Program-made: the position numbers and the translations under genes
The notes under the pieces: generated by a model
Told to the model about the DNA's origin: nothing
Database searches by the model: none
The model's input: only the letters and a program-made list of their open reading frames with translations
NCBI GenBank assembly: GCA_010356995.1
Contig: ML996692.1
Coordinates: 1,306,205 to 1,370,204 of the forward strand
Source: Trichodelitschia bisporula
Lineage: Eukaryota
Length of the DNA stretch: 64,000 nt
Direction of reading: 5' to 3'
Shown here: in pieces, positions 1 to 64,000 of the stretch
Layout of the letters: each line of letters opens with the position of its first letter
Numbering within the stretch: the first letter of the stretch is position 1

Positions 1-279
1 ATTTCCTCCTGCTCCTTCAGCCGTTCAGCGCGAAGCTCGTCACTATCGACTGCTTTTGGGGTCGGGCGCGATTGGGTCAGGCGCGCTTGCCTCTCTTTCG
101 AGGACATGAGATATTTGATCATCGTGTCCAAGGCCACCATGACCACTTGGAGGCGGAATCAGACATGTCCTTTGCCATTTTTTCGAGGTGTGATTATTCG
201 AGTTGAGGTTGATGGATTGTGATGGATTGTGATGAAGGACCGTAAACGTTGATTGGGTCGTAGCATTTATATACGTGCG

Positions 280-1124
280 GTCGCAGCCACCGCAGCATAG
301 AGTAGCAAAAGACAAAAAATATTTTACTCCACCCCAGAAGATCCACTTGTCTTGCCACGCGCGACGCTCAACCCGTCGGATGGTGTGGCCGCTGATACCC
401 AGCGTGTTACCGACGCTATACAGCTTGCGCTGCGTGCCCTTGAGCATCTCGCGCTGCTGTCCAAGCCCCGCGAGCACATCGGCCCCACGCTCGAGGAACT
501 CGTCGATCTGCGTGTGCGTCTGCTGGAAGAAAGTCTGTTCGCGCAGGGCGTGCGCCTCGCGGGGAGCATCCGCCGGCGCCGCCCCAAAAGCAGAAGCGTG
601 GCCACCGTAGCGGCCCTGCGCCGTGGACGAGCCGGCGTAGGGGTTCTCCGGTGTAGCGGCATGGTGTGGACGGCGACCAAGCAGCTCAGTGCGGGCCTGT
701 GTTGTTTGCTACAGCGGTCAGCTTAGTCGAGGGCGAGGCGGAAATGACGCACTGTCTCTTCGGCCTCCCGCTTAGTGTGTTCCAAACGAGCGCGATAATC
801 GGTCAGCTCGGCGCGGAAGGTCTTCACGCGCTCGAAGGCCTATGTTTGCTTCTCTGTCACGAGCTCCTGCTTGACTAACTTGTTGTAGTCGTCAATGGTG
901 CGTGAAAAGGACGCGAGTGAGGCGTTGATCTGGCCTGTGCTGGTTAGACAACTCGATGACCTCCCGAAAGGAAACGGTACGCACCGAGAAGCGCCGGTGA
1001 TGATTGCGCCCCCTCCGCCAGCGTGTCCAGGTCTCTGCGGATCGATGAGCCTTGCCGCAGCACCGAGTGTAGAGCGCGTTCTAGCATGTTAGCGTCGGCA
1101 TAGATGCTGTGAAAGACATACCAT
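280..1124 (-). pseudogene. BOS1: BOS1-like ER-Golgi SNARE, disrupted copy
   Basis: Model: ATG 1124, introns 1081-1121, 935-984, 709-752. Translation gives 'SIRRDLD...GQINASLASFSRTIDDY...ARTELLGRRPHHAATPENPY...QREMLKGTQRKLYSVGNTLGISGHTIRRVERRAWQDKWIFWGG', typical of fungal Bos1. Lesions: frameshift near 1067, in-frame TAG at 840-842, frameshift in the TM segment near 320, no stop after 'LRWLR'. Confidence 0.85.
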
Positions 1125-1413
1125 GGCGAAAAGGAACTGGTTCGCCCGTCGCGTGAATGCTTGTGGTGTCTGGGAGCATAGCAATGTCCACCTGTTCGTA
1201 CGAACATTTTGATAGGGGTTAACGTCGCTGGTCGCTTTCAGGCGCCGAGGCATCAGTGGAAATCAGCCTTACGGGGCCACGGGGGCCCAAGCACTCTGCG
1301 GGCAATATATCGACTTGACGACATGCAATACATCGGCTTCGATTCGAGATCAAAATGCACGATGGCGAAAACATGTCGACGATGCTCGTTCAACGACAGC
1401 TTGTCAGACCAGC

Positions 1414-2709
1414 ATGGCTCTCGTAGCATGGCTCTTGTTGTCCCTCGCTGCGTCACTGAGCGCGCAGACCTCTCCCTTCGCAACTGGCAACTGTTCGTGG
1501 CCCGCACCAGCATGGCAAGGCGTCGGCACTGCGGTCGAGCGACGGATCTCCGATCCCGAGCTCCAGAGTCTCCTTAATGCCGTCGATCCGGCCCGCATAA
1601 GGCACACGGTGGAAAAACTCGTCTCCTTCGGCACGCGTCACACGCTCTCCACGCAAACCGACCTCAAGCGCGGCATCGGCACCGCACGCGACTGGATCGC
1701 GACGGAGATGCGAGGTTACGCTGCGGCGGCGGGCGTAAGGCTGACCGTGGACACCCCGGGCTACGATCAAGGCGTCGCATCGCACATCCCATTCCCCGTG
1801 CGCATCAGCAACGTCGTTGCAACACTCGAGGGCACGACCGATCCATTGCGCGTCTACGTGGTTGCCGGACACTACGATAGCAGGGTCACAGATGTGAATG
1901 ACTACGAAAGCGACGCGCCTGGAGTCAATGATGATGCCTCGGGCGTGGGTGGTGGGTTTAAACCCGTTATTCCCAGCCCTATCTCATCTCAGCAGTTGTG
2001 ATGGAGCTCTGTCGGATTATCTCTCAGCGGGCCGCCTAAGGCCACCATCATATTCCCCGCCGTAGCCGGCGAGGAGCAAGGCCTCTACGGCTAAGTGTTT
2101 CTAGCGCAGTCGCTGAAGAAGAATGGCACCAATGTCGAGGCCATGCTGAACAACGACATTGTCGGCAGCTCTGCCGGCGCGCGGGGCCAACGCGATGCGC
2201 ACAGCATCCGAGTCTTTGCCTAAGGGCCACCGCTGACCGAATCCGCAGCCGAGGCACGGCGCCGACTAAACATCGGAGGCGAAAACGATTCACCGGCACG
2301 GGAGCTAGCGCGCTTCATCGGTGAGACGCAGCTGCCGGAGATGCGCGCTCAGACGGTATACCGGCTGGACCGCTACCTGCGGGGTGGCGACCACTCTAGC
2401 TTCTTGCAGCAGGGCTATGCGGCTGTTCGCTTCACCGAACCCAATGAGGACTTCGCACACCAGCATCAGGATGTGCGCATGGTCAATAGTAAGCAGTATG
2501 GCGATCTGCCGCAATTCGTCGACTACGACTTCGTTGCTCGCGTAACACGGCTCAATCTCGCCACGCTGTGGTCGCTGGCCAGCGCGCCCGGCAGGCCTCG
2601 CGATGTGGTGATCGACTCTACCACGCTTGCTGATGATAGCCGACTGCACTGGACGAGGAGTGCGGAATCGGACCTCAAGGGGTATGAGATCGTCTGGCGG
2701 AGGAGGTGA
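1414..2709 (+). pseudogene. Secreted M28-family zinc metallopeptidase, disrupted and apparently C-terminally truncated
   Basis: Signal peptide MALVAWLLLSLAASLSA; motifs 'FGTRHT', 'GHYDSR', 'DDASG', 'GEEQGLYG', 'NNDIVG', 'RGGDH', 'HQHQD'. Intron at about 1949-1992. +1 frameshift near 2031; in-frame TAA at 2092-2094 and 2221-2223; ends just after 'GYEIVWR'. Confidence 0.85.
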
Positions 2710-3034
2710 AGATGAATGGGGTTAAGGAGAATGGCACGAATGGGCATGTAAGGTATAGTGGTTGATCGGGTGTTGGGCCGTATGGGTAGATGAGGGTCGG
2801 GTTTGGCGTTTCATAGTTGATATATGTTACGTGGTTTATGTCTGATGCTGATAGTTGAGCGCACTTGGTGATGTTCTGATGCTATATACACGATAGCTGG
2901 TCGGCCGACAGACCTGTCTCCTACTCTCACTAAGCGGTTAGAGTAAGAGTGTCATGGAGGAACGCACATGGGGATATCAGATCGTGATATCAGATCGTGA
3001 ACCATCGTCGAATGATGTCGACTTGGTAGAAGCA

Positions 3035-3250
3035 TTGATATGGGAGGAAGGAGCGTATTACTCTTGGGAAGGAGCATGATGTAATGTGCTGATGACCAGA
3101 GGCAGGAGCATAGGAGGATACTTAACATCATGTATTTTAGTCTCGAGAGTCTGACTTCCCTTCCTCTTCCTCTCGTCTTCACTTCGATCTGCAGTTTTCA
3201 TAGTCGCCTTTGCTCGTGAGAAACCTTTGCTTTCATTATCGAAGACCTTA
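3035..3250 (+). mobile_element. Degenerate dispersed repeat, copy A (possible solo-LTR relic)
   Basis: Shares ordered blocks 'ggaaggagcgt', 'catgatgtaat', 'ggatactt', 'tgtatttNagtctc' and 'ctcgtcttc' with 10260-10470. Confidence 0.55.
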
Positions 3251-3420
3251 CGGTATATATCTATCTCGAAGAAGCACAATTGGCTAACCACCAGTACAAG
3301 CTACCTGAAGTACCCGAAAGACCACGCATACATCCGTACATTTCATCCAACACATCTATATATACTACCTATCCTCCCCAACGCCCAAAGCTGAAAAGAT
3401 ACACGATTACCTCCTAACAC

Positions 3421-5535
3421 TCACCGCACAGCCCCACTAACCCTCCTCCACAAACCCCCCCTTCCCTCCTCCGCAACCTTCCCACTAACATCCCTCCTTC
3501 CAAACCAGCCCCCAGTGGACGCAACATCAACCCCACTCCGACTGACCACCCTCTCCCGCTCAAGCATCCCCTCCCGTTCACGCTCACTCCCCACCCCATC
3601 AGCACCCCCCGTCCATTCAGGCACCGGACTTCGCCCCCCAGCACCCCGGCGTACAACCACAGTCCCACTAACACTCTCCATCTCCTCCGTCTTTCCCCCC
3701 TTCACACCCATCCGTTCCCGCCGTTCCTTTCGCTCCCTCCTCGCCCCCGCCCTCCCTAGGCCCTGCGTCACCTCCCCATGCACACTCCCCTTCATACTCT
3801 GCAACCGCTCCGCCTCGCCTACCGCCCCAGCTCCGCGCCGCACGCCCCTCATCGCAGCCGCTAAATCGCCGTAGAAGCGCGGCTTCGGGGCTGCGGCTTC
3901 CACACTAGCCCCGGGGCTGCTCACAGGCACGGCGTCATACCCCTCCACCCCCGGGCTGGGTGTTGGCGGCGGCGGCGTAGGCGGGTGCATGCGCAATGGC
4001 TGCGGCGGAGCGGAGAGGAATGCCTTGGCACGAGCCGTCAGCCCTGCAGCTTGCTGAGGCACCTGCGGCTCATCATCGTACTCGTCGTCCGAAGCCGGGG
4101 CGGCGTGCGGTGCGGCAGCCGTGAGCTCGTCGTCGTCCGAGGGGTAAGCTTCGTAGTTCTCGGACATAGAGTTGGGTGGGGGGGACGTGGCGAGGACGAA
4201 CCAGTTTGCTGCGTCGGAGGCTCCGGCGGAGGAGTGTTTTAGGGGGGATGTGGGGGGTGAGGCAGTGGCGCTTGCCCGTTTAGTGATGCGTGGGAGGGAG
4301 GGGATGGGGGACATGCGGTCTGGGGTTGGGGAGGGGGGAGGTATTTCCTGCGAGAGGGTTGAGCCGCGTTTTGGTGTGTTGGAGTTGCGTTTGGGTGGGC
4401 TAGCACCGGAGCCGGGCTGCGGTTGCTGGGAGAGTCTGTGCCGGGCGGTGCTCGGGTTGTGCGGGTTGAAAGTTGCGTTTCCGGGGTCGGCGCGCGTGCC
4501 GAAGAATGACACGGGCCGCGACTGGGGCTGGTGCGTGTGGAAATCGTTTTGCGTGGGGATGAGCGGGGGCCGGTCGTAGCTGCGGGTGCTCACCGAGGAC
4601 ACGGCGCTGCTGGCAGTCAGTGCGGACCAGCGCTTCACGTCTTTGATGTGGATTATTGGGATGGTGGAGGAGGAGGTGCTGGCGTTGCTGTTCTTGTACG
4701 CGTGCTTCAAGTGCTTGGGCCGGGCTGTGAGGTTGTCTTCCAGCGGGTTCATGTCGGGTGGGAGGCGGTTTATTTGCCGGAATTTGATCAGGAGGTATAT
4801 TGATATCCCCGCTGCGAAGAGATGCAGCCCTGCACTTGAGATGGCGATTATCCACGACGCGGTAAGCAGTGTGTCTGTGGCTCCAGGTGCGGTGAACAGA
4901 CTCCGCCACCGACCCGGCGCGCCTTCGGCGGCGATGGCATTGCTCCGTGCCAGCAGCGCTGTGAACACGTAGAACGCGATAAGGCACACGTCCATTACTA
5001 GCGCGAAGAGGTGGTAGCTTGCTGCGCTGCCCGGGGGTCGACGCGTAGGTGCGCGGGCAAGGTGGTACAGTGCATAGAGGGTTATTGTGATATCAACTGC
5101 CGGCTAGGGGGGGTTAGCTTCTAGTTTCTAGGCTCGCTGTCGCTCGCTGGGGGAGGTGGCACGTACAGGTAACCGCAATATCCATCCCTGCGTATCGCTC
5201 ACGCCCTTCAAACACGCGACGCACACCAGCAATCCAACAGCTGCGAGAAGGGCCAGCACACGGAGAGCGAGTTGCACGCGCCGCGCGCGCTGGATGCGGC
5301 TCTTCGCGTGTGGGCCCACATTGGGGAGGTTTTGAGCGCGTTGCGGGACGACGAGGTAGCTATCTGGATGACGGTTTACGTCTAGCAACGGGCCCTCGGG
5401 CTTTGGGCGTGGAGGCGGAGGGGGCAGAGACGCGCGCTGGGACACGGCCTTTGGGTTGAAGGTGCCGGCGCCGAAGGGGTCGGGGGGGAGGTGCGGGGGG
5501 GGGTCGTAAATGTAGGGTTGGGCTTCGCGTGCCAT
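3421..5535 (-). CDS. Fungal hypothetical membrane protein with N-terminal TM helices and a long Pro/Ser-rich tail
   Basis: ATG 5535 (MAREAQPYIYDPP); intron 5104-5166 (GTACGT...GCTAAC...TAG) joins the two ORFs; several hydrophobic segments followed by 'LPPDMNPLEDNLTAR'. Confidence 0.8.
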
Positions 5536-5807
5536 TTTCCTCAACAATTCCTAGCAGGTAGCTATGGAAAGGAATGCAAGCAAGCAGCTAGCGGTGGGGA
5601 GGAATGAAGCTTAGTTGGGAAGGGAGCAGGGGAGGCGAAGGAATGTATCTTAAGGTTTGCTGGGGAGGAGGCTGAAGTGATGTGATGTTTGCTGCATCGG
5701 TTGCTAGGGTAACGAGCACGCGGCTGATGGGACAGGGGCATGTCTCGCCCAGCTTTATCGCGGCGGCGCTTCCCACCACCACCGCCCAGCATCGAATCTA
5801 CCACACG

Positions 5808-7431
5808 ATGCACCCGATGCGTCTTGCGCGCCTGCCAACGCGCGCCGTGTGCGTGCGCTGCGCAAGCCGCCTCGGTAATGCGCGTGCCAGGGGTCTATCA
5901 ACTTCTTCCTCCTCTAGTACCTCCTCCAGTACCTCCTCCAGTACCTCCGCCTCCCTCACCCACCCGCCGCCCCCCCGGGTCGCAATCATCGGCTCCGGGC
6001 CCGCCGGCTTCTACGCCGCGGGCAAAATGCTCAAAGACGAGCCGGCGCTGCGGGTGGATATGTACGAAGCGCTGCCCGTGCCGTATGGGCTGGTGCGGTA
6101 CGGGGTTGCGCCTGACCATCCGGAAGTCAAGGTTCGGGCCGCTTCCCCCTCCATCCTCCCCTCCCCCCACCTCATCTTCATCCCCCTTCCCCACACCCAC
6201 TTACCCGCGACAGAATTGCACATCCCGCTTCACCGAAATTGCCTCCGATCCGCGCTTCACCTTCATCGGCAACTTGCGCATCGGAGCCGACGTCCCCCTC
6301 CACTCCCTGCAGACGCATTATTCCGCCCTACTCCTTGCGTACGGCGCCGCGCGCGATCGCCGCTTACATATCCCCGGCGAAGACTTGCAAGGCGTGTATT
6401 CGGCCAGGGACTTCGTAGCGTGGTACAACGGGCACCCGTCTGCCTCGTCCCTGTCCCCGCTCCTCGATGCCCCCGACGCAGTCGTCATCGGCCAAGGGAA
6501 CGTCGCGCTGGACGTAGCGCGCATCCTGCTTTCGCCTGTGGACGCGCTAAGGCGGACGGATATGCCAGAGTATGCGCTGCAGGCTTTGGCCGAGAGTCGG
6601 GTTAGGAATGTGCGGCTGGTGGGACGGAGGGGCGTGATGCAGGCGGCGTGGACGATCAAGGAGGTGCGGGAACTACTCACACTCGAGGGCGCCGGTGTGG
6701 TGCCTGTGCCACGAGCAATGCTGCCGGAAAATACGAAAGTGCTCCCGCGGGCGCAGCGGAGGATTGCGGATTTGCTGGTTAAGCACACGGCCGAGCCTGC
6801 GCCGGGAGACCGGGTAGCAAGGTTGGACTTCCTCCGCTCGCCGGTTGAGTTGAGGCCTGATAACGCAAGCCTGGGGAGGGTAGGCAGCGTAAAGTTCCAA
6901 GTGAACGAATACGTCCCCGGCGCGGACCCTCTGGACCCGTCCGCGCGCGTACAAGCTGTGGACGCGCCGGAGGAAGTGGTGCCTGCCAATGCGGTGTTCC
7001 GGAGTATTGGATATGCGGCTGAGCCCATAGCCGGGTTGGACGAGGCGGGGGTTGGGTTTGATGGGAGGAGGGGGTTGATTCCGAATGCTGAGGGACGGGT
7101 AAAGGGCCCAGGGGGTGAGGAGGTAGGGGGTGTTTATGTCGCGGGGTGGGTGAAGCGCGGGCCGACCGGCGTGATAGCGAGCACTATGGCGGATGGGTTT
7201 GCGAGTGCTGATACTGTGGTCAACGACTTGAGGGCGGGACTGGGATTGGGGGGAACGGGGTTGGGGTGGGAGGGGGTGAGAAAGGAGGTCGAGGGGAAGG
7301 GGGTGATGTGGACTGGGTGGCGGGAGTGGGAGGCTATTGACGAAGTGGAGAGGGAGAGGGGGAAGGCTTTGGGGAAGGAGAGGGAGAAGATTGTGGATAT
7401 TGAGGAGATGTTGAGGGTTGCGGGGCGGTGA
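5808..7431 (+). CDS. ARH1: Mitochondrial NADPH:adrenodoxin (ferredoxin) reductase
   Basis: Arg-rich presequence; FAD motif '[10 protein letters not shown]'; '[15 protein letters not shown]'; NADPH motif '[11 protein letters not shown]'; '[11 protein letters not shown]'. Intron 6132-6213. Confidence 0.93.
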
Positions 7432-7756
7432 TGGGGGAGAGGACATGATTGATGACAACTGCATATGGAGCGGATAGACGACCACGGTATACGGTCTTGC
7501 ATCTTGGTGGCGCAAGGATGGCATGCTATGATAGACGAGATGAAACGATTCTGCTCACGCTTCAAACTTATCACGCACGAATGATGCTTTTCACACTGGG
7601 TGGTCATGCGCCATGTAGACACGAGAAGCCAATCCATTGAACGCCCTAGTTCTCAGGAAGCCAGTGGAAAAACACCACATCCCCTAAAATCCATCAGTCA
7701 TAAAGCCTAATCCATTGGGTATCAACCTCCTCAAACGCCATTCCCCCCAGTCCCAA

Positions 7757-8806
7757 TCACCGCCCGCTCCTCGCCGGATCATGCAACTCATACGGTGGCG
7801 GCGGTTCACTCGGCAAACTCTCCATCGTCCGGCCCCTGGCCCTCTCCACAACCTCAAACTCGCTCTTAACACCCTCCTCCGCCGCCCCGTCAAACTGTGT
7901 CTCCGCCTCCAGGACCAGTGCATCCCACACCCCCCTCCCCAGCCCCGAGGCCGTAAGCACATTAACCCTCCCCTCCGCCCCCAGCGCCACGGGCCCAAAC
8001 GCAAACCTCGCGAATTGTGTCCCAGACCCCGCGAGCGAAAACGCCATATGCGTCCTCAGATACGCATCCAAGCCGCGTGTAAACGGCCCCACCACACCTC
8101 TCCCCTCCCTCATCTCCTCCCCCTCCCTCCCCCTCTCCACAAACCCAGCCAAATCCCCGCTTTGGAGCGTAACATTAACCCCCCTCACCAACCCCCCCGC
8201 ACTCGGAAACGCAATCTGCACAGCAAGACCCTTCTGCACATCCCACCCCTCCCCCTCATACCCCGCAACCAGCGTCTCCAGTCGCTGAGCCATAAACGAG
8301 CTCGAGAGAGCGCACGCCCCGACCCTTGCGTCGAATGTCTCGCTGATGAAAGCGAGGAGGGCGGTGCGGGTCCCGGCTGGCATGCGCGTTGCGAGGAGCG
8401 GGAAGGGGGTGAAGCCCTTCACGGCCGGGCCGCGCGCCGAGCGCAGGAATACGGCGATGTAGGTCGCACGCTCGTAGTGTAGACGGAGGAGCATGCCTTT
8501 CGCATCGGCCGGATCCAGCGGGGGCAGCGGGGGAAGCGTCTCCTCCTGCTCCTCGTCGTCTGAGTCCGGAGGGTGCTCGCGCGCCCACCGCGCCTCATCG
8601 CCGAGCCATTCCCAGGCTATTTGCCGCAGCGCGCCGGCGGCACTGGTGTTTTCGGGGGTTTCGAGTTGGACGCCGCGGAGGGTGTTGGCGAGGGTGTCTT
8701 GGAGGCGTTTGGCGAGGGGCGGGAGGAGGAGCGGAGCGGGTGTGTGGAGGGGGGAGAGGCGGTGGAGGGTGTAGCTGGTGGTGTAGAGGGGGTATGGATC
8801 TGACAT
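7757..8806 (-). CDS. Kinetochore Sim4/CCAN subunit, CENP-L/Fta1-like
   Basis: 349-aa single-exon ORF; N-terminal 'YPLYTTSYTLHRLSPL', 'FPLLATRMP' and 'GPF...YL..H' resemble fungal CENP-L proteins (recalled similarity). Confidence 0.7.
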   Translation of the reverse strand: MSDPYPLYTTSYTLHRLSPLHTPAPLLLPPLAKRLQDTLANTLRGVQLETPENTSAAGALRQIAWEWLGDEARWAREHPPDSDDEEQEETLPPLPPLDPADAKGMLLRLHYERATYIAVFLRSARGPAVKGFTPFPLLATRMPAGTRTALLAFISETFDARVGACALSSSFMAQRLETLVAGYEGEGWDVQKGLAVQIAFPSAGGLVRGVNVTLQSGDLAGFVERGREGEEMREGRGVVGPFTRGLDAYLRTHMAFSLAGSGTQFARFAFGPVALGAEGRVNVLTASGLGRGVWDALVLEAETQFDGAAEEGVKSEFEVVERARGRTMESLPSEPPPPYELHDPARSGR

Positions 8807-10109
8807 TTGGCGATTGTGGGATTTGGATGGAGTGCGGGGTGGATTGGTGGTATTTGGTTGCGGGGTGTTGGTGGGGACGCGACGCGTTGACGTTGGTGGT
8901 GTGGCGCGGGTGGCGGTGCGGTTGCCTTATCGGGAAGGGTACAAGTTGATATTGACGATGGAGTTTTTGGACAGCTTCTGGTGAGATACTCGGGGTTCTG
9001 CTTTGTGAGAATGCCCGTGGCATTGATCCAGCTGTGATCTGCTAAAATTCAAGCGAACTGAAAGCTTGACTGATTTTAAGCGTCGTGATTTTGGGTTCGA
9101 AACACTATTTTAACCGATCGGTTTGCGATATTGAGTTTAAGACATTTCATTTGCACCATAGGGATTTCAGCATGCTCAAAAAGTTTTGACGCCTTTAAGG
9201 AGAAATTCACATTCTTCTTTGCTCGACCTCGTGAGCCAGCGAAGGCTTTGATATGTTCGTGACGAAACGAACTTTGGCCATGGAACCCTCTGAGAACCTC
9301 CAGTATTTGAACCGAGATATATTGCATTCCTATCACATCCGACAGATTTGGGAAGTCTACGTCAAAGTTGCTTGATAGGTGACATGCTCGAAGAAAGTAT
9401 TCTGTGCTTCTCACACCGCAAGCCCGAACTTGCCCGCCTGGGCTTCGGTCATCCAGGACAGAACTGCCCTGAACCGTACCGAAGTAAAGCTCGTCACCAA
9501 CCCACTCGACAACCTGATCAGTAAGGGGAAAGCCGTCGGACTATGTTGGTGTAGTCCGGATGCCTGTCAGTCGGCTTCGATTGTCTATCTCTTTGCATGC
9601 GCGGATTGAGGAGTTCGTGGAGCCTTCCTCGGCGTCGATGTGGATGCGCGATCCCGAGGGGAATTACGATTCTTAGCGTGCTCTGACTGCCAACTAGCTG
9701 GTGTGGATCTCAGATTTTCAAGCTGGGGAGCTCGAAATTAGTCTGATGCCTCTAACTGCAGTCCGTGACAGAGACGAGAGCCGTACTCTCCTCTTCGTGT
9801 AAGCCGAACATGCTCAGCCAACTTCTCCTCTAGCGGGCGAGGAGACTCTCCACGTCTGTCTTCCAGGGCGCGCTGACCGGCTTAAGCTACGGCATGCTTG
9901 CCTCAGAAGTAGCCTTCGCGGTGCGAGCCTCCGCGAGGTTGGCTTCCGAGACAGACCGCGGCTTTTCGACTTCCGCATTCGTGAACTTGAGGGTAGGGAC
10001 TGAGGGCCTGTGAGCTATCGGATGGATTGGAGTATGCGCAGTCATTCTATGCACGCCATTTGTCCCGGTGTAAAGTGCTTGATTTAGGGTCGTGAGCGAG
10101 ATACTGAGA

Positions 10110-10470
10110 TCCGGCGCTGCTCGCGATATAGAACGAAGTTGCTCGGTGTACATACCCTCTCCTGTTACTTGGGATATTCAGACAGAGGCCTTCATCCGGT
10201 CCAGTTTCCTTTGGCTTTCGTAATCCAACACCGAGAAACGGGAGAGCGTCCAGCTCCGATGTGGACATGGAAGGAGCGTTGTTATGCCCGGAAGGAACGT
10301 ACGGAGGGACATGATGTAATCAGCGCATGATAGAAGGAAGGGGTAAAGCAGGATACTTGATATCGTGTATTTAAGTCTCACGAGTCTCTGACCCTTTTCC
10401 TCTCCTCGTCTTCTACTTCAATCTTCAGTGTACACAGTTGTCATTGCCTGTGTAAGAGCCTTGCTCCCAT
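10110..10470 (+). mobile_element. Degenerate dispersed repeat, copy B (possible solo-LTR relic)
   Basis: Similar to 3035-3250 and to the reverse complement of 52010-52290; has TATA-like 'gtatttaag' followed by a pyrimidine tract, as in fungal LTR U3/R regions. Confidence 0.55.
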
Positions 10471-11253
10471 CAAGCTCGAGGGACCGGACCGACCCCTATT
10501 CAAACACCGCTAAGATAGGGATCAAAGCTCGCAGATCGGCATCCTCCCCGACATTCTTCTCGGCTCACTGTTCCTTTATCGATTAAAACGACTTTGATAT
10601 TCTGTGAAATGTCGCTTAAAAGCACGCAAGTGTTGAAGAAAACCCCTCTGGGGTAAGGCTGGCGACACGTCACCTTGCGGGTAGACATTTACAATCCCCA
10701 GCTCCGCGCCTGACGACAACGCATCACCGCCCTCGCGACCGATCGCCGCCAGCAAATGCATCCATCACACCGACTCCCCCACAAACCCGCGAACTCATTT
10801 CGCGCGCCCCAGCGTAGAGTAAACAAATCGGCCGCCAAGTCAGCCTTCGCACGTGAGTTCGATGATGGGTGGTGATGGGTGGCTGGGAGCTCAGGGTGGG
10901 GAGAAAGTGGAGGGGAGGCTGGGTGTGGTGGGAGGGGGAGAAGATGGGGGGAGCTCGCTCGCCCACCCTCCCCCGGCGCTTCCACCAGAAGCAAAACAAA
11001 ACAACGACACCAACCACCCCCATCCATCAGCCTACGTACCTCCCACCCCACCACAACAACACCACAACGCGCACCCTCGAGTCGCATCGCATCTCTACTC
11101 CAAATAGTCGCATCTAGCTTCAGCTACGCGCATCGAGGTCGCCGCCGCCGCCTCTCCATCACCGTTAGCCCAACGCCCTCGCGCAACCCAACCGCCTCGC
11201 TATCGCATCCACGCCGCCATCGCGCATCACCATCTCCCATCCCGTCGCGCATC

Positions 11254-12303
11254 ATGACCTCCTGGCTCTCCAAGCACCGCAAGGCGGACCTGCAGCAACT
11301 GGCCCTGCACGCCGGCCTCGATGAGTCCGTCAAACCCCCCCCCACCTTACCCCGCCCGCCCGCTAACCTCTCGTAGCCCAGAGTCCCTCCTAAAGGACGA
11401 CCTCGTCCTCGCGCTGGACAAGCACCTGCGCGGCCACGCGTCCACCCTCTCCACCAACCCGATCTTCAGCGATTACTACGGGCGCAGCGGGTCGCCGACG
11501 AAGCGCGCGCCCAGCGTGGCTCTCAGCGCGATCACCGGCGCGGAAGCGGATAAGCCACGCCGCCGCCGCACGCTCAAGGTCAAGGAGGAGCTGGACAACG
11601 CGTTGTGTGTAGCACCTTTACCCGATATTCTCGTAGCTAACTTTGTAGAAGCTCCGAGTCGCCCCCGCTGACGTCGACGCCGAGCATCGCGCGCCGCATC
11701 CCCCTCCCCCCCTCGCCCGCCGCTGTTGCAGATGCAGTGGAGCAGCAGACCGCGCGTCTGGGCAATCACCTCTCGGGCCTGTGGGTGCGGTCGCCGGTCC
11801 CGGGCGCGGTAAATGGGCTGCGCGAGGTGCTCAGCAGCGTCGTGGGGATCGAGTCCGTGGTCGTGCTGCTCGAGGTGCTGGGGCTGTACCGCGCGCTCGT
11901 GCCGTGGCGCTTCGCCTTCGACATCCCCGCCGTGGCCGGGTACGGCGGGTGGCAGGTGTTCCTGCCCGATCTGTTCGTCCTCGTGACTTCCGCCTTCTGG
12001 GCACCGGTTTTGCTCTGGGCGAGTACCAGCCTGGCGGGCCCGCTTATTGCTGGATGGTTTTTCAATCTGGGGCGGGCGGGCGCGCCGAGTAAGGCGTACA
12101 AGGTTGATCCACTGGCGTTCAATGTTGCGAAAGCGTTAGCGACGTGGCTGGTGTATGCGCGTGGTGGCCGCATCTGGGGCCTTGTGAGTGATCAGAGTGC
12201 GGCGGTGGTTGAGATTGCGGTGCCTGGGGGTTGGAGTGGGGTTGTTACGGGGGCGGGGGTGGGGGCTGTGGGGAGTGTGTATGAGGCGATTTTGCGGAAG
12301 TAG
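11254..12303 (+). CDS. Fungal membrane protein of unknown function
   Basis: ATG 11254; introns 11325-11376 and 11605-11648 give one continuous frame: 'MTSWLSKHRKADLQQLALHAGLDDPESLLKDDLVLALDKHL...IPLPPSPAAVADAVE...PDLFVL...VDPLAFNVAKAL...YEAILRK'; hydrophobic C-terminal half. Confidence 0.82.
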
Positions 12304-13096
12304 GGGGCGAGGATTGGATGATCTGGCGGGGCTTATGGTGCTTGTTTGTGTTTTTGCTTGTCTCTCTTGTTCTTTACCTTCGGCGGAGTTTGTATGGGCG
12401 GCGAGGGAGGATGTGGGGATGGATGGTGGTGTGGCGTTGCGGCGTGATGGTATGCCGGGACGGCTTTGTTAGGGGCTGGATGGGATGGAATTTGTGTAGT
12501 TTTGCAAATTGATGTGCTTTTCGCTGACGGTGATGCTTCGGATGCTTGCTGGCGATCGTCTATGCTTGACAGACGGGTGCAAATGTGTCCGGACACTTTC
12601 TTCTCTCAATCGGAAGACATTAGGGCCTCCCCTTATCATGCAGAATATGCGGGTGATCATCATCAGGGGCATTGGGCGTGTAGTTCTAAACGTTTCATCC
12701 CCAAGTATGATTTATGCTCTCAGCCCGCAAAGCTTCGAGGTTGATATCAGGCACCCCCCCAAGCTCCCACGAAGCTAATGCCGATGACGTCTACGCAAAT
12801 TGACCTCGCAAAGCCTCAGCCTCGCCAGACAAGCGCTTAATAAAAAAGTCCACAGCCTCAATTGGACATGTTTTCAGACATTTGCTCTCTCAATCGCTAT
12901 AAGCCGTCCCTCTATCAAGCTCCCATGTGGCGGTGCCAAGTTCGAGCTTAAGTGGCGGGAGCTCCCAAGCGGGGCTCTGCCTTGTTTTACGGTACCGTAG
13001 CAGCCTTCCAACCTCGCAACCTCACCTCACCTCTCCTCTTCCGCCTCCCCCCACCTCTCCTCTTCCGCCTCCCCCATTCCTCCATCATAACACACA

Positions 13097-15046
13097 ATGG
13101 CACGCTGGTGGTGGCAAGGCCGCGGCCAGGAACTGAGTGCCTCAGTACACGACCACCTCGAAGCGCGTAAGACACCCACCCCCCCCCTCTCCCCCCCGAA
13201 GCTAACCCGCAGTCCTCCCCCACGACCCCCCCATCGCGCAACCCGTCCCCCCAAAAGCCGTCACCATCGTCGCACTGCGCCTCAAATACCAACTCGAAGC
13301 CGTAATCCCCTGCGAACTGCCGATTGACGAAATCACGCGGTCCCACAGCCACATCATCACGAAATATGTAGTCAAGACAGCAGCGAACGCCGGGGGCGAC
13401 GAGCACCGCGCCTGCGTTGTCTTCGCCCTCCTCATCGTCAAGAAATGGTTCAAAGCGCAAGCGGGCCGCGAGTTGTGGGATGCGGATGTGCACAACGCGC
13501 GCGCGACGGCGTGCGAGGTGATTGCGAAGCAGATTATCGAGACGGAGGATGATATGGCCTATCTGCTGGGTGAGGTGCTGCTGAAGCGGTATAGCATAGT
13601 GGAGGGGGGAGAGGATACGAAGCCGGCGAATGTGGTGGAGCGGGCGGTGGACCTGCATGCGTTGACCGTGATCGGGAGCAGCGGATATCAGAAGTGCATT
13701 TCGCATTTGTGGCGCGGGTGGTTGGTGCAGGATGGGGATGATCCGAGTCGGTTTGTGGATTATAGGAAGAAGGTGGATACGAGATTTTGGGCGCATTTTG
13801 ATCCGGACAGGATGAGGGTGCCGCGGTATCAGAATATGGTGCAGATTCTGATGAGCCTCATCTACCTCGTGCTCTACTCCTTCGCTGTCAACACGATCAA
13901 TCCGACCGGCGACTTGGATATCGTTGAGGGGTTGCTGTACCTCTTTACGCTGGGGTTTGTGTGCGACGAGCTTTCGAAGCTGTGGAAGGTGGGGATTTAC
14001 TACATCAGCTTCTGGAACACGTTCAACAGCACGCTGTACGCGCTGCTCGCTGTGTCTTTTATAACGCGCATGATTGCGCTGTCGCACGACGTGCACTCTG
14101 GACAGCGGAAGCGCTTCAACGAGATGAGCTACAACTTCCTCGCGTTCTCTGCGCCACTTTTCTGGGGCCGGCTCTGTCTGTACCTCGACACGTTCCGCTT
14201 TTTCGGGGTTATGATGGTGGTAATGAAGGTCATGATGCGCGAGTCCATAATCTTCTTCGCCATGTTGTTCATCATCCTGGTTGGCTTTTTGCAGGCCTTT
14301 GTCGGGCTGGATCAGGTGGACAACAACGTCACGGCCGTGTCGTTCGTGGTCAAGAGCATGCTCAACGCCATCATGACGAGCCCCGACTTCGACGGGTTCG
14401 ATAACTACGCGCCGCCCTTTGGACTCATCCTCTATTACCTCTACACCTTCGTGGTGATGGTTGGTGCGTCTCCCCCCTCCCCCCCTTCTGCCTATGCAAG
14501 AACTAACCCCTGACAGTGCTGCTCAACATCCTCATCGCGCTGTACAACAGCGCCTACGCGGACATAACCGACAACGCAGCCGACGAATACATGGCCCTCT
14601 TCGCGCAAAAAACCATGCAATTCGTGCGCGCGCCCGATGAGAACGTCTTTATCGCCCCGTTCAACCTGGTCGAGATTTTTGGACTCGTCATCCCGTTCGA
14701 ATGGTGGATGAGTCGCAAAACCTACGCCCGCGTCAACGACTACGTCATGGCGGGGATTTACTCCCCCCTTTTGCTGGTTACGGCGTTTATGGAGAAGAGA
14801 CAGGCGTTTGCGGTGCATAGTAATAGGAGGAGGGGGGCGGAGGAGGATGATGTTGTGGAGCCGTGGGAGGAGTTGGAGGGAGAGTGCGATTTCAAGGATG
14901 ATGGGTGGGCGGAGAGGGTGGAGGGGAGTAAGCCGAATCTTGAGGTGGGCGCGGCGGTGAGGGAGGTGGGGAAGTTGAGGGATGAGGTTAGGGAGTTGAA
15001 GAAGTTGATTTTGGAGTTGAAGGGTGATGAGAGGGACGGGAATTAG
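13097..15046 (+). CDS. YVC1: Vacuolar TRP-type cation channel (TRPY1)
   Basis: Introns 13167-13212 and 14464-14516; 'YQKCISHLWRGW', 'HFDPDRMRVPRYQN', multi-TM block, 'LLNILIALYNSAY', 'FVRAPDENVFIAPFNLVE', C-terminal coiled coil. Confidence 0.93.
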
Positions 15047-15775
15047 GCTGGCTGGATGGTGTGGTATCTGTGTAATTCTTGTGATATAGCAATGATGGTC
15101 ACGATGAAGATGGGTACGGATATCTCGAGGTACTTTGCACCTGAAGCGCCGTTTTATGCCAAGCTCCATGTGAGGAGAAGTCCGCCAGGGCTGCCGCGCC
15201 TCCCATCTCCGACAAAGGAACCACACTGGAACATTCCGTCGCACAGCGCAAGGCGTGCAGAGCAGATACGGTATGTATGAGGAATGCGTCGTACTGCAGG
15301 GTGGGATGGGCATCGGGCGTTTTACGAGTGGCACTCGCTTATCCCATTCGCTGGTCGTTGGGGAATCTGAATTGCGCGTAAAGGTTGCGAGGGGGTGGAG
15401 TTACGATGAACTTCAGCTGGGGATGATGACGCCTTTGAGTGGATGGATCATCGAGGGCCATTGATCCACTCATACGGAGTAGAAAGCAATTGCCTGGCCT
15501 TCGGGGTTGCGGATTTGGATCTGACACTGGAGCCCACATCCAACCACGCAGCCAACCAACCCATCCGTCACGGAGTCGCCCTCCGGCCCCAACGAACACC
15601 AGGCTGAAGTGCATGAATCAATCATCGAACGCTCAACGAATCCCCTCGCAGCTCATCACGTTACCCTCCCTCCTTGCCCCCAAAAAACGAAATTGCGCCA
15701 AAAAGCGGCGACGCGTCTAAGTAGCGCTGGCGCTTGCGGCTTTTGTTTGGTCTCAGGGGCTTGCCAGCGGGCACG

Positions 15776-15882
15776 GATAAGATCCGCTGTTAATCGTGCC
15801 TATCGTCAGCCTTATCGTTGCTTTTAGATAGTGCGATGTGGAGAGTGGAGACGGATAAGAGCGTCTGGGGGGGGACGATAAT
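15776..15882. promoter_or_regulatory. Cluster of six GATA(A/G) elements upstream of areB
   Basis: GATAAG 15776, CTATC 15800, CTTATC 15811, AGATAG 15826, GATAAG 15854, GATAAT 15877. Confidence 0.6.
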
Positions 15883-16423
15883 CGAAGTCGTGAACTTGGG
15901 AATGTTACGGTGGATGGGTGGGTTGAGATGACGAGTGCTGCAATGCAAGTCGGTCTGCATCTTCTCATAAGATGGAGACGCGCACCGGACACCACGTCGA
16001 CAGCGCAGGCGCTTCAATCCCAGAGAACTGCATCCCTGGCTTGCGTCTGCCCCTTATCCTGCAGGTACGGAGTGGAAGCTTGGGCGATGCATGCGTTTGT
16101 TGCGTGAGCGGGCGCCTTGGGCCATAGCGTCTATGAACAAAAGGGCGCGTGTCTGTCCTTCTCTCCATTCTCTCCAGCAGGATCTCTACTACTGTCGTTG
16201 TACCATACCGTAATCGTAATTTGTATCTTGTTTGACACTCCCTCACTCATTTCGGGAGACCACGCTCGCTTTATACACGCTCGCTTTATACACGCCCGCT
16301 TTGCACACTCGTTTACCCGCTCCCTCACGCCCACTAGCACGCCTAATACTCGACTCCGGTCTAGCTATATACCCTTCTTCAACATCACAGCAAGAGAAGC
16401 GCTCAGCTTCTCCAACCGTCACT

Positions 16424-18097
16424 ACGGCTTCTACCCTCGCAGCACCCTTCCAGCGCCGCGCCGCCTCTCCACACATCCACACCCCAACACCAACATACCA
16501 CCTGCACCCCCCATCCGACGACCGACCTTCCCACCTGCACCTACCATCCGACAACGGGGACCGCCCCTCCCTCCCCGCCCTCGGTCTCTCCATCTCCCGG
16601 CCCTCGTCGACCAGCACGCAGGCCTCGAGCCACTACAGCCAGATCCGGTCCAGCAGTGTGCAATTGCCAGGCCTCTCAGCGCTGGCGAGCATCGCGACGT
16701 CGAGCACCCCGCCGCCTGATCATCCGCGCCATGGTAGTCTGGGGATAGAACATAATGGGTAGGTGGGACAGACGGAAGGGCGGGCAATTGGTACGGTGGT
16801 GTTTGGCGCTGATGGGCGACGGTGTGCTGCTGTGGCGGTATATCACCACCGTCGCGTCGAGGAGCCCAGCACCGTCACACCACTGCTTCTGCCTCGCACT
16901 TCCGTAAAAACTATCTCTTGCTCTAAACTCTAACAACATCGCAGTCTGCACGTGCGCCGCACAGCAAGCATGCCCTTCCCCGTCACACCAAGCGGCGTAA
17001 TCGTAAGCACCGCCACACCGGTACGTCCGCCCCTTCATTTTTCCGAGCCTCCCCACCCCCCCCCCCCCCCCCCCCCCCTGTCGCGCCTTTCCAAAAATCC
17101 TTATCGACAACGAGTCCAAATCGATAACAACCCGCAACCCGCCCCAATCAACCCAGCCTCGCAACGCAAGCAAATCGCCATCATGGCCGCCGCTCTGGCT
17201 AACAACCAGCAGCCCTCGTGTCAAAACTGTGCCACCGGCACCACGCCCCTCTGGCGCCGGGATGAGAACGGGTCGGTGCTGTGTAATGCTTGTGGGCTGT
17301 TTCTGAAGCTGCATGGACGGCCGAGGCCGATTAGTCTTAAGACGGACGTTATTAAGAGTCGGAATCGCGTGAAGACGACCGGGCCGGGGCCGAGGAAGAA
17401 GGTATGTCGCCGCCGCGCAATACGGTGCAGCGAAGCAGTTACTGATGCACTTTTGGGACAGATCACGGCCGGCGACCCCGCGCCCCCCGGACTCCCCGCC
17501 GCGCACCCGGACGCTGCATCCCTCGATCCCGCGCGCCGCGCGCAATTCAAGCCCGGCGAAGGGCGCTCCGCCAGCCCCGTCTCGCGCACCGGCACGCCAG
17601 GCCTCAACGGACACACCAACATCGCGCCGCAGCACATGTTCGACAGCGTATCGCTCAGCGATCCATCCTTCCCCTCGCCCTCGCTGCCACACTTCTCCTT
17701 CCGACACGGCTCGCCGAGCGCCTCCTCCGTCAACGGCGCACACCTCGAACCGCCGCCCACGTACGAGGGTCTGCTCGCCCAGGCAACCGGGCTCAAGACG
17801 CGGGTTAGCGAGCTCGAGGTTATCAACGACCTCTTCCGGGGCCGGGTTACGGAGTTGGAGGTTAGTCAGGCGGAGGCGCGGCGGGCGGAGAGTGGGCTAA
17901 GGATTGAGCGGAAGGAGGCGGCGATGCGGGAGATGGAGCTTAAGAGGAGGGTTGAGGAGCTGGAGGCGGAGGTGGCGGAGTATAGGGCGGAGGGGCCAGC
18001 GAGGAAGAGGTTGAGGGTTGAGGACTTTGTGAGGGATGGGAGTCGGAGTCGGGGGAGCTCGCCGGGGTCGGGGTCGGGGTCTACGCATAGTGTCTAG
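16424..18097 (+). CDS. areB: GATA zinc-finger/leucine-zipper regulator AreB/Asd-4 (Dal80-like). Short form starts at ATG 17183; long form proposed from a non-AUG start near 16424
   Basis: '[50 protein letters not shown]' and '[19 protein letters not shown]'. Intron 17402-17461. Upstream exons are joined by phase-compatible introns 16759-16944 and 17021-17209. The core call is firm; the 5' extension is inferred. Confidence 0.9.
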
Positions 18098-18322
18098 GCG
18101 GCCTTGCGGAGGATATTCTTTCGAGGGATGGGGATTTGAGCGTTCGAGTGGGGTGCTTAATGGGGGCGTTTGGAGCGTGTGGGCGGGTTTGTGGGCGCGG
18201 ACGCGGCAGTACAGCGCGCTTAATGTCTTGTTACCCCCTGGAAAGGCCTTGTGTACTTTATTCATGAGGTTGTGGCATGGGTCTGGAATAGGTAGAGGCG
18301 GATATCCAAAAGCGATGGCTTC

Positions 18323-18370
18323 TTCTTTGCTTCTTTGCTTCTTTGCTTCTTTGCTTCTTTGCTTCTTTGC
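18323..18370. repeat. Perfect 8-nt tandem repeat (TTCTTTGC)x6
   Basis: Read directly, downstream of areB. Confidence 0.95.
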
Positions 18371-18798
18371 TAAGCGCTCATGAGGCGATGATGGGAGCAA
18401 CTGCTCATTACGTGCGAAGGCAACTGTAAAACCAAAGATTGAAAGACGAAGAGATAAGTATACTCCTTCCTGACCTAACAATGTTCCTTCCATCTCGACA
18501 TCAGACGAGGCCGGGAAATATCGAATCATGTGATACCGTGGCGCGAGCTTCTTGCCAAGCCTTGCTCAAAGCTATGGCCTTGTAACCTCGTGCTTGAGTT
18601 CTACATCTCCATAAACTACGACACCATCTCCACCGACACACGTCGCACCTCGAGAAAGCACCACACTCTAATACACACATCATTGGATTGAACGACACCA
18701 CGAAAGTGCATAAAAGCGTACTGCTAGCTATATCCCGCCGTATATCTCGTGCTCACTGATATATGACAGTACCAACCAGGTCACTTTAACAGGCCGCC

Positions 18799-20832
18799 AT
18801 GGCCACCGATCTCGACGACTGGATCGCGCAGGGCCACCCCGCGGTCGCGGTCCTGGACCCACCACCGCCGAACCACAGCTGCATCGTGCGGCCGATTGAG
18901 TTCCTCACGCAGTGTGAGGTGGACGCCGCCGGGGTGGGGCAACAAGATGCGAAGGAGCGCCTCGAATGCATTGCGCGCATGGATGGGGTGAGGAGGCGGT
19001 TCGGCATGCCGATTACAACGCTAGGCCGCGCGTGCACGTACTTCCTCAAGTACGTGTATGCGGCGGCGCTGGACCCGGGGGTTCGGCCGCATGCTCGCGA
19101 GGCCGTCCCGCTCACCTGCCTGTGGCTCGCGTCCAAGGTGGCCGAGACACCGAAGAAGTCGCGGGAAATCGCGTGTGCGGCGCATAATTTACAGAGGCCG
19201 CAGGAGGAGTGGGCGACGCCCGACCAGGCGATGTTTGAGGAGCAGTCGAGGGCGCTTATTTCCTTTGAGCGGAAGCTCCTGGCTATCCTGGCGTTCGATT
19301 TCGAGTGGCCGGACCCGCTTCGCCTGCTTGTAAGCCTCTGCGCTCAGCTGGATACGCCGGAGATTACCAAGGACACGGCGCTGAAGCTCGTTTCGGACCT
19401 CTTTCGGACAATGGCGCTCGTCATGTATACGCGCCAGGCCATGGCTTGTGCCTGCCTTGAGCTTGCTTACCGGCTGCATGGCAATCATCTTGCGAAGGTG
19501 ACTAGCAAGGAGCTGTATGGTACCCATATGGTGGAGCGGCACGAGGTGCTTGGTATGTTTCTGACGTGTTTCCTCGACTACAAGCTAACCCGGCCAGAAA
19601 CCATGATCGCCCTGATTGAACTCTCCGTCGACGAGCCTAAGCAGCTTGCCGTCGGCAATGCGTTCACCGTCACCCGTTGGGCATCAATCAGCACCGCTGT
19701 GCGCAAGGAGCTTGAGAAGGTAAATCAAGGCCGCCCCAAGCATCACTGCAAGCCAGCCATGCGCACCCCAGCCTCCGACAACAAGACGCCACAGAGCCCA
19801 GATACCATCATGGGTTCGCCGCCCGCCGATCACGAAACATACGAAGAGAAACGCTTCCTCGGTAGACCCGTCAGCCCACCTCCATCCTTCATGTACCGCG
19901 ACGACGACGAAGACCGGCCCTCCGACTTCGTCCGCAGCCCATCGCCAGAAGAATCCGTGACCCGCGTCACGCGCTTCGTGTTCAACCGCGAACGCGCTGA
20001 GGAGGCTGAGCGTGCGATGCAGCCGTTTTATCGGGTATCGCAACAGCGTTATCGTGATACGCGGCTTATCTATGTACCTCAGGTGCGGGAGCCGGAGTCT
20101 GGAGACGTCGTACCTGATGAGGATGTAAGTTTTCCCTTTAGTTTCCGTGACCTTTGTGCTCATGGTGTGTAGCATCGCAGCCCGCGTGGTCGCCATACGA
20201 ACAATCCGGCTCTGCGTCCGCGCAAGCGCTCGCGCTCGGAGTCCCCCACGCTGGACGAGAACTCGCGCTCGAACCGTGGAACCTCGGAAGTGGACCGTGC
20301 CGCTCGGAAGGAGAGCCGCGTGAAGCGTGAGCCGTCCCCGCGCACGGCTTCGCGCCAGTCAACCTACCACCGCGACGAGGCACCGCGCTCTGGTCTTTCC
20401 CGCCGCGAGAGGGATCGCGAGCGGTCGCGTGAGCGTGAGCGGGCTAGAGAGAGGGAGCGGTACCGTGAGGCGGAGAGGCGGGCTGAGAGCCCGCGGGAGC
20501 GGGAGAAGGAGCGGTTGCGCGAGCACGAGAGGGAGAAGGAGAGAGAGAAGGAGAGGGAGCGTGAGAGGGAGAGGGAACGTGAGAGGGAGAGGGAACGTGA
20601 GCGGGAGAGGGATCGCTACGAGCGTGTTGCCCGTGCGACTCGGTCGCCTGGGTATGAGCGGGAAAGGGGTCGTGAGCGGGAGCGTGAACGGGAGCGGGAG
20701 AGGGAGCGGTATGAGCGGGATTATGAGCGTGAGCGGGAGAGAGAGCGGGAGAGAGACCGCGAGCGGGAACGGGAGAGGGAGAGGGAGCGGGAAAGAGCGC
20801 ATCGCCGGGAGTACAGTCCCCGGAGACGCTAA
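18799..20832 (+). CDS. Transcriptional cyclin (CTK2/cyclin K-like) with a long Arg-Glu C-terminal tail
   Basis: Cyclin-box-like 'DGVRRRFGMPITTLGRACTYF', 'CLWLASKVAETPKKSREIACAAHN', 'FERKLLAILAFDF'. Introns 19553-19597 and 20125-20172 put the RE-rich exon in frame; TAA at 20830-20832. Confidence 0.78.
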
Positions 20833-22136
20833 GTCTCTTCGTCTTCGGATGGACTGCTCTTGTTTGGGTTTGACTGGACTAATATCGTGTAGTGCGATGA
20901 TGCTGACCGGAGCTTGCCCAAGATGCTACCTGTGTCCAAATCGGCCATACCCCTACGGATGTTTCTGCTATGAGGGGGAGCGTCACAACGGATGATTCTT
21001 TGGCGGAGGATACTCCAGCGGGGGCTATTGATAGGAGGGAGCCTATGGACACCTCTGCCTAGTTCTTTACATCGGCACACTTCTATGATACCCGGATCGG
21101 CGTTGTGGGCATGATGACGGCGCGACGGGTATTGGAATAGATCGGAATCGTCTAATTTTTTTTAAACGCTGCCCTCGAGTGACTGCGTGCTTGCAATACT
21201 TTGAGGTCCCGCCCTCTATGCGGTCAGTCTCCTGTGGACGAAAGTACATTGATGGAGGCAATTCCATATCACGTGATTTTAGGGTCTTGCAGGAAGTCAA
21301 CAGCGATGATCATGACGCAAGGAGCTGAGCTGTGAGCTGAGCTAGGTTTCACGGAGGACGGAGGCAAAGAATGGTACAGGAGGCATGTGGCGAGTGGGAA
21401 GCGGCTTATCAAGTACCGTGAAATTGCTACGAGGTGTCCCGAAGCGGACAAGCGGTTTCGCCCGCGGTGACTACATCAGCGCGAACCCGTGGACTGGAGT
21501 CAACTGAAGGACCCGCGGCGAGAGCACCGCTCGAGAGACGCGTAAAATGCGGACGGCGTACCAGATATTAAATAGTGGGACGTAGCGGCGAGTTGTGCGG
21601 TGACTGTGGTATCAACGCAGCTGTCCGGATTGGGCATGATATCCAAGGTGCCTCATGCGGAGAGTGACGAGTAAAACGCGGTGTTGATTCGCCGCCAGTC
21701 GGATTTCTCAGCAGATGAGCGACGATGGGTATTGCTAGCATCGCTGTTGTGCGGTAACTAGAGGTGAGAAGCTCGCTAACGAGCCCTGGTCTGCCCGCAC
21801 CACCCATTCTGCTTTCCACTGCCTGCCGCCCTCTTACTACAAAATCTTGCCTGCGCCCACCCCTCCACTCACCCCGCTTCACATAGACAACCCACCACCC
21901 GAACACTACACCACCACTCCGACATCCAAAGCGAAGAGACTATAAGAGTCTCAGCGCTTCCACAGTTCTCACTGCTCGTCCTCGACAACGACCTTGCGAA
22001 CTACCTTCAAGCTTAACCTTTTATCACCCCCACTAGTGTCCTTGCCGGTCGCCCGGGCGGGGTACCTGGTTCTCTGAAAACCCACAGCTTTTCCACAACC
22101 ACCACCCATCTCCAAAACAACCAAACAACCGCCAAA

Positions 22137-25011
22137 ATGGTCAAGTAAGTTCGACTCCTTGGTCTACCCGCACGGCATATGAGTTTTTCGTGGTGGAAGG
22201 GGCCATCGTCGCCGCCATGGCAGACTCTTCGCTCACGTCTCATTACCCCGCTCTTGCTTGACGATATGCTGACGATACTTTCCACAGCTTCACGATTGAG
22301 GAGGTTCGTTCTCGAGACGCGACAGAGTCACAAACCGCGTATATACTAACGAGTATAGATCCGTGCGCTCATGGACCATGCCGCCAATGTCCGCAACATG
22401 TCGGTCATTGCGCATGGTAAGTTGGCATCGCTTCCCCTTCCGGAAGAAAAACTCGGCTGACCCATCGTCACAGTCGACCACGGCAAGTCCACCCTCACCG
22501 ACTCGCTCGTCCAGCGTGCCGGTATCATTTCGGCGGCCAGGGCTGGTGAAGCTCGGTTTACGGATACTCGGGCCGATGAACAGGAGCGTGGTGTGACTAT
22601 CAAGTCGACCGCCATCTCGCTGTACGCTCAGCTCAACGACGAGGAGGACCTCAAGGACGTCCCCGTAAAGGTTGACAAGAACGACTTCTTGATCAACTTG
22701 ATCGACTCGCCCGGTCACGTTGACTTCTCATCTGAGGTCACGGCTGCGCTGCGTGTCACTGACGGTGCGCTCGTTGTCGTCGACACCGTCGAGGGTGTGT
22801 GCGTGCAGACCGAGACTGTGCTGCGTCAAGCTCTTGGTGAGCGTATCAAGCCCGTTGTCATCATCAACAAGGTCGACCGTGCGCTGCTTGAGCTGCAGCT
22901 GTCCAAGGAAGATCTGTACCAGAACTTCTCGCGTGTCATCGAGTCCGTCAACGTGGTGATTGCCACCTACTTCGACAAGACTCTCGGTGATGTCCAGGTT
23001 TACCCCGACAAGGGTACCGTTGCCTTCGGCTCCGGTCTTCACGGCTGGGCTTTCACTGTTCGCCAGTTCGCCACGCGTTACAGCAAGAAGTTTGGGGTGG
23101 ACAAAAATAAGATGATGGCCCGCCTCTGGGTAAGTTTTGTTATGCCTCGCTGTCATCCAGAGCTAACCGTCCCAGGGCGATAACTGGTTCTCTCCCAAGA
23201 CCAAGAAGTGGACCAAGACGGCGCCTGCTGATGGCAGCGAGCGTTCGTTCAATCAGTTCATCCTGGACCCGATCTTCAAGATCTTCCACGCTGTGATGAA
23301 CTTTAAGAAGGATGAGATCCCGGTTCTTCTGGAGAAGCTCGACATCAAGCTCACGAGCGACGAGAAGGACCTCGAGGGCAAGATGCTGCTCAAGGTCGTC
23401 ATGCGCAAGTTCCTGCCGGCCGCTGACGCCCTGCTTGAGATGATGATTCTGCATCTGCCGTCGCCCATTACCGCTCAGCGGTACCGCATGGAGACGCTGT
23501 ACGAGGGTCCCCACGACGACGAGGCGGCCATTGCCATCCGCGATTGCGATCCCAAGGGCCCGCTCATGCTGTACATCTCCAAGATGGTGCCGACCTCCGA
23601 CAAGGGCCGCTTCTACGCCTTTGGTCGTGTCTTCGCTGGTACCGTCCGCTCGGGCCTGAAGGTCCGCATCCAGGGCCCGCACTACACGCCCGGCAAGAAG
23701 GATGACCTGTTCATCAAGGCCGTCCAGCGCACCATTCTCATGATGGGTCGCTTCATCGAGCCCATTGAGGATGTGCCCGCCGGCAACATTTGCGGTCTCG
23801 TCGGTATCGATCAGTTCCTGCTCAAGTCGGGTACCCTGACCACGAGCGAGACGGCCCACAACCTGAAGGTTATGAAGTTCTCCGTCTCGCCCGTCGTGCA
23901 GCGCTCGGTTGAGGTCAAGAACGCCAACGACCTGCCCAAGCTTGTCGAAGGTCTGAAGCGTCTGTCCAAGTCCGACCCGTGCGTCCTGACGTACATCAAC
24001 GAGTCTGGTGACCACATTGTCGCCGGTGCTGGTGAGCTGCATCTCGAGATCTGTCTTAAGGATCTCGAGGAGGACCACGCTTGCGTGCCGCTCAAGATCA
24101 GCGACCCCGTCGTGTCTTACCGCGAGACGGTCGCTGCCAAGTCGAGCATGACTGCTCTGTCCAAGTCTCCCAATAAGCACAACCGTCTCTACATGGTGGC
24201 GGAGCCGCTTGACGAGGAGGTGTCCAAGGCCATCGAGGCCGGCAAGATTAGCCATCGTGACGACTTGAAGCTGCGCGCTCGCGTCCTGGCGGACGAGTAC
24301 GGCTGGGACGTTACCGACGCCCGCAAGATTTGGTGCTTCGGCCCCGACACGAGCGGTGCCAACTTGCTCGTCGACCAGACCAAGGCTGTGCAATACCTCA
24401 GCGAAATCAAGGACTCGGTCGTGTCCGGTTTCCAGTGGGCAACTCGCGAGGGCCCGGTCGCCGAGGAGCCGATGCGCTCCGTGCGCTGGAACATCATGGA
24501 CGTGACGCTGCACGCTGATGCCATCCATCGTGGTGGTGGTCAGCTCATCCCGACGGCCCGTCGCGTGCTCTACGCCGCTGCGCTGCTTGCCGAGCCTAGC
24601 ATCCTGGAGCCCGTCTACCTTGTCGAGATCCAGGTGCCGGAGCAGGCCATGGGTGGTATCTACGGTGTGCTTACCCGCCGCCGTGGCCACGTCTTCGAGG
24701 AGGCCCAGCGCCCGGGCACCCCGCTCTACAACATCAAGGCCTACCTGCCGGTCAACGAGTCGTTCGGCTTCGTGGCCGATCTGCGCCAGGGCACTGGCGG
24801 GCAGGCGTTCCCTCAGTCCGTCTTCGACCACTGGCAGCATCTGCCGGGCTCGCTCGCGGACAAGGCGTCCAAGGTGAGCGCGATTGTGAACACTATGCGT
24901 GTGCGGAAGGGCCTGAAGCCGGATGTGCCGGAATACACCAACGTAAGTTTTGAGGAGTGGCTGCCCGAAGGGTGGGTGACTAATGATGGGTAGTACTACG
25001 ACAAGCTCTAG
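22137..25011 (+). CDS. EFT2: Translation elongation factor 2
   Basis: 'MVNFTIEEIR...[18 protein letters not shown]', 'RGVTIKS', '[14 protein letters not shown]', diphthamide loop '[11 protein letters not shown]', ends 'YYDKL*'. Five introns, with micro-exons of 8 and 16 nt at the 5' end. Confidence 0.98.
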
Positions 25012-26109
25012 ATGATGTGTGCCGGAGACTTAAGATAAAATGGCGGATGGTTTCGCATACTCGGCATCGCTTGGCCTCTTTTTTCGTCGTCGTCTTTGCG
25101 GATATTCTTTCGACGGTTTGCGCGCGGACCCGTGGGGACGATGCGGGTGAGGGCAGGAGGTTTTGACCACGGCGATGGTGTGTCGTGGGGAGGGGGCTTC
25201 GGGGGTTAGTTTAGTCTTTTTATGGCTAGGTTGGCTCTGGGGCTTCTTTCTCGTGGTGGCTGTTGCCGGGGGATGAGAGAATGAAGACGTTTCCTCCTAT
25301 TACTGCGTGTATCTGCATTGTGATGTTCGGGCTTGAGTGACTATTGTTTCTAACTAGACGTAAGAGCCCGGAGTACTCTGGTAGAGCCTAAGCTCGATTC
25401 TTAAGTTCGGCCACTGTCAGAAGTGCTTCTTGATGGAGTCGTTGATATCTCGTAGCCCCGAGACACTGTATGACGGTTATGTTATGAAAGCTTCGCAGTA
25501 TCGAGCCCGCGGCATCGTCCGCGCAGAAGGACGTTTGGGTGCCGGAAAATAGCGATATGCTCCCAACGCGTTATCCTCCCGGTTGCATGCTACATGCACT
25601 ACGGAGATGAAATGGACGCGCTTCACGCAGTATGTTCAAATCACCAATATCCCATCAAAGGAGCCGAAGGAAGTCGGCGTGAATAACCGGTGAGAGAAAG
25701 GGGGAAGGGGAAGATGGCGGCCAGCCTTGCACGCTGACACCAGCGGGCTACAGCGAAGTAGTTATGACGGCCGGCTCAGAAAGTCATGGCTACGGAATGT
25801 ACGCTTTACGCATTCTTTCGCTGCGGAAGCGGGCGAGGATTATCAGGAACGGGGCAGTGACTTTTCGACCCAGCCCTTGCACAAAGCCACACGCGCCATG
25901 CCCGCCACCCGGTCCCGCCAAGCCCGCCTCACCCCTGCATTGACCTCATCGGCCGCTGTCGCCTCAACATCAAAGGATCCAAGCCTAACTGTCCTCATCC
26001 ACATCGAACATCCTCAACCTCACCTTCAATCTCACAAAAACACCCATCTTACCCTCTCGACCACGTGCATGGCAACCCCACTCGCGCTCTCCCTCAAAAA
26101 CTCTTAGTA

Positions 26110-28433
26110 ATGCCCCCCCACCGCCCCCCTACCTCCGGCTACGCGCGCCTCGCCCAAACGGCGGAGGACGAGTACGATTCTGAAGACGATGCGCAAGCGG
26201 GTCGGCCGCCGCTGCCACAGGAGAGCAGATATGAGCCTATACAGCCGAGTTCGAGGCACGAGCGCATGCCCTCCGGCCATAACATACCTTCCGGCCACAG
26301 CTCGCCGCGTCGCCACCAGGCCGCCCCCGGTTCATCGCGAAACCGCGCCGACCCGTTCTCCCGCCGCCACCGCAGCAACTCCGGCGTCGACATCAAGGCC
26401 ATAAACGCGCGTCTGGAGCGGTGGGCCGATGAAATCGCCGCCAAGTTTCGCGGGAGAGGAAGGAGGCGCGCAGCCGACTCCGAACAGCCCGAGATTCAGC
26501 ACTCTGTTTTCCAAGCGCCGGACTGGATACGCCCCGCCACGGAGGACATGCTGGGTGAGGATAAAGATGAGGGGAGGATGAGTAGGGCGGAGTTCGAGGA
26601 GACGGTGGGGAGCGTGCGGAGGGCGATTGAGCGGGGCACGCATCCGACGCTGATTAGCCAGGGGAGTAGTGGGAGTTATTTCGCGAGGGACACGAGTGGG
26701 AAGATTGTCGGGGTGTTCAAGCCGAAGGATGAGGAGCCGTATGCGTCGAGGAATCCGAAGTGGACGAAGTGGATTCATCGGAATTTGTTTCCGTTTGGGT
26801 TTGGAAGGGCTTGTCTTATTCCGAATCTGAGCTATGTCTCGGAGGCGGCGGCGTATGTGCTCGATGTTCAGCTGCGCACGAATATTGTCCCCTACACCGA
26901 TGTTGTGGCGCTGAGTTCGAAGAGCTTCTTTTACGATTTTTGGGATCGGAGGGCGTATTATCGGAAGAAGAAGCCGTTGCCAGAGAAGCAGGGCAGTTTT
27001 CAGGTCTTCCTCAAGGGGTACAAGGATGCGACGCTCTTCCTCAAGGAGCATCCTTGGCCCGACCAGCACAACTCGCGGCTTCAAACCGGTGGCGCAAGGA
27101 AAAAGCGGAGATGGACCGATGATTGCCGGCCCAGTGGATCACGGTCTGACAACTCCGACGACGAGGCCGGGACGCCGAACCCAGAGGAGTCGGATAGGCG
27201 CCGCGTGTTCTGGACCGATGCGCTGCAGCTCAGTTTCCGCGAGCAGCTCGAGAAACTCGTTATCCTGGACTACATCATGCGCAACACGGACCGCGGGTTG
27301 GATAACTGGATGATACGTATCGATCAAGCGGCGCAGACGGCGAGTGTGGTTGCTGAACCGCCAAATATGAATGGGGGAGAGGGGAATGGGAATGGGAATG
27401 GTGTGCATGACGAGCCGTATAAGCGCCAGGAACCGATGATGGCGACGAGTCGCTCCGCGACCCCGGCGGAGGCACCAAGGGCGACGGTGCGCATTGGCGC
27501 GATTGATAATAGTCTGTCCTGGCCGTGGAAGCACCCGGACGCCGTAAGCCCCCCCCCATTACCACCAAAACCAACTAACCCCCGCAGTGGCGCTCCTACC
27601 CCTTCGGCTGGCTCTTCCTCCCCGTCTCCCTTATCGGCCAGCCTTTCACCCCCGCAACCCGCGCGCACTTCCTCCCCCTCCTAACCAGCAAAAAATGGTG
27701 GTCCGACACGCAACTCGAGCTCCGCAAATGCTTCTCTCAAGACGCAGACTTCCAAGAAGGAATGTTCGCGCGCCAGATCGCGGTCATGAAGGGGCAGGCG
27801 TGGAATGTGGTCGAGGCGCTGAAGACGGAGGGACATGGGCCGCTTGAGTTGGCGAGGAGGGCGAGGGTGTGTGTGTGGGATGATTTGGTAGACGTGCCGG
27901 TTGTGGTCCCGATGCGGGCGCCGAGTCCGGGAAGGAGGAGGAGGGAGAGGCCGGTTGTTGAGACAGAGGAGGGGGATATTAGTAATGCGCTGGGCAAGCC
28001 GTCGACGGGGGGGGAGGTGTTTGAAGGGGCTAACGCGGTGGAGCGGGGCGAGGCGAATATTTTCAATACGAGTCGGCAGCCGAGCGCAACGGATCTCCAT
28101 GGAGGAGGCGGCCGGGACAGCGGTGACCAGCCTCTGAGTCCGGATTCGCTCCTGGCTATGCATGAGCGGGCTCGGCCTGGGTACTTCGCGCCCCGACATG
28201 GGCAGGGCCACAAGGCGCGGATGAGCTTCGATGAGCATACGCGGCGGGGACATAGGCCTGGGGTTAGGGGGCATGTTAGGCGGTTGAGTTTGGGCGCGGA
28301 GGCGGGGTGGGAGGATGATGAGGGGGATTTGGGGTATGCGGCTGCGGTGGATGGGGAGGGGTTAAGGAAGAGGGTTATTGTTGAGAGGCTGGAGACGGTG
28401 AAGGGGAGGGGGCCGGTGTTTACTTGGTGTTGA
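26110..28433 (+). CDS. LSB6: Type II phosphatidylinositol 4-kinase
   Basis: 'ISQGSSGSYF', 'VFKPKDEEPY', 'GRACLIPNLSYVSEAAA', 'DYIMRNTDRGLDNW', 'AIDNSL', ends 'FTWC'. Intron 27544-27587. Confidence 0.95.
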
Positions 28434-28835
28434 GCTTGCTCTAGCTTTCGGGTCCCTGACTTGCGAGTGCCTGACTTGCGGGTACGGTGTTATTGGCATA
28501 GCGCGGGTGCGTTTTTGGGTAGATTTGCATGGGCCTTCGCTTGCTTGAGATGCGTGAGCGTTGACTGAGCGGGGAAAAATTGTACGACGTGGGTTACACT
28601 TGCGGGCTGGTGGCATACCGTGACAGGTAGTGAAGCATTGAAAGGGGAACAATCCATCATTGTTGGAGCACTTCTTCGTTCTTCTTCGAGATCCCTCGGC
28701 CTGAACACGGGTGGCTACCGGCCCCGCTAGGCAAAATGCCATTGAGACGACAACCTTTCAATTGCCCAACACCGCACTGAACTCCCATTGCTACAATGCA
28801 GATACACACACCATCTCCCCCCTTAAACCGGTACA

Positions 28836-31800
28836 CTACATTGCCTCACGAGCGTACGCCCCCCAATCCGTCTCCTCCCCCTCACCCCATCCCCTCCACC
28901 CCCCAAGCCCAGCCAAATGCCTCATCGTCGGCCTCCCATGCGGACAATTCCACGGCTTATCCATCCCGCCAAGCTGCCTTACCACCCTACCCATCTTTTT
29001 CACATCTAAATCCGTCCCCACCATCACACTAGACCTACACGCACGACTCGCTAGAATCTTCCTCACCTTCCCCGGCCTCGGGACCGCGCCTCCCCCACCC
29101 TCACTTAACAGCGCAAGCAATTCTTCCAAATCCTCGGGAGCGAAGATTATTTCCTTACTCATCGGCAACGCCGTGAGCATGGCTGTTTGCTCACCGTTTT
29201 CGGAGGTAGTAACCTCAACCGCGAACCCGTTCTTAGCCAGCGCGGCATTGTTGTTCGCCAGTGTTTCGACGTCGGCCGCTGAGAGAGAGAGCGGGAGGGG
29301 ACGGACTAGGCGCTGCGGGTGCAGGGCTGTGGACGCGGCGAGCCGCTCGAAGTTATACTTCTCGTCTGCGGCGTGTTGGTCGATTATGAAGGTCTCATCC
29401 GTCCCGGCAGCCGGAGTCTCGTCCGAGGGAGACGAGCCAGGCCCACCCCCCGGCCGCACAGCGATGATAAACCCCTTATTAAACTGCCCCACAACCCTCA
29501 TGCGCGCGAAATCCACCTTGCGCACCGTCAGACTCAGCCTCTCTTCCGCGCTCACCCCGTCGACTTCGCCCGTGTCCTCCAGGTCCATGGCTGCGTACGG
29601 CGAGAGTGCGGTGCGGAGGAGGGTGGTGCTGGCGGCGATGGTGGAGGGGGAGGTTGAGAGTGTGGTGGTGAGGTGCAGGGTGGAGTATTTTTTGGATTTG
29701 GTGCGCAGGAGGCGGGTTGCCCGCGACAGGGCGTCTGCCTCGGCCTTTTCGGTCTGGCCTTTGGTGGGTTCGGCGGTGGATGTGGGGTCGGTGGGCATGG
29801 GGTCGGGGGAAGCGGGGCGGGATGCTGGAGGTTCGTCTTCGGGCTCGGCGGAGGCGGGTCGGGATGCCGGGCCTTCGTCGGGTTCGGCCGATGCCGGGGC
29901 AGCTCCGGGTTCCGGTGCTTCGTCGCCTGAGCCTTCGGCCGGTTCGATCCACCGCGGCTCATACGCCGTAGGCGCCGGTGCCTCCTCCTCATCCTCACCG
30001 TCACTTATATCCTCCACTTCCTCCTCCTCCTCTTCATCCCCTTCCTCTTCCCTTTCTTCAGCCGCCGCCGTCCCCGGCGCAGCAAACCTTCTCAGCCGCC
30101 CCAGCAGCGGAGTACTCACCACATTCCGCTCCTCCTGCACGCGGCGCCTCTTCCCTGCGGTGCCCGTCCCTACCGCCGCCACCGTCGTCCGCTCCCCTAT
30201 CGTAATAGTCGCGAGTTCAGCCGGTGCGCGGCGGGGACGCATATGTGCCAACGCAGACTGCAGCGCGGAGGAGGGAGGAGGGCGCGAAGACGAGATAGCA
30301 GGAATAGACTCGTCGGGGTCAGGAGAAGGAGACTTGCCGTGGGAGATGCGGGCGAAGGCGGAGGTTATGGTGGGTTGTTTGGAGACGGATACGGGGGTGT
30401 TGGAGCTGAAGCCGTCGTTGTAGGGCCGCGTGAAGACCCGGGAGCGGGGCGGGCCGTAGGAGAGGATGCGTCGGGGGGAGGCTGGGTTTGAAGAAGGTTC
30501 GGCGGAGGGGGTGGAGGTGGTAGGTCGGGAGCGCGTGGGCATGGGCGGCGAGTTTGGTGCTATGGATGAGCTGTCGTCCGCCGTCTCGACCAGCTTGCGC
30601 GCGGACACGAAACTCGGTCCCGGGGTCGCAGTCCGGCGCGCCATGGCCGGCATAGCCGCGGGGACGGACTGCTCATGCGCCGCGAACATGGCATGCAGAC
30701 TCTCCTTAAGCGTATCAAGCAGAGCAGCCTGGTCATGCAGCAGGATAGTCCGCTTGTCAGGCGAGACATTGACGTCGTACGCGTTCGTATCCATGACCAG
30801 GTTGGCAAAGATGAAGGGCGATTGGGTAATGTTGTAGGACTTGTAGACCTCGTTAATGGCTTTGCTGACCTGCGGGAGGGCGCAGGGGCGCGCGTTGACG
30901 AAGAACATTTGTCGATCCGGGGTTTGCCGGCCTTCGCCTACGACGGGGCGGGAGATGTGCCCCCTGAGGTGCACGGTGTGCGGGGAGTCATGGCCCGGCT
31001 CGGTGGGTACCATTTCGAGTGAAAGGTCGAGGGGAATGAGCGCGGTGAGGGTTTTGGCGCCGTAGACGTTGGCGATGTTTTCTCGTGTCGTTGGGTTGGC
31101 GTTCGTGGCGAAGGCGACAACCTTCTTGCTTCCCGGTTGTTAGCCAGCCGGTAGAAATATATGGGAAGACGAACCCTTTCTTCGGCTGGTTGCTAACCGC
31201 CACCTTAACCCCAGTACTAATACACGCATACGCCTGCAGCAGGGTCAACACCTTCCCATACTCCCTCTTCACATTGCGTTCCAGCTCCCGTCGCCGCACA
31301 GGCAGGTTTTTAAACAGATTCTCAACAACCACCGTGGTGCCCTTTTGACACGCTACTACGGAGGTTCCGCGCAGCTTGCCTGATATTTCGAAGTCTAGCC
31401 GAGTACCTTTGGCCCCGTCCGTGGCGCGCGCGGTGAGGATGTGGAAATCGGAGAGGGCGCAGAGGGAGGAGAGGGCTTCGCCTCTGAAGCCGAAGGTGGA
31501 CAGACTGGTTAGGTCGGCGTAGCTTGCTAGCTTGGAGGTGTAGTGTTTCAGTGCTGTGGGTGTTAGCCTTGTCCTCGAGTACGTCGTGTGCGTAACGTAC
31601 CAACAGTCTCGTAATCCGCGGGCGCGATGCCGGATCCGTTATCTTGTACTTCGATGGCGTCGATGCCATTGTTGCGGAAGCGGACTTCTGGTTTTTGTTA
31701 GGCTGGTTCGTTATGGGCCGGCGGGGAGGTGGGTGCGTACCGATAGACGAAGCACCGGCGTCGAGACTGTTCTCCACGAGTTCTTTGACGACGGAGCAGA

Positions 31801-31918
31801 GGTCGACGATGACTTGGCCGGATTGGATTTGGTGGACCTAGGAGTGTGTGAGGAGAGTTCAGAGATTTTGAAGGAGGGGACAAACGGAGCGGCTTTCGAT
31901 GGCTTTGATGCTTGCCAT
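28836..31918 (-). CDS. PMS1: MutL-alpha endonuclease subunit (yeast Pms1 / human PMS2)
   Basis: 'VHQIQSGQVIVDLCSVVKELVENSLDAGA', 'FGFRGEALSSL', endonuclease motif 'DQHAADEKYNFE', 'ACRSSVMVG', 'CPHGRPT'. Four 5' introns. Confidence 0.96.
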
Positions 31919-32425
31919 TGCGGAGGTGGGGCTTGGGGCGGAGATGGAGGCGCGTCCGTGGGGGTGAGGTTGAAGGGACGGGCGGGACGGGTAAGGCGCG
32001 GGACGCGTGCCCACGACTACCGCGCCTGGGGGACGGCTGGGCGGTTGGCGGACTTCATCTTTCCGGTCTTGCTACAACTCTTCTACTGTCATTGTCGTGA
32101 CTACATCACATCTCTCCGTCAGGTCCTGCTCTGATACCGGAACTCTCTCAAGCAATAGCTGTCTCTTCTCGGGTAGCTCCTCTGCTCGTAGTCGGCCGGA
32201 TATCTCTCCGCATGCCATATTCCTTGACCACTCTCGAGTCCCCCGAGTAGTCGTCGCGCGATTATAATACCCTCTTCACTCGCTGCAAGATCTTCCATCG
32301 GCTGTCCTTGCTTGGTGTCGGCTGTAGAATGGCTTCTGCTAACACTAGAACTACAGGTCATCTCCCTCCCTGCTATCACCGCAAACCCGGTCCCGTGTGC
32401 TCGACGACATGGTCTCGATATCATG

Positions 32426-32482
32426 ACCAGGCCTTCTAAATGCATCACCAGGCATTCTAAATGCATCACCAGGCCTTCCAAA
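32426..32482. repeat. 21-nt tandem repeat, about 2.7 copies (ACCAGGCMTTCTAAATGCATC)
   Basis: Read directly. Confidence 0.9.
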
Positions 32483-33348
32483 GACAGCCAACGGACGTCG
32501 GAATTTCCTTCTCCCCGTCTCTCATGACCTCCCCGCCGCCAGGATCCACGGCTCTGCCATCACCATCCGCGTAGGCCAAGACGGGGCAATCCAATCTATC
32601 ACCCCCAGCATCTCCCCAGAGCCGATCTCTAAATTTCCGGCAGCCACGTTAACCTCCCTATGTGCCGTTCTCGGAACGCCTACCGGGCACCCACGTCGTG
32701 CCGTCATGACGGCACTTCTCCAAATTGCCCGGAATAACTTTTGGAGCGTGTGTGCCGCGGCCTGCCCCGCGAGTCCTCCACTCACGTCCGCATTCGGATG
32801 CTGGCCTGTACTCATTAGCACAGACCAATATCCACCTCGCTCATTCTCGGCTGCCAAACAACCTCCTGCCCAAGGATCCCGACAAGCCTCTCGTCCCACA
32901 TCCTTGCCCCGGAACGCCGGCTTGTATATCGGCGATCAAATCCCCGCTCACCGATCGCTGGATATGGGCCTCATCTCACCGTCCCCCGCCATTGGCCTGT
33001 GATGTGCGATAAGGCTCGGTCACCCCTACCCGAAAGGTACGACACTTCGCCGACAATCTTGGCCCTCACCACATCCATTTCTCCACTCCCTCCGCCGTTG
33101 GCCAACCTAAGTGCGCTCGCCAACGCCTGCCCACATCCACCCCGCACCCCTTCTAGCGCCCACGCCCCTCCTTGCGTATATTCCGTCTTACGCAGCAGCA
33201 CGCCACCACAGCCCACCGAGGCCGTAGCGCCTCCCGCGTATAAGGTAGCACCAGCCGAGCGGACACGGACGCCTCCGCATCCTTCATCCCCCGTCTGTCC
33301 TTTTTGCACCGCACACGCATTTCAGTCCCCTCCGCACCGCATCCCACG

Positions 33349-34160
33349 ATGCGCCCTCCCCTCCTCCTCCTCAGCCTCACGGCCACGGCCCTCGCCCTCG
33401 CCGTCCCAGACCCAATCCCCGCTCCCACCGCCGCACCCCTCACCCACATGTAAGCCCGCTCCGCCCCGCCCCATCCCACCCGACTAACACCTCCAGCCGT
33501 CGAACCGACAACAATCCAGAACTGCAACTCAACTTGCTAGCCCCCAACACACCCTCCGCCCAACTCGCCGCCGCACTCTCCCCCGCATCACCAGAAGCCC
33601 AAGGCCCCCCAAATGGCCAAGGCCAAAACCACCAACACCCCCCCGGAAAAGGCCCTCCGCCCGGCGGCTGGGGCAAGGGCCCGCCCCCCTGCGGCCCGCC
33701 TCCCGGATCGCCCGGCGGACCGCCGCCGGGTGGATGGCTCGTCATGGCGGCGGGCGCGTTGATGGGGAGGCCGCCGCCGAAGGGCCCGCCGCCGGGGTGT
33801 AAGGGCGGGCCGCCGCCGGGGGGTTGGAATGGAGGTGGGAGGCCCGGCGGGGGTGGGCCGCCGCCTGGGGGTTGGGGTGGGGGAGGACCGCCGCCTGGAG
33901 GTTGGGGTGGGGGAGGACCGCCGCCGGGAGGTTGGGGTGGGGGGGGCAATGGGCCGCCGCCGGAGTGGGCGCAGAATAGGCCGACGGCGACGAAGACAGT
34001 TTCGGTTACGGCGACGTTGGTGATTACGCAGAGTGCGCCTGTGCCGCCGCCGTATACGCCCGCGCCGGAGTATACGCAGGCACCGGCGCAGTATACGCCG
34101 AATGGGGAGGGGGGGTTTGTGACGGCGACACAGTGGGTTTGGGATGATACGTACGAGTAG
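33349..34160 (+). CDS. Secreted Pro/Gly-rich repeat protein
   Basis: Signal peptide MRPPLLLLSLTATALALA; intron 33450-33496 (GTAAGC...ACTAAC...CAG) joins it in frame to the 33534-34160 ORF; repeated GPPPGGW units; Thr-rich C-terminus. Confidence 0.8.
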
Positions 34161-34631
34161 GGGTGGGGGGGTATGTAAGATAGGTTAGAGGGTGGGGGTA
34201 TCAATATAGCGTTTTTTTGCTTGTGAGGTTCGGCTGTCGTGTGTGAGTGCTTTGGATTGGTAGATTGGGTGTAAGGCCGTGGGTTGGGGGATCGGCGTGA
34301 GTGTACAGTATGTGGCCCCTGGTTTGGGATGGGATGGCTACCCGGGTTTGAGATCGGGAATTCCGAGGACGACGCTTTGATATATTAGCATTCCGACCCA
34401 AACGCCAGCTAACATACCCTCAGGTTCGGTCTTCCCCCGCCCGAAAATCCATTCTGCAGGCGCCTCTGATATGCATGAGCCTGCAGGAACCTGCATACAT
34501 CCCAACACAAGCCTGGAACATGCCGTCGTAAAATGCGGTGGCACCTCCGGTCCTCTTTTCTTCAACCTCACTCTTCTCTTCCGACCTCACCGCTCTCTCT
34601 CACCACACGATCCACCTCCTCCTACCCAAAA

Positions 34632-35214
34632 ATGAAGCTCAATATCCCCACCCTCCTCCTCCTCGCCCTACCCACCGCCCTCAGCCAAGGGCTCAACATA
34701 ACTGCCATAGCCGCCGTAAACGGCGCCTCCGTGCTCCAATGCTGGCACCTCGCCGCCGCACCCGCCGACTTCGCCTCTGCAGTTAACTACCCCCTCGGCG
34801 CCGGAGCCTTCAGCGGCTCCTTTTTGGGCGTCATTGCACCGCGGACGGTGGTGGGGAAGGCATGGGCGCCGCATGTGCAGTACTTCCCCCAAATTCCCTT
34901 TCTTCATTCCAATCCTCGGGACTGAGGGCTTTGCTGATGATGAAAGATTTTCATTCGTGCTCTCCGGCCTCGTGCACATCAGCATCCCGGACTCGAAGCA
35001 GGAGGCCTGGATCCAGGGCGGACGGTATGGCGGGATTATAGCGGCGGATACGAAGGATGTGAGCTTGACGGGGCATATAACGGAGTTCCCGGGTGGGGAC
35101 GAGACGCTCATTGCGCAGTTCCCGATGGTTGGGAATGAGGTTCCGGCGCATGAGGTGTTGTATGATGGGGCGTGTGGGGTGGGGAAGTTGATCGGTGGGA
35201 AAGGGGGGGCGTGA
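34632..35214 (+). CDS. Small secreted protein, possibly cupin-like fold
   Basis: Signal peptide MKLNIPTLLLLALPTALS; 'LNITAIAAVNGASVLQCW'; intron 34880-34946; 'SGLVHISIP', 'IIAADT...GHIT', 'HEVLYDGAC'. Confidence 0.82.
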
Positions 35215-35588
35215 GTGTGCGGAAGGGGGCTTCAGGGTGATGGGTTGAGGCCCGATTTGATAGGTACACATTTGGGGGTTACCGATCGGTCGGTCGGCTG
35301 ATTATGTTCATGATGGAATGATTATTGAAGATTTCTGCGTTTAACCTTCCGTGTCGAGGCGGCTAATGAAGTAGTGTTCGCGATAGAGCTGCATCTGGCG
35401 ATTGCCGGCACGGTAATTCCCGGCGCTGGAAGGCAGCGGTGCCGATGCTACAGCACCGGAAAGGCGGACTTCACGTCCCTCTTCCAACACGCTTCCGCCG
35501 CTCAGCAGGCGCGACTCAATCTCGACCGAAGCCGCCGGCCCGAAGGAAGCAATACATTCTCGCAACGTTACTACATCCCCTACATCCC

Positions 35589-36970
35589 CTACCCCTTAAA
35601 CTCAACCTCCACAATCCCCATCCCCCCATCCACCAGCTTAATCCCCACAACACTCAGCCTGCTATCCGCAGCGCTAAACAGCTCCCGCCACATCTCCGCA
35701 CTCCTCTCCCTCGCCCCAAGCACCATCCACATCTGCAAATCCAGCGCCGTGACAAGCCGCTCCGCATGATTCGGCAACACCCCCCGCGGCGGGAGCACCG
35801 CATCGAAGACCACGATCCGCGCCCCCGTTTTCAACGCCGGCACCAGCGCGCGGATAATCCGAAGCGCGTACGCGTCCGCCCAGTCATGCAGGATGTGCTT
35901 GAACAGATACACATCCGCGCCGCGCACAGGCTGCTCGGCGAAGAAATCATGCGCCTGGAAGGACACGCGGTCCCTAAACTCCACCGGCCGGACGCTCTCG
36001 AATTCGGCGGCCAGTTTGGGCACATCCTGCACCACGAACTTCAAGTCCGGATTCACCGCCGCAATCGCGCACGACACGTGGCCCAGCGAACCACCCACAT
36101 CCACCACCAGTCCCTCCCCGAGACCGCCCCACGCGAAACCCTCCACCAACGACGCCATCGACACGCCCATCCCCCTCATCGCCCGCCCAAACCGCTCCAC
36201 CCGCCAGGGCTCCTCCTCCAAAAACTTCCAGAACCCGACTTCATCCCCGCAGCCCGGCCACAGAGCCCGCGCCACCACCGTCCGGCCCACCTTGGGCCCC
36301 TCGCCCTCTTCCCGCGCGACAGCAGTGGCGAACGGGATGCCCCTAGCGACTTCGTCGGTGCAGTGCCCGAGGAAGGACCGGATGCCTTCGTTCCGGCACA
36401 CGGTGGCGGAGAGAGGGGTGTGGGTTATGAGCTCTGCGTTAGTGGAGGTGAAGAGGCCGAGTGTCATGGCGTGCCGCAGAAGGCGGGCGAGGAGCCGGGG
36501 CGGGATGCCGGTTTTGGCGGATAGGGAGGCGTGGGATATGCCTGGCCCGGAGAGGGGGACGGCGGTCCATAGCGCTGTCTCTGTGAAGACGGTGAGAAGC
36601 ATGAGGTCATCTGTGCACTGGGGCGGGGGGTTAGACTCTCTAGCTTGTGGGGGGGGTAGGGAGCGGGTACGGTGAGCGCGGCCATTTTCCACCATTCTGC
36701 GGGCCCGATGGCGAGGTCCCGGAGCTGCGTGGCGGCGTCGATGAGGGCGAGGCGCGTGGCTTGGGCTGCTTCGTCGGGAGGGTAGGTTTCTGGGGCGGTA
36801 AGGGAGGTTAGGCTTGGGCTGGGAGCATTGGCGGCGGTGAGAAGGGTGGTTAGCTCGGTGGTTAGGGCGGAGATGCGTGAGGCTAGGGTGGTGAGTTCGG
36901 AGGGGGGCATGGTTGCGGTGGTGAGCTCGGAGGGAGGCATGGCTGCGGTGGTGAGTTCGGAGGTAGACAT
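35589..36970 (-). CDS. SAM-dependent O-methyltransferase (Methyltransf_2 / fungal secondary-metabolism type)
   Basis: SAM motif 'VVDVGGSLG', 'FQAHDFF', catalytic 'ILHDW', 'GARERS'. Intron 36618-36670. Three in-frame ATGs at 36970, 36940 and 36910. Confidence 0.92.
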
Positions 36971-38004
36971 GGTTGCGGTGGTGCGTGGGGATGGGGTGAG
37001 TTGGAGGCGGGGCGGGGCGGAATGGGGGTTATATTTGAGGCTTTGGGGCATGATGAGGGGGGTACGAGAGTCCCGATTGGAAATAGGAGGCGGACCTGGG
37101 GTTGCTTTACTCGCTGCTCTCATCCTGTTCCACGAGTGCCAAAGTTGCCGGATCTCGGGTCGCATCTGGCGGATCGTAGTGACCGGTCCAAAGACTCATG
37201 CGAGATCAGTGACACGGAGATGGCGGGTTGAAAAGCGGGGAAGGAAATCGAATCGAACCATCCGATCCCGATCGCGGGAGCGAATACCCAAAGGGTGAAA
37301 CGGGGGATCTGAAAGGATCAATGGCCGCAGCCTCGCCCCGATCCTTTCCAGCCTCGTCCAGTTGCACTTCCCCGCGATCACGCCGTCCCTTCCTGCCCAT
37401 CTCACCATCGAAAAATCGAATAATAACCCCTTCAATTGGTGAAATGCGAGCAGTACGTTTGGACGCCTGTGGTGATAGGGCGCTTGCTCGGTAAGTTATA
37501 GAGTACCGTGGTGCGACGGGGGAAGACCGGTGAGGCGGCGAGTATCGAGAGCGGGGGGTGTGGTACGCTTGCCAAGGGGGCGAGGCTGAGGCCAACTGTG
37601 GGTGGGGAGTATCCGGCCCCTCGGCTGCCCTCGTTGAGAGCTTCTCAAATGCCGGGCCGGGGAGTCTTACGTCACTATGCTGGAGGGAGACGTAGTAATT
37701 GGCAGGTAAACCACGGTATTCAAATCCCAACCATGGGAAAGAATCAACGGTCTCACACAGTTCCGTCCAGAATTCAAAAAAGCCCGGCAGCATTCTCGCC
37801 GCCAAAAAAAAGCGCCGTCCATATCGCTACATGCTTTTTCTCAATAACAACATCCCCATGCCTTAAAACACCCCTTCGTGCATCACCATAAGAAAAGCTA
37901 GGTATGCCGAATGACCTAGTAAAGTCCCCCCCATCCCCAGCATCAAAAGATAAACTTCTATAATCCCATCTCCCACTGAATCAAACGCCTTGCTCAACCC
38001 CGCA

Positions 38005-41000
38005 TCAACGCTTCCAACTCCCCCTCCTCCTCGTCTCAACCGGACTCCCCACCGCCCGTCCCACACTCAACCACTCCGCACACTCCAACCCGAGCTTAAC
38101 CTCAAAAATCCGCGCCATCAACCCTTGAACCGCGCGCTGCAACTCCGGCCCCATCTCCCGCCCAAGCAACGCAACAGCAAGCGGTGCAAACGTAGGTACA
38201 TGTTTCGCAAACTCTTCCTCGGGAAAGCCCGCATACCCCTCCAGTACATCCACCACAACCGGTCGCCAGGTCACAATATTGCGCTGCTGCGTCTCGTCGT
38301 CCAACGCCGCATACGCACCCACGATATCAGCACACAGCGGCACGAGCGCAGCCTCGGTCTCCGCGCGCGACGCCACGCGCTCCGGTTTGCTGTCGTGATA
38401 CATGCGGAACAAGATCGAGACATATACCGCCGCCGCACCACTCTCCTGCTTCAGCAGATTCGGAGGTTGCTTCATGAACCCCTCCTTGAACAACTTCGTT
38501 CGCAGCGCGCGGTCCTCATTAAAGCGGCGCGCGAAATGGTAGCTCTTCTTCAGCAACGCCATGAGGCGGAGTAGTTCAGGGGAGGGGATCTGCGCGTACA
38601 CGGCGTCGTTGCTGAAGAGCTCGTTCACCGTCTCGATCATGAGCAGCGTGAGGACGCATTTGGTTATTATTTGGTTGAAGAAGCGGCGCCGCGCGGCGGT
38701 GACGACGACGGGGGTGACTTGCGTTTCGTTGTCTGGGTGGTAGTCTTCTAGGCCGCCGGCGGAGGCGTCGCCATCTTCGTTCTGGACTGGCTCGCTGGGC
38801 GTGACGCGGCTGCGGGGTTGTGCGGGGAGGCCGTTGATGCCGAGGGCGTTGTCGAGGGAGTTGTCTTGCTCTGAGGCTGGTGTGCTGAGGGGCAGGTCGG
38901 AGAGACTCGCTGTTTCGGAGTTCGTCGAGCCGTGGCCGTTAGACTTGTATGAGCCCGATGTCGCGGCGGAGAAGAGTGCCGTGGCCTCGGTGCGCTGGAA
39001 GAGCTCGATGAAGGCGCCGATGATTTTGCGCCAGTGCTCGGGCGTGAACTTGCTTACATTCTGCAAGATCAGCTGCTGGAGGCAGTTGCTGCCGATGCGG
39101 GCTAGCGTGTCGTTCTCCTGACAGATGCACAGCGTCAGGAGGTCCAAGAATCGGTCGAGCATGTACTCGAGCGAGTCAAAGAAGTGCGTGAAGAGCGTGA
39201 TCATGTTCCGCAGCGCCTGGATCATCGTCGTCGAAAGCCAAACGGAGAGTTCCTCGTTGGTGGCAAACTTTTGCATCTCCGACTTGGAGCGCAGCACCAT
39301 GAAGATCGGGTACAATAGCTGCCGCCAAAGCGTGTCCCAGAAGTCGAGCGGGAAGTCACCGCCGTACTTCATCAGCGTCTCAAAGAGGTAGTTGAGCGCC
39401 CTAGACCGCACTTCCAGATCGTCTCCCGTCATCAGCACATCGTGGAAGGCAAACAGCACCGGGAACCAGAACTGCTCCTCGTCCGTTTGCCGCGACGGCT
39501 GCTTTGGCGGCGCCGGCTCGACGGCACGCTCACTTAGACGGGACAGCGGACACTCGGGCGTACGCAGCATCTTGTACACCGTCGACTTGAGCATCTCAAT
39601 TGCCTGGAGCGACTTCTTCTGGAACTTTTGGTTCTTGGAGAACTGCGTGAGACAGACGATCAAGTCTGCAAAGGCACCCTGCGAGATGACGACCCCGAAA
39701 TAGGTGTTGTAGATTTGCGTCACGTTGTCGTACGCCAGGTTGACGATGCCCTCTGTTGCGAGTTAGTAAGTACAACAGTGTTGAGAAGCGAGGTACGTAC
39801 CGTATGGCTCCCGCGCCGCCACCGTAAACACCCCAAACATTGTCCGCCAGCCCGAGCGGATATTTTTGCCCCGCGCCTGGATCATCTGAATCAAGCAGCG
39901 CAGCACCATATCCTTGACAGGCACGGCCGTGGTATTGCCAATGATGAGCTCAAACGGCTTCCAAAAGTCCTTCTGAAACTTGAAACCAGGAAGCTCCTCA
40001 ATATCCAGGAACCGCATCGACAATTGCCGCAGCGAGTCCAGCGCGAAAAAGACGACATGCGTGTTAGTGTGGCACCCGACTTGGATAAAGTGCTGTCCTA
40101 GGACCTGCCAGATGCTCGCCCACTCGAAGCGCACACGCGTCATGTTGTACCCGCTGATCTCAACAATCTTCTGCAGGCTGTACGTCCGCGGTGACTCGCT
40201 CTGGCCTGACGACTGAATCTCCTGCCAGCTAACCTGCGTCAGCGCGCGCACAAAGTGCAGGATGGCATCGCCAGAAAGGTTAGCCGTGTTCGTGAAGATG
40301 CGGTCGACCTGACGGATGATGTCTGTCGAGCGCGTCTCCTCGGCGACCTCAGCCTGGTAGTGCATGTGTGCGCTCTGCGCGCGTGGACGATGTCCCTTGG
40401 GCACCTGTAGCTTCTTTGATGACTTTTGGCTCTGGCTGTGGATCTTGCCGACGTCCGGGACTGCACCCTCATCGACGCCGGTAGAGATGAGCTGGAAGCG
40501 GTCGAGCTGGCTGACACAGGTAAGGATATCGCGCCAGGAGTCCTTGAGCAGATTCCCTTCGATAAGAGCCACGTCCAACAGACACTTGAGCGCCTCCACG
40601 TTGCGAGTCTTCATCTCGCTCAGGTTGTAAAGGTTCGTGAAGCGCGAGAGGGACGCCACAAACGCCTGGCGTGGATCGCTCAGGTCAAAGAGACAGGCAA
40701 TACGGATCGCCAGCTTCTGGCCCTCCATGCAGAGCCGCAGCGCACCAATATCGTTCGTGTCCTGGGCAGCCCCAGAGAGTGCGGTCAAAAACGGCATCCA
40801 CGTCACCTGGAACATAGGCCCGACGTGCTTCGATGAAGATGCGGGAACGAATTTGGCAACCGGCGCCTTGGACGCGCCCTTACGCTGCGCCCGCAGCAAG
40901 CTCTTGTACAGCTGCTCGGTGCGGTTTGCAATCTGCTCCGTCTGTGCGTACTCTTCGCGCTTGTAGTCGCGGCCTACGTTGGCGACTGCCTGACCAATGG

Positions 41001-43830
41001 TCGTGGCGAGGCCGCCTGCCGGCGCCGCCAGCGTACCCAGGTTGGCAGCCGTCTCGCGCTCGGTGTCGAGAACAATCTCATTGTGGGCAATTTCTTCAAA
41101 AATGGCACGCAGATACTCGTCTGGCAAGTCGGCGTTGTCGTTGATACCGCGATTGTTCTTGATGAAGTCCTCAGGTGTCATACGGCGCTTGACGTTGGAA
41201 CTGTGCTGGTCGGTGTTGAGCATGATGACGGAGTAAGCGAGCACGTAGGCGGTGTCTGCGTTGGCAAAGGCCTTTGGATTCCCGGTAATGTAGCGCTCGG
41301 CGAATTTCAGCATGAAGCGATCAATCTTCTGCGCCTCGCCCGGCAGGCGGAAGCTTTGCAGGAAACGGCGCAGCGCGTCCACGAAGCGCGTTTGACGGAA
41401 GTCCATCTGGTCGACGAAGGCGTGCATAATGGCGACGTTTTCAGGGTCACCCTCGCCTAGGAACTCTCCAAGCGATGCCTTGTTCACGCGTTCGTTGCCG
41501 AGAAAGAAGCGCGCAATATCCTGGGGATCATCCGACTTGATGAAGCCCTCCCGCAGCAGCACTTTGAGCCCGCGCTTGGGCTTGAAGTTGAACTGCCGGA
41601 TGGCATTGGCCAGCGCCGTCTTCCGCTGCTTCTCGCGGTCGAATTGGTTCGGATCGTCTTCGGCCACTGGCGTCGCCATACCGCCCGGGCTGTCGTTGGC
41701 TCCCAGGTGGGGTGAGTGAAAGGTGCCGCTAAACTCCCGACGGTCCAGCGACTCGCGTGACTCGTTCATGGACACCTTGAAGTCCGACTGTGCTCCAGCC
41801 AGCTCGCCGACACCTTGTTGTGACCAGTTGACCAGTGAGCGCAGAATCTCCACGAGCGCTTCCAGCGACTCATGCTTCATAGCGTACTCGGCCGGGAATG
41901 TCGTATCATGGTCATGCGGCGCTTGGATTGAAGCTGTCGACAGCGACGGAAGGACGACGCGGTGCTGCCAGTCAGACGGGCTGCTGGCGACTTTTGTGTG
42001 GTGCTCTTGGTATGCGTTCAGCTGAATAGAGGTGATGGACACCGGGGCGCTAGATATCCGTGACAAGTGCTCGACGATGCGCTCGAACATGTTGTCCAGC
42101 GCCGTGCGGTCGCAGTCGTAATTGAGATACACCTCGACCAAAGCGCGAGGGTCGGCACCAAGCCGGGAGAGCACCCCCAAGATCATCTGCTTCTGCCAGG
42201 CTGGCGCCGCGCGCTTGTCAAGAATGGCGAGGTAGACCTCCTTCATAAAGACTTCAATTTCCTTCTTGAGCATCACGCGGAGGTATTTGAGCATCAGCCA
42301 GAATATCTCGCAGCTGACCTCGAATACGGCCCGCGCCGAGCTCGCGCCGTTGCGGCTGAGACTGAGGCATAGGTACTGTTTGATAGCCTGGATAAAGGAC
42401 GTCGGTTCGTCGCTGCTGCTGCTGCGGATGGTGGCGTAAGGCGAGGTGAACACGGAGGTGTGGTTGTTCAGAAGTGTGTAGATGATATGCAATGCAAGAA
42501 GCTTCGACCGCATACCCTGAGACTTGACGTCGAGCGCGTGATCCACTGACAGAGCCTTGGTGCTGAGTCGACACATGGCACGGAAGACGAGGTACGCATC
42601 GCGAATGTAAATCTCGTCCTCCTCGTCCTCATAGCCCTCGCTGTCGTGATGGCCAGAAACGGTGCGGTGCGCGCGGGGCTTGACACGTGTCACCAGCGTT
42701 GGTGCGCTCTCCGTGATCTTTGCGTCATCGAAGCTCTTGCGGTTCTCGAAGCTCTGCAGAGTGATCTTGGGAGCCTCGCGCCTCTCAGTCGGCACATGTA
42801 CGTCGCTCGTCGCGGCGGACGCAGCTTCGGAGGATTCGTCTTCATCCGGCATATTGCTGCCGATATCTTCGCTCACGCCGTTCCCATCCTCCTCCTTCTC
42901 CATCGGCTTGGAGTTCATGCGTGCCTCCTTGAGCTCCATGCGGGTTTTGACGCGCTCGAAGACGGTGCCGACCATCTGCGTCAGCGCCGTCTGCGCCAGC
43001 ATCTGGTTCGACGTCGACTTCGACAGAAGGAAAATGTTGTAGGTAAGCCGGACCGCCTTGAGCAGACCCGCGCCATGCACCACAATCTTGTCATTGAGAA
43101 TAGCCGCAAGCAGGGACTTGACAATCTGAAGCTGGATGTCGACGGGGGTGGCCTCGCTCTGGAAGCAGTCGCAGATGGTGTCGATTGCACGCTCGATGAG
43201 GGGTGGCCCTTCCTGCTCCGGCGATTCCGACGGAGTGGAAAAGTATGAGTAGCTGATCAGCTTGCCTATGCAGTCCAGCGCCGTTGTCACCACCTGCACC
43301 GTCTGCACCTCGGAGGCCAGTTGGAGGGGCTCAAACAGCACCTCCGGGCTCAGCTTCGACGGATCCGCATCGCTCTTTATAGCACCCAACGCCCGTTGTA
43401 GCGACTCGGCTAGCTTCTTGTTCTTTCGCGCCTCCTTCGAGGCAGAAATGGATTCGAGTGATTGCACGACAAAGACGAGCGAGCTGCGTGTGGAGCGGTG
43501 GGTAGCAGTTGTCGCCATCGTCGATTGCGAGTCGGTACGGTGGCGGACCTGCGGCCGGGAGCCAGGCCGCTCATCGGGGTGGAAGGGTGATGGCTGGCGT
43601 GAAGGGGAGTCGGTGGGAGTATCGACATCTTTCTCAGGCACAGGCGGCGGTGGCGGCTCGTCGTCTTCGGGCACAGCCTCGGTGGTGATTGTGGGCACTA
43701 CGACATCTCGCGTCTCTTCTGCGCCGTTTCGGCGCTCCTCTAGGGGTGTCTCGTATGTCAACTTGGGCGTCGTCTCGGGGGTGTCCTGGGCGTCTTCGCG
43801 GCGCTCCTCGGGGAGATCTTCGGTGGCCAT
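38005..43830 (-). CDS. SEC7: Large Arf guanine-nucleotide exchange factor
   Basis: HUS box 'YLNYDCD', Sec7 motif 'FRLPGEAQKIDR', 'IMLNTDQH', 'FKFQKDF', 'NIRSGW'. Intron 39753-39800. Confidence 0.97.
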
Positions 43831-45241
43831 GTTGCTCTCGGGTCGGCCGGATCAGAGCGTCAATTAAACAGCAGGCGCATAGCGTGGTTATCAGGAGTGC
43901 AAAGGAGCGACGGAGGTCTAGTTCTAAGGTGAGAAACGGGGGAGTTGTGTTTAGCTGGTGAAGACACGTTCTGCAGTCCAGCTCGAATGCGACGGCGCCT
44001 TAGTCAGCGGGGGGGTTCGGTAGGCTGCGTCTTTTCGGAGCCGGTTTCGCCACGGGTCAACAGGAGGTCAGGACGAATGGGTGTAGCGGAGCAGCGATTC
44101 TGCGAATGTTCCTGTGACAGGTGGAGTACTGTGATATCTACAAGTTCGGGCCAGATTTTCTTTCTTCGAGCTCGCATGGCGTAGCCAAAAAGTGTTGTGG
44201 CTTGGAAAGTCCCACCAGCCACACGTCAGCTTCGGCACGATTGCGGCGCATGCAGTTCACGTCTCACGATGGGCATTGTTTGGGTGTTAGATGGAATTTG
44301 TGCTTCGGATGAGCCGGAACGCAAAGGTAGGCCGATGGTATACCCCAAACATATCACCACTGTCTCTTTCTCTCCTAGTACTCGAATAACATGAGGATAT
44401 CCGCATGTCACTGTCTGTCGAGATGCCCACAGTGGCTTAATTGGGGCACCTGAAGGGCTTAGGGGGATGAAAGGGGGGATATGTAGACTTGTGATGTGAT
44501 CCTTAGACATACAGCCGTAGACTTTGGAGTCCTTTGGGTGCTTCGAAGCCTGTCCGTCCTTATGGTATGCCTCCAATCCTACTCACCAACATCTCTCCAT
44601 TCATGCTCAAGCACTGAGGCAGAAATCTTGACTGAGGCTTGGTTCGATTGGTGGATGAGTACTCGTAGACACTTCGACAGAAGATCTCGGGTTTTGGGCT
44701 CGTGGAAGCGAAGGTAGGATCGTGAGATAGAAGTGCGTCAATCCACTTCAAGCTGCGAATCCTGAGTTAGCGGTCTAGCCAAAGGGGGTGATACCGTCTG
44801 GACCTCAGGGACTCGCGACCCTGAGCAATACCAACAAACAGGAGATATCAGCATCCTCAGAACCAAATCTTGAGCAGCAATGGATGACATGTCGTTGCTC
44901 AGCAGGGCACGGCTCGCACGCCGTCGTCGGAAACAGAAGAGACGATCTCGCACTAGCCACAAGGTTGAAGCGCCGCCTTGCCAAAAACGCGCAAGCGTGT
45001 TTGCCATCGGACTTGGAACTGTGGCTGAACTCGTGGCGCTGCAAGTTGTTGGGTCTCCGGGGTCACAGCTTTGACAACTTTCTCACCCTTTCTGCTGTTC
45101 TCCCCCACCGCCATCTCCGAAGTCAACAAGTGGCCAGCAAAATATTCCTCTTCACCTCAATTCCATCCACAACCGATCCGCCCACTTCCGCCTGCTTCTC
45201 TACTCGAGACCCGCCACCCGGCGTCCCCACACATTCCCCCA

Positions 45242-46867
45242 ATGCCTTCCACTACAAAGCTCGCGCGGATAGCGGGCCCTATCCACCTCCGGACCACATC
45301 TCGAGCCGCCGGTGGGCTCTGCAGAGCTCATAACGCTGTCAGGTACGCGATGAACACTACAATTGGTCTCCACATGGCCTGACACTGACTCCGCCAGCTG
45401 GACGCCATGCTATGCCGCCCTCGCACGCTACTATGCATCCAAATGTTAGTTCATTGGACACTTTTCTAAAGCTAGCTAACCCCACAGCCTTCCCTCCCCA
45501 CAGCGTCATCACGATGCCGGCCCTGTCGCCGACCATGACGGCCGGTAACATTGGCACGTGGCAGAAGAAGGTGGGCGACTCGCTCGCGCCGGGCGAGGTG
45601 CTTGTCGAGATCGAGACGGACAAGGCCCAGATGGACTTTGAGTTCCAGGAGGAGGGTGTGCTGGCCAAGATTCTGAAGGAGTCGGGCGAGAAGGAGGTGG
45701 CCGTTGGCAGCGTGAGTGTCCTGCATTCCTACATACTATTTGGTCTCCTAACAATCGCAGCCGATCGCCGTCATGGTCGAGGAGGGCGGCGACATCAGCG
45801 CCTTCGAGTCTTTCTCCACTGAAGATGCCGGCGGCGACAAGAAGGACGAGGGCGCAAAGACGGAGACCTCAGAAGCTTCCGAGCCGGCTGATTCGGGATC
45901 CAAGTCGGCGCCCAAGTCCGAGGAACCAGCCATCAAGGCGCAGGAGTCAGAGTCGACGGGCGCACGTCTCGAGACCGCCCTGCAGCGCGAGCCAAAGATC
46001 GCCCCTGCCGCCAAGCGCCTGGCGCTCGAGAAGGGCGTGCCGATTACGCAGCTCAAGGGCACCGGGCCCGGCGGCCAAATCACCAAGACCGACGTCGAGA
46101 AGTTCCAGGGCAGCTCCGGCACCTCGGCCTCCCCTGCCGCCGCCGGCGCTGCTTACGAGGACATCCCCGCGACGAGCATGCGTAAGACGATCGCCGCGCG
46201 CCTCACGGAGTCCATGCAGACGAACCCGCATTACTTCGTCGCGTCAGCTGTGTCTGTCTCCAAGCTGCTCAAACTGCGCCAGGCGCTCAATGCGTCCTCC
46301 GACGGGAAGTATAAGCTGTCTGTCAACGACTTCTTGGTCAAGGCTATTGCGGTCGCGGCGCGCAAGGTCCCGGCTGCGAATTCTAGCTGGCGCACGGTGG
46401 ACGGGCAAGTGGTTATCCGCCAGCACAACGTCGTGGACGTGAGCGTCGCGGTGGCCACACCGATCGGGCTCATGACCCCCATTGTCAAGAACGTCAATGG
46501 GCTGGGGCTGGAGAGCATCTCAGCGCAAGTCAAGGAGCTGGGCAAGCTGGCGCGCGACGGCAAGCTCAAGCCCGAGCAGTACCAGGGCGGTACGATCACG
46601 ATCAGTAACATGGGCATGAACCCGGCGATCGATCGCTTCACGGCCGTGATCAACCCGCCGCAGGCGACGATTGTGGCTGTGGGCACGACGCAGAAGGTTG
46701 CGGTCCCGGGCGAGCTGGACGAGGATGGTGTCCCGGGTGTGGAGTGGGATGAGCAGATTGTGCTTACGGGGAGCTTTGATCATAAGGTTGTTGATGGGGC
46801 GGTTGGGGGCGAGTTTATGAGGGAGTTGAAGAGGGCGGTTGAGAATCCGTTTGAGTTGCTGTTGTAG
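45242..46867 (+). CDS. LAT1: Pyruvate dehydrogenase E2, dihydrolipoamide acetyltransferase
   Basis: Presequence exon; lipoyl domain 'MPALSPTM...IETDKAQ'; subunit-binding '[11 protein letters not shown]'; catalytic 'FDHKVVDG'. Three introns. Confidence 0.97.
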
Positions 46868-47140
46868 GGCGCTCCTGCGGGGGCTTCTTCTGCTGTAGGG
46901 TGAGTGCTTGGGCTTGGTTTGCGGGTGGGGGGATGCTAGAGGGTAAGGTTCTGCTTAGGTAGTTGAGGGGGAGGGTTGAGTAAAATGTATAATGTCTGTG
47001 CTGGTGCTTTGGGTTCATGAGTTGGTGATATCCAGATAAGTGAGCACAGTAATGGTTGAACCGGCGTCCATTTTTATATCGGTCAAAACTAAAATTTTGA
47101 TAGTCATATTTACAATTTTGCGTTATGTCACTATCCAATC

Positions 47141-47212
47141 AGCTGAATGGCGCAGCGGAAGCGCGCCGGGCTCATAACCCGGAGGACGGTGGATCGAAAC
47201 CACTTTCAGCTA
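47141..47212 (+). tRNA. Initiator tRNA-Met (CAT)
   Basis: 72-nt cloverleaf: acceptor stem AGCTGAA/TTCAGCT (A1-U72), anticodon arm CCGGG-CTCATAA-CCCGG, initiator-type T loop GATCGAAAC, followed by an oligo-T terminator. Confidence 0.97.
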
Positions 47213-48254
47213 GCTTTTTTTGCACAAAGTCGCATGCTCGAGACTCGGTGGCCGCATTCTTTTTGTCACCTTTTCCTACTATCCGAAAGAGGCAGGAGCA
47301 GTGACCAATTTTTGACAGCTGTTTGGGTTCGATCTCGGAATCCTCTTTCTCTCATGACGTCTCTCCCCTCCTATCGTCACATCACCGATTCCAAGTACGC
47401 CATCCGCCCGTCCTCGCCGAGAAGAGCTGGTACCTGCCGACAGAGCTGATCTACTGTCAGCTTCTGTCTCCACTTCCCTTGCGGCTGAACTCCCCAGATG
47501 GACCCTGCAGCACGAGAAAGACGAAAAGGCCTTCAATTGCAGCAATTCCCATCACGCCAGGAAATATGCACTTTAAGGCCCCAAAAACCCCGATCTGGAA
47601 TATTCGGCACACAGGAGCTTTCCGCGTGCTGACAAGATTGCACTACAGTCTGACGGGCATTTTTTCGTGCCCCGCTTAATCTTATGTGCAAGCCAGAGCA
47701 GAGCTGATGGGCGGACCTACGTGGCATTCAGGGTACAGATGATTGCAGTTCGCTTTGCAGAGCTGCCGTGAGGGGCAAGCTGAAAGGCTGACGCGAGCAG
47801 AGGGCTTTCCTATTGGAAGCAGATTGAGGGCCGATTTTGATACAGTTGGCGGGGATTGATTCGAGTACGACTGGTCAGTCTTGCCGGAGAGGAAGGACTG
47901 TAGGTCGTCCGTGAGGTTCGGTATTCGTATGCCTCTCCCTCTCTCTCCTTGGATAAGTGATGCAAGCTCAAGTCACTGATTCACATCCCAGAGCCCAAGA
48001 TCAGGATAAACGAGCGGACTATATTGAATATGAACCAGCTAAAACGAATGTGGCCAGGACACAGCAGGCGTCAATTCCCTGCATGTCTAGCAAGAATCGA
48101 ACAAAACCATTAAAAATACCCGCTTCGCGGAGCTGCCCGCAAAAAAATCCATGCAATGTAGAAAAAAAATCACAAAAATGCTGAACGCCACCCAATGCAG
48201 CAAGACCATGACGACCGTCGCAACACCCTCGTGTCTCCCCTCCCTGGGAGCTTT

Positions 48255-49530
48255 TTAGTTGACCTCGATCAAAGCCGGCGCGAACAGCGTCGCCTTGCTC
48301 ACGTCCACCGCGCTCGTGAAGCCAGTCCCCACCGTCACCGCCGCGATCGTCAACCCGTTCATGAGGAACTCGTTGAAGGGGAAGAGCGCGTCGAAGGTGA
48401 TGACCGTGCCGGAGACACGGACGTTGGTCAAAGGCTCGGCGACCGGCACGTTCTGCTGGTTGATGTATTGCAGGGTCAGCTGGCTCCAGTCGTAGTGCGA
48501 GAAGTCAGTCGTGGACCCGAGCTTCGCCCAGTTCGACCCCTTGAAGTTGAGCAGCGTGGCGGGGTTCAGGGTCTTGACGTCGAAGCTGAAGGTCAGGGTC
48601 TGGTCCATGGGCTTGACGGTGGGAGTGACGAGCTTCAGGACGCCGAAGATGGAGAGCGGGATCTCGTTCTCGTTCGGGCAGGTACCAGGGATGACGAAGC
48701 CCTGCAGCGCGGAGAAGGCGAAGTCGCGCGTGGATGTGGTGAGGAAGGGCAGCGCATTGGGAATCAGGTTCTTGTTCTGCAGGATGCGGTAGAAGCCGTC
48801 TTGCTCGCCTTCCTGGCCGACGACGGAGGCGACGCCTGTGGTGAGCGCGGCATCACCGTTGGCAGCGAAGATTTCGATGACGTTTTGCAGGGTGCCCAGG
48901 ACGACGTCTGTGAAGGTCGCGGCGAGGGCGATGGCGTCTTCGAAGTTGGTGGTTGGGAAGGTGTAGTGGCACGGCTGGATGGGGTCTTTGTTGAAGTGCT
49001 TCAGGGCGCCGTTGGCGTTGAGGAGGTGGAGTTCTTCTTGCTGTGGGGTGTCAGTTGAGGCTCATTGTCAAAGAACTGGAAGGGAAGGTACGTACAGCGA
49101 GCGCCGCGGTCAGGGTCTCAATGACCAGAGTCCGGTATCCCGGGTCCGGGATATCGAAGCCAGGGACATGGTTCGTGATATTGAAGATGAGGTCCGCGAA
49201 GAAGGCCGCCTCGAACAACTCATTGAACGCAATAAGCTGCAGGTTTATAATCCCCTCATTGGAGATCGTCGGGGGCGGCGCGCCGTTCGGCAGCGACCCG
49301 TGGGCCTGGATCTCAATGACTTCGATCTGCTGAGGACTGGGGTTGGGGAAGCCGTCGGACAGCGGGAAGATCTCGCCGTTGTTGGTGCTCTTGGGTGTCG
49401 GGGCACTGAGCGTCGCGCTCTGGATGTTGTCCGAGATGATCGGGGGCTGGTTGACGGGTGCTTGGGCGGGAGCAGCGGAGGCGAGGGACACGAGGGCAGC
49501 GAGGCCGGCGGTGGCGATTATAGAGCGCAT
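48255..49530 (-). CDS. Secreted protein, LsdA (late sexual development)/ferritin-like family
   Basis: Signal peptide; 'FPLSDGFPNPS', 'LQLIAFNELFEAAFF', 'QEELH', 'GQEGEQDGFYR'. Intron 49041-49095. Confidence 0.75.
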
Positions 49531-51149
49531 TGTAGTCTTGCTGGTCTGGATGATGCTTTGCTAAACGAGGGCGAAAGACTGAATAGACAAAGGAAATATA
49601 GGAAAATAGGAAAGATGAGGAAAGATGGAGCTTGGTTTTGTTGGTTTAGTGCTGGTTGGTGTGAGAAGGATATCCAACAGAGGGAACACATGGCGCTTTA
49701 TACCACGTCCTGCGCATCGTACACCACCACGCACGGCAACTGCTGATGCCGCCGTCCATCTATTCTTGCAATGCGGAGTACTCATCCTCCACCATGCCGT
49801 ACCAGGCGGTGGCCGCTCCGCCCGTCAGCCGGCACGCATCACCACCACACCACATCCCCCACCAACACATCGAGAAAAAAAAATGCCACCAAATCAACCC
49901 CCTTTCGGAAACCACGCCCGGGCTGAGCTCAGCCCCACGGCGCCCATCTACCCGTCAGCAATCCTCCAAAACTGGAGGACGGCGATTGGTCCGCCCTGCT
50001 GCCTGATGCACTCTGGGAGTTTGCTGCGCCAACCATGCTTCGCCGGGTAAGCTTTGGCCGCAAATTAAGCTCACCAAGCCTGCGCCCAAGCCTGCGCCTC
50101 CCCGGCGTTGGCGAAAACTTGGGGACGGGATGGCGGGGGGCCTGGCTTGGGCATGAGCCCTAGTTCAACTTCATGGATGAGCATGCTGGCGATGCGGGTG
50201 GTGGGAATTAAGCTGACATGTCCTGTACATCTCGTGGGCGAAGAGCTCAACATGCGGGGGTTTTGCGCGGTGCCGTGTGCTGACTGTGCATTTCAGCTAA
50301 GTGCTGTGCTGTGGGAGATGCGGGGTCTCGTCCTACGTCGCCTGCGTGCGTGATGCGTGGTTGCTGCCGGGGGCCTGGGACGCGGTGCTGGCATGGAAAC
50401 GGACGCCCAGTCGGAAAGCTTACTTCTTGTGACGGGAAACGGAATGTTTAGCAATGCTACTATAAGGCTTGTTTGAGATTCCCGTTGCAGAAAACGTGGG
50501 GATACGAGGCCAGGAAGCAAAGGACGTTCGGAGCACGATCTACGGGCCACTTCAAAAGTTTTGCGGTCTCCACGTCCCCTTTGATGCCCAGACGACGTTC
50601 GATGCCCAGACGACGGGACAATGATTCTTGCATAACCTTCGGGTCCGTCCACAGACCAAATTCGGGAATATATCTGTACATGCGGAAGCTTCGGCCAATC
50701 CCGCGTGTCTCATACCACGAAAAGGAAGGCAATCGGAGCGTTGAAAGCCGTTGCTGTAGCCAAGTTCGCGACATATCTAAAAAGATCTCCGATTACCAAT
50801 TGTCTCGCACAGATATTTACGTGTCCGTCCTCCCAGTACACCACAACACCGGATGCCGTCGTGACCTCTGGCTAGGATATCCGTGCCGGCCTCACATTTG
50901 CGGCGTTCGCTGCTTACCCTCGGTGACATGATGTCCAAGCTGCTCCTCACTCACCCACAAAGCCCGATAAACAAGATGGTCCCCCCCGTCATCAGCCATG
51001 CCCGCCCTGCCCGCTCACATCCCTCTCTCCCCTGCGCCTCCGTCAGCAAAACTTCAGCCTCGATACTTGTGCGGAACTCCGACGATGGCAGTGAGGGAGT
51101 TGGTGGGCGGAGGCTGCCACTACGTAGCAGGGCAAAAAAGGATGCTGTA

Positions 51150-51241
51150 TGACCGCGGCAGGTCTCGAACCTGCAATCTCCTGATCACAACCCCGGGGAG
51201 GGAAATCGTAGTCAGACGCCTTACCATTAGGCCACGCGGCC
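51150..51241 (-). tRNA. tRNA-Arg (ACG) with a 20-nt intron (51186-51205)
   Basis: Reverse strand reads GGCCGCGTGGCCTAATGGTAAGGCGTCTGACTACGA[intron]ATCAGGAGATTGCAGGTTCGAGACCTGCCGCGGTCA; T6 terminator downstream. Confidence 0.95.
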
Positions 51242-52009
51242 GGTTTGATGGGGGATGGCCGATTGTAATCAGTACACGTTGTGAGTGCAATGGGCCTTGG
51301 GGGGAGGATGCGGACGGGAGGAGATTGGCGACGAGGGAGAGGTCAGCGGGCGGAAGCCTAACTTGGGTACTGGTCGGGCTTCTTGATATAAAGTGTTGGC
51401 TGATGGAGCACTATTCTTAGGAGTGTGCGAGGCGGACCGGTGAGCACTCGGTGGAATCGTCGCCTGTTTAACAGCGCGGAGGTGGAGCTAGTCTCTGAAC
51501 GCAGTGAAAAGTGATTACGGTCGAGCTGCTCAATGAGCGGAGGCGTCCATCAGCAAGCGGCTCAGGCATATACTCTTGTCACACGGGTACCGGCCCTCGG
51601 AGCGACAACTCACGTCCGAATCGCTGGATCGACATGATGCTTGTGCCCGTAAAGGGTGCGCAGGGAGCAGAATACTTCAGGTACCTCATCAACCTCCTTG
51701 TTACTTCCTGGCGTAGGATCCAACCCACGCCTGCTGGCCTTCCGGGTGTAGCGGGAGTACCTGATCATCTCAGGCTGTCATGAGTTGACAACACGATGGG
51801 GGCTTGGGGTGAATGGTGGCTGGTGGTCGAACCTGGATAGGTAGATAAAGGTGAAAGAGAGTGGTACAGTGATGTTATTGCGGCAAGGAGGAGCAGAATA
51901 CGATAGGGATTTTGCGTCGTGAAGCAGTGTGCCTAAATTAGAACCGCTATCAGCATTAAGCTAACGTTGCTGAAGTGATCTCCCCCATGCCACCTTTGAC
52001 GCTGATCCT

Positions 52010-52290
52010 CCTATGCTCTTTCCTCCCATCATACGCCCATTACATCATGCCCCCTCTTCAGACAAGTATCCTCCTTCCAGGCATAACAACGTTCCTGCCT
52101 CACGTCCACATCAGGTGCCGTCAAAGGCAGATGTAACCAGTAACAGTGGATAGAAGGCAACCGGACTGCCGAAGCCTCGAGCGCGGCAAGAGTGACAGGA
52201 GAATTTATGTTCGACAGAATATCGTGAAGGGCTATGATATAGGTACACCCAACGTACCAAAGTACATTCGCCGATATCGCGAAGACGTCC
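52010..52290 (-). mobile_element. Degenerate dispersed repeat, copy C (possible solo-LTR relic)
   Basis: Reverse complement 'gatgtggacgtgaggcaggaacgttgttatgcctggaagga...catgatgtaat...agcataggaggat' matches copies B and A. Confidence 0.55.
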
Positions 52291-52708
52291 CGATCGCGCC
52301 CCCAGGATACATCCTTCCTGGCGTGAGATCCAGCCCATGCCCGCCAACCCCGTAGGGTACACCCGGAGCCCCTGATTATCGCAGTCAGTCGTGGGTTGAC
52401 GGCCCTACTACGTAGAACCCATATTAGCATCAAGTCAACTTCACGGAAGTGAGCTCACCTACATCCCGACCTCCACTCCGACCTCAAAAGCCATATCACA
52501 TCACTGCATCGCAACACCATCACACAAAGCCATAAGAAAACGGATATTACACTTATGCATGCTACTTTTGCCCAACTAAACCCCCCACAGTAAAGCAATT
52601 CAACACGCTACTTAAAACAAACCCTATGCACAATGCCGCAAACATCCCAAACTGCCCCCGCCTCCCCCCCCCACCCCACTCCCTTCCCTCCCCTCAATTA
52701 CCCTCACA

Positions 52709-55700
52709 TCACATATTCGCCAACTCAACATCAATCCCCTCATCCAGCACCCTCCTCTTCTCCCCCACAAGTTGCGTCTGCAACCTCCCCTCCGCCAACG
52801 CCTTAAGCTGCTTCTTCGTCACCGTATCCAAATCCACCTCCTTCAAACACTCCCTAATCGCAGTAATAATCTCCGCATCGCTCGGCCCACTCCGCGGTCC
52901 CTCCATGAAGTTAACCTGGCTGACAGGACGACTGAGCCGGGGGCTCCCGCGCTGCATGACGCTGAGCCTGGAGGCGTTGGGGTGCAGCATAGCCTGGCTC
53001 GCCCGCGGCGTCAGACCCAGTGTGCCCGGCGAGGGCGACCGGTTGGGCGCATAGCCGGCACCGGCACCGAGGCCATCGTGCGACGCACCGCCGAGGGACA
53101 TCATGCGCTCGTGCCCCGCGTTCAGGCTGAGCGCAGAATACGTACTCTGTCGCGGAAGATTGTACGCGTTCTGCACGGGCCCATGCCCAGGGAAGCCAGT
53201 CAAGATCGTCGACGCCGGTTTAACAGACGAGTACACGCTCTGCATCTCATCCATCTCATACGCCCCGCCGTCGTAGCTCCCCCCCATCATCCCCGCGACC
53301 TTCTCGCCCGGCTCGCCGCGGCGCCCGGGAAGGGCGTTAAGCGTAGCGTAATCGTCCCAGCGCTGCAGCGGGATGGAGCGCGGATCGAAGCCCTCGTCTG
53401 CAACGGCGACGATTTGCTTGTCCCCCTTCTCGCCAATGACGATACGTGTATTCCCCCACGAGAAATCGTCTTGTTTCCAGAAGGAGTAGAGGGGGAGGAC
53501 GAAGGAGTAGATCGGATACGCGAGAATGTAGATTATCATCCAGCCGATGTGCTGCCACTGGCGCTTGATGATGAAAATCACGGCCTGGAGGCCGTAGACC
53601 GCGGCGAGGAGGATGATGGATATCATGGGGAATTGCCCCGAGTGGGTGCCGACTTTGTAGAGCAGGTAGGCGAGGTAGGCGCATGTGGCGGGCAGGATGA
53701 GCGTGCCGAAGAGGTCGATGAAGACGACGAAGCGCATGCTGAAGCAGCAGAAGCCGCACATGTCCTTGAGGAAGACGAGTTCGGCGAGGTTGTGGATGGT
53801 GGAGTTGATCCAGCGACGACGCTGGGAGAGAAGGACGCTCCATGTCTCGGGCGCGGCGGTGTGGGCGAGCGCGTCGGGCACGAATTTGTAGGACATGTGG
53901 GGGAAGTGCTTTGTCATGAGCGTTGTCAGGTAACGATCTTCACCGAGCGAGAGCAGGTTCTTCTTGTGCAGGGTATCCACATTCCCGTCGCTGTACTCCT
54001 CAATGACCTGGTCCGAAATAAGCAGCGGTTTGTGCTTATCCTCAGTGCGCAGGCGGTACATGCAGAAACTAGACCGTCAGCCTTGTCACATACGAAATGG
54101 CGAATCCAGTTCACTTACCAGCCGGGCAAACACGTGACGCTCCCAAATAAACTCTCAAACGCCTTCGCCAAGTGATGCGAGATGTAGTACTCGTACACCT
54201 GGATCATGGTCCACCAGCTGTGTTCCTCATTCTCCAAGCTCGTCTCACCGCAGATGCCCGCAATCTTCGAGTCATTGGCACACGCCGCAACCAGCCGATT
54301 GAGCGAATCCTCGCGCACCATGGTATCAGCGTCGACCATGAGCAGGTACTCGTACAGCTCAGGATCCACACCAATAACGTTGTTGATCTGATGGAACATC
54401 TCCAGCTCAAGCGGCGACATCGGCGAGCGGTGATGCACGCGGTTCAGGAAGCTCATAAGCAGAATCTGCGAGTCGCGCTTGCCGCGATTACCAGGCTTCG
54501 ACTTGCTCTGCTCCGACTCCTTCCCGACCTTGACAACAACCAGGTACGGGACGACGTTTCCTTCATACTCGTAAAGACCGGAGTACACCTTGCCGTAGTT
54601 GAGCTGCTCCGCTCCCTGCCCGACGGACTTGAACGGCAGCGCAGCGGGATCGACCTTGGGGTCCACGCCGAGGATATCGAGGACGATCTTGGGTGTTGGG
54701 CGGTCGTTGCCACCGCCCACAATCATGCCGTCGCAGATGACGCAGATGAGCTTGCGCTTGTTGTCGTAGTTCAGCGCCGTTAGCGAATCGAGACCCTTGC
54801 GGATTTGCTCCTCGCCCTCCGTGTACGCCGGCACCTGGCAGATGACGAACTTGTCCTGCTGAGCTGGACGGCGCTTCGACCCAAGCTGCAGTGCCGCCAG
54901 GAACTTGGTCAGGATGACGGCACAGAGGACAATGGTGAAGGCCAGCAGAATGTACGGCTGCACCTGGCACTTCGGCGTCAGGCGAAAGTCGACCTTGCCG
55001 ATGTAGAAGTAGTTGTCAAGGCACTGCAGCGCGCTGTCCTGCGTCGTCGCGTTCAGCTTGTCATTCCACTGGCTCTGGAGGTCGGCGCCGGGGTTCGACA
55101 TGATAAGCTGCTCGACGTCTTCGGGGAAGAACTTGTACAGCGGGTTCTGCTTCTGCACCTGGGTCTGCGTGTAAAAGTAGTCGGTCAAATCGTACACGCT
55201 CTGGCCGAGGCGGAACCACATGCGGTTATCGTTCTCGCCCTGATCCCTGATGGTCTTCGGATCCCAGACGAGGTCGCCCTTGTAGAACGTCTTCATCTTG
55301 GGCAGGAAATCTTCCGTGTACCAGCGGATGTTATGGAGCTTCGTCTTCGGGTTCGTCTGGAAGGTCGGACCGGTCGTGTGGATGGCGGTCTGGGCGGTAA
55401 CGGTGTTGTTGGCCGACAGAATAACGAAGTCGCTCGTGACCAGCTTCGGACAGGCGAGCGTCAGCGGCGGCCTGATCAGCTCATCGACGTTCGTGCCCGC
55501 AAACTCCATCATCGTCGTGGCGTCGGTCGTGATGTCCGTGTCGCTGTGCTGCAGCTTGTAGAACTTGGTCAGATCGTAGACCTTGCCGTGATGGCTGACC
55601 CAGTAATCTTTAGAGCCTTGATGGAACGATACTTCCTTTGCATCCCATGCTTTGTTAAGGTTCGGGCAGAGGAGCAAGCCAAACTCGACGATATAGAAGA

Positions 55701-58088
55701 CGACAATGGCGTTGAGAAGGAAAATCATGAAGATAAGCACCACCTTCTCGCGCCATGCCATGCGCACGTCCGGCCGCTTCATGCGACCGACATACCGAAG
55801 GAATGGCGACGGGATCCAGAAAGTCAGGAACCAGACTAACGCCACCCACATCTTGCGCTTCTTGGACGTTTTCTCCTCGATCATAACGCGGCCCTCGCCG
55901 TTCTCGACATCCCCGTCGTATGTGATCTCGCCCTTGTAAGCGTCGCCCTTGCGGCCGAGGCCATAGTCACCGCCGCTAACCACGGTGCGCTGAGCCGTCG
56001 GCGCCATGGAGTGCCCGCCGAGTTGGCTCTTCACGCCGAGCGTCTGCATGCTCTGGTGGCGCGTGAGCAGGTTATCTTTGCTGCCATGAACGCTCATGGC
56101 GTCGCCGAACTGCGGTGCAAAAAAGTTGCTGCCCAGGCCTGGGCTCTGCACAGCGTATGCACCATCCATCGGGCCGCGCCCAACGGTACTATCCGGCGTC
56201 AAGTCCTGGATGGGCCCGGCAACATCGAGCATAGTCTCGGCCTCCCACCAGACGGCCTCACGCACCCACACGCGCTCACGGCCGACAACGACCTCGCCGT
56301 TGCTCCAGCCGCGCTCAATGACCCAGCTCTCAACCCCGTCACGGCCGTCCTTGCACCCGAGGCGCGAGTAGCGGGTCGCAAACTCGTCGAAGTCAAAGTC
56401 GGAAGTGAAGTCGAGGGCCCGGTTACGCCGGTTCGCCCACTCCGGGAGGCGCCAGGAGCGCAGCTGGCGCGAGACGGCCGCTGCGGACCAGTGGTTGCTC
56501 GCGTTGGACAGCTCTGCCGGGGCGTCGTCCGTTGGGTGGAGGCACAGCTGGAACCAGACGCGGCTGCTGCTGAGGGTGTTCGCGAGGTCAAAGCGGCCGG
56601 CAGATCCCAGCATGATGCCCTCGCCTTGCACAGGGTGGAGCACCTCGCGCAGATAGCTGTCGGGATCGCACTCTTGGGCGACCTTTTCCAGCACGCCTTC
56701 ACGGCGGTCGCGCTGTTGCTCCTGCTCACGACCGGCGGCGCCGCCCATAATCCCGAGATCAGGCTCGCAGGCCGACACAGCGCTCTGCATCTCCTTGAGG
56801 ATTGACGAGCCTGCAGGCACCACCGGGACGCCGTCTTCCTTCATCTCAGCATTGATGCCCTCCGAGTCGTCGAAAACGGTGCGGAGCGCTACAGCCTTGC
56901 CGAGCTCCTGCCCGGGGATATTGACCACCGTAATGCACACAGTGTCGCCGTCGTCCTCGTCAGCAAACGGAGTGTTGGCGTCAGGGTCGGTAAGGGCCCT
57001 GGAGGCGCGGATTTCCTGCCGCATGGTGTCATTGGCGCGGGAGATGACCCAGTCGACCAATGCCTCGTAGATGCCACCGATGAGGATCTCACGCTCGATG
57101 GTGTCGCACTTGGCGCGGAGCACCATTTGGTCAATGTCCAGCAGTACGGCGGCATCCTCACAGACCTGGTCCAGAATCTCGGCGTCGACGAGGTAGTCGA
57201 GCGTCTCGCCAAGCTTGAGCAGTCCCGCGAGCGCAGAAATCAGGTTCCGCAGCGCGGTTCCCTTGATGCCAATGGTTCGCAGGTTGGTCCTGAAGTCTTC
57301 TGCCGCCGCCGCGTCGTCGGCGGTAGGTACGTAGCCGGGCGGGGAAAAGGTGCCAGACTTGCGCAGCAGCGCGTACGCCGAGAACGGCTTCAGATCGAGA
57401 AACTCGCGCTCGGCCTGGGATGCCGAGCCGGCGCTCAGATAGTAGAAGACGTCGAACGCCCGGTGTCCTGGCTCCGAAGGGACATGCAAAAGACCCTGCG
57501 TGGTATCGATGCCGGACTTGGAAAGCGCCAGCTCCGCACCGTTGATCTCCCCATTCAGATTAAGAGTAAAGGTGGCCGCGAGGGACGAGTAGCGCGCAAA
57601 AGACGGATTTGAAGGCGTAACGCAGTGGGTAAAGGCGCGAATGACTTCGAGGGCTGAGTAGAAGGAATTGGGTGCCTGTATCGGCAAGCAGGAAACGAAC
57701 GGTGCCATCATGCACGGCGTAGAGTCGTGAAGCGACCTGTTCGTCAGTGCTGCTCGTAACAGTTTCGGGTAATACGAAAGAAGACCTACCCAAGAACGAT
57801 GCATCCGTCTTCAGCGCGACGACGTGCGTGTTCCCACGCTCGCCGTGCCAGTTCGAGGTCAGCGGTACCGCCGATGCGTCCATCGGGCCCAACCGTGGCC
57901 GCAGTGAGCCATGTGTTGACTACGAGACTTGTGCTCGACTCGAGGGTGTGAGGGCGGGCCGCCTGGTACGATGTGTGGAGGGCATTGAGCAGCGTCTGGG
58001 TCGACACCTGGGCAGACTGTCCGTTTCCTGGACGCGGTCCGCTGGTGGACATGCTCGAGAAGGTCGAGAGGCGGTTGTTGTAGGCCAT
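52709..58088 (-). CDS. csmB: Class VII chitin synthase with degenerate myosin-motor-like domain (CsmB/ChsVb type)
   Basis: Short myosin-like N-terminus with no visible P-loop; cytochrome-b5-like region; 'GNRGKRDSQ', 'VDADT', 'LGEDRYLT', 'QRRRW'; DEK_C-like end. Two introns (near 57736-57789 and 54070-54118). Confidence 0.95.
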
Positions 58089-60678
58089 GGCGGCGATGGT
58101 GCGGCCAGATGCCCGGGGGCGTTTGTTGACAGCCTACAAAACACGCAAAGACTGGAGTATCGGACGTGTGCAGAGGACGATTAAACGATTAACGAGGGAA
58201 GAAGCCACACAGGGCGAGCGAGTGTCTGGAATGGTAGGGAGAGGTGAGGTGGAGACAGAGCGGGAGACTGGAGAGGGTCGAGACGGAAGTGAAGTCGAAA
58301 GACGGGCGGGCGCAACGTGCTGGAAAACGTGCTGGGGGGGCCGAGCGTTGCTTTGGGATAGGGGCCCGCAGCACCGCAACAAACACCTGCGGCCCGAACG
58401 AGAGACTGAGCGCAGAAAGAAGCAGCAAACACAACTACGAGTTTGCGGGCAAAAGCTCCATGGGAATGCAGAAAGTGAGAAGAGATGGTGAGGGTTTGCA
58501 CGATCACGGAGTCGAAGCAGTCGATAGCACTGCGGAGTTGCCATAGCCTGGCTTGGCAATCGTGTCTGTCACCTCTGGACAGTTTGTGCACACACATCCC
58601 CGATGTGGAGCATACCATGAGGTTTTTGTTTCTTACGTTTTACGGGGCATCTCCTGGCCCAGTAGGCTTATGCCTGCTTACCATGAAGCGGGATTCTACT
58701 TCTTCCTTATCCGGTGCCATAATTGCTCGCTAGAAATTCTACCAGCAAAAAGGATGAAGGGGCTCCAAGAACATCACGAGTTCGACGCGAGCCCCAAGGC
58801 TAGCATCATCAGCAGGTGTGCAAGCAACATTCCATTGATTCGACCTGTTTTGGCCTTGTCCCAAGCATGCCGGAGCCCCACCAGCCGGCCTGCATCAATA
58901 TTGCATCGTGATGGTGTACGGTCAGCCAGCCAGCGGGGAGGAATCAACTGCGGAGTTGCGGAGTGCAACCAAGGAAGACGAGGCGATGAGGGTCAGCGAA
59001 GATCTTTTGTTGGTCGAACGCCACTGGGGTGGAGTGCGTTGCCCGGCAGCCGCACTCTTGCGCCGGGGCGGGAAGCACTTCAAAGCAGGGGTAAGGACTT
59101 TGCAGGGCTCTGCGCCTCCTCGGACGCCTCCCCCATCGAATGGAAAGCCGGCCATTGGCTGGGGGGAGTGCAGCCCGGTGTGTAGTTGCGACGCCCGAGT
59201 GGTTCTTTGGCGGCATCTGAAGGCTCGGCGATCGAGAGAAGAAAAAGGGTGAGGGGCGGCTTTGCTATATTTGGCTGGGGCCCGAGAGTGCTGTGATCAC
59301 GGTTACTTGCAGTAGTGGAGCTGCATCCACCACCTCGCTAACACCAAGGCTGCCCAAGAACGGGGACGCATTTGCTCACCTCATGCTCTTTACCCCGCTG
59401 CAAGGCCACGCAGCAACCTTGAGGAGGGGCCGTGAGGCGTCAGGATGAGCATGAGGTGGAGAGTTTCACAGTGTCAGAGTTGAGGGCGACAGCGAGCTAA
59501 TGGAGAGGCCCACAGCGTCAGTTCGGCTAGCGGGAACTGCACGAAAAGTGAATCGGTTGCTCCGTCGTGTTAATGCTAACGGGAGGTGGCGAATGATATT
59601 GATGTCGGATGAAAAATGGGTTCGACTCTGCCGGATACGAGAACCGGAGCCGAAGGGTATTGAGAGGGGATGCCGTGAGGCTTTGTGTTGTCAACTGTTC
59701 GACAATTCCCCAGCTGGAGAAATGCAGGATGGCGTGCGTCGCTGGCATGATTTCTCGAGCTTTCTTTGGTCCACTTCACTTCTCCACACTTTAAACACGC
59801 ACCACGGCTCCATCCTTAATGCTACTTAAAATGGATTCGCTCCTGGCGGATGCGTGCGGCATCATGTGAGACCGGCAAAGATGGGACGGTGTGGGTGTGG
59901 GTGAGGGTGCGGGTGTGGGTTAGGACATGGCATCGCGATCGGTGAAGGATGAATTAATTGCTTCGGGTACTTGTTGCCCGTTGATTTGAAGGCTTGAGGA
60001 TGTTTCTTCGAGGGAAGTGGCAGTGCAGCTGGCCCTGCTGCCGGCCGTGTTGATGAACCAAGGGAACCATCCGTTTTGGAGATTGACCCCCCGTTGCAAA
60101 CATCGTAACCATGCTGGAGATATACTGGGTTCAGAGGTCTTTGCAGCGTCAATAGAGAGCGTGCAGCTCAAACTGTGCTCTCTCTTCTCTCCAGTAGGCT
60201 GTTGTGGAAGGTTCAAATGGCCCGGGGGGGGAGGCCAAGGCCGTCCGAGCGCCACCGAAAAACAACGAGGCTCATCGTGCAGGGTCAGGGCGTTGTGCCT
60301 GGGTGGCAGCAAGTGAGCGTCCAGCAAGCAGAGCGTGCGGCACCTACTCCTATTGTGTACGCAACGCAACCTCTCACTCCGTTTCCCCTTCTTCCATTTC
60401 CCCCTCAACACCACGAATCTAGGCTAATTCCTCTCACGACCACCCACTCCACCTTGAGCATGTTGTTGTGAGAGTTCTCTTCGTTCATTTCGTGCTTATC
60501 CGACACTCACTTCCGTACGATTTCGGTCCTACGATCCGTCGCGACTCCCCTGCTCCGGCAGACAACAACCTCATTCCAGGCAAACTAACTCGTCCGTAAT
60601 CACTGTTGAAGCCCATCTTCACGTCGTAATCGTCCCCGCCTGATCGCACGGCCGGCCGAGGAGGCCACGGCATCGACA

Positions 60679-63600
60679 ATGGCCCTCAACTCCTTTTCCT
60701 CCCTCACGGGCGGCAACCAACCCCAGCATGTCCAGGACTCTCTCCCCGCCTTGCCGGGGCATCTCCAGTCTGACACCCACCTCACGGCTCACCTCGCCAG
60801 TCGCTTTCACGCACACCTTCCCACAGCCCGGCTCTCGTCGCACGCCGTCCTCTCTCTAAACACCTACTCGTCCTCGGCTCGTGGCCCCAATGGCACCGAG
60901 GAGGGCAGCGCGATGGCGGCCATGAAGGAGCTGGCGTCGCGGGCGTGGATTCGACTGGGCCACCGGAGCGAGAACCAGGCTCTCGTTTTTCTGTAAGTCC
61001 GTCGCTTCTTTTCGTATACCCCTCTAACCTCTCAGTGGCGAATCTGGTACCGGCAAGACGACTCTCCGCTCGCATCTGCTTAGCGCCTTTCTCCAGTACT
61101 CTTCAACCCCTCTGTCGAACAAGCTCTCGTACGCGTCCTTCGTTTTCGATGCCCTCACAACCACCAAATCTGCTACCACGCCGACGGCGTCAAAGGCTGG
61201 GCTGTTCTTTGAGTTGCAGTACGACACGGCTACCACCACACACCCAACCCTCATCGGCGGAAAGCTGCTGGACCACCGGTTGGAGCGCAGCAGAGTGACG
61301 GCGGCGCCAACCGGGGAGCGCAATTTCCACATTCTGTACTACCTTCTCGCGGGGACTAGCGGCTCTGAGAAAGAGCATCTGGGCCTCGACCACCCCGGCG
61401 TGGGCAACGAGGCGGGCAGCAGGCTCTCGCAGGGTGGGAAGAGATGGCGCTATCTTGGCCACCCGTCGCAGCTCAAGGTTGGCATCAACGATGCGGACGG
61501 CTTCCAGCAGTTCAAGACGGCCCTTCAGAAGTTGGAGTTCCCGCGGAGCGAAATTGCCGAGATCTGTCAGATGCTTGCGTGTATCATGCACATTGGCCAG
61601 CTCGAGTTCCAGACTAGCCAAGCTACGACGCCGGCAGCAGACGAGAGCGGTGGCTACTCGCACGAGGGCGGCGAGTCGGTGACGACGGTCAAGAATAAGG
61701 ACACGCTCACGATCATTGCCGCCTTCCTCGGAGTCAAGGCTCACGATTTGGAGCTAAGCCTCGGCTACAAGACCAAAACGCTTCATCGGGAGCGCGTGAC
61801 GGTTATGCTCGACACCAAAGGGGCTCGTGATAACGCCGATGAGCTCGCCCGGACGCTGTATACGCTCCTCGTGGCATTCATCGTCGAATCGATCAACTCT
61901 CGCACCTGTGCCCAGGAAGACACTGTCGCGAACACCGTCTCGATCGTCGACTTCCCGGGCTTTGCTCCGCAGCCGTCCACCGGCCAGATTCTGGACCAGC
62001 TGCTGAACAACGCGGCCACCGAGTCGCTGTTCAACGTTTGCCTTCAGAATTTCTTCGAGCGCCAGACCGAAATGCTCGAGGCCGAAGAGGTGTCGATCCC
62101 CTCGACGTCGTACTTTGACAACACAGCCGTGGTCAAGGGTCTCCTCAAGCCCGGCACCGGCCTGCTGAGCATCCTCGACGATCAGGCGCGCCGGGGCAAG
62201 ACGGACCACCAGTTCCTCGACGCCCTCAAGAAGCGCTTTGAGGGCAAGAACCCCGCCATCACGGTCGGTAGCTCGACAGCGGTGTTACCGGGCAGCAACT
62301 TTCCCACGCAGAACGCTTCTGCATCCTTTTCGGTGCAGCACTTTACCGCCGAAATCGACTACCCGGTGGAGGGCCTGATGGAGGCCAATACCGAAATCAT
62401 TTCCGGCGACATGCTCAGCCTCGTCGAGTCCACGCGCAGCGACTTTGTGCGCGAGATCTTTGGGCAGCCCGCTTTGAACAAGGTCGTTCACCCCAAGGAG
62501 AAGACGGCCGTCATGCAGGCCTCGGTGTCGTCTAAGCCGACCCGCATGCCGAGCATGGCACGCCGCAAGTATGACCGGCTCGCGAGATCAGGCACGTCGC
62601 GGGCCCCCAGGATGGAGGATGTCAGCGAAGATGAGAGCCGTACCAGCACTGGAATCGGCCGCGCGAGGAACGAAACCAACCAACAGGGTGTTGCTGCCCA
62701 GTTCCTCACGTCACTAAACAACATCACCAAGTCGCTTACGGCGTTCAACACAAACTCGTACTTTGTGTTCTGTCTCAAGCCCAATGACCGCCGCATCGCA
62801 AACCAGTTTGACAGCAAGTGCGTGCGTAGTCAGATTCAGGCCCTCGGCATTGCGGAGATCAGCCAGCGCCAGCGGGTCGCCGATTTCAGCATCTTTATTC
62901 CATTTGGCGAGTTTTTGGGCTTAGTGAATGGCGGCGATCCGACGTTCCTCGTCGGTGAGCGCGATAAGGCTGAGACCGTGTTGGACGAGAAGCGCTGGCC
63001 TTCGAATGAGGCTCGTTGTGGCGCAACCGGCGTCTTCCTCAGCGAGCGGTGCTGGATGGAGCTTACCAACATGAGGTCACCAACGCCCCGCGGTGAAGCA
63101 GAAGATGATGGCGTAACGCCCGGCACGCGCGGCTTCAACGACTCCAAGTCGCGTCTCATCCCGTCTCCGGGCGGCTTCTACGACGACAAGAACGGTAGCT
63201 ACTTCGGCACCCGCGATGTCGACGCCAAGTCTGAAGCTGGCGTCTCTGCGCTCGGTGGTGACATGTTCCGCAACATGGAGACGATCCAGCAGATGGCGGA
63301 AAAAGGCAACGAGGTCAAGATGGAGACGGTCGACGAATTGCCTGTGTCAAGCAGCCGTAAACGCTGGCTGTTTTTGGTCTACCTCCTGACCTTTTACATC
63401 CCCGACTTTGCCATCCGTCTTTGCCTGCGCAAGCCGCGCAAGGACGTGCGTATTGCGTGGCGCGAAAAGTTTGCCATCAATCTGCTCATCTGGCTGAGCT
63501 GCGGCCTGGTCGTGTTCCTCATGATTGGGTTCCCGGAGCTCATCTGTCCGAAGCAAAACGTCTTTACCGCGGATGAGCTGTCCTCGTTCAATGGCAAGGG

Positions 63601-64000
63601 CGGCAAGTCCGCGTATGTCGCCATGCGCGGGAATGTCTACGACCTCGGGAGCTTCATTCCCCGGCACTATCCGTCCATCATCCCGGCGACGATGCTTAAG
63701 AAATACGCTGGTATGGACGCAACGAATTTGTTCCCTGTTCAGGTTTCGGCGCTGTGCAACGGCAAAAGCGGCAGCATTGATCCATCGGTGCCGCTCAGCT
63801 TCAAGAGCTCCAACTATACCGGCCAGAACGTGCTCGTCAGCGGCTCGGACTTGAATGCGCGGTATCACGACTTCCGCGCGTGGACCAACGACTCGCGGCC
63901 CGATTGGTGGTGGGAGCAGCAGATGATGCTCAAGCACCAGTATCTCAAGGGACATATTGGATACTCGCCGCAGTATATCAAGACGCTCGGGAAGAAGCAG
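60679..64000 (+). CDS. csmA: Class V chitin synthase with myosin motor domain (CsmA/ChsV type), 3'-truncated by the window edge
   Basis: ATG 60679; intron 60993-61036; P-loop 'GESGTGKT', '[10 protein letters not shown]', 'DFPGF', 'FCLKPND', 'AWREKFAIN', b5-like 'VYDL...H'; frame stays open to the edge. Confidence 0.95.

What the first reader, a model, noticed from the sequence alone, without database searches (positions are those of the whole stretch)
16424..17209. AUG-less upstream exon of areB: candidate ACG-initiated long isoform
Seen: the stop-free frame 16232-16758 has no in-frame ATG but encodes protein-like 'TASTLAAPF...[18 protein letters not shown]'. Donor GTAGGT at 16759 (phase 2) matches the CTCTAAC...GCAG acceptor at 16944 (phase 2). 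Donor GTACGT at 17021 (phase 0) matches the GCTAAC-AAC-CAG acceptor at 17209 (phase 0). Together they fuse about 137 residues onto the zinc finger. An in-frame ACG sits at 16424 in the context 'gtcactACGG'. Known: Aspergillus nidulans areB makes several isoforms by differential splicing and a non-AUG (GUG) start. Inference: the same control logic, possibly with a different near-cognate codon, which automated annotation would miss. The exact start codon is a guess.
Basis: partly seen in the sequence, partly recalled or inferred. Interest (0 to 1): 0.75.

Follow-up and report, generated by a model that had tools for sequence, protein, structure and literature searches.

The report
ACG-started long isoform of areB

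Summary
The locus is the areB/asd-4 GATA-factor gene of a Dothideomycete. The identical public protein is named Trichodelitschia bisporula (284 aa) and starts at the AUG inside intron 2.

Spliced RNA contigs confirm three introns: 16759-16944, 17021-17212 and 17402-17461.

The frame 16220-16758 has no ATG, yet it is homologous to annotated AreB/Asd-4 N-termini.

In 28 metagenome loci carrying the N-terminal motif, the codon aligned to window ACG 16424 is ACG in 26 and ATG in 2. These collapse to 19 distinct sequences, 17 ACG and 2 ATG. A at -3 and G at +4 are invariant. In-frame stops lie 2, 3 and 7 codons upstream in three lineages. Downstream the sequence shows coding-type variation.

The gene therefore matches the three-isoform plan of Aspergillus nidulans areB, with ACG in place of GUG. 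Predicted sizes are 411 aa (gamma-like), 291 aa (beta-like) and 284 aa (alpha-like).

An extra feature is a sense-strand hairpin 11-38 nt upstream of the start in 16 of 18 distinct ACG sequences and in neither ATG sequence. Covariation does not support it statistically.

No direct evidence of translation exists. This is a new variant of a known kind.

The parts
15776..15881 (.). Cluster of GATA motifs, likely the upstream areB promoter region
   Evidence: Four HGATAR sites at 15800, 15812, 15826 and 15876 make this the densest 300-nt stretch of the window (4 against a mean of 0.43). Two more GGATAA at about 15776 and 15854 were read by eye. A promoter role is inferred from the PMC6494665 statement that both A. 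nidulans areB promoters hold GATA elements.
15619..18351 (+). Extent of the spliced RNA contigs (areB transcript as assembled)
   Evidence: X2 record 6 spans 15619-17888 and X1 record 1 spans 15839-18351, both with three GT..AG joints and 0 mismatches. Contigs cannot show the true 5' end.
16134..16730 (+). ATG-free stretch covering the leader and most of exon 1
   Evidence: 597 nt hold no ATG in any frame, the second longest such run on the + strand. Alone this is weak: the expected count is 4.3, and 16 of 200 swap shuffles also had none. Across 20 distinct related sequences the 300 nt upstream of the start hold 13 ATGs against about 61 expected.
16394..16412 (+). Predicted RNA hairpin GAGAAGC-gctca-GCTTCTC, ending 11 nt before the ACG
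   Evidence: 7 Watson-Crick pairs, -10.9 kcal/mol. 4 of 500 shuffles of the 60 nt upstream do as well. The region 16380-16500 folds with z -3.49. Homologous hairpins occur in 16 of 18 distinct ACG sequences. Covariation is not significant.
16424..16426 (+). ACG, proposed start codon of the long (gamma-like) isoform
   Evidence: Context gtcactACGgct. The aligned codon is ACG in 26 and ATG in 2 of 28 motif-bearing loci. A at -3 and G at +4 are invariant in 20 distinct sequences. Thr codons elsewhere in the same sequences are ACG in only 30 of 107.
16424..16758 (+). Coding part of exon 1 (111 codons plus 2 nt), the N-terminal extension
   Evidence: Homology to annotated N-termini. Codon differences at positions 1/2/3 are 0.355/0.279/0.61. 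19 invariant residues use 3-6 synonymous codons.
16731..16757 (+). Two out-of-frame upstream AUGs (16731 and 16755) between the ACG and the beta-like AUG
   Evidence: On the spliced mRNA they open uORFs of 5 and 19 codons. By my reading of the sequence the second overlaps ATG 16970.
16759..16944 (+). Intron 1 (186 nt, phase 2); retaining it puts TAG 16760-16762 in frame
   Evidence: Joint 16758/16945 in both runs. In-frame TAG seen.
16945..17020 (+). Exon 2, holding the first in-frame AUG (16970-16972, beta-like start)
   Evidence: The AUG is residue 121 of the joined frame.
17021..17212 (+). Intron 2 (192 nt) with tandem acceptor CAGCAG 17207-17212. It contains the alpha-like AUG 17183-17185, two GATA sites (17101, 17122) and a C run at 17051-17078.
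   Evidence: Joint 17020/17213. ATG 17183 in context gccatcATGgc. Public protein P0106 starts there. GATA sites, C run.
17213..17401 (+). Exon 3, GATA zinc finger
   Evidence: Pfam PF00320, E 8e-15; joints.
17402..17461 (+). Intron 3 (60 nt)
   Evidence: Joint 17401/17462.
17462..18097 (+). Exon 4 coding part with the Asd-4-like leucine-zipper domain and the stop TAG 18095-18097
   Evidence: Pfam PF25026, E 9.4e-23. 100% identical to P0106 over 211 aa.

Best explanation
This is the areB/asd-4 gene of a Dothideomycete, built on the same three-isoform plan as Aspergillus nidulans areB.

The fully spliced mRNA, with introns 16759-16944, 17021-17212 and 17402-17461 removed, carries an AUG-poor leader. 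Scanning ribosomes can then start at ACG 16424, which sits in the best context for a near-cognate codon (A at -3, G at +4). Initiation there, presumably with initiator Met-tRNA, would give a 411-aa gamma-like protein. Its 120-residue Ser/Pro-rich extension carries the conserved [17 protein letters not shown] and [12 protein letters not shown] motifs.

Ribosomes that pass the ACG can reach AUG 16970 and make a 291-aa beta-like protein, though two out-of-frame AUGs (16731, 16755) lie in between. Transcripts that start inside intron 2 would use AUG 17183 to make the 284-aa alpha-like protein, which is the annotated one.

What is shown: the splicing, the absence of an AUG, the homology, the conservation of the ACG and its context, and the coding-type variation. 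What is inferred: initiation at the ACG in vivo, the ratio of isoforms, and any role for the upstream hairpin.
For: - RNA: spliced contigs from two runs of one sample join 16758/16945, 17020/17213 and 17401/17462 with GT..AG ends. They run unspliced upstream to 15619 and 15839.
- No AUG: the frame 16220-16758 has none and is closed upstream by TAA 16217. The joined frame from the ACG is open for 411 codons, and its first Met is residue 121.
- Family: GATA and Asd-4 domains; 103 long orthologues found.
- Exon 1 is coding. It aligns with annotated N-termini (BLASTP 2e-12 and 5e-8). Across 18 sequences the differences at codon positions 1/2/3 are 0.355/0.279/0.61 over 12243 pair-columns. 19 invariant residues use 3-6 synonymous codons, including TCN/AGY Ser and CGN/AGR Arg.
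- Start codon: of the 36 metagenome loci, 35 were examined and 28 carry the [T/M]AS[TA]L motif. The codon aligned to 16424 is ACG in 26 and ATG in 2, L023 and L025. With the window these collapse to 20 distinct sequences, 18 ACG and 2 ATG. A at -3 and G at +4 are invariant. Thr codons elsewhere in the same sequences are ACG in only 30 of 107.
- Bracketing: in-frame stops lie 2 codons (L024), 3 codons (L009/L010) and 7 codons (L019) upstream of the ACG, with no ATG between.
- cDNA-like relative: L019 is spliced through to the C-terminus. Its first in-frame Met is 36 codons after the ACG.
- Orthologues with an AUG: annotated proteins begin MASTL..., MASLAAP... or MATLASP... where the window reads T-ASTLAAP.
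- Leader: 13 ATGs observed against about 61 expected in the 300 nt upstream, over 20 distinct sequences.
- Precedent: GUG-initiated AreB-gamma in A. nidulans, with a 116-aa extension (PMC6494665). A conserved ACG with A at -3 and G at +4 starts an extension of cpc-1 in Pezizomycotina (PMC5487733).
Against: - No direct evidence of initiation or of the protein exists for this or any ACG-bearing orthologue.
- The RNA data are contigs from one sample. They cannot show the transcription start site (TSS), transcript levels or rare variants.
- The contigs reach 15619, and at least 8 ATGs lie between 15902 and 16133. If most transcripts start that far upstream, scanning to the ACG would be hampered.
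- The ATG-free run in the window alone is weak evidence: 16 of 200 shuffles also had none.
- Seven loci of one clade (L001-L006, L008) lack the ACG and have a Met 12 codons downstream, in RPMAIDIQ. The ACG is therefore not universal.
- Three loci (L028, L035, L036) have an in-frame ATG 87-108 codons upstream in an open frame.
- Alignment with the Aspergillus Val, the presumed GUG, is ambiguous. It falls on the ACG in one alignment and on the Leu four codons downstream in others.
- The metagenome loci are related by descent, so the counts are not independent events.
Confidence: 0.8

Rival explanations
1. Exon 1 is translated, but from another near-cognate codon in the open frame. Upstream candidates are ACG 16262 and AAG 16397. 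Downstream candidates are ATC 16475 and CTG 16502 or 16535.
For: The frame is open for 68 codons upstream of 16424 and holds 8 other near-cognate codons there, with 13 more downstream. The translated 'EKR' at 16394-16402 recurs in Pleosporales-type relatives. The codon four places downstream is CTG or TTG in 12 of 18 relatives.
Against: - Only 16424 combines A at -3 with G at +4.
- Only this codon is invariant across relatives.
- Stops 2-7 codons upstream in L024, L009/L010 and L019 exclude upstream starts in those lineages.
- The 'EKR' similarity is accounted for by the conserved 5' arm of the hairpin, GAGAAGCGC.
- The downstream Leu codon is CTC in the window and varies among CTC/CTG/TTG/CTT in relatives.
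Confidence: 0.08
2. In this species exon 1 is only a 5' leader. Protein starts at AUG 16970 or 17183, and the frame's protein-like look is a relic.
For: The public annotation uses AUG 17183. Most Dothideomycete orthologues are annotated at 277-300 aa. There are no translation data.
Against: - The open frame is kept for 111 codons, with the conserved motifs intact and in register with the splice phase.
- Variation across relatives is of the coding type, including the window row.
- Two out-of-frame AUGs in good context (16731, 16755) stand between the leader and AUG 16970. That suits a main start at 16970 poorly.
Confidence: 0.07
3. An AUG is supplied by a further upstream exon, or by an alternative transcript not represented in the contigs.
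For: Contigs drop rare variants, and only one sample was available.
Against: Both contigs are colinear with the genome from 16757 back to 15839 and 15619 with no joint. The in-frame TAA at 16217 closes the frame. Relatives show stops just upstream of the ACG.
Confidence: 0.02

Closest known systems
Aspergillus nidulans areB (AreB alpha, beta, gamma). Source: Conlon et al. 2001, as summarised in PMC6494665. I read only passages of the latter; Conlon 2001 itself was not read.
   Same: - Same gene family (GATA finger plus C-terminal zipper).
- Three introns are removed in the longest mRNA.
- The long isoform has no AUG and needs a near-cognate start. The extension is of similar length, 116 aa there and 120 aa here.
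- The first AUG gives the beta form.
- Retaining intron 1 breaks the long frame.
- A further AUG inside intron 2 gives the short alpha form.
- GATA motifs lie near both putative promoters.
   Different: - The start codon is ACG, not GUG.
- It is unclear whether the two sit at the same codon or four codons apart.
- The alpha-specific N-terminus is about 10 residues here and 14 there.
- The upstream hairpin is not mentioned in the passages I read.
Conserved non-AUG N-terminal extension of cpc-1 in Pezizomycotina (PMC5487733, passages read)
   Same: Both are transcription-factor mRNAs in which a deeply conserved ACG, with A at -3 and G at +4, opens an extension conserved at the amino-acid level.
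   Different: It is a different gene and protein family. The cpc-1 extension works together with two uORFs and several near-cognate codons. Here a single codon is conserved, and in some lineages it is replaced by AUG.
Fusarium fujikuroi areB. Three isoforms, of which the longest interacts with AreA (Michielse et al. 2014, known to me only as cited in PMC6494665 and PMC4246892).
   Same: Multiple N-terminal isoforms of the same regulator. It shares the ISRP.STST and LPG(I/L)SALA motifs in the N-terminal region.
   Different: Fusarium-type proteins begin with an AUG (MEEDG...) and lack the (M/T)ASTL N-terminus.
Neurospora crassa asd-4, Magnaporthe Asd4 and yeast Gzf3-type GATA repressors (names taken from hit descriptions)
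   Same: Same domain pair, PF00320 plus PF25026.
   Different: I found no description of a non-AUG start for these in the searched library.

Membership tests
AreB/NreB/Asd-4 GATA factors | Single GATA-type zinc finger | tested here: met
   PF00320, E 8e-15, residues 92-125 of P0002.
AreB/NreB/Asd-4 GATA factors | C-terminal Asd-4-like leucine-zipper domain | tested here: met
   PF25026, E 9.4e-23.
AreB/NreB/Asd-4 GATA factors | Best hits are proteins named AreB, Asd4 or GZF3 | tested here: met
   There is a 100% match to P0106 (Trichodelitschia bisporula), and 56-62% identity to named Dothideomycete proteins.
A. nidulans-type three-isoform areB plan | Longest mRNA formed by removal of three introns | tested here: met
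   Three GT..AG joints in contigs of X1 and X2.
A. nidulans-type three-isoform areB plan | Long isoform's reading frame lacks an AUG and begins at a near-cognate codon | tested here: met
   No ATG in 16220-16758. A conserved ACG sits at 16424. The codon differs from the published GUG. Initiation itself was not tested.
A. nidulans-type three-isoform areB plan | First AUG on the same mRNA gives a shorter beta form | tested here: met
   ATG 16970 in exon 2 is residue 121 of the joined frame, giving 291 aa. This holds at the sequence level only.
A. nidulans-type three-isoform areB plan | Retention of intron 1 disrupts the long frame | tested here: met
   In-frame TAG at 16760-16762. No retained-intron contig was seen, and contigs cannot exclude one.
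A. nidulans-type three-isoform areB plan | Second promoter inside intron 2 with its own AUG (alpha form) | tested here: inconclusive
   ATG 17183 lies in a good context, and GATA sites lie at 17101 and 17122. The public model P0106 starts there. Orthologues with MATTLTDQKRPQLQPV-type starts exist. No alpha-specific contig was seen.
Conserved near-cognate-initiated N-terminal extensions | The near-cognate codon itself is conserved across species while synonymous sites vary | tested here: met
   ACG in 16 and ATG in 2 of 18 sequences at the site. Thr elsewhere is ACG in 30 of 107. Invariant residues use 3-6 codons.
Conserved near-cognate-initiated N-terminal extensions | Strong initiation context (A at -3, G at +4) | tested here: met
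   Invariant in 20 distinct sequences.
Conserved near-cognate-initiated N-terminal extensions | Direct evidence of initiation (profiling, toeprint, reporter, N-terminal peptide) | not testable with these tools
   Only assembled contigs of one sample were available.

The most novel reading that the evidence does not exclude
The invariant ACG and a sense-strand hairpin 11-38 nt upstream of it may form one conserved translational control module of areB/asd-4 in Dothideomycetes and Leotiomycetes. It would set how much long (gamma) protein is made relative to the shorter forms from one mRNA.

The evidence for the hairpin:
- It is kept where the start is ACG, in 16 of 18 distinct sequences.
- It is absent where the codon has become AUG, in 0 of 2.
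- It is decaying in the clade that lost the ACG. L001 and L002 keep it with 3 G-U pairs, while L003, L004 and L008 have lost it.
- The two fungal classes pair the same GCGTT(T)C core with partner arms on opposite sides.
- G-U pairs make it specific to the mRNA strand.

Across Pezizomycotina the N-terminal start of this regulator appears to toggle among AUG, GUG and ACG.
Probability: 0.3. Interest if true: 0.7.

Novelty: new variant of a known kind. Interest (0 to 1): 0.55.

Why it matters
[quoted passage not shown] Its isoforms are thought to differ in function.

If the long isoform starts at a conserved ACG in many Dothideomycetes and Leotiomycetes, then most public gene models for this regulator in those classes lack 120 or more residues. 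That region carries the family's best conserved N-terminal motifs. Here the annotated protein is the 284-aa alpha-like form. Knock-out, tagging and expression studies built on such models would miss or truncate the main product of the spliced mRNA.

The site also offers a natural series (AUG, GUG, ACG, with and without an upstream hairpin) for testing how fungi tune near-cognate initiation on a regulator mRNA.

Tried and rejected
- Whole exon-1 frame against longer proteins: searching the stop-to-stop translation P0001 by word index gave no hit at E <= 0.001. Homology only appeared once orthologues were found through the C-terminal exon.
- No whole genome is held for this window.
- Sequencing runs: no RNA holder is listed. 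The two runs offered, X1 and X2 from one sample, nevertheless hold intron-less GT..AG-joined contigs.
- Parts without contig cover (introns, and upstream of 15619) are not used as evidence.
- No alpha-specific contig, intron-1-retaining contig or contig using acceptor 17209 was seen. Contigs cannot show that these are absent.
- The ATG-free run in the window alone is suggestive only.
- Hairpin downstream of the ACG, as in Kozak's 1990 model (recalled): there is no consistent structure in +4..+63 across 18 sequences. The z-scores run from -2.4 to +1.7, and the window's is 0.06.
- Covariation in the upstream hairpin is not supported. 95% of cells pair, against 38-72% when the partner is slid. 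However, 379 of 500 shuffles reach the observed covariation, and only one pair changes on both sides. The window row is mis-registered in that alignment because its 3' arm is 2 nt shorter.
- Alignment A3 was cut at the wrong coordinates and was not used. No covariance model was built.
- Earlier notes of this scan returned nothing.
- Phosphoproteome papers that mention AreB (PMC8399174, PMC6495382) give no site that can be placed in the extension.
- PMC5404775 holds none of the isoform or start-codon terms.
- Literature searches for an ACG or non-AUG start in areB or asd-4 outside A. nidulans found nothing relevant. Subscription papers are not covered.
- Structure and complex prediction were not attempted. 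The extension is Ser/Pro-rich.
Full report
**What is there.** The region 16934-18097 encodes a GATA zinc finger (PF00320, E 8e-15) and an Asd-4-like C-terminal domain (PF25026, E 9.4e-23). The last coding exon is 100% identical to a public 284-aa protein named 'hypothetical protein EJ06DRAFT_491996 [Trichodelitschia bisporula]', a Dothideomycete of the order Phaeotrichales. The next best named hits are 54-62% identical proteins called Asd4, GZF3 or 'gata transcription factor', mostly from other Dothideomycetes. The gene is therefore the areB/asd-4 orthologue of this fungus.

**Checking the observation.**
- The stop-to-stop frame 16220-16762 has no ATG and is closed upstream by TAA 16217-16219.
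- Two coded runs from one sample (X1, X2) hold contigs identical to the window. They join 16758/16945, 17020/17213 and 17401/17462, each with GT..AG ends. They also show a fourth such joint in the neighbouring gene (18717/18770). They are therefore transcript-derived, although their record does not say RNA.
- The only departure from the finding is the second acceptor. The RNA uses the AG at 17212, the second of a tandem CAGCAG, and not 17209. The branch-like GCTAAC at 17197-17202 is only 7 nt from the first AG, which may explain the choice. That is my inference.
- Joined in this way, the frame from ACG 16424 is open for 411 codons. Its first Met is residue 121, at ATG 16970.

**Is exon 1 coding?** Yes, by comparison.
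- Long orthologues found through the C-terminal exon (103 proteins) carry N-terminal regions that align with the exon-1 frame. The shared motifs are [19 protein letters not shown] and [13 protein letters not shown].
- Pairwise BLASTP gives E 2e-12 to a Verruconis protein and 5e-8 to a Scytalidium protein. A third comparison (P0004) gives only 0.013 after composition adjustment.
- A search of 1.84 billion representative proteins with the 111-residue exon peptide gives 21 hits at E <= 0.001, the best at 3.4e-12.
- An alignment of these N-terminal parts retrieved 36 metagenome loci with DNA.
- In 18 distinct sequences (the window plus 17 loci), pairwise differences at codon positions 1, 2 and 3 are 0.355, 0.279 and 0.61 over 12243 pair-columns. 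The 19 gap-free invariant residues use 3-6 synonymous codons each, including switches between TCN and AGY Ser and between CGN and AGR Arg. That is the signature of protein-level selection.

**Where does it start?**
- Of the 36 loci, 35 were examined; L032 is cut at its 5' end. Of these, 28 carry the N-terminal [T/M]AS[TA]L motif.
- The codon aligned to window 16424 is ACG in 26 loci and ATG in 2, L023 and L025.
- With the window these collapse to 20 distinct sequences over -60..+48, 18 with ACG and 2 with ATG. A at -3 and G at +4 are invariant.
- No locus has ACA, ACC or ACT at the site. Thr codons elsewhere in the same sequences are ACG in only 30 of 107.
- In-frame stops lie 2 codons (L024), 3 codons (L009/L010) and 7 codons (L019) upstream of the ACG, with no ATG between. 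In those lineages the start cannot be further upstream.
- L019 is a spliced, cDNA-like contig that reads through to the C-terminus. Its first in-frame Met is 36 codons after the ACG, and it has Leu where other orthologues have the beta-type Met.
- Annotated orthologues that do have an AUG begin MASTL... (Pseudogymnoascus, Scytalidium), MASLAAP... (Pseudovirgaria) or MATLASP... (Elasticomyces). The window reads T-ASTLAAP at that place.
- In the window, 16424 is the only in-frame near-cognate codon with both A at -3 and G at +4.
- The 300 nt upstream of the site hold 13 ATGs against about 61 expected, over the 20 distinct sequences.
- The window's own ATG-free run (16134-16730) is the second longest on its strand. 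By itself it is weak evidence.

**Relation to the known case.** PMC6494665 (passages read) describes the A. nidulans isoforms as follows.
- areB-gamma mRNA has three introns removed. [quoted passage not shown]
- Retention of intron 1 breaks the gamma frame.
- AreB-alpha (312 aa) comes from a promoter inside intron 2, with its own AUG.

Every element has a counterpart here:
- an ACG-opened extension of 120 residues;
- ATG 16970 in exon 2, giving 291 aa;
- TAG 16760-16762 in frame if intron 1 stays;
- ATG 17183 inside intron 2, giving 284 aa. This is the public model, P0106.

GATA motifs cluster at 15800-15876, the densest 300 nt of the window. Two more lie in intron 2, ahead of the alpha-like AUG.

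Aspergillus proteins annotated with spurious upstream extensions read ...T-V-ASLLFRASPIDP. Whether that Val, presumably the GUG, aligns with the ACG itself or with the Leu four codons downstream cannot be settled without Aspergillus DNA. In the window that Leu codon is CTC, which is not a near-cognate. In relatives it varies among CTC, CTG, TTG and CTT.

**An added feature.** Eleven nucleotides upstream of the ACG the window can form a 7-bp hairpin (16394-16400 with 16406-16412), at -10.9 kcal/mol. Only 4 of 500 shuffles of the 60 nt upstream do as well, and the 121-nt region folds with z -3.49.
- A stem of at least 7 bp lies within 60 nt upstream in 16 of 18 distinct ACG sequences. The exceptions are L016, which has a degenerate copy further upstream, and L027, which has 5 bp. 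It is present in neither ATG sequence.
- Dothideomycete-like loci pair GAGA(A/G)(G/A)CGC with GCGTTTCTC, 11-18 nt before the ACG.
- Leotiomycete-like loci pair CGCGTTC with a downstream GAACGCG, 22-38 nt before it.
- The shared GCGTT(T)C core therefore has partners on opposite sides in the two classes.
- G-U pairs make the structure specific to the sense strand.
- This element explains why the translated 'EKR' upstream of the ACG looks conserved.
- In the clade that lacks the ACG, L001 and L002 keep a hairpin with three G-U pairs, while L003, L004 and L008 have lost it.
- The formal tests are not convincing. 95% of cells pair, against 38-72% for slid partners. However, 379 of 500 shuffles match the covariation, and only one pair changes on both sides.
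- There is no consistent downstream structure.

I treat the hairpin as a real conserved element of unknown role. A link to near-cognate initiation is a hypothesis. An upstream sequence enhancer of near-cognate starts is described in mammals (PMC13754004, abstract read), but it is a GCC-rich motif and not a hairpin.

**Caveats.**
- Nothing here shows translation.
- The RNA evidence is contigs from one sample. They give junctions but not ends, levels or rare forms.
- The contigs extend to 15619 and 15839, upstream of the GATA cluster and across at least 8 ATGs (15902-16133). If those are the main 5' ends, reaching the ACG by scanning would be hard. The conserved ATG-poor leader suggests that the main start site lies nearer, around 16140-16230. 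That is inference.
- Two out-of-frame AUGs in good context (16731 and 16755) open uORFs of 5 and 19 codons on the spliced mRNA. The second overlaps ATG 16970 by my reading. They stand between the ACG and the beta-like AUG. On this mRNA the long form may therefore be the main product, and the beta form may need other transcripts.
- Taxon labels for the metagenome loci are inferred from their resemblance to named proteins.

**Novelty and verdict.**
- Non-AUG initiation of the long AreB isoform is known in A. nidulans.
- I found no description of an ACG start in areB or asd-4 in the searchable library. That library lacks most subscription journals.
- What is new is that the site is an invariant ACG in this Dothideomycete and in 17 other distinct environmental sequences of two fungal classes. 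It is exchanged for AUG in some lineages. The public gene model omits it.
- This is a new variant of a known kind.

Noticed in passing
window 17207-17212: Tandem acceptor CAGCAG at the end of intron 2. RNA contigs use the distal AG (17212), giving ...TATP|PSCQNC. This matches the two residues that orthologues have before the first finger Cys.
   Followed up: partly
window 16261-16302: A 15-nt tandem repeat (CACGCTCGCTTTATA, 2.8 copies) lies in the leader upstream of the ACG, inside the ATG-free stretch. A 9-nt TTCTCTCCA x2 repeat at 16159-16176 lies in the CT-rich tract where the main TSS may be.
   Followed up: no
window 17051-17078: Run of 28 C (92% pure) in intron 2. Contigs of the RNA runs appear cut there.
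   Followed up: no
window 18322-18371: Perfect (CTTCTTTG)x6.2 microsatellite in the areB 3' UTR. Both RNA contigs end inside it, at 18351.
   Followed up: no
window 18718-18769: A 52-nt GT..AG intron is spliced out just upstream of the next gene's ATG, which opens the ORF at 18790-20172.
   Followed up: no
L019:313-1540: A cDNA-like metagenome contig of a Leotiomycete-like areB, spliced through to the C-terminus. It has two in-frame TAA stops 7-8 codons before the ACG and Leu where others have the beta-type Met. The ACG-started form would be its only full-length product.
   Followed up: partly
L001-L006, L008: This clade lacks the ACG: the aligned codon is TCT in L001/L002. It has a Met 12 codons downstream (RPMAIDIQ, context cggcctATGgc). 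L001 and L002 still have the upstream hairpin with 3 G-U pairs, while L003, L004 and L008 do not.
   Followed up: partly
L024:2375-2383: Two ACG codons in tandem directly after an in-frame TAA (taa tac acg ACG gct).
   Followed up: no
P0006, P0010, P0015, P0020, P0030, P0038-P0043: Public models of areB orthologues are fused to neighbouring genes (SRP or PPR proteins) or carry long unconserved N-terminal extensions. This is probably because gene callers searched upstream for an AUG in the AUG-less open frame.
   Followed up: no
P0023 versus P0028: Two Talaromyces-type proteins differ at the N-terminus. One reads ...QQLS-M-APILFRASP and the other ...K-TAST-V-APILFRASP. This suggests the start has shifted by four codons within one genus.
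   Followed up: no
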